From an uncultured archaeon (GTDB lineage: Archaea; Asgardarchaeota; Lokiarchaeia; Sigyniarchaeales; SOKP01): 47,526 bases of DNA. Below are positions 1-47,526 of this stretch, in pieces. The notes under the pieces were generated by a model that saw only the letters and a list, made by a program, of their open reading frames with translations, did no database searches and had not been told where the DNA came from. Numbering within the stretch: position 1 is the first letter of the stretch; every line of letters starts with the position of its first letter. The stretch is taken from assembly GCA_964388035.1 (NCBI GenBank), contig CAYLZE010000030.1, positions 1 through 47,526 on the forward strand, written 5' to 3'. The position numbers and the translations under genes are program-made.

Positions 1-657
1 CTTCAAATCGATTAACCTCGAAATTTTGCGCAATGTCTTAGCTTGCGCGTTAGGGGCATCATATTTTAATCGCACAGTTTTTTCACCCTCAAATTCAATA
101 TCGCAATCCCCGTTGCGATGCAATGCTAATAAGATTTCTTGAATTTTCATGTCAAGCACCGAATAGCGTTCCTCATCGGTCAACTCATCCGACATGTAAC
201 TATCTTCGAGAAATACCTTCACATCCTCGCTCCCAAAATGATAACGATAGGACACTTCTTCTTTATACCTCATTAAGGCATGTTTATCCCCTAATTCGGC
301 TAATTTTTTAAGAATCGGAAACGATAAGCGATAATCTAAAAGGCGAGTGTTATAATCGTGCTCCACCCACGCTTGTAAATTAGAACAGTTTACAAAAAAA
401 TCCAATTCGTCCATCTTCTCCATCCGAGTCCATTCTTCCAGCATTCTGGGTTCGCGAGAACGATCCAAATGATCGATAATATCGTTGATGGATTCTATTT
501 CCCCGGCCTTAGGCATTTTTTCCACGGGAATTGAAATAGGAACAAATCGACAAGTCATGAACTCCTTATTGTCGATGAAAATGCGGGATTTACCTTCGAT
601 AAACCTAATAGTCAGTACTTTTTTACCACGCTTATCCCGAATCTCGAATTCTTGCAT
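1..657 (-). CDS. Partial (runs off window start) protein of a Lokiarchaeia-expanded family; N-terminal domain usually followed by leucine-rich repeats
   Basis: Not in the ORF track. Manual translation from ATG at 657 is open to base 1: MQEFEIRDKRGKKVLTIRFIEGKSRIFIDNKEFMTCRF...FFVNCSNLQAWVEHDYNTRLLDYRLSFPILKKLAELGDKHALMRYKEEV. The CSNLQAW-x-E-x-x-Y-x-TRLL...FP-x-LKKL...GD motif is one I recognise from Lokiarchaeal proteins. Confidence 0.8.
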   Translation of the reverse strand, partial: MQEFEIRDKRGKKVLTIRFIEGKSRIFIDNKEFMTCRFVPISIPVEKMPKAGEIESINDIIDHLDRSREPRMLEEWTRMEKMDELDFFVNCSNLQAWVEHDYNTRLLDYRLSFPILKKLAELGDKHALMRYKEEVSYRYHFGSEDVKVFLEDSYMSDELTDEERYSVLDMKIQEILLALHRNGDCDIEFEGEKTVRLKYDAPNAQAKTLRKISRLIDLK

Positions 658-755
658 GCTCAATCATCAAATTGACTTTTAATCTTTAATAGTTTAGAGA
701 GGGAGTAAATTTTCTAATCTTTCATGTTATATTGACCATTATATAAAATTATCTT

Positions 756-772
756 AATACTTTAAAAGTATT
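756..772. promoter_or_regulatory. 8-1-8 inverted repeat in divergent promoter region
   Basis: AATACTTT-A-AAAGTATT between divergent genes (657- / 915+); AT-rich so may be chance. Confidence 0.25.
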
Positions 773-838
773 TTCTTTATTTCAAGAATAAAATAGAACT
801 CAAATGCTATTACAATTTTAAAAAATGTCATTATAATG

Positions 839-852
839 CGATAAATTTATCG
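839..852. promoter_or_regulatory. Perfect 14-bp palindrome, candidate operator
   Basis: CGATAAATTTATCG about 63 bp upstream of the Fe-S protein start. Confidence 0.35.
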
Positions 853-914
853 GTATAACAATAAAATTTATATCATTTCCAAATCGAGATAATGTAATTG
901 TAAAAATTTAAAGC

Positions 915-2009
915 GTGATTATAATTTCGGACAATGATGATATTTATCGAGAGTTGCAAAAGCATCTGGATACCTTACCAATTGGATATCCCGCTACAGA
1001 ATCGGGCGTCGAACTCCGTATCTTAAAACAACTATTTACTCCTGACGAGGCCAAAGTTGCCACAAAATTGAGCTTTTCCTTCGATTCTTTAGAAAATATT
1101 TATCAGCGGGTAAATGATAAAGAACTATCGATCGAACATTTGGAACAATTATTAGAAAGTTCGGTAAGCAAGGGAGCTTCCATTGGCAAAAAAGTAGGGG
1201 ATAAAGAATACTATGCCAATGCCATGTTCATGATTGGCATGTATGATATGCAATCGCACAGGAAGAATGAAAACATTCTCGATTTTTGGGATGAATCTTC
1301 CAAATATTTTAAGGAAGGAATGGACCTGGAATTCATGCGATCGGGAATCTGCCAATTTCGAGTCATCCCCATAGAAAAAAGTCTCACTCCTGAATTTGAG
1401 ATCACTTCATATGATGATATTCGGGGGATTATTGAAAAAATAGAGACCCCAATCGTAGTAGCGGAATGCGTGTGTCGGCACAAAAAAGACCTTCACGGAG
1501 AGCCTTGTAAGCAAACGGATTTGCGAGAGACGTGTTTTGTACTTCGTGACATATTTGCCCAAATGTATATTGAACATGGATGGGGAAGAATAATATCCAA
1601 GGAAGAAGCCTTAGAAATTTTAGATAAAGCAGAAGAAGACGGTTTGGTTTATGAACCTGGAAACGCTCAGAGGCCGGGCACGTTATGTTGTTGTTGCGGG
1701 GATTGTTGCGGATATTTATCAGATATCAAGCAATTACCCAAACCTACGGAATTTCTCAAGTCTAATTACTACGCTGAGGTGGATTCTGACGAATGCACGG
1801 GATGTGGAACTTGTATCGAGCGATGCAGCATGAATGCAATTACTCTTGTTGATGAAATTTCGGAAGTAAATAGAGATCGTTGCATTGGTTGTGGGGCTTG
1901 CGTGCCTACTTGCCCATCTGAAGCGATTAAGCTTCACAAAAAGGAACAAGAGAATCTTCCCCCTCAAGATTGGGACGAATTATACCAAGAAATTCTAAAA
2001 AATAAATAA
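915..2009 (+). CDS. Multi-cluster iron-sulfur protein with C-terminal 2x[4Fe-4S] ferredoxin domain
   Basis: CTGCGTCIERC and CIGCGACVPTCP ferredoxin motifs; extra Cys clusters CVCR..C..C and CCCCGDCC. Confidence 0.85.
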   Translation: MIIISDNDDIYRELQKHLDTLPIGYPATESGVELRILKQLFTPDEAKVATKLSFSFDSLENIYQRVNDKELSIEHLEQLLESSVSKGASIGKKVGDKEYYANAMFMIGMYDMQSHRKNENILDFWDESSKYFKEGMDLEFMRSGICQFRVIPIEKSLTPEFEITSYDDIRGIIEKIETPIVVAECVCRHKKDLHGEPCKQTDLRETCFVLRDIFAQMYIEHGWGRIISKEEALEILDKAEEDGLVYEPGNAQRPGTLCCCCGDCCGYLSDIKQLPKPTEFLKSNYYAEVDSDECTGCGTCIERCSMNAITLVDEISEVNRDRCIGCGACVPTCPSEAIKLHKKEQENLPPQDWDELYQEILKNK

Positions 2010-2054
2010 GTAATTTAGGTTAATAAGCTTAAATTAAACCAATCCTTTATTTTT

Positions 2055-2486
2055 TTAATCAATTTCGTATTTACGCAATATTATACACGTGCTACTGGCT
2101 TTCGCCACCAGTTCATTTTTATCATTCAATATTTCACATTCGATATAGCTCAATCTTTTCCCTCGACGTACAATCTTACTGGAAGCGATCAATTTCCCCC
2201 CTACGACTTTTTTAAGAAAAGTGATTCTTAGATCCACGGTCGTGAAGGCCTCATCATCCTTGAGAGTAGTGAAAAAAGAAATTCCCATGGCTGCATCCGC
2301 GATATCGCAAAAAACACCTCCGTGAACCGTATTCATGGGATTATATAATCGTTCATCAATGTCAATTTCGATAATTGTGCAGCCATCGCAGAAATCAACA
2401 ATCCTGAAGCCCAGTAATTGAGCGATAGGCGGGTGAGGTCGCTTTCCCGCGATGACATCTTCTAAATATTGAATTTTTTCATTCAT
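2055..2486 (-). CDS. PaaI-family hotdog-fold thioesterase
   Basis: NPMNTVHGGVFCDIADAAMG motif, TVDLRITFL, 143 aa. Confidence 0.9.
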   Translation of the reverse strand: MNEKIQYLEDVIAGKRPHPPIAQLLGFRIVDFCDGCTIIEIDIDERLYNPMNTVHGGVFCDIADAAMGISFFTTLKDDEAFTTVDLRITFLKKVVGGKLIASSKIVRRGKRLSYIECEILNDKNELVAKASSTCIILRKYEID

Positions 2487-2697
2487 TCTTAAATCGTTAG
2501 TATATAACTGAAGAGTGCATATAAATCTGCATCTTTAAAATTTAAATTTACATTGTACTTATCTTTAAAATGCTGGAATCGGCTGAAAAAAGTAGATACC
2601 TTAAGTAAGTAGTGATTGGGAAAAAAGAAAATTTAATTTAAAAATGGATTTTAAACCAAGCCAGAGAGAGAAAAAACATATTTAAAATCAAAGATTT

Positions 2698-4677
2698 TTG
2701 AATCTCATGAACAATGAACTACATTCAAGACCTTTTAATAAGCTTACTTCGATTCCTTTTCACGAGGTAAAGATCACGGACAAGTTCTGGTCTAAAAGGC
2801 AAGATGTAAATGCAAGGATTTCAGTTCATCAAATTCATGAAAAGTTAGAAGAAAATCACCATGTAGATAATTTTAGAGTTGCTGCGGGTGTTAAAAAAGG
2901 AATCCAACAAGGAGCATTCTATTTCGATTCAGATTTATATAAATGGTTGGAAGGAGCTTGTTATATTCTAAAATTAAGAAAAGATGATAAATTGGAAAAA
3001 TTGGTGGTTGAAATCGTGGATTTAATTTGTAAATCACAATTAAACGATGGATATCTTAATACCTTTTATTCAACAAAATTCGTGAATAAAAGATTAACCA
3101 ATTTATTATTTTTCCATGAATTATATTGTGCAGGACATCTTTTTGAAGCGTCTATTGCTCATTATTATACATTCAATAATACTAAATTGTTGGATGTTTC
3201 AAAAAAGTTTGCTGACCTTTTGATAACGAAATTTTTAGGAAGGGAAAGAAGGGATACGGCAGGACACGAGGAAATTGAACTAGCTCTGGTGAAATTAAGC
3301 AAAATAACTGGGAATAAGGAATATTTGGACTTAGCGGAACATTTTATCGACTTGCGAGGCAATATTCCTAATTATAAAACATACTTATTGAGGATGATTT
3401 TTGATTTGAAAGCTACCTTAGACATGGCGGGTTTTATCAAAAAAGAATATTTTGAAAAGCAACAAGTCAAGGAAGTTCCCAAAGAAGATGAAACTTATTT
3501 GCCGAAAGCAAAATTAAATGAATGGGTAAAATTCTTTAAGGATTACCTCAACGGAGAGTATTTTCAACTAGATAAACCAGTTCGGGAAATCTTTGAACCT
3601 GTTGGACATAGCGTGAGAGCTTTATATTTCTATGATGGGATTGCAAAGCTTTACTCCGAGAAAGGTGAAAAATCCTTACTAAAGACTATTGAGAGAATAT
3701 GGTTAAAAATGGTCAAGGCTCGCATGTATATTACGGGAGGAACTGGGAGTGCTAAGGTCATAGAGGGCTTTCGAAAAGATTTTGATATAAAAAATGAAGA
3801 TTGTTTTTCGGAAACTTGTGCTTACATAGCCAATATTTTCTGGAATTGGGATTTATTAAAAATAACGGGAAAAAGCAAGTACGCCGACTTGATTGAGAAA
3901 TTATTATATAATGGCATTTTAGTAAGCCAGTCATTGGATGGAATGAAATACTTCTATTCTAATAAAATAATTTCTGAGGGAAGCGATGAAAGACAGAATT
4001 GGTTCGAATGCGCTTGCTGTCCTACTAACTATATTCGTCTTATTCCCACTATTGGAAAATACATTTATAGCACATCTCCTGAAGGAATATGGATTCATCA
4101 ATATATAGGAAGTGAGGTAAAATTAAATGTACCAAATGGCAATGAAGTTTCCCTTACTCAGCAGAGTGCATTCCCGTGGGAAGGAAAAGTTTCTATTCAG
4201 TTAGTATCTGATAAAGAAGCCAGTTTTTCTCTCTTTTTAAGAGTTCCCGAATGGGCCACTACAAGTGAAATTCACGTGGACGGAGAAAAATTAAACGGAC
4301 CGATTCGTCCCAGATCCTACGTCCGAATCTTTAAAAGTTGGCCAAAAAATGCTTTCATCAACATGACTTTTCCCATGACACCTAAACTGAATCAAAGTGA
4401 TCCCAGAATAATAACTAATCTTAATAAAAGGGCAATTTCCCGGGGCCCTTTAGTATATTGCATGGAACAAATAGATAATCCAGAGTTTGACATTTTCCAA
4501 TGTGAACTTGATAATGAGCTCGAATTAAACGTTTTAAAAAAGCCCGATTTATTAGGAGGAATAAACGTGATACAAGGGAAGACAGCCGAAGATGAAATAT
4601 TTCTCGCAATACCATACTATGCTTGGGCTAATCGGGGTCCAAGCAAAATGCAAATATGGAACAAAATTAAGGGATAA
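2698..4677 (+). CDS. Glycoside hydrolase family 127 (beta-L-arabinofuranosidase-like, DUF1680)
   Basis: DSDLYKWLE, HELYCAGHL, GHEEIELAL, GHSVRALY, SETCA, WFECACCP, IPYYAWANRG motifs; true start may be ATG at 2707. Confidence 0.92.
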   Translation: MNLMNNELHSRPFNKLTSIPFHEVKITDKFWSKRQDVNARISVHQIHEKLEENHHVDNFRVAAGVKKGIQQGAFYFDSDLYKWLEGACYILKLRKDDKLEKLVVEIVDLICKSQLNDGYLNTFYSTKFVNKRLTNLLFFHELYCAGHLFEASIAHYYTFNNTKLLDVSKKFADLLITKFLGRERRDTAGHEEIELALVKLSKITGNKEYLDLAEHFIDLRGNIPNYKTYLLRMIFDLKATLDMAGFIKKEYFEKQQVKEVPKEDETYLPKAKLNEWVKFFKDYLNGEYFQLDKPVREIFEPVGHSVRALYFYDGIAKLYSEKGEKSLLKTIERIWLKMVKARMYITGGTGSAKVIEGFRKDFDIKNEDCFSETCAYIANIFWNWDLLKITGKSKYADLIEKLLYNGILVSQSLDGMKYFYSNKIISEGSDERQNWFECACCPTNYIRLIPTIGKYIYSTSPEGIWIHQYIGSEVKLNVPNGNEVSLTQQSAFPWEGKVSIQLVSDKEASFSLFLRVPEWATTSEIHVDGEKLNGPIRPRSYVRIFKSWPKNAFINMTFPMTPKLNQSDPRIITNLNKRAISRGPLVYCMEQIDNPEFDIFQCELDNELELNVLKKPDLLGGINVIQGKTAEDEIFLAIPYYAWANRGPSKMQIWNKIKG

Positions 4678-4711
4678 GGGATTCAAACAGGAACATGACT
4701 TTTAACAGGTA

Positions 4712-6130
4712 TTAATTATATTCTTCTTGTTTTTTAATAAATTCTTTAAAATTACACACCCTATCTAAAGCTTTAGCTGCAGTATCTATTGATTCAAAGA
4801 TAGGTACTCCCTTCTTGAAGAGTTCTTGTTTAAAGGCTAATTTTTCTTTATAATCATCAATATCGTCAATAACTTTGTTTGCAATGCAAATTAAGGGTTT
4901 AATCATGGAAGCTTTTGCCTTTAGAATTCCTTCAAGAAACTCTTGGCTAAAAGAATAGGGTTTAATGAAGATAACAGTTGAAATATAGGGATCCTTATCT
5001 AAAGTGATTAACGATTTCACAAAAAAGTCTGTCGTTAATCCACTTCCCCCCAAGTCCAGTGGATTTCGAACGATAGTATTCACAGCAGGTAGGAATTGAT
5101 TAAATTCCTTTCTAGTTTTTGAAGATAGTTTTGGAACCTTCAGATTATAAAACTCCATTTGATCGGTTATTTCAATGGAAGAACCTCCTCCTACTGCCAC
5201 GATTCCCAAGTTTCGATCGATTTGATCCAAATTCAGATGAGTGAAAGCCATTGCTAATGATACTAATTCCGAAGAATCTTGAACTAATATGGCTCCGGTT
5301 TGTTTTGCAAGGGCTTTCCAAATTCTCGTTGATCCTGCCATTCCTCCCGTGTGCGAAAATACGGCTTCTTTTGCTGATGCCCCTTGTCCTACTTTCCATA
5401 ATATAACGGGTTTTTCATTTAAGGATAATTCTTTTACTAATTTCAAGAATTCCCGTCCCGTATTCTTGCTTTTAATATTCTCTAAATACAAACCTAGCAC
5501 CTTGGTTTCGGGATCTGATAAAAAGTATCGTAAAAAATCTACCACGTTTAGATCAATTTGATTTCCTATTGAGATTAGCTTGCTTATATTTGTACCATAG
5601 GTATAAATGCCCATATTTGATATATTAATGCTTAACCCACCTGATTGGCTAATCACTCCAAAACTACCCGAGTCTGTGATATGCCATCGGCTAATGGATA
5701 ATCTAGATTTAGGGTTATAGATACCAAGGCAATTTGGACCTATAATCCTGATATTATATTTTCTTGCTATTAGTAAAAGTTTTTCTTCCAACTGAATGTT
5801 GCCTATCTCAGAAAATCCAGACGAAAAAATGGTAGCAAAGGATACTCCCTTCTTGCCGGCTTCTTCCAACATTGCAGGACATAATTCAGCAGGTACTGAT
5901 ATAATCACATAATCTATAGGTTCATCTTCAGAAATCTCCAGGATGGAACCATTCACAGAAATCCCCTCTATAATTTTCCCTTTAAGACGAGGATTAAAAA
6001 GATACAAGGGTTTATTAAATTCAATGGCCTTTAAACATCTTAAAAAGTAGCCACCACCGTAGGGTTTATCGTTTACACCTATTAATCCTACAGCCCGAGG
6101 ATTAAACAATTTTTCAAAATCATTTACCAT
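4712..6130 (-). CDS. acdA: Acyl-CoA synthetase (NDP-forming) alpha subunit / CoA-binding protein
   Basis: FSSGFSE, IIGPNCLG, ISQSGG, IGNQIDL, phospho-His motif SHTGGMAG, NPLDL. Confidence 0.85.
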   Translation of the reverse strand: MVNDFEKLFNPRAVGLIGVNDKPYGGGYFLRCLKAIEFNKPLYLFNPRLKGKIIEGISVNGSILEISEDEPIDYVIISVPAELCPAMLEEAGKKGVSFATIFSSGFSEIGNIQLEEKLLLIARKYNIRIIGPNCLGIYNPKSRLSISRWHITDSGSFGVISQSGGLSINISNMGIYTYGTNISKLISIGNQIDLNVVDFLRYFLSDPETKVLGLYLENIKSKNTGREFLKLVKELSLNEKPVILWKVGQGASAKEAVFSHTGGMAGSTRIWKALAKQTGAILVQDSSELVSLAMAFTHLNLDQIDRNLGIVAVGGGSSIEITDQMEFYNLKVPKLSSKTRKEFNQFLPAVNTIVRNPLDLGGSGLTTDFFVKSLITLDKDPYISTVIFIKPYSFSQEFLEGILKAKASMIKPLICIANKVIDDIDDYKEKLAFKQELFKKGVPIFESIDTAAKALDRVCNFKEFIKKQEEYN

Positions 6131-6190
6131 TTTTAAAATGAACTCTTAAAGAAGATATTTAGAACGGTTGTAAAACTATATTATATAAAA

Positions 6191-6320
6191 TACGTAAAAA
6201 TATAAAAGAATTTCAACTTATCATTATTTCCCGACATGTTTCTTGAACAACGCATTAGTCATGAGATCAAAGGTTTTCTCTACATTTTCATCCCTTTTGG
6301 CAGATAATTCCAGAAAGGAC
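6191..6320 (-). pseudogene. Remnant of a Rab-like GTPase gene (3' end plus downstream flank)
   Basis: 110/130 identical, ungapped, to 7521-7650; encodes SFLELSAKRDENVEKTFDLMTNALFKKHVGK* versus SFLELSAKTGENVEKAFELMTNALFKKYVKKL*; an in-frame TGA lies just upstream and there is no ATG. Confidence 0.85.
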
Positions 6321-6444
6321 GTTTCAATCCAATTTATCCATGTTCACTCCGCAATTATTAGAGATGTTGTTTAATATACAATAGACTTAATCAAAATATA
6401 TTAGAAATGAGGGTTTTTTTTTTGAGTGAAAATGCTTTAAATTG

Positions 6445-6486
6445 AAAAAAGACTAATTATAAATTTGACGCTATTAGTCATTTTTT
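6445..6486. terminator. Hairpin flanked by A6/T6 tracts (terminator-like or operator)
   Basis: AAAAAA-GACTAAT-(15 nt)-ATTAGTC-A-TTTTTT upstream of the aldo/keto reductase. Confidence 0.25.
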
Positions 6487-6530
6487 AAAATCATTTAACA
6501 TTTTTAAAAAAGTATTAAGGTGCTAGTTGC

Positions 6531-7391
6531 TTGGAAACAAGAATTTTGGGAAAAACGGGTGCGAAAGTTTCCATTCTCACATTGGGAGGATGTGGCCCAG
6601 GATATGTCTCGCAAGAAGAGGCAAATGAAGCTATTAAACTGGCAAGGGAACACAGCATAAACATGATTGATATAGCCCCAACTTACGGTAAAGCGGAAGC
6701 GTGGTTCACTCCTTGGTTAGAAAGATATCGGAACGATTTCTTTTTAGCGGTAAAATCTTTAAAAAGAACGAAAAGTAGTGCATGGCGCCAATTAAATCGT
6801 TCACTCAAGCATTTAGGAACGGACTATTTTGACTTATATCAATTTCATGCGGTTTCATCTATCGAGGAATTAAATCAAATTTTCGGAGAAAATGGAGCCA
6901 TGGAAGCCTTCAAGGAAGCGAAAGAAATGGGATTAATAAAACATATCGGAATAACAGGACATCAAGATATGCGGGTTCTCAAAAAAGCTTTAGAATCTTG
7001 TAATGATTTTGATACAGTTCTATTACCGGTATATATAGCAGCAATGTTACATCCAGATCCAATAAATGATTTTCGACCTATCCTAAAAATTGCTCGAGAG
7101 AAAAGTTTGGGAGTCACGGCAATTAAAGCTATAGCTAAAGGGAGATGGACCAAAAAAGGTCCTTACTTAACGTGGTATGAACCATTAACGGAACAAAGAT
7201 TGATAGATCAAGCGGTTTGGTTTACATTATCGCAAGAAGGTGTGACCACATATTCCTTACCTTGCGATGTAAAATTATGGCCGAAAGTAATAGATTCCGC
7301 CGAACGTTTTAGGAAACTCTCACAGGAAGAAGAAAAAGAAATTCTACACTTCGCAGAAAAACAGGATCTTAAGCCTCTCTTCCCAGAATAA
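6531..7391 (+). CDS. Aldo/keto reductase
   Basis: RILGKTG..VS.LTLG, IDIAPTYG (catalytic D/Y), SLKHLGTDYFDLYQFH, IKHIGITGH. Confidence 0.92.
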   Translation: METRILGKTGAKVSILTLGGCGPGYVSQEEANEAIKLAREHSINMIDIAPTYGKAEAWFTPWLERYRNDFFLAVKSLKRTKSSAWRQLNRSLKHLGTDYFDLYQFHAVSSIEELNQIFGENGAMEAFKEAKEMGLIKHIGITGHQDMRVLKKALESCNDFDTVLLPVYIAAMLHPDPINDFRPILKIAREKSLGVTAIKAIAKGRWTKKGPYLTWYEPLTEQRLIDQAVWFTLSQEGVTTYSLPCDVKLWPKVIDSAERFRKLSQEEEKEILHFAEKQDLKPLFPE

Positions 7392-7520
7392 AAAAGAAGT
7401 GTTAATTTCAAGGATTATTCATAATTTTTTTGATTTTTGAATTTTATTAACCTTTAAGCTTTTCAATTTAAATAAGATTCGATTATAATGAGAGGCTTGG
7501 CAAGAGCATGTTATTAAAAA

Positions 7521-7650
7521 ATCGTAAAAATATAAAAGAATTTCAACTCATCATAATTTTTTTACGTACTTCTTGAACAACGCATTAGTCATGAGTTCAA
7601 AGGCTTTCTCCACGTTTTCACCCGTTTTAGCAGATAATTCAAGAAAGGAA
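7521..7650. repeat. Second copy of the ~130-bp direct repeat shared with 6191-6320
   Basis: Offset 1330 bp, about 85% identity. Confidence 0.9.
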
Positions 7651-8084
7651 GCTAAATTATATTTCAGTGCGGTTATTTGTGCTTCCTCATTGGAAACAGC
7701 TCTGAATTCATCCAAATCTAATTTAGTTCCAATTAAAATGATAGGTATATCTCCCGCAACTTCTCTTATGATATTCGTCCAATCAGGAAGATGATAAAGG
7801 GTTACTGAATTCGTTATATCAAAAAGATAAAATGCACCATTAGCACCTTTTAGATATTGGGATAACAAATATCTAAATCGAATTTCTCCCCCAAAGTCCC
7901 AAATCTGCATTTTAACTCTCTTATTGTCATGCTGTGTCGTTTTAGAATAAAAATCAACTCCGATCGTTAATTTCAAATCTTCTAGAAAGGAACCCGATAT
8001 GTATCTTATTGTTAGAGAGGTTTTTCCTACACTAGCGTCTCCCAGCATCATTACTTTAAATGTAAAATCATATTCTCGACTCAT
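7551..8084 (-). CDS. Rab-like small GTPase (Ras superfamily, eukaryotic signature protein)
   Basis: YDFTFKVMMLGDASVGKTS (G1), TIGVDF (G2/RabF1), QIWDFGGE (G3), GTKLD (G4), LSAKTGENV (G5); no C-terminal Cys. Confidence 0.95.
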   Translation of the reverse strand: MSREYDFTFKVMMLGDASVGKTSLTIRYISGSFLEDLKLTIGVDFYSKTTQHDNKRVKMQIWDFGGEIRFRYLLSQYLKGANGAFYLFDITNSVTLYHLPDWTNIIREVAGDIPIILIGTKLDLDEFRAVSNEEAQITALKYNLASFLELSAKTGENVEKAFELMTNALFKKYVKKL

Positions 8085-8388
8085 GTGGCGTACCTCTCAA
8101 ACTCTATTCTTTCTTAACTAATAAGAATAAAGAAAAGATTGAATCTATTTTTTTAATAATAGATAAAACACTATAATGAACTTTAATAATGATTTTATTT
8201 TTAATGTTTATATATTTTTTAATTCGATTATAGGATAATAAACTTTTTCAATCTGATCATGATACAAGTCTTATTAATATCTCGTCTTATTTGATACCTT
8301 TAAATTTTTTCTCCCTTATCGTTTGCGTAAAAATTAAAAAACCGATATACTCACATGTATTTAATAGCTTTTTTATTTCAATTCATTT

Positions 8389-9648
8389 ATGACGATTGAA
8401 GGGAATGATAATATTGAATTTGAGTCATTCTTTAATGGAAAATTGCCAATTGGCTTAACTAAAGAACAGATTCTTTCAAAAAACCTCAAAAAGATAGTAA
8501 AGAAACTATTAAAGCTTGAAAATTATAAGAATTCTTTTGCGAAGGTGTTATTGACTAATATTGATAAGTGTAATTTTTCCGAACTAATGAATTATCCCGA
8601 ATATCTCATTAAAGAAAATATCATTAAAAAAAACGTAAAATCTTCGAATATTGGTGGCTTGAATTTTGTATGCGTGGATGGGTCTTCGGTTTTAAAGAAT
8701 TTCATGAATATTGACTTTTCTTTTTTGAAAGCCATAGTCGTAAAATATCATTTTAACAATAATTATGATGCTCACATCCAATTTTATCCGGATCTTAATG
8801 GTTTTAATAACTATGCCGTGGAAGGGAATTATATTAATAGTGAAGAGCGCGTGGTGGAGACCAAGGTTTCATTAGATTTAAGACACATGGAATTAAATTT
8901 GTTAAATGAACTTCTAGAGACCACTTCAGACATTGACATGATTATTATCGATGGGTCCATTTTAATTACCCCTCTTAATTTAACATTCTCTATTGATTAT
9001 GAATTAAGTATGAAATATGATAATCTGTTAAAAGAATATCAAGAATTATACATGAATTGCAAAGAAAAACGGGTCTTGTTAATTGGAGTTATAAAGGACA
9101 CAAAGACAGCAGCTTTAACAAATTTATTAAGGGAATCCATCCAACTCCTTAAACCAGGACCAACGAACCTACAAGATTTTATAGCAATGAATTATCGGCA
9201 GATCATGGATTATTTTTGCGATATCGATTTATTTAATCGATTACTTCAAAAGTCGGAAAGAAGTTGCGTGTTTAAAATAAAAAGAGAAATTGAGAAAATT
9301 AGACAAAATGAAATTAAAAAGGAAATTCCCTATTACTTTCCATTAGACTTTTATGCATTTTATTGCAAAACAGCTCAATACGATACTCCTATTCGAATTG
9401 AATTTTTTACGGAAAAAAATAGTTCTATAAATGAAGTAATCTCTAAAGCGAAGCTAATCGCTTCATTAGTATTTCCCATTTCAAGTTGTAATGAACGGTA
9501 CGGGCTTCCCATTCCACAAATTGAAGCCCACAAACGAGCAGTCTTCAAACCAAATGAACTAAATTTTTTGTTTAATAACCTGGTTCGTTCATTAAACAAG
9601 CATGGACTTCGTTTAATAGAAAAAAGGAGAAATCGAAGACCATTTTGA
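8389..9648 (+). CDS. nurA: NurA 5'-3' nuclease (DNA double-strand break repair)
   Basis: CVDGS, IIIDGS, IGVIKD, YGLPIPQIEAHKRA motifs. Confidence 0.85.
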   Translation: MTIEGNDNIEFESFFNGKLPIGLTKEQILSKNLKKIVKKLLKLENYKNSFAKVLLTNIDKCNFSELMNYPEYLIKENIIKKNVKSSNIGGLNFVCVDGSSVLKNFMNIDFSFLKAIVVKYHFNNNYDAHIQFYPDLNGFNNYAVEGNYINSEERVVETKVSLDLRHMELNLLNELLETTSDIDMIIIDGSILITPLNLTFSIDYELSMKYDNLLKEYQELYMNCKEKRVLLIGVIKDTKTAALTNLLRESIQLLKPGPTNLQDFIAMNYRQIMDYFCDIDLFNRLLQKSERSCVFKIKREIEKIRQNEIKKEIPYYFPLDFYAFYCKTAQYDTPIRIEFFTEKNSSINEVISKAKLIASLVFPISSCNERYGLPIPQIEAHKRAVFKPNELNFLFNNLVRSLNKHGLRLIEKRRNRRPF

Positions 9649-9709
9649 ATAAATGAAAATGGTTAAGCTAGAGAACTTCTTCGAATCCCTTTAATATGCA
9701 AGAACTACA

Positions 9710-10408
9710 TTAATGAAGCAAGCTACAACGATTGAGTAAAATATTTTCAAAAAACAAGTGTTTTCTTGCCCTAATTTCATTTTTAAATCCATTTCGCTCC
9801 AGTATCAAATCCAATTCTTTTAAATTTGTCCTGCTTGAGCTAATAAAATACACGTGCCATTGTTCCTTAACACTCAAATACTTTTTCGCTTCATTTAAAA
9901 ATGACTCGATAACTTCAAGTCCAGTAATTCCACCATCCCAACAAGGATCACCCCTCCCCTTTTCTTTCAATCCTGAACTTAAAGTGATACTAGGAAGATA
10001 GGGCGGATTAAAAATGATTATATTAAATAAACCTCGCATCTGATTTGGGAAGGATCTAAACAGGTCTGAATGGATAAATTCAATTTCATCTTGGAGCCCG
10101 TTGGCAATTTGATTAAATTTAGCACAATGGATGCTTTCGGTTTGTATATCAGATGCAACTATTCTTGGATTAAATTGGGGGTTAATCCTCTTTAGCAAGC
10201 CAAGAAAAATTGCAATAATTCCCGATCCCGTTCCAAGATCTAATACATTTTTTATGGTATCAACACCTAGCTCGTCAAATTGACATGCATCAACGTGCTC
10301 TTTAAGATAATCAATTATTAAATAACTATCATCGGAAGGATAGTATATTTCCTTGCTAGTACAATCTATTATTGGATCTGGATAATTTATTGGACATCCC
10401 TCATCCAT
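9710..10408 (-). CDS. hemK: HemK2/MTQ2-family release-factor glutamine methyltransferase
   Basis: YYPSDDSYL, LDLGTGSG, FNPPY, WDGG; overlaps rsmA by 8 bp. Confidence 0.88.
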   Translation of the reverse strand: MDEGCPINYPDPIIDCTSKEIYYPSDDSYLIIDYLKEHVDACQFDELGVDTIKNVLDLGTGSGIIAIFLGLLKRINPQFNPRIVASDIQTESIHCAKFNQIANGLQDEIEFIHSDLFRSFPNQMRGLFNIIIFNPPYLPSITLSSGLKEKGRGDPCWDGGITGLEVIESFLNEAKKYLSVKEQWHVYFISSSRTNLKELDLILERNGFKNEIRARKHLFFENILLNRCSLLH

Positions 10409-11255
10409 TCAATTTTAATAATTCATAAAAAACTTGACTTAATTGCAAGAATTGATCGATGGAAAAGGTTACTACCTTAAAATTCTGGAAGTGATTACGC
10501 TCTAAAATTTCAATCACCATTTTTTTATCAAGATTTTTGTCAAATCTATTTTTCAAGCACAATTGTAGCGCATTAACTAAATCTTTATTTTTATAAGGAA
10601 ACAGCCCAGAAATGAATTTTAAATAGAATATTCGTGTAGATTTCTTCAATAAAAAGGGATACATGCTAGGTTTGGGTGCAGTTTTTATGATAGATAAAGG
10701 AATTTTAGGTACGGGATAAAATGAATTTCTCGAAATATCTATTTTTTCACAAATATTCATGAACGAATTATGAAGAATTCCAATTCTAGAGGTTCTCTTG
10801 TATTCTCCCGAAAGTATCAATCTGTTTGCAAGCGCTCTTTCAATGGTAATTACTCCGGGAACAGGATTTGCCCGAAAAAAGCATTTCTCCAGGAATGGTC
10901 CCGTTATGGAATAAGGCACGTTCGAAATAATTTTATCATGAGGTGGCAATTCTATCGTGAGGATATCTCCGTGGACAATTTTAAAATTATCAACGTTCGA
11001 ATATTTTTTAGAAAGAAACAGGCAAAATTCTTTTTCAATTTCTACCCCGATGACCCGTTTAGCTTCATGGACCAAGACATCTGTTAAAGCACCTAATCCC
11101 GGTCCCACTTCCAAAATTACATCATTCGGCTTTATTTCTGCTAAATTAATGATTCGATCTCGAATGTTTTTATCTATTAAGAAATTTTGACCAAATCGCT
11201 TTTTTGGATGAAAATCTTGAGTATTTAAGAACGCGAGAACATCCTTTTTGTTCAT
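10401..11255 (-). CDS. rsmA: 16S rRNA (adenine-N6)-dimethyltransferase RsmA/KsgA/Dim1
   Basis: KKRFGQNFL, LEVGPGLGALT, ISNVPYSIT, SFYPVPKI. Confidence 0.95.
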   Translation of the reverse strand: MNKKDVLAFLNTQDFHPKKRFGQNFLIDKNIRDRIINLAEIKPNDVILEVGPGLGALTDVLVHEAKRVIGVEIEKEFCLFLSKKYSNVDNFKIVHGDILTIELPPHDKIISNVPYSITGPFLEKCFFRANPVPGVITIERALANRLILSGEYKRTSRIGILHNSFMNICEKIDISRNSFYPVPKIPLSIIKTAPKPSMYPFLLKKSTRIFYLKFISGLFPYKNKDLVNALQLCLKNRFDKNLDKKMVIEILERNHFQNFKVVTFSIDQFLQLSQVFYELLKLNG

Positions 11256-11274
11256 TGCGGTTTAGGGAAATGAT

Positions 11275-11934
11275 CTACTCATATTTTTGCGTTTTGCTGA
11301 ATATATAATATTTTTCTTCTCTTTGAAGTTCTTTAATGATTCTTTGAGCGACAAGTTTTGCAGGATGAGTCACACTCGTGCGATCGATTATATCTTGAAA
11401 GTTAGTAAAGTTTTGGCGCTTTCTCGCTTCTAAAAGCTCCCACATGTGTTTTTGACCGATTCCGGGCAACAATTTCAAAGCATGCATTCTTGGAGTAATA
11501 GAAGTTGAATTATTAAAGAAATATATAAACATTTCTTCATAATTTAATACTTCCTTTTCGAGAATAGGTTCAAGTAATGCTTTTGAAGTGGTGGTAAGAT
11601 CGTCATAATCAATCTTTCTTAACACTTCTTTCATTTTTCCTTTTGCGATAAAGTTTTCATACAGATCCTTTTCTTGAACTTTAATATCCGTGTCTCTATC
11701 GCTTATCTTAACTTCATATAAAACAAAATCAGGAAAAGTGAGAACTTGAGCTATGGGATTCTTTGTCCAACTAGGTCTATCGTCAGTAGGATGGCCATAT
11801 GGTAGAACATCTAAAATGATTACTTCTCGAGATTTCTTGATAAATTGCTTTTTCTTCCCTTTCAGGTCTTTCTCTCGAGAATTTCGAAATGAAGGTTTTT
11901 TTTGTACCCTCCGATGATTTCTTTCCATGACCAT
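11275..11934 (-). CDS. DUF655 (COG1491) predicted RNA-binding protein with helix-hairpin-helix
   Basis: ILDVLPYGH, FFNNSTSITPRMHALKLLPGIG, F..F.DI..R; conserved position between rpo4 and rsmA. Confidence 0.9.
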   Translation of the reverse strand: MVMERNHRRVQKKPSFRNSREKDLKGKKKQFIKKSREVIILDVLPYGHPTDDRPSWTKNPIAQVLTFPDFVLYEVKISDRDTDIKVQEKDLYENFIAKGKMKEVLRKIDYDDLTTTSKALLEPILEKEVLNYEEMFIYFFNNSTSITPRMHALKLLPGIGQKHMWELLEARKRQNFTNFQDIIDRTSVTHPAKLVAQRIIKELQREEKYYIFSKTQKYE

Positions 11935-12130
11935 CTCTCTTTAATTTATTTATTTTTAACGTACGCATCATAAAAAAAATGTGAGATTTTTAACCATTTA
12001 AAATCTGACCTTTACTGTTGGATCATCTATTAATCTAGATATATAAAGAAGCTTATATTTTTTTTGATTTTTTGTTAAAATTCGAAATCCAGTTATGATC
12101 GCACGGATAAGGTTTTTTTAAAAAATAGGA

Positions 12131-12493
12131 TTAAGATTTCAATTCTCCAATCTCATATAACAGTTTTTCCAGCTGTTCTTCATTCAAAGATTTTCCCGTG
12201 GAACTTTTTTCCATGATAATACGAATTTCGGGTACGGTTTTAGGATCGCAATTGACAATGTTTATAGCAAATTCCTCTTCAAGACTATAGGTGTCGATTA
12301 AAAATTTGAGTATCTTCTTTGCGACCTTATCTTCCATTTTTGCAAACTTTTGCACGTAATTGTAGGTAATTTCTTGAAAGTGCGACATTCCCTCTCCACT
12401 ATCAATTTCCGTGATCTTTTCATTCAATTGTTCCATTAGTTTTTTAACTTCAGGGATGCTCACGGTCCGTTCACTTATTTTTCTTCCAAACAT
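12131..12493 (-). CDS. rpo4: DNA-directed RNA polymerase subunit Rpo4 (RpoF)
   Basis: E..VSIPEVK..., Y...F.K, AINIVN..PKTVPEIRII; synteny with rpl21e. Confidence 0.88.
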   Translation of the reverse strand: MFGRKISERTVSIPEVKKLMEQLNEKITEIDSGEGMSHFQEITYNYVQKFAKMEDKVAKKILKFLIDTYSLEEEFAINIVNCDPKTVPEIRIIMEKSSTGKSLNEEQLEKLLYEIGELKS

Positions 12494-12527
12494 GATTACT
12501 ATTTAAGAATTATATTTTTTATTTTTT

Positions 12528-12836
12528 TTAATCCTTCAAGGAGGCATGATTCAGCCTGACATGCTCTCTTCCGATTATAAGCATCTTTTTTGCATTTCCG
12601 ATCTTTACTTGAACTTCAAAGCATTGACCTCGCTTTCCAATTATCACGCCGGTCTTTCCATGATACCTTCGATGAGGTAGACCCCCTTTATGTTGAGAAG
12701 GATCGCCAATGATATCCACTTTATCATTAATCTCATATTCAACTAAATATTTTTCGATACTTCCTAATCCTTTCTTGCGAGGTTTTTTCCGATATCGCTT
12801 TCGGGTCTTGTTTCTATAACCTTTATGTATTGTCAT
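12528..12836 (-). CDS. rpl21e: 50S ribosomal protein L21e
   Basis: KGYRNKTR, GLPHRRYHGKTG, EHVR. Confidence 0.97.
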   Translation of the reverse strand: MTIHKGYRNKTRKRYRKKPRKKGLGSIEKYLVEYEINDKVDIIGDPSQHKGGLPHRRYHGKTGVIIGKRGQCFEVQVKIGNAKKMLIIGREHVRLNHASLKD

Positions 12837-13056
12837 ATTAACTTATCCTTCTGACGTGTTTATCCATTATTTTTAATAAAACGTTTCCAGAAATGAAATC
12901 TAGTTATAAGTTAAGTACTTGATTATTGAGTAATTTTATGAAAGATAGCTTATTTATTTTTTGATTCTCAAATCTAACTTTAAAAGATTAATTTTGGTTG
13001 CCGTAAAGAGCCCATTTTTAGAATGTATAGATATCGTAATGACTTATATTTAACAT

Positions 13057-14418
13057 TTAATATTTTATTGCTATAACGTTCAATTTACTGCAGGTTAATG
13101 AGCTTTCAAACACATCTACAAAAGAGGGTTGGGTTCGCCCTTCATCACCATTAATTAATTCCTTGATATAAGTTCCCCCTTGGGTTTCTATTATGAATTC
13201 AAACTCATTAGAAGTCATGTATTTCCCATCTATCGAATAAACGTACTTTCGCCGGACTTTATCTGCTCGGCGATGGGAAACCCTGATGGGAGTTCTTTGT
13301 TTTATTTCTATATTCTCAAGAGTTTCTTTTATTTTTTTCATTACCTCATTAAATTCTAAGGGAGAAACTTCTTTTTCTGAAATAACTAATGCTTTATATA
13401 CCTTTATGGTATTTTTAGCATTCTCTTTGATTTTTATTACTTCCGATTTATCACTATATCTCAATTCGCTGATTTGGACCTTATCTTTATTTAACAAATT
13501 CGTTTCTTGCTCGAGCTTACTCAAGTCCAAAGTGCGAACTTGGGGGTTTTTCAATTCAAGTATAAAAGGTCGTCCCGTGCCTTTCATTTTTACATCAATA
13601 TCTTCCCTTCCAGCACCATGAAAGGAGGAATCGGTTGCTTTTGATGCTTTCATGAATAAGGGAGTGATCAATTCCTCAACACTAGTCGGGTATCTCTTTC
13701 CGGTAAAATTGCATTCCTCGCATCCCATTCCTCTACATTTTATACAAGGCCATTTTGTCTGGGGGATGCCCCGAATTAATTTCTGGTACCTGCCATATAC
13801 AAAAAGCGATTTTAAATGCAAATCAATATTGAACGAATCATGCGCTAAATTATAAACTAAGACAACATCAGCACCGTCAAATTTGGGAGGGACATTAAAA
13901 AATTGCGAGATGCTTTTTCCAACTTCCCTATTAAAATGACTCTTGAATGCTTCTGCTTCAAGAATATTGTATTCCACTTTAAATTCATCTTCTTTTTTAA
14001 CGATATCGGGATCCGGCCGTGTTCCTACTAAAATATTACTGAATTCCACCTCTTGCAATATTTCTTTTGCTCTATCAACATACTTATGTTGATCTTGGAA
14101 AATATCATTGCATAAATAACAAGGGGAGGAAGAGGGCGTTTTTAAATCGGACATACCTTCTTTGAGAAGCACGTTTTTAGCCGGCATGAAATTACCATTT
14201 TCTGCTAAGATCCTTAGGTTTTCCAGGGCATTAGCTTTTTGCTCATTATCTCCGAATAGATAAATTCCATGATTTTCCATGGTTAAAAATAGTAATATGG
14301 CATTGCCCCGCTCAAGATTTGAAGTACTGGTTGCTAATAATGAAAACATGCGCCCTAAACAATACGGACATAAATATTTATCTTGAAGTATTTGTAATAC
14401 GCGGGAAAGTATATTCAT
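13057..14418 (-). CDS. pus10: tRNA pseudouridine(54/55) synthase Pus10
   Basis: LCPYCLGR, GRYQKLIRGIPQTKW, FHGAGREDIDV (catalytic Asp), GRPF, QRTPIRV.HRR, GGTYIKEL. Confidence 0.96.
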   Translation of the reverse strand: MNILSRVLQILQDKYLCPYCLGRMFSLLATSTSNLERGNAILLFLTMENHGIYLFGDNEQKANALENLRILAENGNFMPAKNVLLKEGMSDLKTPSSSPCYLCNDIFQDQHKYVDRAKEILQEVEFSNILVGTRPDPDIVKKEDEFKVEYNILEAEAFKSHFNREVGKSISQFFNVPPKFDGADVVLVYNLAHDSFNIDLHLKSLFVYGRYQKLIRGIPQTKWPCIKCRGMGCEECNFTGKRYPTSVEELITPLFMKASKATDSSFHGAGREDIDVKMKGTGRPFILELKNPQVRTLDLSKLEQETNLLNKDKVQISELRYSDKSEVIKIKENAKNTIKVYKALVISEKEVSPLEFNEVMKKIKETLENIEIKQRTPIRVSHRRADKVRRKYVYSIDGKYMTSNEFEFIIETQGGTYIKELINGDEGRTQPSFVDVFESSLTCSKLNVIAIKY

Positions 14419-14632
14419 GAGTATGGATAATAAGAGGAGATTCTATTTGTTCTTAATCATTGTTAAATCTAAAAATCCTTATCAGAATTAATAAGATTTT
14501 AAAAGAAAACTAGATTTTTCTACCTAATTTAATATTCATGCTATAACAACAAAATTATTCTACATTCCAGATAAATTGTATTAATTTTCCCAGAACAATG
14601 GGAAAAATTGAATAAATAAAAGGTCGAATTAA

Positions 14633-14881
14633 ATGAAGGGATACGTGAAATGGTTCGATAACCGAAAGGGATACGGCTTCATCACGCCAGCCCAAGATGA
14701 TGGAACTCTTCCACTCGATAATGACAAAACTAATGATATTTTTGTTCATTTTTCAAATGTCTTAATGGAGGGCTTCAAGAAGCTGGATCAAGGCGATCTC
14801 GTCGAATTCGAGGTGAAAGAGTCCGATAATAAAGCAGAAGCCATTAATGTAAAAGCCTTGATAAAAGATCGTCGCTTCTAA
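14633..14881 (+). CDS. Cold-shock domain protein (CspA family) with loop insertion
   Basis: GYVKWFD.RKGYGFI (RNP1), DIFVHFS (RNP2), GFKKL..GD.VEF. Confidence 0.93.
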   Translation: MKGYVKWFDNRKGYGFITPAQDDGTLPLDNDKTNDIFVHFSNVLMEGFKKLDQGDLVEFEVKESDNKAEAINVKALIKDRRF

Positions 14882-15126
14882 ACTCGTCGTAATTAACGGT
14901 AGTTAGACACTTTAAGCTCTTTTTTTCTTAATTTTTTAATAAACAGTCCTTTTTAAGTAATTTTTAGAAAAAGTCTAAGGATTCCATGCCCATTGGAAAA
15001 AGTAGCATGAAATTTTTGATTTAAAGTAAATGGCATTTTATCACTGTTTAGTGGTTGAAGTGGGCCTTCCTAATAAATTCATTAAAAAAGAAAAAAAAAG
15101 GATTGTGGATTTTTACTTAATTTTAA

Positions 15127-16452
15127 TCAAAAATCTAATGTCACTAATTTACTGGTGTAAATATAGGCGATAATCAAGATAATTGAGCAAATGGGCCCCC
15201 ATATCAAATATCCCAGGGAATAAGAAACGTTACCAAGAGCGGGCAAGCCTATTATTACTCCCAGCAACATGGTGCCGAATGCTTGAAAAATGTTTAATAA
15301 GATACTCGGGAATCCTATATATATGCCGGCATTTAACTCTCCTGTAGCTTTCTCCCCCTCGTCTGCAAGATCAGCGTAATAGATATAAGGAAAAAGAGAC
15401 CACCCTGCAAAAATCGCTGCAATGCCCAGAATGAAAATAATTCCAAAAATGATATTGATTGGAGGGGTGAGGGGTACTAATCCCAAAAGTGAGAGAGGAA
15501 GAAAGATCAAGGCGAAAAGAAATACGTTGAGTAGAGTTTTCTTCTTTCCTTTTTTCTCAATCTGCATTCTCCATAGAGCAAGAAATCCTATAACTCCAAA
15601 AAGTAAGCAAAGGGCGGCAATAAGATACTCAATGGTTCCAAAATTAAGGACTATCTCAATATAATTTAACATGACCGTCGTCATTATAATCCAAGCAAAT
15701 GAGGCAATCGCTTGCATCAATACCACGAGGAGATAATTCTTGTGCCTGAAAATATTTTTCAGATGTACTATGTAATTGGATTTAATCTCATAATAGGGTT
15801 CTACAGGCATTAAAATTGCTCCTAAATATATGATCACAATTAAAAGAATTGCGAAAATGTAAACAATGGTAAGAAAATCAGCAGGAATTTCATTAGGGTT
15901 TGCTACAATTTTATCTTTGGCACTTGTTAATACCAAAAAAGTAAATAAGAGCATGACTCCTTGTCCGATAATGTTGAAAACATTCTGAACTTGAGACACG
16001 GCAGGACGCTCGTCCATTGTGAATTGCTCGGGCATCCATGCTTGGTATACGGTGGTAAATCCGTAAGAGAATTCGAAGATAACGTCCCAAATAATGAGCC
16101 ATATGAAAAGGGCGGTTTCATCAGGATTTACTAATATTAAATGAGGTAACATCACGAAAATAAAAGAAATTGCCGTTAAAGGACAAAAAATAAAGATATA
16201 GGGTTTTCTCCTCCCCCATCTAGTATATTTCCCATCACTAAGCCACCCTAATAAAAATTGGGAGGCGGCAATTGAGAAATAGCCCAAACCAACGGCAAAT
16301 CCAACCGCTACGGAATTGACATTGTATGCTAACGTGTATAAAAAGAATATTGAAAAGCCGACGGTCCCCAATACTAAGGCGGCCATTACTCGTGGAAATG
16401 CAAATAAATACTTTTTCGCTGTTAAGCTTTTTTCAGAAGTAGCATCATTCAA
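15127..16452 (-). CDS. MFS transporter, GPH/MFS_2 (sugar or glycoside:cation symporter-like)
   Basis: About 12 hydrophobic segments, GWLSDGKYTRWGRRKPY, YADLAD; TTG start. Confidence 0.88.
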   Translation of the reverse strand: MNDATSEKSLTAKKYLFAFPRVMAALVLGTVGFSIFFLYTLAYNVNSVAVGFAVGLGYFSIAASQFLLGWLSDGKYTRWGRRKPYIFIFCPLTAISFIFVMLPHLILVNPDETALFIWLIIWDVIFEFSYGFTTVYQAWMPEQFTMDERPAVSQVQNVFNIIGQGVMLLFTFLVLTSAKDKIVANPNEIPADFLTIVYIFAILLIVIIYLGAILMPVEPYYEIKSNYIVHLKNIFRHKNYLLVVLMQAIASFAWIIMTTVMLNYIEIVLNFGTIEYLIAALCLLFGVIGFLALWRMQIEKKGKKKTLLNVFLFALIFLPLSLLGLVPLTPPINIIFGIIFILGIAAIFAGWSLFPYIYYADLADEGEKATGELNAGIYIGFPSILLNIFQAFGTMLLGVIIGLPALGNVSYSLGYLIWGPICSIILIIAYIYTSKLVTLDF

Positions 16453-16683
16453 TTAAATTTCACCATTTTAATAAATTTACTATTATACCAATGTTCGTTT
16501 TCTTTATTTAAATAGCTTACGATCTTACTTCAAGAGAGAAATTTAATTATTAAAAAATAAGAATTACGAGCGTGTTAAGAGTTTTTAAATCATACCAAAT
16601 TTTATTATATTCTTTACTCCGGCAAATAGTATAGAAAAAGGAAAAAAAGATATTTTTAGAAAAATTCATTTTGGTTTATCTTC

Positions 16684-18024
16684 CTACTTAAAGTCTAAAG
16701 TTACATACTTTCTTGTATACAAATAGGAACAGAATAGTATTATGGAGCAAATAGGCCCCCAGAGCACTAATCCTAAAGAAAAACTGATTGTTCCCACGGT
16801 AATATTAGGCAAGGAGGTAATTAATCCCAGGAGAATAATTCCAACGGCTTGGAATATGTTCAAGATGATACTTGGAAATCCCACGTAAATACCCGCTTTT
16901 AAGGATCCCGTCTTTTCCTCGTCATCTTGGGCGAGATCTGCGTACATGATGTAGGGGAAAAGGTACCAACCGCCAAGCATGGCTGCGATGCCTAGAATGA
17001 AAATTATCCCTAATACAAGATGGGGGATTGCGGCAACCAATCCTAGTAGCGTGATGGGCAGGAATACTACGGCAAATATGAAAATATATAATAGTGTAGG
17101 TTTTTTTCCCCGCTTTTCAATGGATTTTCTCCAAAAGTATAGAAATATAAATATTCCTAAGAGAAGGGCGATAGCTACAATTAAGTAGTCTGTTGTTCCC
17201 AGATTTAAAACTGCCAGGGTATAGGTAAGCATCACGGTGCTTATAATGGACCAGCCAAACCCGGAAATTCCCTGCATTAAAATAACCTTCATGTAATTTC
17301 TATTCTTAAGGATAATTTTAAGATTTCCGATTAGGTCAGTGTCAATTGGGAAATGCGGTTCCGTAGGAAGGATGAAGCTGATGAGGAAAAAAAGTAGAAA
17401 GGCAATGACTCCAAAAGTAATTACAATTGTTAAAAAGGTAGTTGAAATGAAATTAACATTTATTTGTATCTGTTGTATGATGCTAGTTAATACTAACAAT
17501 GTTATCAATGCCATGATGCCATTCCCGACAAAATTAAAGGTATTTTGTGCTTGAGAAACAACGGGGCGTTCTTTGAGAGGAAATAATTCCGCCATCCAAG
17601 CTTGATAAGGAGTTGTCACTGAGTAGCTAAATCTGAAGATGATATCCCAGACCAAGAGCCAGAAAAAAAGAGCGGTTTTGTCGGTTAGATCTGAGAGGAA
17701 AAGACCGGGTAATAAGAGAAATATGAAAGAGAGACCTAATAGGGGAGAAAATATAAGTAGGTAGGGTTTTCTACGACCCCATCGAGTATATTTGGCATCG
17801 CTAATCCATCCTAACAAGAACTGCCCGGCGGCAACGCTCAAATAGCCCATGGCTTGAGCCACTGTTGTGAGGATGGGACTTAAGCCATAACCGATATAAT
17901 ATAGTGTAAATAACGCAAAACCTTCTATGCCTAAGACGAGCGAACTTCCAAGCCGAGGTGCGGAAAACAGGATTTTTTCAGTACTGTTTGTTGGTTCTCT
18001 TTTTAATGTTGTGGATTCATTCAT
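16684..18024 (-). CDS. MFS transporter, GPH/MFS_2; tandem paralog of 15127-16452
   Basis: GWISDAKYTRWGRRKPY, YQAWM.E.F, AGIY.GFPSI, C-terminal VTLDF shared with neighbour. Confidence 0.88.
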   Translation of the reverse strand: MNESTTLKREPTNSTEKILFSAPRLGSSLVLGIEGFALFTLYYIGYGLSPILTTVAQAMGYLSVAAGQFLLGWISDAKYTRWGRRKPYLLIFSPLLGLSFIFLLLPGLFLSDLTDKTALFFWLLVWDIIFRFSYSVTTPYQAWMAELFPLKERPVVSQAQNTFNFVGNGIMALITLLVLTSIIQQIQINVNFISTTFLTIVITFGVIAFLLFFLISFILPTEPHFPIDTDLIGNLKIILKNRNYMKVILMQGISGFGWSIISTVMLTYTLAVLNLGTTDYLIVAIALLLGIFIFLYFWRKSIEKRGKKPTLLYIFIFAVVFLPITLLGLVAAIPHLVLGIIFILGIAAMLGGWYLFPYIMYADLAQDDEEKTGSLKAGIYVGFPSIILNIFQAVGIILLGLITSLPNITVGTISFSLGLVLWGPICSIILFCSYLYTRKYVTLDFK

Positions 18025-18082
18025 TATCTATCATCTAATTTTATTGAATTGGATAAGTTGAATAATAAAATAGATCGTAGTA

Positions 18083-18104
18083 TTTAAGCATGTAATTGCT
18101 TAAA
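18083..18104. promoter_or_regulatory. 8-6-8 inverted repeat, candidate operator of the MFS pair
   Basis: TTTAAGCA-TGTAAT-TGCTTAAA about 60-80 bp upstream of 18024, overlapping a TTAAATA TATA-like element on the minus strand. Confidence 0.35.
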
Positions 18105-18154
18105 AATTCGTGCGTTTTTTTATAAAGAAGAACAACAGGGAAGGTTAGGAACGA

Positions 18155-19093
18155 TTATTCTTCTTCTTCCCATCCTAAATCCTTTAGAACATCCCCTAAC
18201 GCTTCAGATTCCTCTTCCAAAATGAAATCGCTATCATATTCCTTAGCAATAGATGCCTCATCAAATTCAGGCGCTTTTAATTCATCAAAAGATGGTAATT
18301 CTTTAGAAGGGGTGGTTTCCGAAGTACTGGGAACCGCTTGAGCGGAAGCAGGGGTTTTTAAGGTTTCGGGAGATTCCTCTTCAATTTCCATGGGCGTGTA
18401 ATCTTCAAGCGGAACAGGCGGTACTTCATCTTCATATACTTTGAATTTCTGGGAAGCATTTGCTGATTTTGCAGCTACCGATTTGGGGATGGAAACTATG
18501 TTATTTTCAATTCCCGTCTCAAGCTCTTCATATTCCGTGCCTTCTTTTTCCCATTCATCCAGAAAACCCAATAATTCGCCTAATGCTTGTTTATCTTGCT
18601 CAACTGACGGCATGATAAACTTGGAACTTTCCTCTTCTACTTGTGCTTGTTGCGTTAATTTTTGTCGTTCTTTTTCCTCCAAGGATAACGCCATTTCGGT
18701 TAATTCACCGCCAGAAAGTAAAAAATTAAGTTTTCGTGCCACTTCTCGCAAATATCCCAGGTAAAATCCTATCCGGTACATTGCTTTTAGGCCGCCAAAA
18801 ATGAGATAATCCTCATTCACTGCGATTAAGATTGAATACCCGGAGCTGTTGTGGAGAATGATTTCCTTTAGATCCCCGTGATTGGTAACCGTGGTTAATC
18901 TCAGCCCTAAATCTATTAAGGCCGTACTGGATGCTGAAACGGTATCTGCATCTAATTCAGCAGAAGTAGAGGATGCAACCTTCATGCCGATACGAGATAA
19001 AACGGCTAAATTCTCGAGATCTGTTTTCTCTTCTTCTTCCTTGAGAAGGTTCATCATTTTAAAGCGGATATCTTCAGCAATTTCTGTTGACAT
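18155..19093 (-). CDS. Roadblock/LC7 domain protein with long acidic C-terminal tail
   Basis: AVLSRIGMKVASS..DADTVSASSTAL..LG......GDLKEIIL....GYSILIAV pattern in the first ~125 aa; the rest is E/P/S-rich. Confidence 0.8.
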   Translation of the reverse strand: MSTEIAEDIRFKMMNLLKEEEEKTDLENLAVLSRIGMKVASSTSAELDADTVSASSTALIDLGLRLTTVTNHGDLKEIILHNSSGYSILIAVNEDYLIFGGLKAMYRIGFYLGYLREVARKLNFLLSGGELTEMALSLEEKERQKLTQQAQVEEESSKFIMPSVEQDKQALGELLGFLDEWEKEGTEYEELETGIENNIVSIPKSVAAKSANASQKFKVYEDEVPPVPLEDYTPMEIEEESPETLKTPASAQAVPSTSETTPSKELPSFDELKAPEFDEASIAKEYDSDFILEEESEALGDVLKDLGWEEEE

Positions 19094-19198
19094 TTTCTCT
19101 CAATTTTTGCTCCTTTACATTAATTATCAAGAAGAGGATAAAAATAGTTTTTCCCATGTAATAGATATTTTTTACCTTATTATATTTTTCCTCCTATT

Positions 19199-19918
19199 TT
19201 AAATAAATCTCAACAGGTCCATCTGAGTCTTGGAAGGAACAGATAATTCTTTAAAAGTATAACCTGTTAATTGAGATATGATCTTCTCAATCTCGAGTAA
19301 AACTTCAGGTAGAGTTAAATTTTCCGTATTTAATTCGATTACCTTATCTTTATATTTATTGGAAAATAACTCGAGGCGATACCATGACAAGATTTTTAAT
19401 AAATATTCTTTTTCTTCTTCATTCCACGTTTTTCTATACTTTTCTAAAGAACCTCTTTGAACGATTCTATTTAAGATTGTATCCGGTTCGGCAGTCAAGT
19501 AAATGACATAATCTTCTTTCCATTCTACGGAATGGTACATGTCTGAAATTAATTGAAAATCTTTTTCTTTTAAATTTAAGCTTTTAGAATAAATCAACAC
19601 GCAGGAGGGACTTCTATCTAAAATAATGATTCTCCCATTGTATCTCCTCATGAAATTTGTTATGCTCTGGTTCCTCCTAATGAATTGTTGTAAGAAATGC
19701 ATTTCGCTCCGAAATGCGATTTGCTTATCAGTAGAACCAAAAGGCCAGGGAGGAATTTTAAGATAACGTTCACGAAAAAATTTAAATTTCTTATCATGCT
19801 CTCCTACTTGTTTTTTAAGAAGATAGAATAAAGTTGTTTTTCCCACACCATGTGCTCCCGCGATAGAAATTACGATATTTTTTTTAGTACCTTTATTTCT
19901 ATAAGCTTTTTTTCCCAA
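19199..19918 (-). CDS. Deoxynucleoside kinase / thymidylate kinase family P-loop kinase
   Basis: ISIAGAHGVGKTT, IILDRS, VIYLTAEPDTILNRI..RG. Confidence 0.8.
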   Translation of the reverse strand: MGKKAYRNKGTKKNIVISIAGAHGVGKTTLFYLLKKQVGEHDKKFKFFRERYLKIPPWPFGSTDKQIAFRSEMHFLQQFIRRNQSITNFMRRYNGRIIILDRSPSCVLIYSKSLNLKEKDFQLISDMYHSVEWKEDYVIYLTAEPDTILNRIVQRGSLEKYRKTWNEEEKEYLLKILSWYRLELFSNKYKDKVIELNTENLTLPEVLLEIEKIISQLTGYTFKELSVPSKTQMDLLRFI

Positions 19919-20049
19919 ACTGTTTTTCCTCGTTTAAGCCGAAATGTGTCGTGTAGTTAAGAAAAATGCAAGTGATATAATATCACTAGAGATAGTTGGT
20001 TTTTCCTTTTATTAAAATTTAAATATTTAGGGACTAATCATAAAAAAAA

Positions 20050-21147
20050 TTAAAGCATGATTAGCATGAGTGCTAGTATATTATAAAATACACTGGCAAT
20101 AATCGTATTGTACAAATTTCCATTAATTTCATAAAGAACGCCTAAGATAAGGAACACGATAAAGTCCAAAAGTACGAAAAAAATACCAATGGGAAAGGTA
20201 AGGAGTAAATTCACTGCCGCATAAATTCCCGCAACGATTACTATTACTATTATTTTCCCGTATAAGCTATCTTCAAACCTTACTTTTAAAGTATTATGTA
20301 AAACGCCCCGAAATAGGAGTTCTGAAGAAATGGAGGTTGCGATAATTAATAGTATTAATAATAATTTCCACCCTAAAGCGGCACTATTTATAATCATGTT
20401 TTGACTTGCTAATAATTCGGATACATCTGCGAACCCCCATCCCAGAGCATTTACTAGATCTAGTAAAGGTTCAGATAATGAATTAATCAATAGCAGGATA
20501 ATTCCTCCTAAGATCCCCACAACCAATGCAATTAAGAATTTCTTTTTATCATTAATAAGACCTAACTTTTTAAACTCATGTTTATGAGAAGAAATATACC
20601 ATAAGGGATAGATTCCATATAATAATTCGGGGAGTAATCCTATATAGAATAGGAACATCATTGGAATAGTTGCCGTTATGTCAAATATAGTTAATTGGAA
20701 AGCAACGATCAGATATATCAAAATTCTTAAGGAAATACATATTTCCACTATCCTTGCTCCTTCTCGAAGGTTCCAGGTATCCTTTTTAAGATAAAATTTC
20801 GTTTCCGGTTCCAATTTTTTATCCGTGAAAATGAATCCCGGTCTTGGCTCTGGTGGTTTCTTTAATTCTTCGGGTAATTTCGGTAACAGGGCATTACATA
20901 TAGGACATTGTTCAAGAATTCTAGATGTGATGATTGACCCGCAGCCCGGACATGTTCTGGAAATATCTCCCGTGCTCGAGATCTTAGTTTGGGGTTTCTG
21001 AGGTGGGATTCCCTCGGAGGGCTTAACCTTCACCACCAACTTGCCACAATTGGGACAATATATTTTATTTTGATCTACTTTAGCGCCACAATGAGGACAA
21101 TAATCTAAAACGATTTTTTCTTCTTTTTCCTTACCTTCTTTCGACAT
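20050..21147 (-). CDS. Zinc-ribbon plus CPBP/Abi (CAAX protease-like) intramembrane protein, catalytic motifs degenerate
   Basis: CPHC..CPNC and CPGC..CPIC ribbons; multi-TM region with SELLFRG and LYEINGNLY..IIASVFYN. Confidence 0.75.
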   Translation of the reverse strand: MSKEGKEKEEKIVLDYCPHCGAKVDQNKIYCPNCGKLVVKVKPSEGIPPQKPQTKISSTGDISRTCPGCGSIITSRILEQCPICNALLPKLPEELKKPPEPRPGFIFTDKKLEPETKFYLKKDTWNLREGARIVEICISLRILIYLIVAFQLTIFDITATIPMMFLFYIGLLPELLYGIYPLWYISSHKHEFKKLGLINDKKKFLIALVVGILGGIILLLINSLSEPLLDLVNALGWGFADVSELLASQNMIINSAALGWKLLLILLIIATSISSELLFRGVLHNTLKVRFEDSLYGKIIVIVIVAGIYAAVNLLLTFPIGIFFVLLDFIVFLILGVLYEINGNLYNTIIASVFYNILALMLIML

Positions 21148-21287
21148 ATTAATTGAATCAGTAGAATATTATATTAGATCTAAAATGATAGGAAGCTTTG
21201 TTATGGATGGTTAATTATTGAAAACTATAATAATTTACGTTTATTAATCCTATTATTACATAAATTACCGTTAATTAAATTGAGAAC

Positions 21288-22457
21288 ATGAATAGAAGGG
21301 AAAGAGTTAAAAGGGCATTTCACTTTAATAAACCCGATAGGGTACCTTTTATAGGATTAACCGTTGATTCGGATTTTTATCCCATCGAATTTTGCGCACC
21401 TATTTCTTGGCAACCGACAAAGTACCCTCCACATGTCAATGGAGGGGCGCAGAACTTTGCACAAAATTCATATAGACGGGATGTCTATGATTGGGATAAA
21501 GAGATTCGAGAAAAGTTGGGATATTCAGAAACCTGGTGGGAATATCCTCACGAGAGCGTTGATGAATTTGGAGTCATATGGCGTTCTTCAGGAACAAAAA
21601 GTGAAGATAAAACCATGGGGCATCCTTTCTTAGGCCCTTTGCAAGATAATGGTACCGGGGAAGGATGGAATAATTTGAGTCTTTTGCAAATTCCCGATAC
21701 TTCCAATCCCCTTAGATATAAGATCATCGAAGCGGGCAGATGGAAAGAAATTGCTGAGGATCGTTATCTAGTAGGAGATTTAGGCTCGGGGGGAATTTTT
21801 AATCGCTGTTCCACAATTCGGGGATTTAATAATCTCTTGATTGACTTATCTAGGAATAAGTATCCTAATGAATTACAATCATTAATCAAGAAAGTTACAG
21901 ATTATAATTTAGGATTAATTGAAAACATGAAGAAATACTGTCCTCCTCTCGACTCTATCATGATAGCTGATGATTTGGGCGCCCAAAAATCCTGTTTTCT
22001 CAGCCCCCGGATATTTAAAAAATCTTTTAAGGACTATTATAAGAAATTAGTGGATTTGACCCATAAATTAGGAATGGATTTTCTCATGCACTCTTGTGGC
22101 GACGTGCTTGCACTTCTTCCAGAATTTGTTGATATAGGCATGGATCTCATGCAATTTGACAGCCCTCACATGACAGGAGTTGAAAACTTCAAACATTTTG
22201 CGCAAGAACGAAAAATGGCGTTTGGGTTAAGTTCTAATATTCAATCTACCTTTGTAAAAGGTTCCGCTAAAGATGTGGAAGAAGAGATAAAATATTATAT
22301 TAAAGAGGTGGGAAATAACGAAGGGGGTTTGGCAATCTGGGAATATACAAATTTTGATACCATAAATGCCCCTAAGAAGAATGTGAGGGCTCAAAGAAAA
22401 GCAGTACAAAATTGGGGAAAGTATGATGGGAATGGTCTTATCGAGTGGCTAAATTGA
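21288..22457 (+). CDS. Uroporphyrinogen decarboxylase-fold (URO-D / methylcobamide methyltransferase-like) protein
   Basis: RERV..A.....PDRVP, DEFGV.W, RGF..LLIDL, ADDLG.Q...FLSP, HSCG. Confidence 0.82.
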   Translation: MNRRERVKRAFHFNKPDRVPFIGLTVDSDFYPIEFCAPISWQPTKYPPHVNGGAQNFAQNSYRRDVYDWDKEIREKLGYSETWWEYPHESVDEFGVIWRSSGTKSEDKTMGHPFLGPLQDNGTGEGWNNLSLLQIPDTSNPLRYKIIEAGRWKEIAEDRYLVGDLGSGGIFNRCSTIRGFNNLLIDLSRNKYPNELQSLIKKVTDYNLGLIENMKKYCPPLDSIMIADDLGAQKSCFLSPRIFKKSFKDYYKKLVDLTHKLGMDFLMHSCGDVLALLPEFVDIGMDLMQFDSPHMTGVENFKHFAQERKMAFGLSSNIQSTFVKGSAKDVEEEIKYYIKEVGNNEGGLAIWEYTNFDTINAPKKNVRAQRKAVQNWGKYDGNGLIEWLN

Positions 22458-22464
22458 TATTTTC

Positions 22465-23742
22465 TTAATCACTATTACATTTAGTATAATTAACGGTTTT
22501 TCTTGCTACGGAATATATTTCCATTAAAATTAATCCTTGATAGTATGAAATCGAATCGAAATAACCTTCCCCTGATTGGTTTCCTCCATATTCTAGAGCC
22601 AATTGTGCGTTTAATGCCGCCTTCATGATGAGTTCTAAACCTTTATAAATTAAATTCGGACTAAACGCTCCTCTTAACGGATTAGCCCACCACATTGGGC
22701 AAGAATAGAGGCTCCGATCATAAAAATAGCGAGCGGTAGTATAATAATTATTGACTTCCCATCCCTCCTTTTCAAGATCCAGCTGATCTGCCAAAAACAT
22801 CAGATTATCTAGACTTTTCATTATCTTCCAATAAAAATGATGAATATCATTTTGGGGATGATTCCATAAAGGATATGGAACGTTCATGGCAAGATCTTCT
22901 GGGTTAGTGCTCCAGCTGGAGTTTCTGGGTATGAGAATTTGCTCATTTATTGGGAACCTTTTGGTTAACTCGCTTATTGTTACAAGCTGAACCTCTTGGT
23001 CTTCAGAAATCAAGGTTAATAATTTTTTCAAAAAAGTACTTTCATAATTCTTTAAATGGTGTCCATAAGTCTCGATATCCAAGGCGAGAATTACGTATTT
23101 ATCTTTAACTTTTGACTTGCTCGTTGAATCATTCATATCCTTGAGCTCCTGAAAGAGATTTTTAGCCGTTGTGTGATTAAACGCGATTTTATTGCTCAAA
23201 ATATCATCCCTATAAAAGGTTAGAAGCCCCTTAGCGGAAGAATATATTTGTTGATTTGGCCATCTCTGATCTGTTTCTCCCGAGGGAAATGCCATTCCGC
23301 TACAAATAATCCATTGATACCCCATTTCCTTTATGATTTCTAACGTTGGTAAAGAAATTGCCATTTCTGGAGGAAAAAATCCGCGCTTGTTCCAATTTTT
23401 ACCAAAAGTAACCTCGTTTAATTGCTCATTGAGTTTAATCTGTCTATAGATCTCTTTTTCCGGAATTAAGGGCAATATGGGATGGTATTTTGAGGTGCCT
23501 AAAACTTCGATTTTTTGAGAGGAATATAAACATTTTAAAAATTCTACTACATCAGATAAGCCGTGATCCGTTAACATTTCGATTAGAATCCCATTCACGT
23601 TAATGCTAAACCTTGAAATATCAAATTCATCAATGATCTTTAACACGGGTTTATAGCTTTCATCAGAAATTTTTCTTAAAATTTCTAGATCTTGAGTGGG
23701 AGGTTGATATGCATGCAATAAAAGAGATAACAATGTTGTCAT
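22465..23742 (-). CDS. Glycoside hydrolase family 57
   Basis: LHAYQP, YHPILPLI, GFFPPEMA (nucleophile Glu), ALDIETYGHH (acid/base Asp), SSWS. Confidence 0.88.
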   Translation of the reverse strand: MTTLLSLLLHAYQPPTQDLEILRKISDESYKPVLKIIDEFDISRFSINVNGILIEMLTDHGLSDVVEFLKCLYSSQKIEVLGTSKYHPILPLIPEKEIYRQIKLNEQLNEVTFGKNWNKRGFFPPEMAISLPTLEIIKEMGYQWIICSGMAFPSGETDQRWPNQQIYSSAKGLLTFYRDDILSNKIAFNHTTAKNLFQELKDMNDSTSKSKVKDKYVILALDIETYGHHLKNYESTFLKKLLTLISEDQEVQLVTISELTKRFPINEQILIPRNSSWSTNPEDLAMNVPYPLWNHPQNDIHHFYWKIMKSLDNLMFLADQLDLEKEGWEVNNYYTTARYFYDRSLYSCPMWWANPLRGAFSPNLIYKGLELIMKAALNAQLALEYGGNQSGEGYFDSISYYQGLILMEIYSVARKTVNYTKCNSD

Positions 23743-23913
23743 GATTTTCTCGGATGCTTATATATGTATTAAATAAAAAAAGTCTTATACCATGATAGAA
23801 AATATCCCATTTTAAAAAAGCTTAATCCTTATTGAAAAGAAAATGGCATAGCAAATTTCTAATTTGAACGGATTGATAAAATCTATATCTAAGGGTGTTA
23901 TTTGCCAACAAAT

Positions 23914-25026
23914 TCATTTTTCGATTATTGTTTCTTTAATGGCGGTTCCAAAATGCGTAGCACCGGGACCCACATGTACCAGGACTTCATCCCCTTTTTT
24001 AATGTCCACTACAGATATAGCTTTTCCCTCGGGTGTGACTAATCGAATTGTCTCGGCATTTTGGCAAATGCAACTTAAGGTAATTGGCACCTCACCTTTA
24101 AAAGCCTCCAATTCAAAGCGCAACATGGGACGAGTTTCAATTTTAACTCGCCCAATGGATACGATCCTAGCTTCTCCCTTATAATTTACGGCTAAAACTT
24201 TCCTTCCTCCTTTTAATTCACTTAAATAACTCGTGCGATACACTATTTCCGGATCTTCACTAGGAACCAGAACATATGCAGATACATCCCCTGAATTAAC
24301 GCGAAAAGGTCGAGATGCCACGAATTTCGATTCAAACGTTTCGGAATGGATCAAGCAAAATCCTGCTGCAGTAGACCCTACCAGAAAGCCTTCCCCAAAA
24401 TGTAAAAGGGAACTCGTATCAATGCAAACTCTATCTGCTTCGGGTATGTTTTCTATGCTAACAACTCTTGCTGTAGTTAATTCAACATGAAAACTCGCTT
24501 GAATTAAGTTTTTTAGTTCAATAATTTCATTTGCATCCTTGGGAGTCATGAGAATGCCATCTACTCCCTTTTCTAAGGTTTTTAGCATCAATTCCGCTTC
24601 CTTTAAAGTTTCCACTTCAGCAATGAGGTCTGTTTCCGCTAAATGCATGTCAGCGATTAGATTCTCAAAAGGAATTACTTTCCAATCTCTTGCACTAACA
24701 ATGATAAAGTCAATCAATCTTGTCTTAGAAAGCTCCACGATCTCCCGCTCATCTTGCTTGGTTTTTAACTCCTTATAGATTCCGACTTTAGCATTTCCCT
24801 GATTTTCTTTTAAAGATGTTTGAAGGTTATCTGTATTAGTCAATATTTTAAATTCAGGGGATAATTCTAAATCCTTGGAGTATATCTTTACTCGCTCCAC
24901 GTTCTTAAGTTCCGAATGAGTCTCTCGAGAAACTAAAAAGTTGAGGATGTCCTTGTTGAATGCTTCTTGGACTAACTCTTTAAAATTCGAATCTTTTTTT
25001 TCAAAATTGAGGATAATTTTTTTCAT
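23914..25026 (-). CDS. aroB': 3-dehydroquinate synthase II (archaeal AroB')
   Basis: DWKVIPFENLIA, LEKGVDG, DRVCIDT, RPFRVN, YLSEL, GRVKIETRP, QNAETIRL, HFG..I.ETI.EK. Confidence 0.95.
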   Translation of the reverse strand: MKKIILNFEKKDSNFKELVQEAFNKDILNFLVSRETHSELKNVERVKIYSKDLELSPEFKILTNTDNLQTSLKENQGNAKVGIYKELKTKQDEREIVELSKTRLIDFIIVSARDWKVIPFENLIADMHLAETDLIAEVETLKEAELMLKTLEKGVDGILMTPKDANEIIELKNLIQASFHVELTTARVVSIENIPEADRVCIDTSSLLHFGEGFLVGSTAAGFCLIHSETFESKFVASRPFRVNSGDVSAYVLVPSEDPEIVYRTSYLSELKGGRKVLAVNYKGEARIVSIGRVKIETRPMLRFELEAFKGEVPITLSCICQNAETIRLVTPEGKAISVVDIKKGDEVLVHVGPGATHFGTAIKETIIEK

Positions 25027-25093
25027 TTTATTAACAATTGGACTAATTTAAGTTTATTTTATAGTTTTCTTTTGCATTTATTACTAGTAAATA

Positions 25094-25212
25094 AATATTT
25101 AAGATTGAAATAAAATTTAATATATTGTTAGATTTTACTTACGGAACGTATATTAGAACAACAATAAATATATAAGATGGAAACAAATTTTAATATATAA
25201 GATTGAAATAAA
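25094..25212. repeat. Three 21-bp direct repeats in the aroB'/ESCRT-III divergent promoter
   Basis: AATATTTAAGATTGAAATAAA (25094-25114), AATATATAAGATGGAAACAAA (25167-25187), AATATATAAGATTGAAATAAA (25192-25212). Confidence 0.75.
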
Positions 25213-25242
25213 AATGAATTACTTAATTTAGGGTCGATTAAG

Positions 25243-25893
25243 GTGGGAATCAAGAAAAAGCTTTTTCCTCGCAAAAGTGAACAGAAGGATAGTTTAGTCG
25301 CGAATGCAAAAAGCCATATTCATAAATTGGAATTAAATAGTAGAAATTATGCCAAACGAGCCGATATCAGTCGACAGAATGCTAAAATCGCCTTAACCCG
25401 GGGAGAAAAGGATAGGGCAAAGAGCTATTTAATTCAATATAAGAATTATCAAAAGAAAATCGACAGGATGAATAACATCCGAACCAAAATTGAAAATTCT
25501 CTCCATGCCATTGAAGAAGGACAAATGATCTCACAAACTGGTGACCTTTTCGGCGGCATTCGCGATACATTACAAGAACTTTCTGTAAAAGCAAATCCTG
25601 AAAAAGTTGCGGAGATTGCAGAGGATTCTGAGCAATATATTGCCGAAATAGAGGAATCTGCTGAGATTTTGGGCGGAGATCTTGAGATTGATCTAGGAAT
25701 TAGCGTTGATGATGAGTTAAATCAATTAGAAACCGAAATACTCTTAGACCAGAGTGGAGAAATGCCATCTGCACCCTCAGAAGAGTTGCAATATATACCT
25801 GAATACGGGACTGAAGAAGAAGGTGCACAAGTTGACAGCAAGGAGAAACTTCAGAGCGAGATTGATAAATTAAGAAAGGAACTCGAAGGATAG
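25243..25893 (+). CDS. ESCRT-III subunit, Snf7 family (probably Vps20/32/60 class)
   Basis: Basic helical N-half (AKIALTRGEKDRAKSYLIQYKNYQKKIDRMNNIRTKIE..L.AIE), acidic C-half (VDDELNQLE), terminal helix LQSEIDKLRKEL; GTG start. Confidence 0.85.
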   Translation: MGIKKKLFPRKSEQKDSLVANAKSHIHKLELNSRNYAKRADISRQNAKIALTRGEKDRAKSYLIQYKNYQKKIDRMNNIRTKIENSLHAIEEGQMISQTGDLFGGIRDTLQELSVKANPEKVAEIAEDSEQYIAEIEESAEILGGDLEIDLGISVDDELNQLETEILLDQSGEMPSAPSEELQYIPEYGTEEEGAQVDSKEKLQSEIDKLRKELEG

Positions 25894-25990
25894 AGAAATC
25901 GGGAATATATAATAATGAAACAGGAAAATTGATTTATTCCTTCTTATTCTTATAAGATAAAAAAACTAAGATTATTTTGAGTTTGGTATC

Positions 25991-27010
25991 TCATTCTTCT
26001 TTTAATGCTTTAACCATATTAGTTAATTTTGCTTTTACTATATCATAAGCAAATTCTTCGCTATTAAATGCCTTTTTTAGGGCCCCAAAACCACAATCTG
26101 GCTTGATTATAAGATTTTCCCTGCCATACAAGTCAAATCCTTTTTTGATGAAATCTTTCAAAAACGATATTTCTTCCACATAATCTTCGACTTTCCCATT
26201 TGGAATGGGAGAGAAACTGGTTTGAACCGTTCCCATTGCAAGATATTTTCCGTTTTTTTCAATATCATTTTTTTGAAAGACATTAAAATTTTTAGGATTC
26301 GTCCGAAATTCATGATCCATTATTTTTACATCGGTTTGGAGGAGTAATTCATATAATTTGGGGCTTATTCTTCCACATACATGTATGGACGGCAAGTCTT
26401 TGATTCCTGAAAGGGCTCTGTTTACTATTTCAATTATAAATTCTTCCGAATGAAACCATGTTTTATTCCCAACTAGAAGACTTAGAATGGGTTCATCCAT
26501 GGAAATTATATTAATTCCTAAATTATTATAAGCTTTACCAATTTCCTTCATATAATCAGCAAATTTCTCAATGATCCAATCTACCATGATAGCTCTTGGT
26601 TCTTTAAAGATCATGGGTTTTAAACCTTCCGAAAGACCACTGCTAAGAATGATCTCGCTCGTTAAAGTAAAGGGCCCTGTCAAGCAGGCTTTAGTTCCTT
26701 TTATTTTCTTTTTAAGCTCGGAATGTTCATTTAAAAAATTAATGATAAATTCTCCATATTCTAAAGCAACCAATTGTTTAGGCAATTGGAATTCACTCTT
26801 TAAGAGATAAGTCTCATTATTTTCTTCTAATTCCGGAATTAATCGAGATAAAGGAGTTAAAAATTGGGGATTCATGGGAACTAATTGAGGATAGCAAGGA
26901 TAATCAATTCCCATATTAATCTGATCTTGAAAAGCTCTATTCATGTTTTCTATAGTATTAGATAAGGGAAAGGATCCTACTACTGTAGTAAAAGGAGTCT
27001 CTTTTGCCAT
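25991..27010 (-). CDS. Core (single-barrel) methionine synthase, MetE C-terminal-domain family
   Basis: TTVVGSFP, KACLTGPFTL, ISMDEP, Zn ligands HVC / E / PDCG. Confidence 0.85.
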   Translation of the reverse strand: MAKETPFTTVVGSFPLSNTIENMNRAFQDQINMGIDYPCYPQLVPMNPQFLTPLSRLIPELEENNETYLLKSEFQLPKQLVALEYGEFIINFLNEHSELKKKIKGTKACLTGPFTLTSEIILSSGLSEGLKPMIFKEPRAIMVDWIIEKFADYMKEIGKAYNNLGINIISMDEPILSLLVGNKTWFHSEEFIIEIVNRALSGIKDLPSIHVCGRISPKLYELLLQTDVKIMDHEFRTNPKNFNVFQKNDIEKNGKYLAMGTVQTSFSPIPNGKVEDYVEEISFLKDFIKKGFDLYGRENLIIKPDCGFGALKKAFNSEEFAYDIVKAKLTNMVKALKEE

Positions 27011-27121
27011 AAATAATAATAATGATTGATGTAATTTAAATTAAAATCAAAATCAAGTTTAAACTAAGTTGCTACTCTACTATTAATAGGAAAAATGGAA
27101 TGTAAAGAAAAAGTATTTTAA

Positions 27122-29161
27122 TTAATAGGGATAATGGGATGAGCCATTTTGCATGTTACTTTTAAGATGTGCATACCTCACTTGTTCCATTTTATCTTCT
27201 ATTTCCAATATTTCATTCTCCAAGGCAAAGTTCTCTTCCTGTAAATTTTGATAAGTTCTAAAATAATCTAATTCCGTGAGATTTCCTTGATCGAATCTAT
27301 TGGATAATTCTCTAATTGTTTCTTCTAAAGCAAACTTTTTCTTTCTTAATTCATGAAGACGTGCTGAATTTTTCGTTGGGTTGTCATTAGTGTTCCCTTT
27401 TTTTACAAAGGAGGAATCTTTTGATGGATATTCATGGTTAAAGAATTCCGAAAGATGGTTTTTACGAAAATCTTGATACTTATTCTCATAAATGTGGCGA
27501 TGCATCTTATCTTTTTCATATTGATTAGTTTCAAAGGGGCTTTTTGGTTGATTTCCATTGAAACGAGAATTTCCTTCATTGAAAATGGAAGATTTTTTGT
27601 AAATATCCTCCTTAAAATAATTTTCTGAATCTAAAGGGGAGTATCTGGATTCTTGGGCTTGTTTAAGTTTTTTCATTAATATAGTCTTATCTTCACTATC
27701 TTGATCATGTGGATATCGATGTTTATTTTTTTCACGATTATTCATATGGGATGTAAATTCTCCAAAATTTTCTCCAAAGTCCGAATTTATGTAGTCATAA
27801 GCAGGAGTATCTTGGGTTGTAGCTCTATATTCAAAGTCGGAACGATAATCGTGCTTGTAGGGATTTCGTTCGGGATATGCTTCAAAATTTTTAGACCTAA
27901 AATCAGAGAAGCTTCGGAAATCTTGACGCTTACTCGACTGTGAAGGCCCATTTCTTTCATTAAAACGGCATTTTCTGCTAAAAAATGAATTTATAGCATT
28001 TTCTATAAAATTTGACATGTCATTTAAATTAAGATTTATCGTTTGGAGTTTCTTAGCTGATTCGTGATTTTGTAAAACGGCTTCATCAAACGTTCGCGCC
28101 AAAAGAATGTATTCTATGACTCTGGATAATGATTTAGGAGGAAGCGAAAATTCATAATTTCCATAAGCAAATTCTAAATAGAGTTTCTTGAATATTCTTC
28201 CTTTCTCTTTAATTCGGGTCAAATCATTCACAGGGGCTTTAAAGATCAAATCCCGTTTCTTTTTGATCAGTCCATATTCATGTATAAAGGACAAATCGTA
28301 ATTAGTAACGAATAAAACCCCTCGTTTTTTATTTAAAATATCTTGATTATTGCTTCCATTTAATAATTTTGCTGTTATGGCATACACGGGTTTCTCTTCT
28401 TCTGCCAAATTTAAAAATCTTTTATAAGAGAGGAAATATTTTGTAATTTTCTCAATGAATTGCATTTTTTTTTCGTGAGATTCAATGTTTTCAATGATTA
28501 TCTTCATGCTATTATCAATAAATTCCATTATCGAAAGAAAACTATGTGATTGATTATCTAAAATTCCTTCAATGATTTTAAGATTAGAATTCGGTTGAGT
28601 GTAGATATTAAAGAAAAACTCCTCGTTCACAGATAAATGATGAAAGTGGATTTTAAGCTTTTCAATGACATCATTTCTAAGTCGGAGATATGACTGAAAT
28701 AGATTGACCAGTTCCGTTTCGATATTAGGAAAATGATAGCATTTAATGGGAGGATCTCGGGCAGTTCTAACTCTTTGCCGTATCCCATTCCATTTATCCA
28801 CGAGTTCTTGAAGAGGGGAAAGAATTTCTCGGGATTTTGTGATTAATTCTAAGAATTTTTGTTCTAACGTATCTTTTTTTTCATATATATTTACGATTTT
28901 CAGGGAATGACATTTTGGACAGGATTTTTCAATACGTGTTGCTTTTAGAATGTTTTCCTTATTACAATCCTTGCAAACTCTCTTACCCTCTGCGTTTAAA
29001 ATTTCTATATTAGTGGAATTACAATCCTTGCAGGTATAGTATTCTACCTTTTCTTCATTTAGACAATCGGAGCAACTACTTGCTCCACAATCTTCACAGT
29101 AATATGTTTCCTTCACTTGTCTCCGGCAAAAACGACACGAGGAGGTCTCTCTTTCTGACAT
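27122..29161 (-). CDS. Multidomain protein: six CxxC zinc-binding N-terminus, coiled coil, PH/GRAM-like domain, low-complexity linker, C-terminal steadiness-box-like (ESCRT-I Vps23/37 core) hairpin
   Basis: CxxC at aa 9, 22, 30, 44, 63, 81; GVLFVTNYDLSF; ALEETIRELSNRFDQGNLTELDYFRTYQNLQEENFAL at aa 611-647. Confidence 0.65.
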   Translation of the reverse strand: MSERETSSCRFCRRQVKETYYCEDCGASSCSDCLNEEKVEYYTCKDCNSTNIEILNAEGKRVCKDCNKENILKATRIEKSCPKCHSLKIVNIYEKKDTLEQKFLELITKSREILSPLQELVDKWNGIRQRVRTARDPPIKCYHFPNIETELVNLFQSYLRLRNDVIEKLKIHFHHLSVNEEFFFNIYTQPNSNLKIIEGILDNQSHSFLSIMEFIDNSMKIIIENIESHEKKMQFIEKITKYFLSYKRFLNLAEEEKPVYAITAKLLNGSNNQDILNKKRGVLFVTNYDLSFIHEYGLIKKKRDLIFKAPVNDLTRIKEKGRIFKKLYLEFAYGNYEFSLPPKSLSRVIEYILLARTFDEAVLQNHESAKKLQTINLNLNDMSNFIENAINSFFSRKCRFNERNGPSQSSKRQDFRSFSDFRSKNFEAYPERNPYKHDYRSDFEYRATTQDTPAYDYINSDFGENFGEFTSHMNNREKNKHRYPHDQDSEDKTILMKKLKQAQESRYSPLDSENYFKEDIYKKSSIFNEGNSRFNGNQPKSPFETNQYEKDKMHRHIYENKYQDFRKNHLSEFFNHEYPSKDSSFVKKGNTNDNPTKNSARLHELRKKKFALEETIRELSNRFDQGNLTELDYFRTYQNLQEENFALENEILEIEDKMEQVRYAHLKSNMQNGSSHYPY

Positions 29162-29550
29162 TATTTATCATTCCTCAATTTTTAAAAAAACATGATTAAA
29201 ACCGCTATATCAAATTATTAGAGAATATTTTATGCTAAAAAACTCAATATTATTGGCATATGATCCGTACAATATGCAAGTGAAAAGGGATAAAAGATAA
29301 TATTCTAGGGATTCTTTAAGAAATTCTCAGTGTGTTTAAGTATTAAAAAACTTAGCTTAATGAAAAAAATTCATAATATACTCATCATATACTGTAAGAG
29401 TTCCAACTTTCTTAAAATTTAATTTGAGCTACTCCAACAACTTTATTTCAAAATAACGGGATGTTAAATTTTTAAAAATAAATAGTATATTGCTTAAATC
29501 GCGTTTTATATATAGACATGATTATTAGAAATTAAAAAAAAAATAAGCTA

Positions 29551-29580
29551 AAAAACGACTAATCATCAATTATTAGTCTT
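29551..29580 (-). terminator. Hairpin plus U-tract downstream of the second csp gene
   Basis: Minus strand GACTAAT-(8 nt)-ATTAGTC-G-TTTTT about 60 bp after the stop at 29641. Confidence 0.35.
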
Positions 29581-29640
29581 TCTTATAACTTATACTAATT
29601 TGAAACTTAATAAAAAACTATTTCCTTACTTTTCCGACAA

Positions 29641-29898
29641 TTAAAAAAGATAACTAGAACGATACTGCATGGGTGCAGCTTCAGTCACGACAACATTATC
29701 CGCCTGAAGTCCTTTTTCACCTTCAACAACATCAAATTCAACTTTGTCGTTCTCGCGCAGGGTCTTGAATTCATCATCTGAACCGTTGATAGCCGTATAA
29801 TGAACAAAAACATCAGTGCCTTCTTCAGTAGTTATAAATCCGTATCCTTTACGATTGTCGAACCATTTAACAGTTCCTTGTTGCAATTTTAAAACCAA
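29641..29898 (-). CDS. cspA: Cold-shock domain protein (CspA family)
   Basis: [26 protein letters not shown]...VEF.V.EG.KG.QA.NV. Confidence 0.95.
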
Positions 29899-29941
29899 AT
29901 TTCTAATTTAAAGTAAATATATTACACATTCTATAAGATCT

Positions 29942-29960
29942 TAAACATTTTAAATGTTTA
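29942..29960. promoter_or_regulatory. 9-1-9 inverted repeat upstream of cspA-like gene
   Basis: TAAACATTT-T-AAATGTTTA, 44-62 bp upstream of the start. Confidence 0.3.
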
Positions 29961-30200
29961 CCTTAAGAAAGATAAGAATTTCAAAGAATTCTTTCAAAAA
30001 TTGCATATCTTTTAAGAAAAATAGAATGTAAAGAAGCGGGGAAAAAAAATGTGGGATTTTTTATATGATTTAAAAACTTCCAATCCTATCAATTTGTATT
30101 TTAAAAAATTTCTAAATTTCTATATCTAAAATCAAAAAATTGACTTGTTAGAATTCCTTATTTTCATTTAAGAGTTAAAATTAAGATATAATCCCATAAA

Positions 30201-30773
30201 ATGACTATAATCGACATGCATGTTCATTTAAGTCCCCGTTCCTCGTGCTCCATTCTTTCCAGCGAGCAATTATTCAATAATATCTCTGATGAAATCGATG
30301 GCATCTGTATAACAGATCACGGAATAGTAAAGCCAATGAGGAACTTGTCCTTTAATAATCTCTTGATTTTATTTGGGGCAGAAATCTCCTGTTTTGAAGG
30401 GGATCTATTGGCTTATGGTATAAATACATTACCTCTTTCTAAAAAAGCAGAAGATGTTTTAAATTTCATACATGAGAAGAATGGGGTTGCAATTTGTGCA
30501 CATCCGTATTCATCACGCCATAACGTGTTTGGTGAGACCATATTCGATTACGATTTTGATGCAATAGAAATTAATGGAGCAATTAAAAAACATGAGAATG
30601 AAATAGCAAAAAGAGCGGCTAAAATCATGGATGTACCTTTAGTAGGAGGAAGTGATTCTCATTCTATCTCTCAACTTAATACGGTTGTAACTTTATTTAG
30701 TAATCGCATTAGTTGCATGGAAGATCTCGTTAATGAAATCAAGAGAAGAAGATGTAAACCAATTAGATTATAA
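30201..30773 (+). CDS. PHP-domain phosphoesterase
   Basis: IDMHVH, ITDH, GAEI, AHP, IEIN, GGSDSH. Confidence 0.9.
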   Translation: MTIIDMHVHLSPRSSCSILSSEQLFNNISDEIDGICITDHGIVKPMRNLSFNNLLILFGAEISCFEGDLLAYGINTLPLSKKAEDVLNFIHEKNGVAICAHPYSSRHNVFGETIFDYDFDAIEINGAIKKHENEIAKRAAKIMDVPLVGGSDSHSISQLNTVVTLFSNRISCMEDLVNEIKRRRCKPIRL

Positions 30774-30796
30774 AATTGTTGAAATTAAAAGAGTAG

Positions 30797-31084
30797 TTAT
30801 TTAATAATTTTAATCCTTTGGCCAAGAGCTTGTCCGGGTAACCCCGCTTTTTGAAAATGAGCTCTCACTGCACCATTATTTCCATGGGCACGCATTATGG
30901 TACCTTTTAATTCTTTTCCCGTTGGACTTTTCCACACGATTACTCGCCCAATTAATCTATTCGCTTCTTTTCTAGTGTTAATATCGGGAAAAACGATTAT
31001 ATTTTGTTTTTGGTTAATGGTATGCCTTCCCATCCGGTAATTCGAGATGATCCCTTCTTTTCCAAGATATTGTAATTTAGACAT
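30797..31084 (-). CDS. rpl35ae: 50S ribosomal protein L35Ae (eL33)
   Basis: GII.NYRMG, LIGR.IVWKSP.G, G.I.RAHG..GAVRA.F...LPGQALG. Confidence 0.95.
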   Translation of the reverse strand: MSKLQYLGKEGIISNYRMGRHTINQKQNIIVFPDINTRKEANRLIGRVIVWKSPTGKELKGTIMRAHGNNGAVRAHFQKAGLPGQALGQRIKIIK

Positions 31085-31260
31085 TCCAGCGGAACCTTAC
31101 TTGTTACTTTTTCTCTATTAGAATAACAATAGAAATATTTGAAAAAATAAAAGTTTTTCGTGCTCATGATACTTTAGAGCAAAAAATTTATTTTATTAAA
31201 GCCAAAGTAAATTATTGTTTTCGCATTCTAATATTTATCGAAATAAACAAAATTAAAATC

Positions 31261-32676
31261 ATGAGTAATCAAAACAACATGAAAGAATCATATCCCTTCG
31301 ATACTCTAATGTTTCCTATTGATAGTAAAGAAATTAAGGAAGCTTCTAAATTTCTATCTGATTTGATTAAAATAAACACGACGAATCCACCTGGAAATGA
31401 GATAGAGGCCGCCCGATTTTGCGCGGATTTCCTTAAGAAGGAAGGATTTGAGGATATTGAGTTGTTCGAATCAGCTCCGGGAAGAGGGAGTGTAATTATT
31501 ACATGGCGTGGTACGGATCCAAATGCAAAAAGTTTACTATTACTCGCACATTTAGATGTCGTTCCCGCGGATGCTTCTAATTGGGAGAAAGATCCCTTTG
31601 GAGGAGAAATAGAGGGGGAATATATATGGGGGCGGGGCACCATGGATATCAAAAACATGGTTGCAGCAGAAGCCATGGCAAGTATAATATTAAAAAGGCA
31701 AGGATTTCAACCAAAAGGAGACATTAAATTAGCATTTACCGCGGACGAGGAACAAGGCGGTGTAATGGGAGTGGGTTATCTAACAGAGAATTATTGGGAT
31801 AAAATCAATGCAGATTATATCATAAATGAAGGCGGTGGAATTCTGATTCCCTTTGGCAAGGATCCTAAAGATTATATCGTTCAAACGGGAGAAAAAGGTG
31901 TTTATCGGACAACACTTAGGGTAAAAGGAACGGGAGGACATGGATCTTTCTCTATAAAAAAATCCGAAAGTGCCATGTATAAGATTAGTAAAATAACTCA
32001 AAAAATTATCGAATATAAGTATCCTATTATTATTGCTCCCGCGATAAAAGAACTTGCCGAGAAAATATCCATACCGAATACTTTTAAAAGGGTATTAACA
32101 TCCAAATTTTTATTAAAGATTGGATTGAAACTTGCGGATAAAAGAATGGGCGGTTTATTGAGTAAATTGCTCTTACCCTTTGTAATGGATGTAATTAATC
32201 CTACGGTTTTTAAAACCCAAGAGAAGGTAAACGTTATTCCCCAGAACGTGGAGCTTTCATTTGATGCTCGTCTTTTGCCTGGGCATGATAGAAAAACCAT
32301 TGAAAAATATCTAAGAAAAGCATTAGGGAAGAAATTATTCAACGAGATCGAAATTATTCCCATAGAACCTAGCCAAGCTGCAACCACTAATTCAGCAAGC
32401 AATCCTTTCTGGGATTTTGTCGAGGGTGTCTTAAATGGGATAGATGCTGGTGCCAAAATGGTGCCCATGCTAAGCTCTGGTTCCACGGATAGTAAATTTT
32501 TCAGGAAGAAGGGAGGATATGCTTTGGGAATATGCCCCATGAAAATTGATCCCAATGTTCCGATGAGTGAAATGATGGAAATGGCTCATGGGCGCAATGA
32601 GCGCATCTGGATACCGAACTTCTCTTTTTCCATGGAATTTTTCTACCGACTCATTAAAAAAATGAATTCGTTATAA
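31261..32676 (+). CDS. M20 family metallopeptidase / N-acyl-amino-acid hydrolase
   Basis: TTNPPGNE, LAHLDVVP, WGRGTMDIK, TADEE, INEGG, GGHGS, GSTD, AHGRNERI. Confidence 0.92.
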   Translation: MSNQNNMKESYPFDTLMFPIDSKEIKEASKFLSDLIKINTTNPPGNEIEAARFCADFLKKEGFEDIELFESAPGRGSVIITWRGTDPNAKSLLLLAHLDVVPADASNWEKDPFGGEIEGEYIWGRGTMDIKNMVAAEAMASIILKRQGFQPKGDIKLAFTADEEQGGVMGVGYLTENYWDKINADYIINEGGGILIPFGKDPKDYIVQTGEKGVYRTTLRVKGTGGHGSFSIKKSESAMYKISKITQKIIEYKYPIIIAPAIKELAEKISIPNTFKRVLTSKFLLKIGLKLADKRMGGLLSKLLLPFVMDVINPTVFKTQEKVNVIPQNVELSFDARLLPGHDRKTIEKYLRKALGKKLFNEIEIIPIEPSQAATTNSASNPFWDFVEGVLNGIDAGAKMVPMLSSGSTDSKFFRKKGGYALGICPMKIDPNVPMSEMMEMAHGRNERIWIPNFSFSMEFFYRLIKKMNSL

Positions 32677-32746
32677 TCTTATTTTATTTTTTCTTTATTT
32701 AAGGTAAACCTTAAAATAGTGTAGAAGTCCTTAAAAGTGATTAAAT

Positions 32747-34147
32747 GTGAAAGTTGCAATAGGAAAGGTCAAAATCACGCCTAAAAAATTAATTGGCACC
32801 CCAATGGCAGGTTACACCCGTAAAGACCCGTGTTTGGGAAAATTAGATGATATACATGCTCACGGTGTTTTGATTGAACAAGATTCTGGTGAGCTAGCAA
32901 ACAAGCACCTCTTATTAGTTTCCATGGATTTGTTAAAAGTACCCTTATCTTTAGCTAATTACATGAAAGAGCGCCTAAGTAAACAGTTTAATTCCTTACA
33001 AAAGGAAAATATCCTCATCCATGCCACACATACGCATTCTGCTCCAGATTTGACCGGTGAGTTCCATTGGCCTGGTGGAACACTCAATGTCATGAAAGGA
33101 ATCCTGTTTGGTGCAAATAGAAATGATAAATATCTGATTTGGCTTTCCCGTAGAATTATAAAGTTGGTGAAATCTTTATTCAAGACGCTTGAACCTTGCA
33201 AAATTGCTTGGAAAAAGGAAATTTTTAATCCCAATCTGGTGATAAATCGCAGGCATCCAACAAGAGGTGTTACTCCCGATTTAGGTGTAACATGTTTTAA
33301 AAATATAAAAGATAATAAGATGATTGGAATCATAGTTCATTATGCGTGTCATCCCACCACCTTATCTTTCGCAAATAATAAGCTTTCTGCAGATTATCCT
33401 GGACGTTTAACTCATAGAATTGAAGAACTATCTAATGGAAAAACGCCCTCAATTTTTTTTAATGGTCCTGCTGGAGATTTAAATCCAATTACCACTTGTG
33501 GGACGAATTTTGAGGATCTTGAGAAAGATAAGTCCAAAATTTATGGACAACTCGGGACTTATAAAGATACCGTGCGCATCGGGAATCAAATTGCCGAGGA
33601 AGCGTGGAAATTGGCACAATTCTTACCTGAGAATGCTTATTTTGATCATTTTGAATTTAAATCTTCTATTAAAGAAATCAAGATACCATTAAAAGATGCA
33701 AGATATTTTTCACACGCGTGGTATGGAAACAAGGGGTATTTCATTCTAAAAAAGGTGCTTTTACTACCGATAGCAAGGCAAATTGAAACCAACTTTCCCG
33801 CTTTTTATATTAAACACGATTTCCTACATACTTGGGCAGAAACCATCCTGCAATACATTGAATGTAAGGCATGGTTAAAGGAAAAGGAAAATAGTAAAAA
33901 TTTCAGTATATTTACGGTTCCTGGGGAATTATTCGAAAGTATAGGCAAGAATCTTTTAAAAAAATCACCAAATAAAAGAGAAAATTCCTTTCTATTTCAA
34001 AACTCCAACGATTGGATCGCTTATTTATTTCCTATCATGGAATATATGAACGTAGGAGGATACGAACCAGTAGCCAGTTTTAGCCCCATGAGTGGAGAGG
34101 TAGTCGAAAAGGAAATGATCTCACTCTTTAGTAAAGTAGAAAAATGA
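32747..34147 (+). CDS. Neutral/alkaline ceramidase family amidohydrolase
   Basis: ITP...PMAGY, SMDL, HATHTHSAP, NRR, YACHPT, SADYPG, GPAGDLNP, PGELF, GGYE. Confidence 0.85.
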   Translation: MKVAIGKVKITPKKLIGTPMAGYTRKDPCLGKLDDIHAHGVLIEQDSGELANKHLLLVSMDLLKVPLSLANYMKERLSKQFNSLQKENILIHATHTHSAPDLTGEFHWPGGTLNVMKGILFGANRNDKYLIWLSRRIIKLVKSLFKTLEPCKIAWKKEIFNPNLVINRRHPTRGVTPDLGVTCFKNIKDNKMIGIIVHYACHPTTLSFANNKLSADYPGRLTHRIEELSNGKTPSIFFNGPAGDLNPITTCGTNFEDLEKDKSKIYGQLGTYKDTVRIGNQIAEEAWKLAQFLPENAYFDHFEFKSSIKEIKIPLKDARYFSHAWYGNKGYFILKKVLLLPIARQIETNFPAFYIKHDFLHTWAETILQYIECKAWLKEKENSKNFSIFTVPGELFESIGKNLLKKSPNKRENSFLFQNSNDWIAYLFPIMEYMNVGGYEPVASFSPMSGEVVEKEMISLFSKVEK

Positions 34148-34232
34148 ATTCTCCTAAAATTTTAAATGAATTATTTTCCCGGAAGTTTATTAAGGAAGAA
34201 ATTTAAAAAAAATATTATTTTTATAGTTCTTT

Positions 34233-34940
34233 TTAATGGAATATTATTAGAGCAATTGGGATGACCCAGGCCAATATGGAAAAAAGAAGAATCCATTCCA
34301 ATAAGGGGCCTCCAATGATAATATTAAGAATAATGGTGATAAGTGGTCCAATAATTCCGTAAAGCCCTAATCCTTTAGGAATTTTAGTTTTATAAAGAAT
34401 AACCAACCACCCGTAGAAAAAAGCCGAAAAGGTAAACCCTCCAAAAGCAAGCGCTGACATGAGACCATGAGTGCCCATATTTATGAATCCTATGGGATAA
34501 TCTCGATCTCCACTCCAAATTCCAACCCCGATGTATCCAAGATTACCTATAATACCCATTACAAAACCAAAACTTGAAATTCTATATCGTAATCGGGAAA
34601 ATTTTTTATACTCACTCGGCTCTTGGGGCATGGGAGCTAATATTTTTTCCAAATAAAACGTGAGAGGAATGGTTAATCCACCTGCTATGACACATGCAAT
34701 ATCATATAAATACGGAGCAGGGGTATGTTTAGCTGTTCCAAGATCACTTATCCAATTAGTCCAAATGGTATAATGTGTAGTTCCAAATACGGTCGCTATA
34801 ATTACTCCAATAATTATTAAGAGCGAATAGACAATGATTACAAACATCGAGCAGGTTTTAACTACTTTATACTCGGTAATCATGTCGTAAAATCGCTTGC
34901 GTGCTTCATTAATTTTCTTTCTAATCGTTGAATTTGTCAT
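34233..34940 (-). CDS. DUF998 / Frag1-DRAM-Sfk1-like membrane protein
   Basis: About six hydrophobic segments, Y...NWISDLG, GVGI, H in TM4, LLEW. Confidence 0.7.
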   Translation of the reverse strand: MTNSTIRKKINEARKRFYDMITEYKVVKTCSMFVIIVYSLLIIIGVIIATVFGTTHYTIWTNWISDLGTAKHTPAPYLYDIACVIAGGLTIPLTFYLEKILAPMPQEPSEYKKFSRLRYRISSFGFVMGIIGNLGYIGVGIWSGDRDYPIGFINMGTHGLMSALAFGGFTFSAFFYGWLVILYKTKIPKGLGLYGIIGPLITIILNIIIGGPLLEWILLFSILAWVIPIALIIFH

Positions 34941-35050
34941 GATTTACATATATTGTTTAATTTAATTAAAGTACTAATTATTAATGGTATTTAGGTTTAA
35001 CTTAAATTGCTTTAAAAAAAGATAAATTGTAAAAGATAGCTTTTCTACTT

Positions 35051-36259
35051 TCATTTCAGATCTATCATTTCTTTAGACTCTTTCCATGCGGTCTTGTTGA
35101 TTTCCTTAATTTTTAATACCAAGTCTTCATCTGAAAGAACTTTCTCCTTGCTAATCACTTCCTTTACTTGTGAAATCAGTGCATTTTCTCTGGTTCTCAG
35201 TTCATTAAGATAATCGACGACAGCAGGCTTCTTTGAAACCCGTTTATAGGGTTTTATATGAGCAGAATGTTTGGCCCAAAACCAATCGGGATTAATTTCC
35301 TCATAAGGCCCCGGTTTCATTATATTAAAAGTATTGGCAGGAAATACGTAAGGCTTATAAATGTTTAAACAAGGGATGGTTCCTGCGGTAAACCAATGTA
35401 CTGATTTTTGATTATCATCTCTTAACCAAGAAACTTGAGAGCCCGTGCTTTGAAATGCACCATGCATGCATATTCCGACATCATGCTCTCTCAAGAACGA
35501 CATCATCTTTTCAACTGAGATTTTACCCTTTGCTTCATTTAACATTCGTAATGAGCAACCATCTCGGGTATTGGGAGGAAATCTTTCAGGTATTTGAGGA
35601 TCCGAAAAAATTAAAGCAAAATCAAAATCCTTTTCATCCTTACAATAGCCGCTTTTAATAGCATGGTTAATAATCCCTTCTCTGCGAAGATCTCCTTTTC
35701 CCCGAATGGATATGTTATTTGAGATGGATCTTACATCTTTAACGATTTCAGCAACCCACCATTTATCTGCAGTATCCAACACGTAAGCTTCCTTTTTATC
35801 CGCAATTATAAAAGAATTATGGTAAGACCAGCCTTGTTGATCGAAAGCACAATTTCCCCCTTGGCCATACATCTCTAATAGTTTCGTAATTACGTTTAAG
35901 GCTTCTTTGGCAGTTTTCCCTCGTTCAAGACCAAGACGTAATAAATCCATTCCCAATAATCCCGTTTCCCTTAAAGGTTCTTTAGTATAAACAGCTTCAT
36001 TTCCGATTGCAACACCATGTTCGGAAACGCCCATCTCAGAGCCCCACATCCAAAAAGGTTGGCTCAAGATTATTTCAGCTGTTTCTTTGACTTGTGGGAT
36101 GGTTATATAGGTACATCGTAATTTTTCTCCTTCCGCATGAGTCTTGCGAGGAGAATACGTCACAATTTGCACTTCTGATTGGGGTCTATCGCTATTTTTT
36201 CCAAAAATAACACTTCCATCTTCCGTGGAATTTCGTAAAGCTACAAACGTATCACACAT
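35051..36259 (-). CDS. Secernin-like C69 family Ntn hydrolase / dipeptidase
   Basis: N-terminal MCDTFVA, FGKNSDRP, WMWGSEMGV.E.GVAIGNEAV, LLGMDLLRLGLER, SISN. Confidence 0.92.
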   Translation of the reverse strand: MCDTFVALRNSTEDGSVIFGKNSDRPQSEVQIVTYSPRKTHAEGEKLRCTYITIPQVKETAEIILSQPFWMWGSEMGVSEHGVAIGNEAVYTKEPLRETGLLGMDLLRLGLERGKTAKEALNVITKLLEMYGQGGNCAFDQQGWSYHNSFIIADKKEAYVLDTADKWWVAEIVKDVRSISNNISIRGKGDLRREGIINHAIKSGYCKDEKDFDFALIFSDPQIPERFPPNTRDGCSLRMLNEAKGKISVEKMMSFLREHDVGICMHGAFQSTGSQVSWLRDDNQKSVHWFTAGTIPCLNIYKPYVFPANTFNIMKPGPYEEINPDWFWAKHSAHIKPYKRVSKKPAVVDYLNELRTRENALISQVKEVISKEKVLSDEDLVLKIKEINKTAWKESKEMIDLK

Positions 36260-36332
36260 ATCATATCATCTCTATTTAAAGATAATAACATGAAATAATT
36301 TATTATTTATATCCTATAAGTATTAAAATTTT

Positions 36333-37526
36333 TTATTGACTTTCTTTTTTTAGAGAGAATGGAAAAGTGCCAGTTATACGCCATATGGCCACGTCGTCAA
36401 ATCCTAACACTTCTGAATTAGTTCTTTCACCATTAATTACACTTTTTAGTTTCTGCCACAGAATATCAGCTACATTTTCTACAGTTTTATTTTCGGTTAT
36501 TATTTTGCTGGCGTCTACATCAATATTGGCAGCCATCCAATCACACGTTTTGGGATTTCCGCAAATTTTAATCACGGGAGCCACGGGATTTCCGCAAGGA
36601 CTTCCTCTGCCCGTGGTCATTATTATCACGTGAGCTCCAGCAGCAGCCAGTCCCGTCATGGATTCCACATCTAATCCCGGTTCGATCATTAACCACAACC
36701 CTTTTCCCTTAGGGGATTCAGAATAGTCCATAATACCTTGAATGGGAGCAGAGCCCGACTTTGCTATCGTTCCCAGAGACTTTTCTTCGATTGTAGTGAG
36801 CCCTCCTTCAATATTTCCCGGAGTAGGTTGGACACCTCTGAAGTCTATACCAATTTTCATCGTATTATCAAGAAATGCCTCGATTGGTTCTTCAATTTTA
36901 GCCGCTACTTCTTCATTTATTGCCCTTTGCTTTAACAAATTTTCCGTACCGATCCATTCAGTAAACTCTGGCAAAATAGCTGTTCCTCCCAATTCAACAA
37001 CTTTATCAGTAACTAAGCCCACTGCGGGGTTGGCAGTGATTCCAGAGATAGAATCAGAACCGCCACATTCCAATCCCAATATTAAATGGGAAAAATCATA
37101 AGGTTCTCGCTTGATCTCTCTCGCCTCTTCTTCCATTTTTTTAGCTAACTTAATTCCCTTGTCAATTGCTGCGGGAGTTCCGCCTTGAACATCTTGCACG
37201 TCAAAGAATTCGATGGGTTTTTTTGTCTTCTTTACTTGTCTCGCAATTAGTTTACTAGAAATATTTTCACATCCCAGCCCAACGACTATCAAGCCATATA
37301 CATTAGGATTGGAACCTAATCCTACCAAGGTTCTCAATGTATAAGAAAAATCAACTCCGAATTGACCACATCCTAAGGGATGGGTGATTGCTACCCCGCT
37401 TTCGATTTTATTTGCAATTTGGGTTGCAACTTTATTTACACATACCACCGAGGATAATATTGCGATCTTATTGCGAATTCCTACTTGTCTGTTTGGTCTC
37501 GGATATCCTAAAAATTCTTCGGTCAT
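36333..37526 (-). CDS. UxaA/GarD family dehydratase large subunit (altronate dehydratase- or SuyB-like)
   Basis: GY.R...VGIRN, H.LGC, GLGCE, ECGGSD..SG.TANP, TPGNIEGGLTTIEEKSLG, TTGRG. Confidence 0.9.
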   Translation of the reverse strand: MTEEFLGYPRPNRQVGIRNKIAILSSVVCVNKVATQIANKIESGVAITHPLGCGQFGVDFSYTLRTLVGLGSNPNVYGLIVVGLGCENISSKLIARQVKKTKKPIEFFDVQDVQGGTPAAIDKGIKLAKKMEEEAREIKREPYDFSHLILGLECGGSDSISGITANPAVGLVTDKVVELGGTAILPEFTEWIGTENLLKQRAINEEVAAKIEEPIEAFLDNTMKIGIDFRGVQPTPGNIEGGLTTIEEKSLGTIAKSGSAPIQGIMDYSESPKGKGLWLMIEPGLDVESMTGLAAAGAHVIIMTTGRGSPCGNPVAPVIKICGNPKTCDWMAANIDVDASKIITENKTVENVADILWQKLKSVINGERTNSEVLGFDDVAIWRITGTFPFSLKKESQ

Positions 37527-37807
37527 ATTTTTTCGGCCACCTTTTCTAAATAATGACTTCTTATATTATGAATATGAACCCAATCACCCGTATTTATGTC
37601 CTTAGTCGCAATACCGATAATTTGTCCATATTTTATCAATAATTCTCCTTCCTTAATAGTTTTAATAGCAAATTTGTGTCCAAAGGGGATATTTTGATTT
37701 AAAACCATGCTTTTTCCACTAATTTCAATTTTTTCTCCTTGAGGAAGATCTGCTAGAGTCGTTGCACAATTATCTTTTTCATCCATTATAATAAATTTTC
37801 CTTTCAA
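37523..37807 (-). CDS. UxaA/SuyA-like small subunit (SAF domain)
   Basis: DNCAT, IPFGHKFA, KYG..IG.A..DI..GDWVHIHN; 4-bp overlap with the large subunit. Confidence 0.9.
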   Translation of the reverse strand: MKGKFIIMDEKDNCATTLADLPQGEKIEISGKSMVLNQNIPFGHKFAIKTIKEGELLIKYGQIIGIATKDINTGDWVHIHNIRSHYLEKVAEKI

Positions 37808-38010
37808 GAGCTCATCAAATCCGATTAAAATTATTCATATTTTATAATTAAAATTGAATTTAGCAGTTAAAAAGTTAATGAATGGAAATTCCAGTAAAGA
37901 TTTTTCTCTCTTAGGGTTTAAAAAGTATTTAAAATAAGACAAATAAGAAGTTCACGAGACTCACTTCATGTATATAATTTATATTTGTACCATTTACCTG
38001 AATTTCAATG

Positions 38011-38040
38011 AATGGTTAAGAAAGATCTAGAATAACCATT
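38011..38040. promoter_or_regulatory. 8-14-8 inverted repeat in the UxaA/SDR divergent promoter
   Basis: AATGGTTA-(14 nt)-TAACCATT. Confidence 0.3.
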
Positions 38041-38146
38041 GTTCGAGTCTAAACGAAATTAATAAATAGACTATTATGATACCATTAGATGTATCCAAAA
38101 TTTTAAAAATAAACCTATAATAGAACATGAATTAAGGGCATGAGTC

Positions 38147-38995
38147 ATGAGTCAATTAACAAATAAAGTTGCCGTGATTACGGGAGCGGCGAGTGGAATT
38201 GGACGAGCTATAGCAGAAAAATGTGCTCGAGAAGGGATGAAGGTGGTATTAGCAGATATTGAAGAGTCTCCCTTACGTCAAACAGAAAAGGAGATGACAA
38301 CCAAAGGGGCGAACGTTTTAGGAATTTTAACTGATGTAAGGAAACTTGAGGATATTGAAAATTTAGCAAAAGAAGTGCTTGATCATTTTGGAAGTGTTGA
38401 TTTATTATGCAATAATGCAGGAGTGGGATTCGCCGTAAATTCATCAACTCATGTTTGGGAAAACACCCTAGCCGATTGGAGATGGATTTTTGATGTTAAT
38501 GTTTTTGGGATTATTAATGGAATCCATGTTTTTGTACCCATCATGCTAAAACAGGATACAACGTGCTATCTTATCAATACTGCATCCATGGCAGGAATAA
38601 TACCTCCTACAATCGGCATGAGTATTTATAGTGTTAGCAAGTACGCTGTAATCGCATTGACCGAATCTTTATATCACGAATTGAAGCGGCAAGGATCTAA
38701 TATAAAAGTGTTAGCTCTTTGTCCCGGTTTTGTTAAAACTAATCTTACTGAAAGTGAGAGAAATAGACCGAAAAATTATGAACCTAAAATAAGTGAAAAT
38801 CTTGAAATGCAGTCCTTTCTAAACATATTTCGTTCATCTGTTGAAAATGGGATATCACCGGAAGAAGTGGCTGAGGAATTATTTCGAAATCTTGATGGAG
38901 AGAAACTCTATATAGCTACCGATCATCAAGTGTTCATGAAGAAGAATGTTACAGTTCGCATGGAAGCGATTTTAAAGGATCTTTCTAAAAAATAA
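38147..38995 (+). CDS. Short-chain dehydrogenase/reductase
   Basis: TGAASGIG, NNAG, NTAS, YSVSK (YxxxK), CPGFV.T. Confidence 0.95.
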   Translation: MSQLTNKVAVITGAASGIGRAIAEKCAREGMKVVLADIEESPLRQTEKEMTTKGANVLGILTDVRKLEDIENLAKEVLDHFGSVDLLCNNAGVGFAVNSSTHVWENTLADWRWIFDVNVFGIINGIHVFVPIMLKQDTTCYLINTASMAGIIPPTIGMSIYSVSKYAVIALTESLYHELKRQGSNIKVLALCPGFVKTNLTESERNRPKNYEPKISENLEMQSFLNIFRSSVENGISPEEVAEELFRNLDGEKLYIATDHQVFMKKNVTVRMEAILKDLSKK

Positions 38996-39295
38996 TTATG
39001 ATTTTCTTTTGAAATAAATAGATTATTTAAAGAAAGTGATTTAAAATTACTAATTGTTTACCGCTTTTCTTGAATAAATATCTAATTTTTGGATCTAACT
39101 TCAGACATTCTTCTTTTTCATATTTACTCACGAAATATATAAATGTTTTCTCCTCAATTCAATTCTTTTCAGAATTAAATTCATAAGAAAGAATTTGAAA
39201 TTAATAATGCTACCATTTAGATCAGCGATGTTACTATAAGGACATAACGATGATTCGAAATTAAAGAAATATTTTATATTTTCTCTAGATTTATT

Positions 39296-39309
39296 TAATA
39301 CTAGTATTA
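39296..39309. promoter_or_regulatory. Perfect 14-bp palindrome upstream of aor
   Basis: TAATACTAGTATTA about 37 bp before the ATG. Confidence 0.3.
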
Positions 39310-39345
39310 TTTAGATTAAAAAATATTAAAGAGGGATTTTAAAAA

Positions 39346-41181
39346 ATGCCTAATGGATATATGGGGAAAATTTTGTGGGTTGATCTCACAGAGGAAAGCT
39401 TTAAAGAAGAGGAGCTCTCAGATGAAGTATATAGACAGTATATTGGAGGATACGGATTAGCTACAAAATTAATTTATGAAAATTCACTTGCTAAAATAGA
39501 TCCTTTAAGTGCAGATGCTATATTTGGATTTTTTCCAGGATTACTTACAGGAAGTCCTGCTCCCTTAACAGGACGGTTCATGATCGCAGGAAAATCGCCA
39601 TTAACGGGAACTTGGGGGGATTCCAATTGTGGAGGATATTTTGGACCAGAAATAAAAAGATGTGGATTTGATGCTATATTAATAAAAGGAAAAGCAAATG
39701 AACCAAAATATATTGCGATTGCAGAAGGGGAGAAAAAAATCTTAGATGCGTCTGATCTATGGGGATTAGATGCTGTTGAAGCCGAGGAAAAGCTTAAACA
39801 AAAGCACGGGAAGGTTCAAGTGGCTTGCATTGGACAATCGGGAGAGAAGCTCAGCTTAATTTCAGGAATCGTGAATGATAGAGGGAGAATTGCCGGTAGA
39901 TCTGGGTTTGGAGCATTAATGGGATCCAAAAAATTAAAAGCAATCGTCCTTGGAGGAAATCAAAAAGTAAATTTTGCAGATAATGATGCTGTACTTCAAT
40001 TAACCAAGCAATATAATGAAGGAATTAATGCTGCTACAAAAGGAGCAATAGTAAGTTATAAAACATTGGGAACTACTTTTAGTAATATTGTTTCTTGGAT
40101 GATTAACGATACTCCCGTAAAAAATTGGGGTGGAAAAAAAGAAGACTTTCCCCAAGAAAGAGTAAATAAAATATCGGGAGAAGAGATGGAAAAGTTCAAG
40201 CAAAAACCCTATGGTTGCTTTTCTTGCCCCATACGTTGTGGAGCCATCATGAAAGTTCCCGAAATTGGAATAGAAGAAACTCATCGGCCAGAATATGAAA
40301 CCAGTGCTGCTTTTGGTCATCTCTTGTTAAATGATGATTTAATGTCAATTTTTTTAATAAATGATTTATGCAATCGCGCTGGAATTGATACCATTTCAGC
40401 GGGAACCACCGTCGCATTTGCAATTGAATGTTATGAAAATGGAATACTAACGAAAGAAGAAACAGATGGACTCGAGTTAAAATGGGGCAATTCTCAAGCA
40501 ATCACGGAATTAGTAAAAAAAATGATAAATCGAGAAGGAATTGGGGATATTTTAGCTGATGGTGTTAAAATCGCGGTAGAAAAATTAGGGAAAGGTAATG
40601 AGTATGCTATTCACTGTTCTGGGCAGGAACCGGGAATGCATAGCCCAAAATACTACAAATCTTTAGGTGCATCATTCGCTTTTGATCCAACTCCAGGCAG
40701 GCATACCACCGCTTCCTTAGACATGTTAGTTCAAGGACCCTTAATCACACCAAACGGATTATTTGAAGGTATAGGTCTTCCAAAAAGATTCAAAAGAGAG
40801 GGAGATGACCGCGACGAGGCGGAAAAGATCGTGGCAGCGCTCTGGCAGTTCACGAGTAGTATAGGATTGTGTGAATTTGCATATTTCATGCAAAAATATC
40901 CACTCTTTGAACTAATAAACGCGGTTACGGGGTGGAATTTAATACCTGACGAGGCAATTTTGGCAGGGAGAAGGATTCAAACTCTAAGACAAGCTTTTAC
41001 AATTAGAGAAGGAATCAACGTCATGGAAACTAAAATACCAGAAAGAATTGTCGGTGTGGATTATTTAGCAGATTATAAAGGGTATTGTCAAAAAATGGGT
41101 TGGAATGCCGAAAATGGATATCCCCTTAAAGAGACGTTGGAAGAATTAAAATTAGGGTTTGTCATTCAAGACCTATATTAA
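39346..41181 (+). CDS. aor: Aldehyde:ferredoxin oxidoreductase family (tungstopterin) enzyme
   Basis: GYMGKIL.VDL, KSPLTG, AGRSGFGA.MGSKKLKAI, CFSCPIRC, PEYET, GIDTIS, GLC. Confidence 0.93.
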   Translation: MPNGYMGKILWVDLTEESFKEEELSDEVYRQYIGGYGLATKLIYENSLAKIDPLSADAIFGFFPGLLTGSPAPLTGRFMIAGKSPLTGTWGDSNCGGYFGPEIKRCGFDAILIKGKANEPKYIAIAEGEKKILDASDLWGLDAVEAEEKLKQKHGKVQVACIGQSGEKLSLISGIVNDRGRIAGRSGFGALMGSKKLKAIVLGGNQKVNFADNDAVLQLTKQYNEGINAATKGAIVSYKTLGTTFSNIVSWMINDTPVKNWGGKKEDFPQERVNKISGEEMEKFKQKPYGCFSCPIRCGAIMKVPEIGIEETHRPEYETSAAFGHLLLNDDLMSIFLINDLCNRAGIDTISAGTTVAFAIECYENGILTKEETDGLELKWGNSQAITELVKKMINREGIGDILADGVKIAVEKLGKGNEYAIHCSGQEPGMHSPKYYKSLGASFAFDPTPGRHTTASLDMLVQGPLITPNGLFEGIGLPKRFKREGDDRDEAEKIVAALWQFTSSIGLCEFAYFMQKYPLFELINAVTGWNLIPDEAILAGRRIQTLRQAFTIREGINVMETKIPERIVGVDYLADYKGYCQKMGWNAENGYPLKETLEELKLGFVIQDLY

Positions 41182-41327
41182 ATTACCTTTAGATTTTCTT
41201 TTTTATTTGTCTATTCTTTTTATTCAACTTTTTTTATAAAGGTATCATGAGTAATAGTTTCAATAAGTTTAAATCGGGAATAATAATAAAAGAGAAAAAA
41301 GTCCAAAAAATGCTTTTAAATAATTTT

Positions 41328-42752
41328 CTAATTTTTAGGAATTATCTTTAAAGCCACTTCCATTGCGTTTATAAATTTATCATTGTCTTCCGGAGTATGT
41401 TGCATGCATGTAAACGCCCGATTTCCATATTTTGTTATTACTCCCTCCGACAACATCACTATGGCGATCTCGTCCACGCATTTCTTACGATACACGGCTT
41501 TTGGAATGTTATTCATGTCGCGAATATCAATGGCCAAGGGGGAAAAGGTTTCATAATGCACGATTGATTTATAATTATAGGCAAAATATGGTCTGTCATA
41601 TCGCTGGAATAAATCATTCAATTTTTTGACTAAATCATCACCAGTTTTACCCGCCTTTTCAATCGCATTTTGTTCTTCAAGAATTTTAATGCCCCAATAA
41701 GTTGCTGCTACCGTTAGAGGATTTCCTCTGATAGTTCCACTGGCGGAAGCGTGTTTTCCTCCTACATCGATATCACCTGTTGTTACCTTCATGACGTCTT
41801 CTCTTCCTCCAATCGCCCCTGTAGAAGGATATCCTTGCGTCAGCAACTTACCAAATATGGTTAAATCTGGTGTCACGTTAAAATATTTTTGCGCCCCGCC
41901 GAGGTCCAATCTAAAACCCGTGACTACCTCGTCAAAGATCAATAATGTATCATATTGATCGCATAATTCTCTCACTCGCTTATTAAAGTCTTCTGGGATG
42001 GGTATGCCGCCCGATTCCGCGCCTAATGGTTCCACAATCACAGCAGCTACTCCGCTCCTTTTTTCGGAATACTTCTTGAGATTTTCCTCCAAAACTTCAA
42101 GGTCATTAGGCGGTAGAGAGACCGTATCTTTATAGCATCCTTTTGGGATGCCATCTGACTCCATGGCTCCCGAAAAGGGAATGTGGATGTCGTAGTTAAG
42201 CTGATCGGACCATCCATGATAAGATCCACCAAATTTAATGATCTTATCTTTTCCCGTGAATACTCGCGCTATGCGGAGTGCTGCCATATCTGCTTCGGTT
42301 CCAGATTGAAAATAAATCATGCGCTTTACAGATGGGACATGTTTCTGCACTAATTTAATGGCCTTGTTTTCTAATTCACAATTCCAATAAAGATCAGGTG
42401 AGAGATCTTTAAGAACTTCAAAAATTTTCTCTCTAAAGGGCGGATAATTGTGTCCCAAAATGCACGCTCCCGCACTCATTAAATAATCAACATATTCATT
42501 ATCGTCCACGTCCCACATTCTTGTTCCGCTTGTTCGCTTCATCATGACAGCATAAGGGTCTTTAAGGCACATCTGATGTTGTGTCCCTCCGGGAATTAAA
42601 GTATTTAATTCTTCAGCTAAAGGCTTCGATTTTGGCGTTTTTTGAGCAATTTTCTTGCGAACTTTAGCCATTTCCTCTTCTGGAATCCCTTTAACAGGGC
42701 TATCCCGAATGATAGCTATTTTTTTCCTTATATCTTCATATTTCATGCTCAT
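41328..42752 (-). CDS. Class III PLP aminotransferase (glutamate-1-semialdehyde aminomutase-like)
   Basis: WDVD.NEYVDY, SGTEA, GSYHG, LIFDEVVTGFR, PDLTIFGK (PLP Lys), SGT..GNP. Confidence 0.88.
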   Translation of the reverse strand: MSMKYEDIRKKIAIIRDSPVKGIPEEEMAKVRKKIAQKTPKSKPLAEELNTLIPGGTQHQMCLKDPYAVMMKRTSGTRMWDVDDNEYVDYLMSAGACILGHNYPPFREKIFEVLKDLSPDLYWNCELENKAIKLVQKHVPSVKRMIYFQSGTEADMAALRIARVFTGKDKIIKFGGSYHGWSDQLNYDIHIPFSGAMESDGIPKGCYKDTVSLPPNDLEVLEENLKKYSEKRSGVAAVIVEPLGAESGGIPIPEDFNKRVRELCDQYDTLLIFDEVVTGFRLDLGGAQKYFNVTPDLTIFGKLLTQGYPSTGAIGGREDVMKVTTGDIDVGGKHASASGTIRGNPLTVAATYWGIKILEEQNAIEKAGKTGDDLVKKLNDLFQRYDRPYFAYNYKSIVHYETFSPLAIDIRDMNNIPKAVYRKKCVDEIAIVMLSEGVITKYGNRAFTCMQHTPEDNDKFINAMEVALKIIPKN

Positions 42753-42901
42753 AATTACCTATAATTTTTTTATCTAAAAAAATTTTTATTCTTTTTTTCT
42801 AGCAATTAATTTATAAAATTTTTTATGGCTATCATTTCAAAGAATTTACTATTTTAAATAGATATTATAACTTTTTCATTTTTCATTCATTTGAATATAT
42901 A

Positions 42902-44194
42902 ATGAACGAACTAGAACGAATTTATCAAGAAGTAGACAATTTGGATTCGGCTAAGATCATGGCTCTGATGAAGAGTCTGATTGGAGTCCAAACGGTGGTT
43001 CCCCCGGGAGATAATTATAGGGAGTATGTCGATGTAATCATTCCTTATTTTAAGGAGTTAAAATATAATTTACGGGAAGTTATTGTTCCTGAAGAAATCA
43101 TCAAAGAAATTCCTTATCCGTTAAAAGGTCCTAGAATTAATCTTGTTGCTACGAGAGATTACGGTCAAGCAAAAGATGTGAGCTTTTACGGGCACATGGA
43201 CGTGGTACCAGCACCAAATGAGGGAGAGAAGAAATGGCGTTTTCCTCCTTTTGAAGCCACCATGATAAAGTCGGGAAAGATATACGGCAGGGGCGTCTCT
43301 GACATGAAAGGCTCGATGGCATGCCTCATTCTTGCGCTCCAACTAATTGAAAAATTGCAATTGACTTCAAAATATAATATCACCGTTTTAAATTGCACGG
43401 ATGAGGAAATAGGAGTCCATCCAGGAGTTGCTTATTTGGCAGAGCAAGGACATATAAAAGGGACAGTTTTTTGCATGGAAGGTGTGACGTATCCCCCCAT
43501 CATCTCAGTTGGAAGTGCAGGAGCTTTAAATGTTATTGTCAAATCCATCGGGAGAAGTTGCCACTCGGGCATGAATTTCATGGGAATTAATGCTATTGAA
43601 GAGACTGTTCCGATATTGGCCGAATTGATGGAATTAAAAAAAGTTGTTGAGCAAAGAGAAAGTGCAGATATTCCCGGATTTCCCAGGTTCGGCTCGGGGG
43701 AAAAGTGCAACATGACACCCATGTTTAACCTGGATATCATTCATGCCGGAACAAAAACCAATATCGTGCCTGACCTTTGTACTCTTACCATTAATAGACG
43801 GCTAATTCCCGATGAAAAGTATGAGGATGTGAAAAGGGAAATTGAAGAAGCCATCGAACGCGGGAGAAAGAAAAGCAAGTTATTAGATGTTCAAACCCAA
43901 TTTATCTATGATTATCCCGCATTACGAGTGGATCCAGAAGGTGCAGACGTGTTACGCTTTAAAAAAGTCATGAGCATTGTTCAAAACGTGCCAGAAGACG
44001 AGATTGCCTTGATTGGAAGTAGTGGTTCTACAGATATGGGGAATGTTTCCCAAATTTTAAATACTAATGATATCATTATTCACGGGCTGGGAAATGCGGG
44101 TTCAAATGCTCATGGTGTCAATGAAACCATCCGAGTGAAAGAAGTCAAGACTTACATCAAAGAATTACTTGTATTCTTATGCGCTGATATCTAA
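42902..44194 (+). CDS. M20 family ArgE/DapE-like deacylase
   Basis: VPPG.NY, GHMDVVP, YGRGVSDMKG, DEE, G...H, NAHGVNE. Confidence 0.92.
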   Translation: MNELERIYQEVDNLDSAKIMALMKSLIGVQTVVPPGDNYREYVDVIIPYFKELKYNLREVIVPEEIIKEIPYPLKGPRINLVATRDYGQAKDVSFYGHMDVVPAPNEGEKKWRFPPFEATMIKSGKIYGRGVSDMKGSMACLILALQLIEKLQLTSKYNITVLNCTDEEIGVHPGVAYLAEQGHIKGTVFCMEGVTYPPIISVGSAGALNVIVKSIGRSCHSGMNFMGINAIEETVPILAELMELKKVVEQRESADIPGFPRFGSGEKCNMTPMFNLDIIHAGTKTNIVPDLCTLTINRRLIPDEKYEDVKREIEEAIERGRKKSKLLDVQTQFIYDYPALRVDPEGADVLRFKKVMSIVQNVPEDEIALIGSSGSTDMGNVSQILNTNDIIIHGLGNAGSNAHGVNETIRVKEVKTYIKELLVFLCADI

Positions 44195-44322
44195 GTTTAT
44201 TTTCTTTTTTTATTAATTTTGATATCCAAATTTTATCCAATTAACAAATTAAAGGAAGAAAAATTTTAACGATTAGCAAACCATCTTCGATCTCCCTTAT
44301 TTAGTAAATTTTATTTTAAGAA

Positions 44323-45570
44323 TTAATAATATTTTTCATTGAATTCTTTAATTGCGTCAAAACACGCTACAATATTTTGCGGAGGAGCATCGGGTAGGAT
44401 ATTATGAACCGCACTCCAAACATAACCACCTCCCGGAGTAAAAATCTCCAATAACTCTAAGACGTGCTTTTTTACTTCCTCCGGAGTTTTCCAGCATATT
44501 ACGTTTCGAGTGTCAACTCCGCCACCCCAGAAAGTTATATCATCGCCAAAATTCTCTTTTAGATATTTAGGATCCATTCCTCTAGCACTTATTTGGACGG
44601 GGTTTAAAATATCTATACCGGTTTCGATGAGATCGGGTAATAAATTAGTAAGAGAGCCGCACCCGTGGTAAAAGATTTTCATCGAGCTATGCTTTTTTAT
44701 ATAATCGCAAACCTCTTCGTGTCTGGGCTTAAAAAGTTTTCTATAGATTCTTGGGCTAATTATTGGACCATTATTTTCTCCCAAATCATCTCCCATGCGG
44801 ATGATATCTACAACATCTCCCACATATGTGCATACTACTCCCAATGATTCAAACCAAAATTTCATGATCATATCAAGGAATTTTTCGACTTCTGAAGGAT
44901 GCCTCAAAATGTCAATAAGAAACTTATCCATGCGCCGAAAAGAATTTGCAAATTCAAAGGTGGAGATGTTCAGACTGAGGATAATGGGTTTTTTAGTTTT
45001 TGACTTGAGTTCAATAGCATTTTTTCTTAGAGTCTTCCAGAAATGCTTCATTCCTACATTACTAAAAGGAGGCGTGATTCCCACGGCAAAAGTATTTTTC
45101 CGCATCATTTTAAGAAATTCATTATAATTCTCGGGAAGTTTTTCCAAAGCAGGATAATACACGGGGTCCATTACCAAAGCTGCTTGCGACATCCTTCCAA
45201 TTACCGTTCCATCTTCATGAACAAGTTCCAAAGAATCGTCCAGATTGTGGCGAGGTTGAAAATAATTAGGGAATTGAGCATCGATTCCATTAACATGAAC
45301 TTCATACCAATCTTCATCTTTCGTATTAAATGTCCTACCGACATCCAATACATCCAAATTAAAATAGTCTATGATCTCATCTTCAACCTGAGCTAACTGC
45401 TGGATGGGATCATAAATTCTCACATGACCCGTTTTTATTCCTAAATAATCCTTAAGGTTCTTGTAGGTAATGGCATGAATTCCCGTTACGCACGTTCCCC
45501 CTAGATCAACGGGAACTCGATCGGGAGTTTTATGATTTATGGCCGCAAGAACTCGTTCTTGTGAATTCAT
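44323..45570 (-). CDS. Uroporphyrinogen decarboxylase-fold (URO-D / methyltransferase-like) protein
   Basis: SQERVLAAINH..PDRVPVDLG, GDDLG, HGCG, LNPVQ, FWGGGVDT, PGGGY...VHNI. Confidence 0.88.
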   Translation of the reverse strand: MNSQERVLAAINHKTPDRVPVDLGGTCVTGIHAITYKNLKDYLGIKTGHVRIYDPIQQLAQVEDEIIDYFNLDVLDVGRTFNTKDEDWYEVHVNGIDAQFPNYFQPRHNLDDSLELVHEDGTVIGRMSQAALVMDPVYYPALEKLPENYNEFLKMMRKNTFAVGITPPFSNVGMKHFWKTLRKNAIELKSKTKKPIILSLNISTFEFANSFRRMDKFLIDILRHPSEVEKFLDMIMKFWFESLGVVCTYVGDVVDIIRMGDDLGENNGPIISPRIYRKLFKPRHEEVCDYIKKHSSMKIFYHGCGSLTNLLPDLIETGIDILNPVQISARGMDPKYLKENFGDDITFWGGGVDTRNVICWKTPEEVKKHVLELLEIFTPGGGYVWSAVHNILPDAPPQNIVACFDAIKEFNEKYY

Positions 45571-45815
45571 AATTTTATAAATTTTTTAATTTAACTAATT
45601 CATTAAAAAATCGAATTAAACTATACTTTATAATCACATTTAACATATAAAATACTCTTTTTCCAGAAATTAAGTCGAAAAAGGAAAAATGAAAACACAT
45701 GTATTAATCTTGTTTTGACGGTTTAAGATTTAATATCGATACTTCTATAATTTCTTTTGTAATACCTGCATCTCTTTTTTAATTTAAGAAGTGAGAAAAA
45801 AAAGAAAATAGAAAT

Positions 45816-47522
45816 TTATATTGAAGTTCTTACTCGCAAATGAGAGGCTCGATTAACAACAATATCAATTAATGTTGGTTTAACAGCCTTTAATCCCTTT
45901 TCCAGTGCAGGTCTTAATTCTTCAATCGTTTCTACTCGCGTCCCATCAATTCCAATGGCTTTTGCAATATTAGCAAAATTTGTCTCGGGGTATTCTGCTA
46001 TCGATCGACTCTTACGGGAAAAAAAGTCCCTCACGTTTCCCAAGCTAGAATTATTAAACACTATGTATAATAACGGTAAATTCAGGGCTTTTACTGTTTC
46101 AATCGCGTATAAAGTCATTAGCATCCCCCCATCTCCGACAATACTAAGCACTTTCCCATCTTTGTGCAATAATTGAGCAGCAATTGCAGCATTTGGACTC
46201 CATCCCATTCCTGCGGCACCCCCAGGTGCGATAACCTGTCGTTCTTTTTTTGATTTGAAAAGTGCGCAGAACCATATTCGATTATTTCCCGCATCTAATG
46301 TTATCAAATCATTCTCTCCAATAAGCTCATTTATTTCTTTAACCACTCTTTCGGGTTCAAGAGGTGTCTTGTCTGAACTAGAAAATTTATTAAAGAAAAA
46401 TTCCGTTTCAGGAGCATTTTTTATTGCTTTTAAACTTTCTATTCGCTTTTGAACATCGATGGAAGGATTTCTTGCTTTTATCGAATCAATGATACTCTTT
46501 AATGCTAACTTTGCATCTGACGTGACTCCTATGGTAGCCGGATAAGCCCATGCTGCATTTCGTGGATCTATATCGATGTGAATCAATTTTTGTTTACTCA
46601 CATCAATGAAATTTTTACTACAATTAAGAGTATTTTCCGGAGCCAATGCTGTGCCTACTGCTAAGATGGTATCAGCTTTTTGAATCATTTCTGTTGCAAG
46701 TTTCTGCCCTCGATTACCCATCACTCCTAATGCTAAATCATGAATCTCAGGTAAGCTGCTTTTTCCCATGTAAGAGGTCGCAACAGGCATTCCTAACAAT
46801 TCTGCCAGCTCTTTAACTTCTGTGTACGCTCTAGAAGAGTGAATTCCACGACCGCAGATCATGACGGGATTATTAGAATGAATTAATAAGTCAGCAATAT
46901 TATCAGCATCCGATTTTGTGATGCTCGGCGGGTGTACGTTTAATAATCCCTCCATCGGATAAATTGGAGCATCTAACGTAGAAAGATCCTCAATTACTCC
47001 TCCAAGGGAACTCAGTTTTGTGAGCACGCACGCAGGTCCAGGACGCCCTGAGACCGCATGTTTAATTGCATTCTGCACCCCATAAACCACATCAAGAGGG
47101 GCCGTTGCATAGGTTGTATATTTGGTCATTGACCGGAAAATCTCGGGAAGATTCACGGTTCCATAATCTCCCGTTCCACATTGATATGTAGCTTTTTGAC
47201 TCATGTTATCCCAGTCGGACACATCCGTGATGATTAGCATCGGAGTACCGGCAAAAAAGGATTCCATTATTCCAAATGCCCCATTAGAGCCAATCCACAC
47301 CCCTTGTCCCATAAGAAGGCCTGGCTTACCCGTTAAGCGCCCATACATGTCTGCCATTGCTGCTGCAGAACCCTCGTGCCGGGCGGTGATAAATTTTATT
47401 TTATCGCTCCTTTTATGACACCCTTCTATCATGAATTGGGTCACTCCGCCTGGAATTCCAAAAGCATGATCAATCCCAGCATCTATTATAATATCAGCCA
47501 CTAAATCTATTACTCTCGGCAT
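45816..47522 (-). CDS. Thiamine-diphosphate-dependent enzyme, acetolactate synthase-like family
   Basis: FGIPGG, RHEGSAA.MAD.Y.R.TG (catalytic Glu), GRPGP, IHIDID, GMG, GDGG...NN ThDP motif. Confidence 0.9.
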   Translation of the reverse strand: MPRVIDLVADIIIDAGIDHAFGIPGGVTQFMIEGCHKRSDKIKFITARHEGSAAAMADMYGRLTGKPGLLMGQGVWIGSNGAFGIMESFFAGTPMLIITDVSDWDNMSQKATYQCGTGDYGTVNLPEIFRSMTKYTTYATAPLDVVYGVQNAIKHAVSGRPGPACVLTKLSSLGGVIEDLSTLDAPIYPMEGLLNVHPPSITKSDADNIADLLIHSNNPVMICGRGIHSSRAYTEVKELAELLGMPVATSYMGKSSLPEIHDLALGVMGNRGQKLATEMIQKADTILAVGTALAPENTLNCSKNFIDVSKQKLIHIDIDPRNAAWAYPATIGVTSDAKLALKSIIDSIKARNPSIDVQKRIESLKAIKNAPETEFFFNKFSSSDKTPLEPERVVKEINELIGENDLITLDAGNNRIWFCALFKSKKERQVIAPGGAAGMGWSPNAAIAAQLLHKDGKVLSIVGDGGMLMTLYAIETVKALNLPLLYIVFNNSSLGNVRDFFSRKSRSIAEYPETNFANIAKAIGIDGTRVETIEELRPALEKGLKAVKPTLIDIVVNRASHLRVRTSI

Positions 47523-47526
47523 TTTT

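Follow-up and report, generated by a model that had tools for sequence, protein, structure and literature searches.

Does the long open reading frame that lies near an ESCRT-III gene in a Lokiarchaeial genome encode an ESCRT-I-like adaptor, and is its combination of domains new? In the window, meaning the whole analyzed stretch of 47,526 nucleotides from an uncultured archaeon of the Lokiarchaeia, the existence of an open frame of 679 amino acids on the reverse strand (27122-29161) was confirmed. A sequence-only reading had assigned to this protein FYVE-like zinc fingers, a coiled coil, a GRAM/GLUE-type PH-like domain and a C-terminal steadiness box (SB), and had proposed a UEV-less ESCRT-I-like subunit of novel domain architecture. 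More than 263 homologues were identified, every one of them in Asgard archaea, and 293 of 400 sampled genomes of the phylum carry one. Identity to the other Lokiarchaeial members found is about 41-65%, with a linker of variable length. It should be noted that single-sequence searches of Pfam, NCBIfam and the PDB stayed below threshold throughout and that family profiles were needed for detection.

The C-terminus (aa 595-624 and 630-671; 27149-27379, reverse strand) is predicted to form a helical hairpin with pLDDT values above 90. Within it lies the 37-residue string that the sequence-only reading had quoted as a steadiness box, exactly at aa 611-647 (nt 27331-27221). The single sequence matches the Pfam family Vps23_core (PF09454) only at a sub-threshold E of 0.12; at the family level, 36 of 39 C-termini match it, the best with E 8e-6. 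When the family profile was searched against 177,635 PDB sequences, the yeast Vps23 core took ranks 1-3 (2F66_A, 2P22_A and 2CAZ_A; E 0.005-0.011) and the SB of Vps28 ranks 7-10 (E about 0.1). Alignment to the SB of an Odinarchaeal Vps23 is gap-free at 38% identity (BLASTP 2e-7; hhalign 95.5%), and the columns T615, L619, F623 and G626 are conserved and in register with the Vps23 SB, as had been proposed. At the profile level, the resemblance to the steadiness box thus exceeds chance, and together with the alignment it identifies the hairpin as homologous to that element. The likeness to Vps23/TSG101 of ESCRT-I (2F66, 2P22, 2CAZ) lies in this in-register alignment; unlike Vps23/TSG101, however, the protein lacks both a UEV domain and a proline-rich region. 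The predicted absence of a UEV domain was borne out by a Pfam scan in which no UEV/UBC match was found at E <= 10. A further difference from Vps23 is that no continuous stalk runs into the hairpin, which is instead preceded by a disordered tether of about 190 amino acids, the long helices being located N-terminal of the PH domain.

AlphaFold2 (AF2) modeling placed three long helices, with pLDDT mostly above 90, at aa 92-135, 147-184 and 191-250 (28412-28888, reverse strand), representing the coiled-coil or helical stalk ('CC'). They are followed by a predicted PH-like domain of the GRAM/GLUE type (aa ~251-363; 28073-28411, reverse strand), consisting of seven strands and a C-terminal helix and carrying EEKPV at aa 255 and GVLFVTNYDLSF from aa 281. 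Structural alignment of this region (aa ~246-363) by VIA-align gave the GRAM-PH domain of MTMR2 at Z 14.1 (rmsd 2.6 over 107 residues), Lam6 at Z 13.4 and the GLUE domains of Vps36 and EAP45, both at Z 11.3, and the best 50 matches listed all cover the PH-like fold region (PH, PTB, GRAM, GLUE, FERM-C and related). Foldseek returned Lam6 (5e-6) and the PH domain of Vps36 (1.6e-4). The fold match to MTMR2 (1LW3), Lam6 (5YQR), Vps36 (2CAY) and EAP45 (2DX5) spans 96-109 residues at Z 11-14 and rmsd 2.6-3.5, although sequence identity to these GRAM/GLUE structures is just 12-18%. A more distant homologue matches the Pfam families bPH_3 (1e-7) and GRAM (5e-5), and four lysines of the domain, K257, K300, K308 and K325, are invariant. 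The PH-like middle region put forward by the sequence-only reading is thus recovered by AF2, Foldseek and VIA-align alike. A DH domain, as in DH-PH RhoGEF tandems spanning the helices and the PH domain, was considered and rejected, with rmsd values of 5-14 Å or more and Z scores not above those of PH-only matches. Past the PH domain, two more helices (aa 364-404; 27950-28072, reverse strand) lead into a linker predicted to be disordered from its composition and pLDDT (aa 405-594; 27380-27949, reverse strand). The linker is rich in N, S, K, E, D, F and Y, and its pLDDT values fall under 50 at aa 413-487 and 507-592, on either side of a single short helix that is modeled with confidence (aa 489-505). 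It also carries the motif N-H-L-S-x-x-F at aa 568-574, with N568, H569, L570, S571 and F574 as conserved columns.

The N-terminal module (aa 1-91; 28889-29161, reverse strand; pLDDT ~80-90) contains six CxxC pairs, at C9, C22, C30, C44, C63 and C81, and all 12 cysteines are invariant or nearly so over 40-60 homologues. Six such pairs are enough for three predicted zinc sites. Cysteine spacing of the type C-x2-C...C-x2-C-G-x3-C-x2-C and a possible cross-brace are features shared with the FYVE domains of EEA1 and Hrs/Vps27, but two additional CxxC pairs are present. The FYVE label of the sequence-only reading had to be dropped: neither the WxxD nor the R(R/K)HHCR motif was found in the zinc module of the family alignment, the acidic or aromatic ETYYCED (family consensus LAYYCEE/D) stands where FYVE domains have RRHHCR, and the RVC of this protein is not conserved, the residues before C63 varying across the family (KVC, KIC, KSC, GSC and others). 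Fold matches of the module are weak overall (Foldseek E >= 0.25; VIA-align Z <= 4.5) and comprise ZZ, RING, B-box and zinc-ribbon structures at Z 3.3-4.5, under which the FYVE chains 1X4U and 2YW8 rank 44th and 48th at Z 3.0 and 2.9. With the signature motifs missing and no specific fold match, the FYVE reading was rejected, and the module is probably of the cross-brace or zinc-ribbon type.

The genomic context links the gene to ESCRT, as the sequence-only reading had anticipated. Its convergent neighbor (25243-25893, forward strand) encodes a Snf7/Vps20-type ESCRT-III protein (Pfam Snf7, 2e-15) and is the sole genome-wide match to PF03357 at E <= 0.01. The two genes are convergent in 72 of 80 related loci, and therefore they are not co-transcribed. 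Between them lies a MetE-like gene of the cobalamin-independent methionine synthase family (25991-27010, reverse strand; Pfam Meth_synt_2, 1e-9), an arrangement seen in 45 of the 80 loci; this gene is a passenger. Downstream, the order in the window continues from the 679-residue frame through MetE-like and Snf7 (opposite strand) to DHQS II, GH57 and a CAAX protease. M20 and C69 peptidase genes are found upstream, together with a small open reading frame that would be L35Ae by synteny with Lokiarchaeum sp. GC14_75; this identification was rejected, the product being a cold-shock-domain protein. In another Asgard family, a homologue adjoins Vps4-Vps25-Vps22, so that ESCRT linkage is kept in two different arrangements across Asgard lineages. 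The Vps22-Vps25-Vps4 cluster of the present genome is located on another contig. A genome-wide search with PF09454 recovered only the putative adaptor gene (E 0.04), and the family SB profile detected no second SB-bearing frame in this genome. Likewise, a PF03997 search of the genome yielded no small canonical Vps28, the Vps28 C-terminal domain being found only inside a 789-residue frame.

The architecture itself is not new. It has been described as asCOG cog.011556, Znr_CC_PH_SB or Znr_PH_CC_SB, a family absent from eukaryotes and regarded as a likely component of ESCRT-I, with a PH domain that associates with membranes and an N-terminal module of three zinc ribbons (Makarova et al. 2024, mBio, PMC10936438). 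The same study describes an SB-like N-terminus on Asgard Vps22 and lists the GC14_75 member (As_004-p_01543) in the order ArgE, PepD, L35Ae, cog.011556, MetE, Vps20 (opposite strand), DHQS, GH57, CAAX protease (PMC10936438). Earlier, RING, CC, PH and SB domains were named in Asgard ESCRT-I-like proteins (Supplementary Fig. 8 legend, Hatano 2022, PMC9192718), and a Thorarchaeal homologue, ThorAB25_08990, was labeled 'SB'. That work also reported Asgard Vps22-like and Vps25 proteins, the former nearer to Vps22 than to Vps36. In its yeast two-hybrid assays, the SB proteins of Loki and Thor reportedly gave signals when paired with Vps28 and Vps22, the interaction with Vps28 being a possible one (Hatano 2022, PMC9192718). 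The protein analyzed here has the zinc module, helical region, PH domain and C-terminal SB of Znr_CC_PH_SB, and its PH region is 38% identical to ThorAB25_08990 (E 3e-11). Based on this alignment and on gene order, it is very probably the Lokiarchaeial orthologue of the family (27122-29161, reverse strand). Its place in the gene order is that of Lokiarch_16740 in Lokiarchaeum GC14_75. Both are Lokiarchaeial and share the domain order (679 amino acids here compared with ~650) as well as the flanking MetE, opposite-strand Vps20-type ESCRT-III, DHQS, GH57 and CAAX protease genes; the upstream cold-shock-domain gene, where GC14_75 carries L35Ae, makes no substantive difference. The novelty claimed by the sequence-only reading therefore does not hold: architecture, ESCRT-I assignment and predicted membrane role have all been published, and the locus brings no new kind of object. 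The idea of a UEV-less ESCRT-I-like subunit with recognition modules of its own largely holds, in agreement with the published reading, without its FYVE component.

Other readings of the protein can be weighed against an ESCRT-I-like one. A reading of the hairpin as a generic oligomerization element, of the coiled-coil or SHOCT-like kind, in a protein without an ESCRT role is disfavored by the evidence and appears highly improbable. Generic families do match it, including APG6_N (in 36 of 39 C-termini), prefoldin and further coiled-coil families, the PDB matches include tektin and designed coiled coils, and the single-sequence Vps23_core match is sub-threshold. The Vps23 core and the Vps28 SB nevertheless take ranks 1-3 and 7-10 among all PDB sequences searched, the Odinarchaeal SB aligns without gaps and ESCRT-gene linkage is conserved in both arrangements. 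SHOCT (PF09851), which the sequence-only reading had named as the match that would speak against it, gave no hit in the protein at E <= 10 and is outside the 25 families that the 39 C-termini match most often (E <= 1); nor is the gene one of the 7 genome-wide SHOCT matches (E <= 10). At the opposite end of the protein, the first four CxxC pairs may make up a cross-brace like that of RING, B-box or ZZ domains, binding an E2, ubiquitin or a degron, so that the protein would mainly be an E3-type or ubiquitin-receptor component attached to ESCRT. The family profile matches the RNF4 RING (E 0.02), distant homologues weakly match Pfam zf-B_box, several homologues are named 'B-box zinc finger protein' by NCBI and 'RING' appears in the above legend (Hatano 2022, PMC9192718). 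However, these RING, ZZ and B-box matches, including the VIA-align matches to ZZ, RING, U-box and B-box folds (Z 3.3-4.5), all fall short of significance, zinc ribbons reach equal scores and three zinc ribbons is the published description (Makarova 2024, PMC10936438). We consider a primarily ubiquitin-pathway protein improbable, though less so than a generic coiled coil.

A somewhat better, still minority, case can be made for a stand-in for ESCRT-II. The protein might replace a missing Vps36 and not Vps23, supplying the PH and zinc elements and docking its hairpin on Vps22, thereby bypassing the Vps23/Vps28 headpiece. In yeast, zinc fingers accompany the GLUE (PH) domain of Vps36. The PH matches include the GLUE domains of Vps36 and EAP45 (both Z 11.3; Foldseek 1.6e-4 for Vps36), and the genome has no small canonical Vps28 detectable with PF03997. 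Further consistent with such a role are the closer relationship of the Asgard Vps22-like protein to Vps22 than to Vps36 and the two-hybrid signal that the Loki SB protein gave with Vps22 (Hatano 2022, PMC9192718), as well as the SB-like N-terminus of Asgard Vps22 (Makarova 2024, PMC10936438). Yet GRAM-type PH domains score above GLUE domains (Z 13-14 compared with 11.3), the protein is without winged-helix domains, the top sequence matches of the hairpin are Vps23 and then Vps28 and a possible Vps28 interaction was reported alongside that with Vps22 (Hatano 2022, PMC9192718).

We consider it very likely that the protein is a UEV-less ESCRT-I-like adaptor, putatively acting at membranes, with partner, ligand and the role of zinc all inferred. 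In such an adaptor, the PH domain, possibly together with the zinc module, would anchor the protein to membrane, cargo or ubiquitin, and the flexible linker would allow the SB hairpin to reach and pack on other hairpin-bearing ESCRT subunits, candidates being Vps28 and, through its SB-like N-terminus, Asgard Vps22. Docking of the hairpin may then recruit ESCRT-II and Vps20-type ESCRT-III to the anchored site. Several observations count against an ESCRT-I-like model, namely the sub-threshold single-sequence match to Vps23_core (E 0.12), the generic coiled-coil matches and the disordered linker before the hairpin, and, at the level of the locus, the convergent orientation of the ESCRT-III gene, the intervening metabolic gene in 45 of 80 loci and the lack of a second SB-bearing frame in the genome.

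A more far-reaching and rather doubtful possibility is that the protein serves as a single-chain substitute for several upstream ESCRT modules. The PH domain would read an archaeal membrane lipid or ubiquitin, with the binding of ubiquitin or cargo falling to a zinc cross-brace. By docking on Vps22 at its SB-like N-terminus, the hairpin would seed the Vps20-type ESCRT-III of the neighboring gene, with N-H-L-S-x-x-F as an additional partner-binding peptide. The protein would then represent an ancestral hybrid of ESCRT-0, ESCRT-I and Vps36-like functions older than the eukaryotic division of labor. Should this be the case, novelty would be confined to details of mechanism, since the family has been published, as has a similar idea. 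The family is widespread in Asgard archaea and bears on how eukaryotic membrane trafficking arose; it combines an ESCRT-I assembly hairpin with predicted modules of the membrane-binding and cargo type.

The open reading frame of the adaptor gene (27122-29161, minus strand) is uninterrupted and encodes 679 residues, with a start codon consistent with its homologues, most of which begin with MSE. Its motifs lie where the sequence-only reading had placed them: the string compared there with the steadiness box (SB) is found at aa 611-647 (nt 27331-27221), EEKPV begins at aa 255 and GVLFVTNYDLSF at aa 281. The product also contains six CxxC pairs (C9, C22, C30, C44, C63 and C81). A word-indexed search returned upwards of 263 homologues comparable in length; all named ones come from Asgard MAGs, chiefly Lokiarchaeia/'Promethearchaeota', and are annotated as 'hypothetical', 'B-box zinc finger' or 'LIM domain'. 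Of the 400 genomes sampled from the phylum, 293 contain an adaptor match at E <= 1e-8, including 127 of the 134 genomes in the window's own family, and several other families had none (e.g. 0/31 and 0/22 genomes). The gene is single-copy in the window's genome. Across 60 aligned homologues, the 12 cysteines and many positions in the helical and beta-rich regions are conserved. The C-terminal block, where T615, L619 and F623 are invariant and G626 nearly so, is preceded by about 190 weakly conserved residues.

This C-terminal block is homologous to Vps23-type steadiness boxes, as the sequence-only reading had proposed. At the sequence level, the assignment is clearer from family-level tests than from single-sequence ones. 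Against Pfam, the protein alone gave a sub-threshold Vps23_core match (E 0.12, aa 597-646), and in a genome-wide PF09454 scan the adaptor gene was the best match at E 0.04, a level also reached in control genomes. A profile of 39 C-termini searched against 177,635 distinct PDB sequences ranked the yeast Vps23 ESCRT-I core first to third (2F66_A, 2P22_A and 2CAZ_A, E 0.005-0.011), in the same register as originally proposed, followed by the Vps28 N-terminal hairpin (E ~0.1-0.17); the full-length family profile yielded the same Vps23 matches. Vps23_core was matched by 36 of the 39 C-termini (best E 8e-6), with the caveat that APG6_N, prefoldin and other generic coiled-coil families match the hairpin too; CdvA-like matches occurred in 8 of the 39. 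Residues 604-645 and the SB of OdinLCB4_14270 give a gap-free alignment (BLASTP 38% identity, E 2e-7; 95.5% probability by hhalign of the C-terminal alignment against the SB segment). OdinLCB4_14270 is a UEV-stalk-SB Vps23 characterised biochemically by Hatano et al. (PMC9192718), whose Supplementary Data 1 supplied the sequence. SHOCT, the outcome named beforehand as speaking against an SB, did not emerge in any test: the protein had no such match at E <= 10, SHOCT did not figure among the 25 families that the 39 C-termini matched most often at E <= 1, and the 7 genome-wide SHOCT matches at E <= 10 did not include the adaptor gene.

AlphaFold2 modelling based on the 60-homologue alignment (mean pLDDT 73.8) predicts a zinc module rich in beta strands (aa 1-91) that leads into three long helices (aa 92-135, 147-184 and 191-250), then a beta-sandwich capped by a helix (aa 258-361) and two further helices up to aa 404. 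Beyond these come a region of pLDDT <50 (aa 413-592), broken by one helix, and a confidently modelled hairpin (aa 595-624 and 630-671, pLDDT >90). Foldseek against the PDB retrieved PH-like domains, including the GRAM-like PH domain of Lam6 (5e-6) and the N-terminal PH domain of Vps36 (1.6e-4, 20% identity). In an independent VIA-align search, all 50 of the best 50 matches cover the PH-like fold region, among them MTMR2 GRAM-PH (Z 14.1, rmsd 2.6 over 107), Lam6 (Z 13.4) and the GLUE domains of Vps36 and EAP45 (Z 11.3). Within the same order, a homologue belonging to a different family matches Pfam bPH_3 (1e-7, passing the cut-off) and GRAM (5e-5). On this evidence, the proposed PH/GRAM/GLUE-like character of the middle region holds at the fold level.

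The fold searches also returned many DH-PH RhoGEF tandems over aa 92-363 (28073-28888, minus strand), such as Dbs (1KZ7_A, Z 11.8, rmsd 5.4 over 170) and Trio (1NTY_A, Z 12.6, rmsd 10.9). A DH-like relationship of the helical region plus PH domain is not established, because these tandem matches do not exceed the PH-only ones.

The zinc module had been described as FYVE-like, a label that is unsupported because FYVE signature motifs were not found in it, the 'RVC' of the window protein is not kept across the family and fold matches are weak or low-ranked. Modelled alone (aa 1-100, pLDDT 81), it gave no Foldseek match below E 0.25, with RPA and Rpb2 zinc ribbons at the top. VIA-align matches reached at most Z 4.5 and comprised a mix of ZZ, RING, U-box and B-box domains plus ribosomal/TFIIE zinc ribbons, with FYVE domains at ranks 44 and 48 (Z 3.0 and 2.9). 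Judging from the model, the first four CxxC pairs could form either a cross-brace or two ribbons.

Two features stand out in the linker. The isolated helix (aa 489-505, 27647-27697, minus strand, pLDDT ~81) follows an L-M-x-x-L-x-x-x-Q consensus in the family. About 20 residues upstream of the SB hairpin, an N-H-L-S-x-x-F motif (aa 568-574, 27440-27460, minus strand) is embedded in predicted disordered, otherwise poorly conserved sequence; F574 is invariant and N568, H569, L570 and S571 are each at least 90% conserved in the 60 homologues. One possible role for this short peptide is partner binding.

The adaptor gene is convergent with a Snf7-family ESCRT-III gene (25243-25893, plus strand), the sole PF03357 match in the genome at E <= 0.01, with a MetE-like gene (25991-27010, minus strand) between them. 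In 80 related loci drawn from GTDB species genomes, the adaptor is convergent with Snf7 in 72, and genes for DHQS, GH57 and a CAAX protease come next. MetE intervenes in 45 of the 80, most others being tail-to-tail with stops tens of bases apart, and therefore looks like a passenger within a conserved adaptor/ESCRT-III pair. One contig carrying the full block of adaptor, Snf7, DHQS, GH57 and CAAX protease (DATKTW010000152.1) was deposited as 'Candidatus Nanopelagicaceae bacterium' and is probably mis-binned or mislabelled. The Vps22-Vps25-Vps4 cluster of the window's genome is located on a different contig, adjoining NIP7 and RsmB. A different Asgard family shows another arrangement: in three of its genomes (L085, 8849-14093; L086; L087), a shorter homologue of about 520-560 aa sits beside Vps4-Vps25-Vps22, leaving a gap of ~800 bp into which an ESCRT-III gene could fit. 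This layout agrees with the numbering in Hatano et al.: ThorAB25_08990 (SB), 09000 (ESCRT-III), 09010 (Vps4), 09020 (Vps25) and 09030 (Vps22). 'ThorAB25_08990|SB' is itself a homologue of the adaptor (PH segment 38% identical, E 3e-11).

The domain architecture, initially considered the likely novelty, is not new, because the family is already published as asCOG cog.011556, Znr_CC_PH_SB. Makarova et al. (PMC10936438) describe it as absent in eukaryotes, present in several Asgard lineages and likely ancestral, a likely ESCRT-I component with a PH domain expected to be membrane-associated. In their supplementary neighbourhood table, the order for Lokiarchaeum sp. GC14_75 is cog.011556, MetE, an opposite-strand Vps20 ESCRT-III, DHQS, GH57 and a CAAX protease, which the window reproduces at every gene starting with the adaptor. 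Upstream lie ArgE and PepD in GC14_75 and M20 and C69 peptidases in the window. In GC14_75, ribosomal protein L35Ae is listed where the window encodes an 85-aa cold-shock-domain protein directly upstream of the adaptor (29641-29898, minus strand; Pfam CSD E 7e-27). Lu et al. (bioRxiv 2023.07.25.550441) used cog.011556 as a 'Steadiness/Vps23 box' asCOG, and according to the legend of Supplementary Fig. 8 in Hatano et al., the domains of Asgard ESCRT-I-like proteins include RING, CC, PH and SB. In a 2018 review, the Vps23 counterpart of Lokiarchaea is Lokiarch_16740 and the Vps20/32/60-type ESCRT-III is Lokiarch_16760; from this two-gene spacing, Lokiarch_16740 would be the GC14_75 family member.

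The adaptor thus retains its proposed identity as a UEV-less, ESCRT-I-like protein with PH and SB domains, without the FYVE part. This domain set and PH-like fold come together with a disordered tether, and the linkage of the gene to ESCRT genes is conserved. A search of the window's genome with the SB profile of the family detected no second SB-bearing frame. The only PF03997 (Vps28) match there is to the C-terminal domain (model positions 87-179; contig C7, 53091-53360) within a 789-aa open frame, and the search at E <= 0.01 revealed no small Vps28 of canonical form in this 96.7% complete genome. Yeast two-hybrid signals reported by Hatano et al. suggest contact with Vps28 for the SB proteins of both Loki and Thor, and with Vps22 for the Loki one. 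Alternatively, the adaptor may replace the missing Vps36 and not Vps23. For an ESCRT-I-like adaptor, we hypothesize that the PH domain, perhaps together with the zinc module, would attach the protein to membrane or cargo, and that the tether would let the hairpin pack on other ESCRT hairpins, either Vps28 or the N-terminal SB-like part of Vps22. Recruitment of ESCRT-II and Vps20-type ESCRT-III would then follow.
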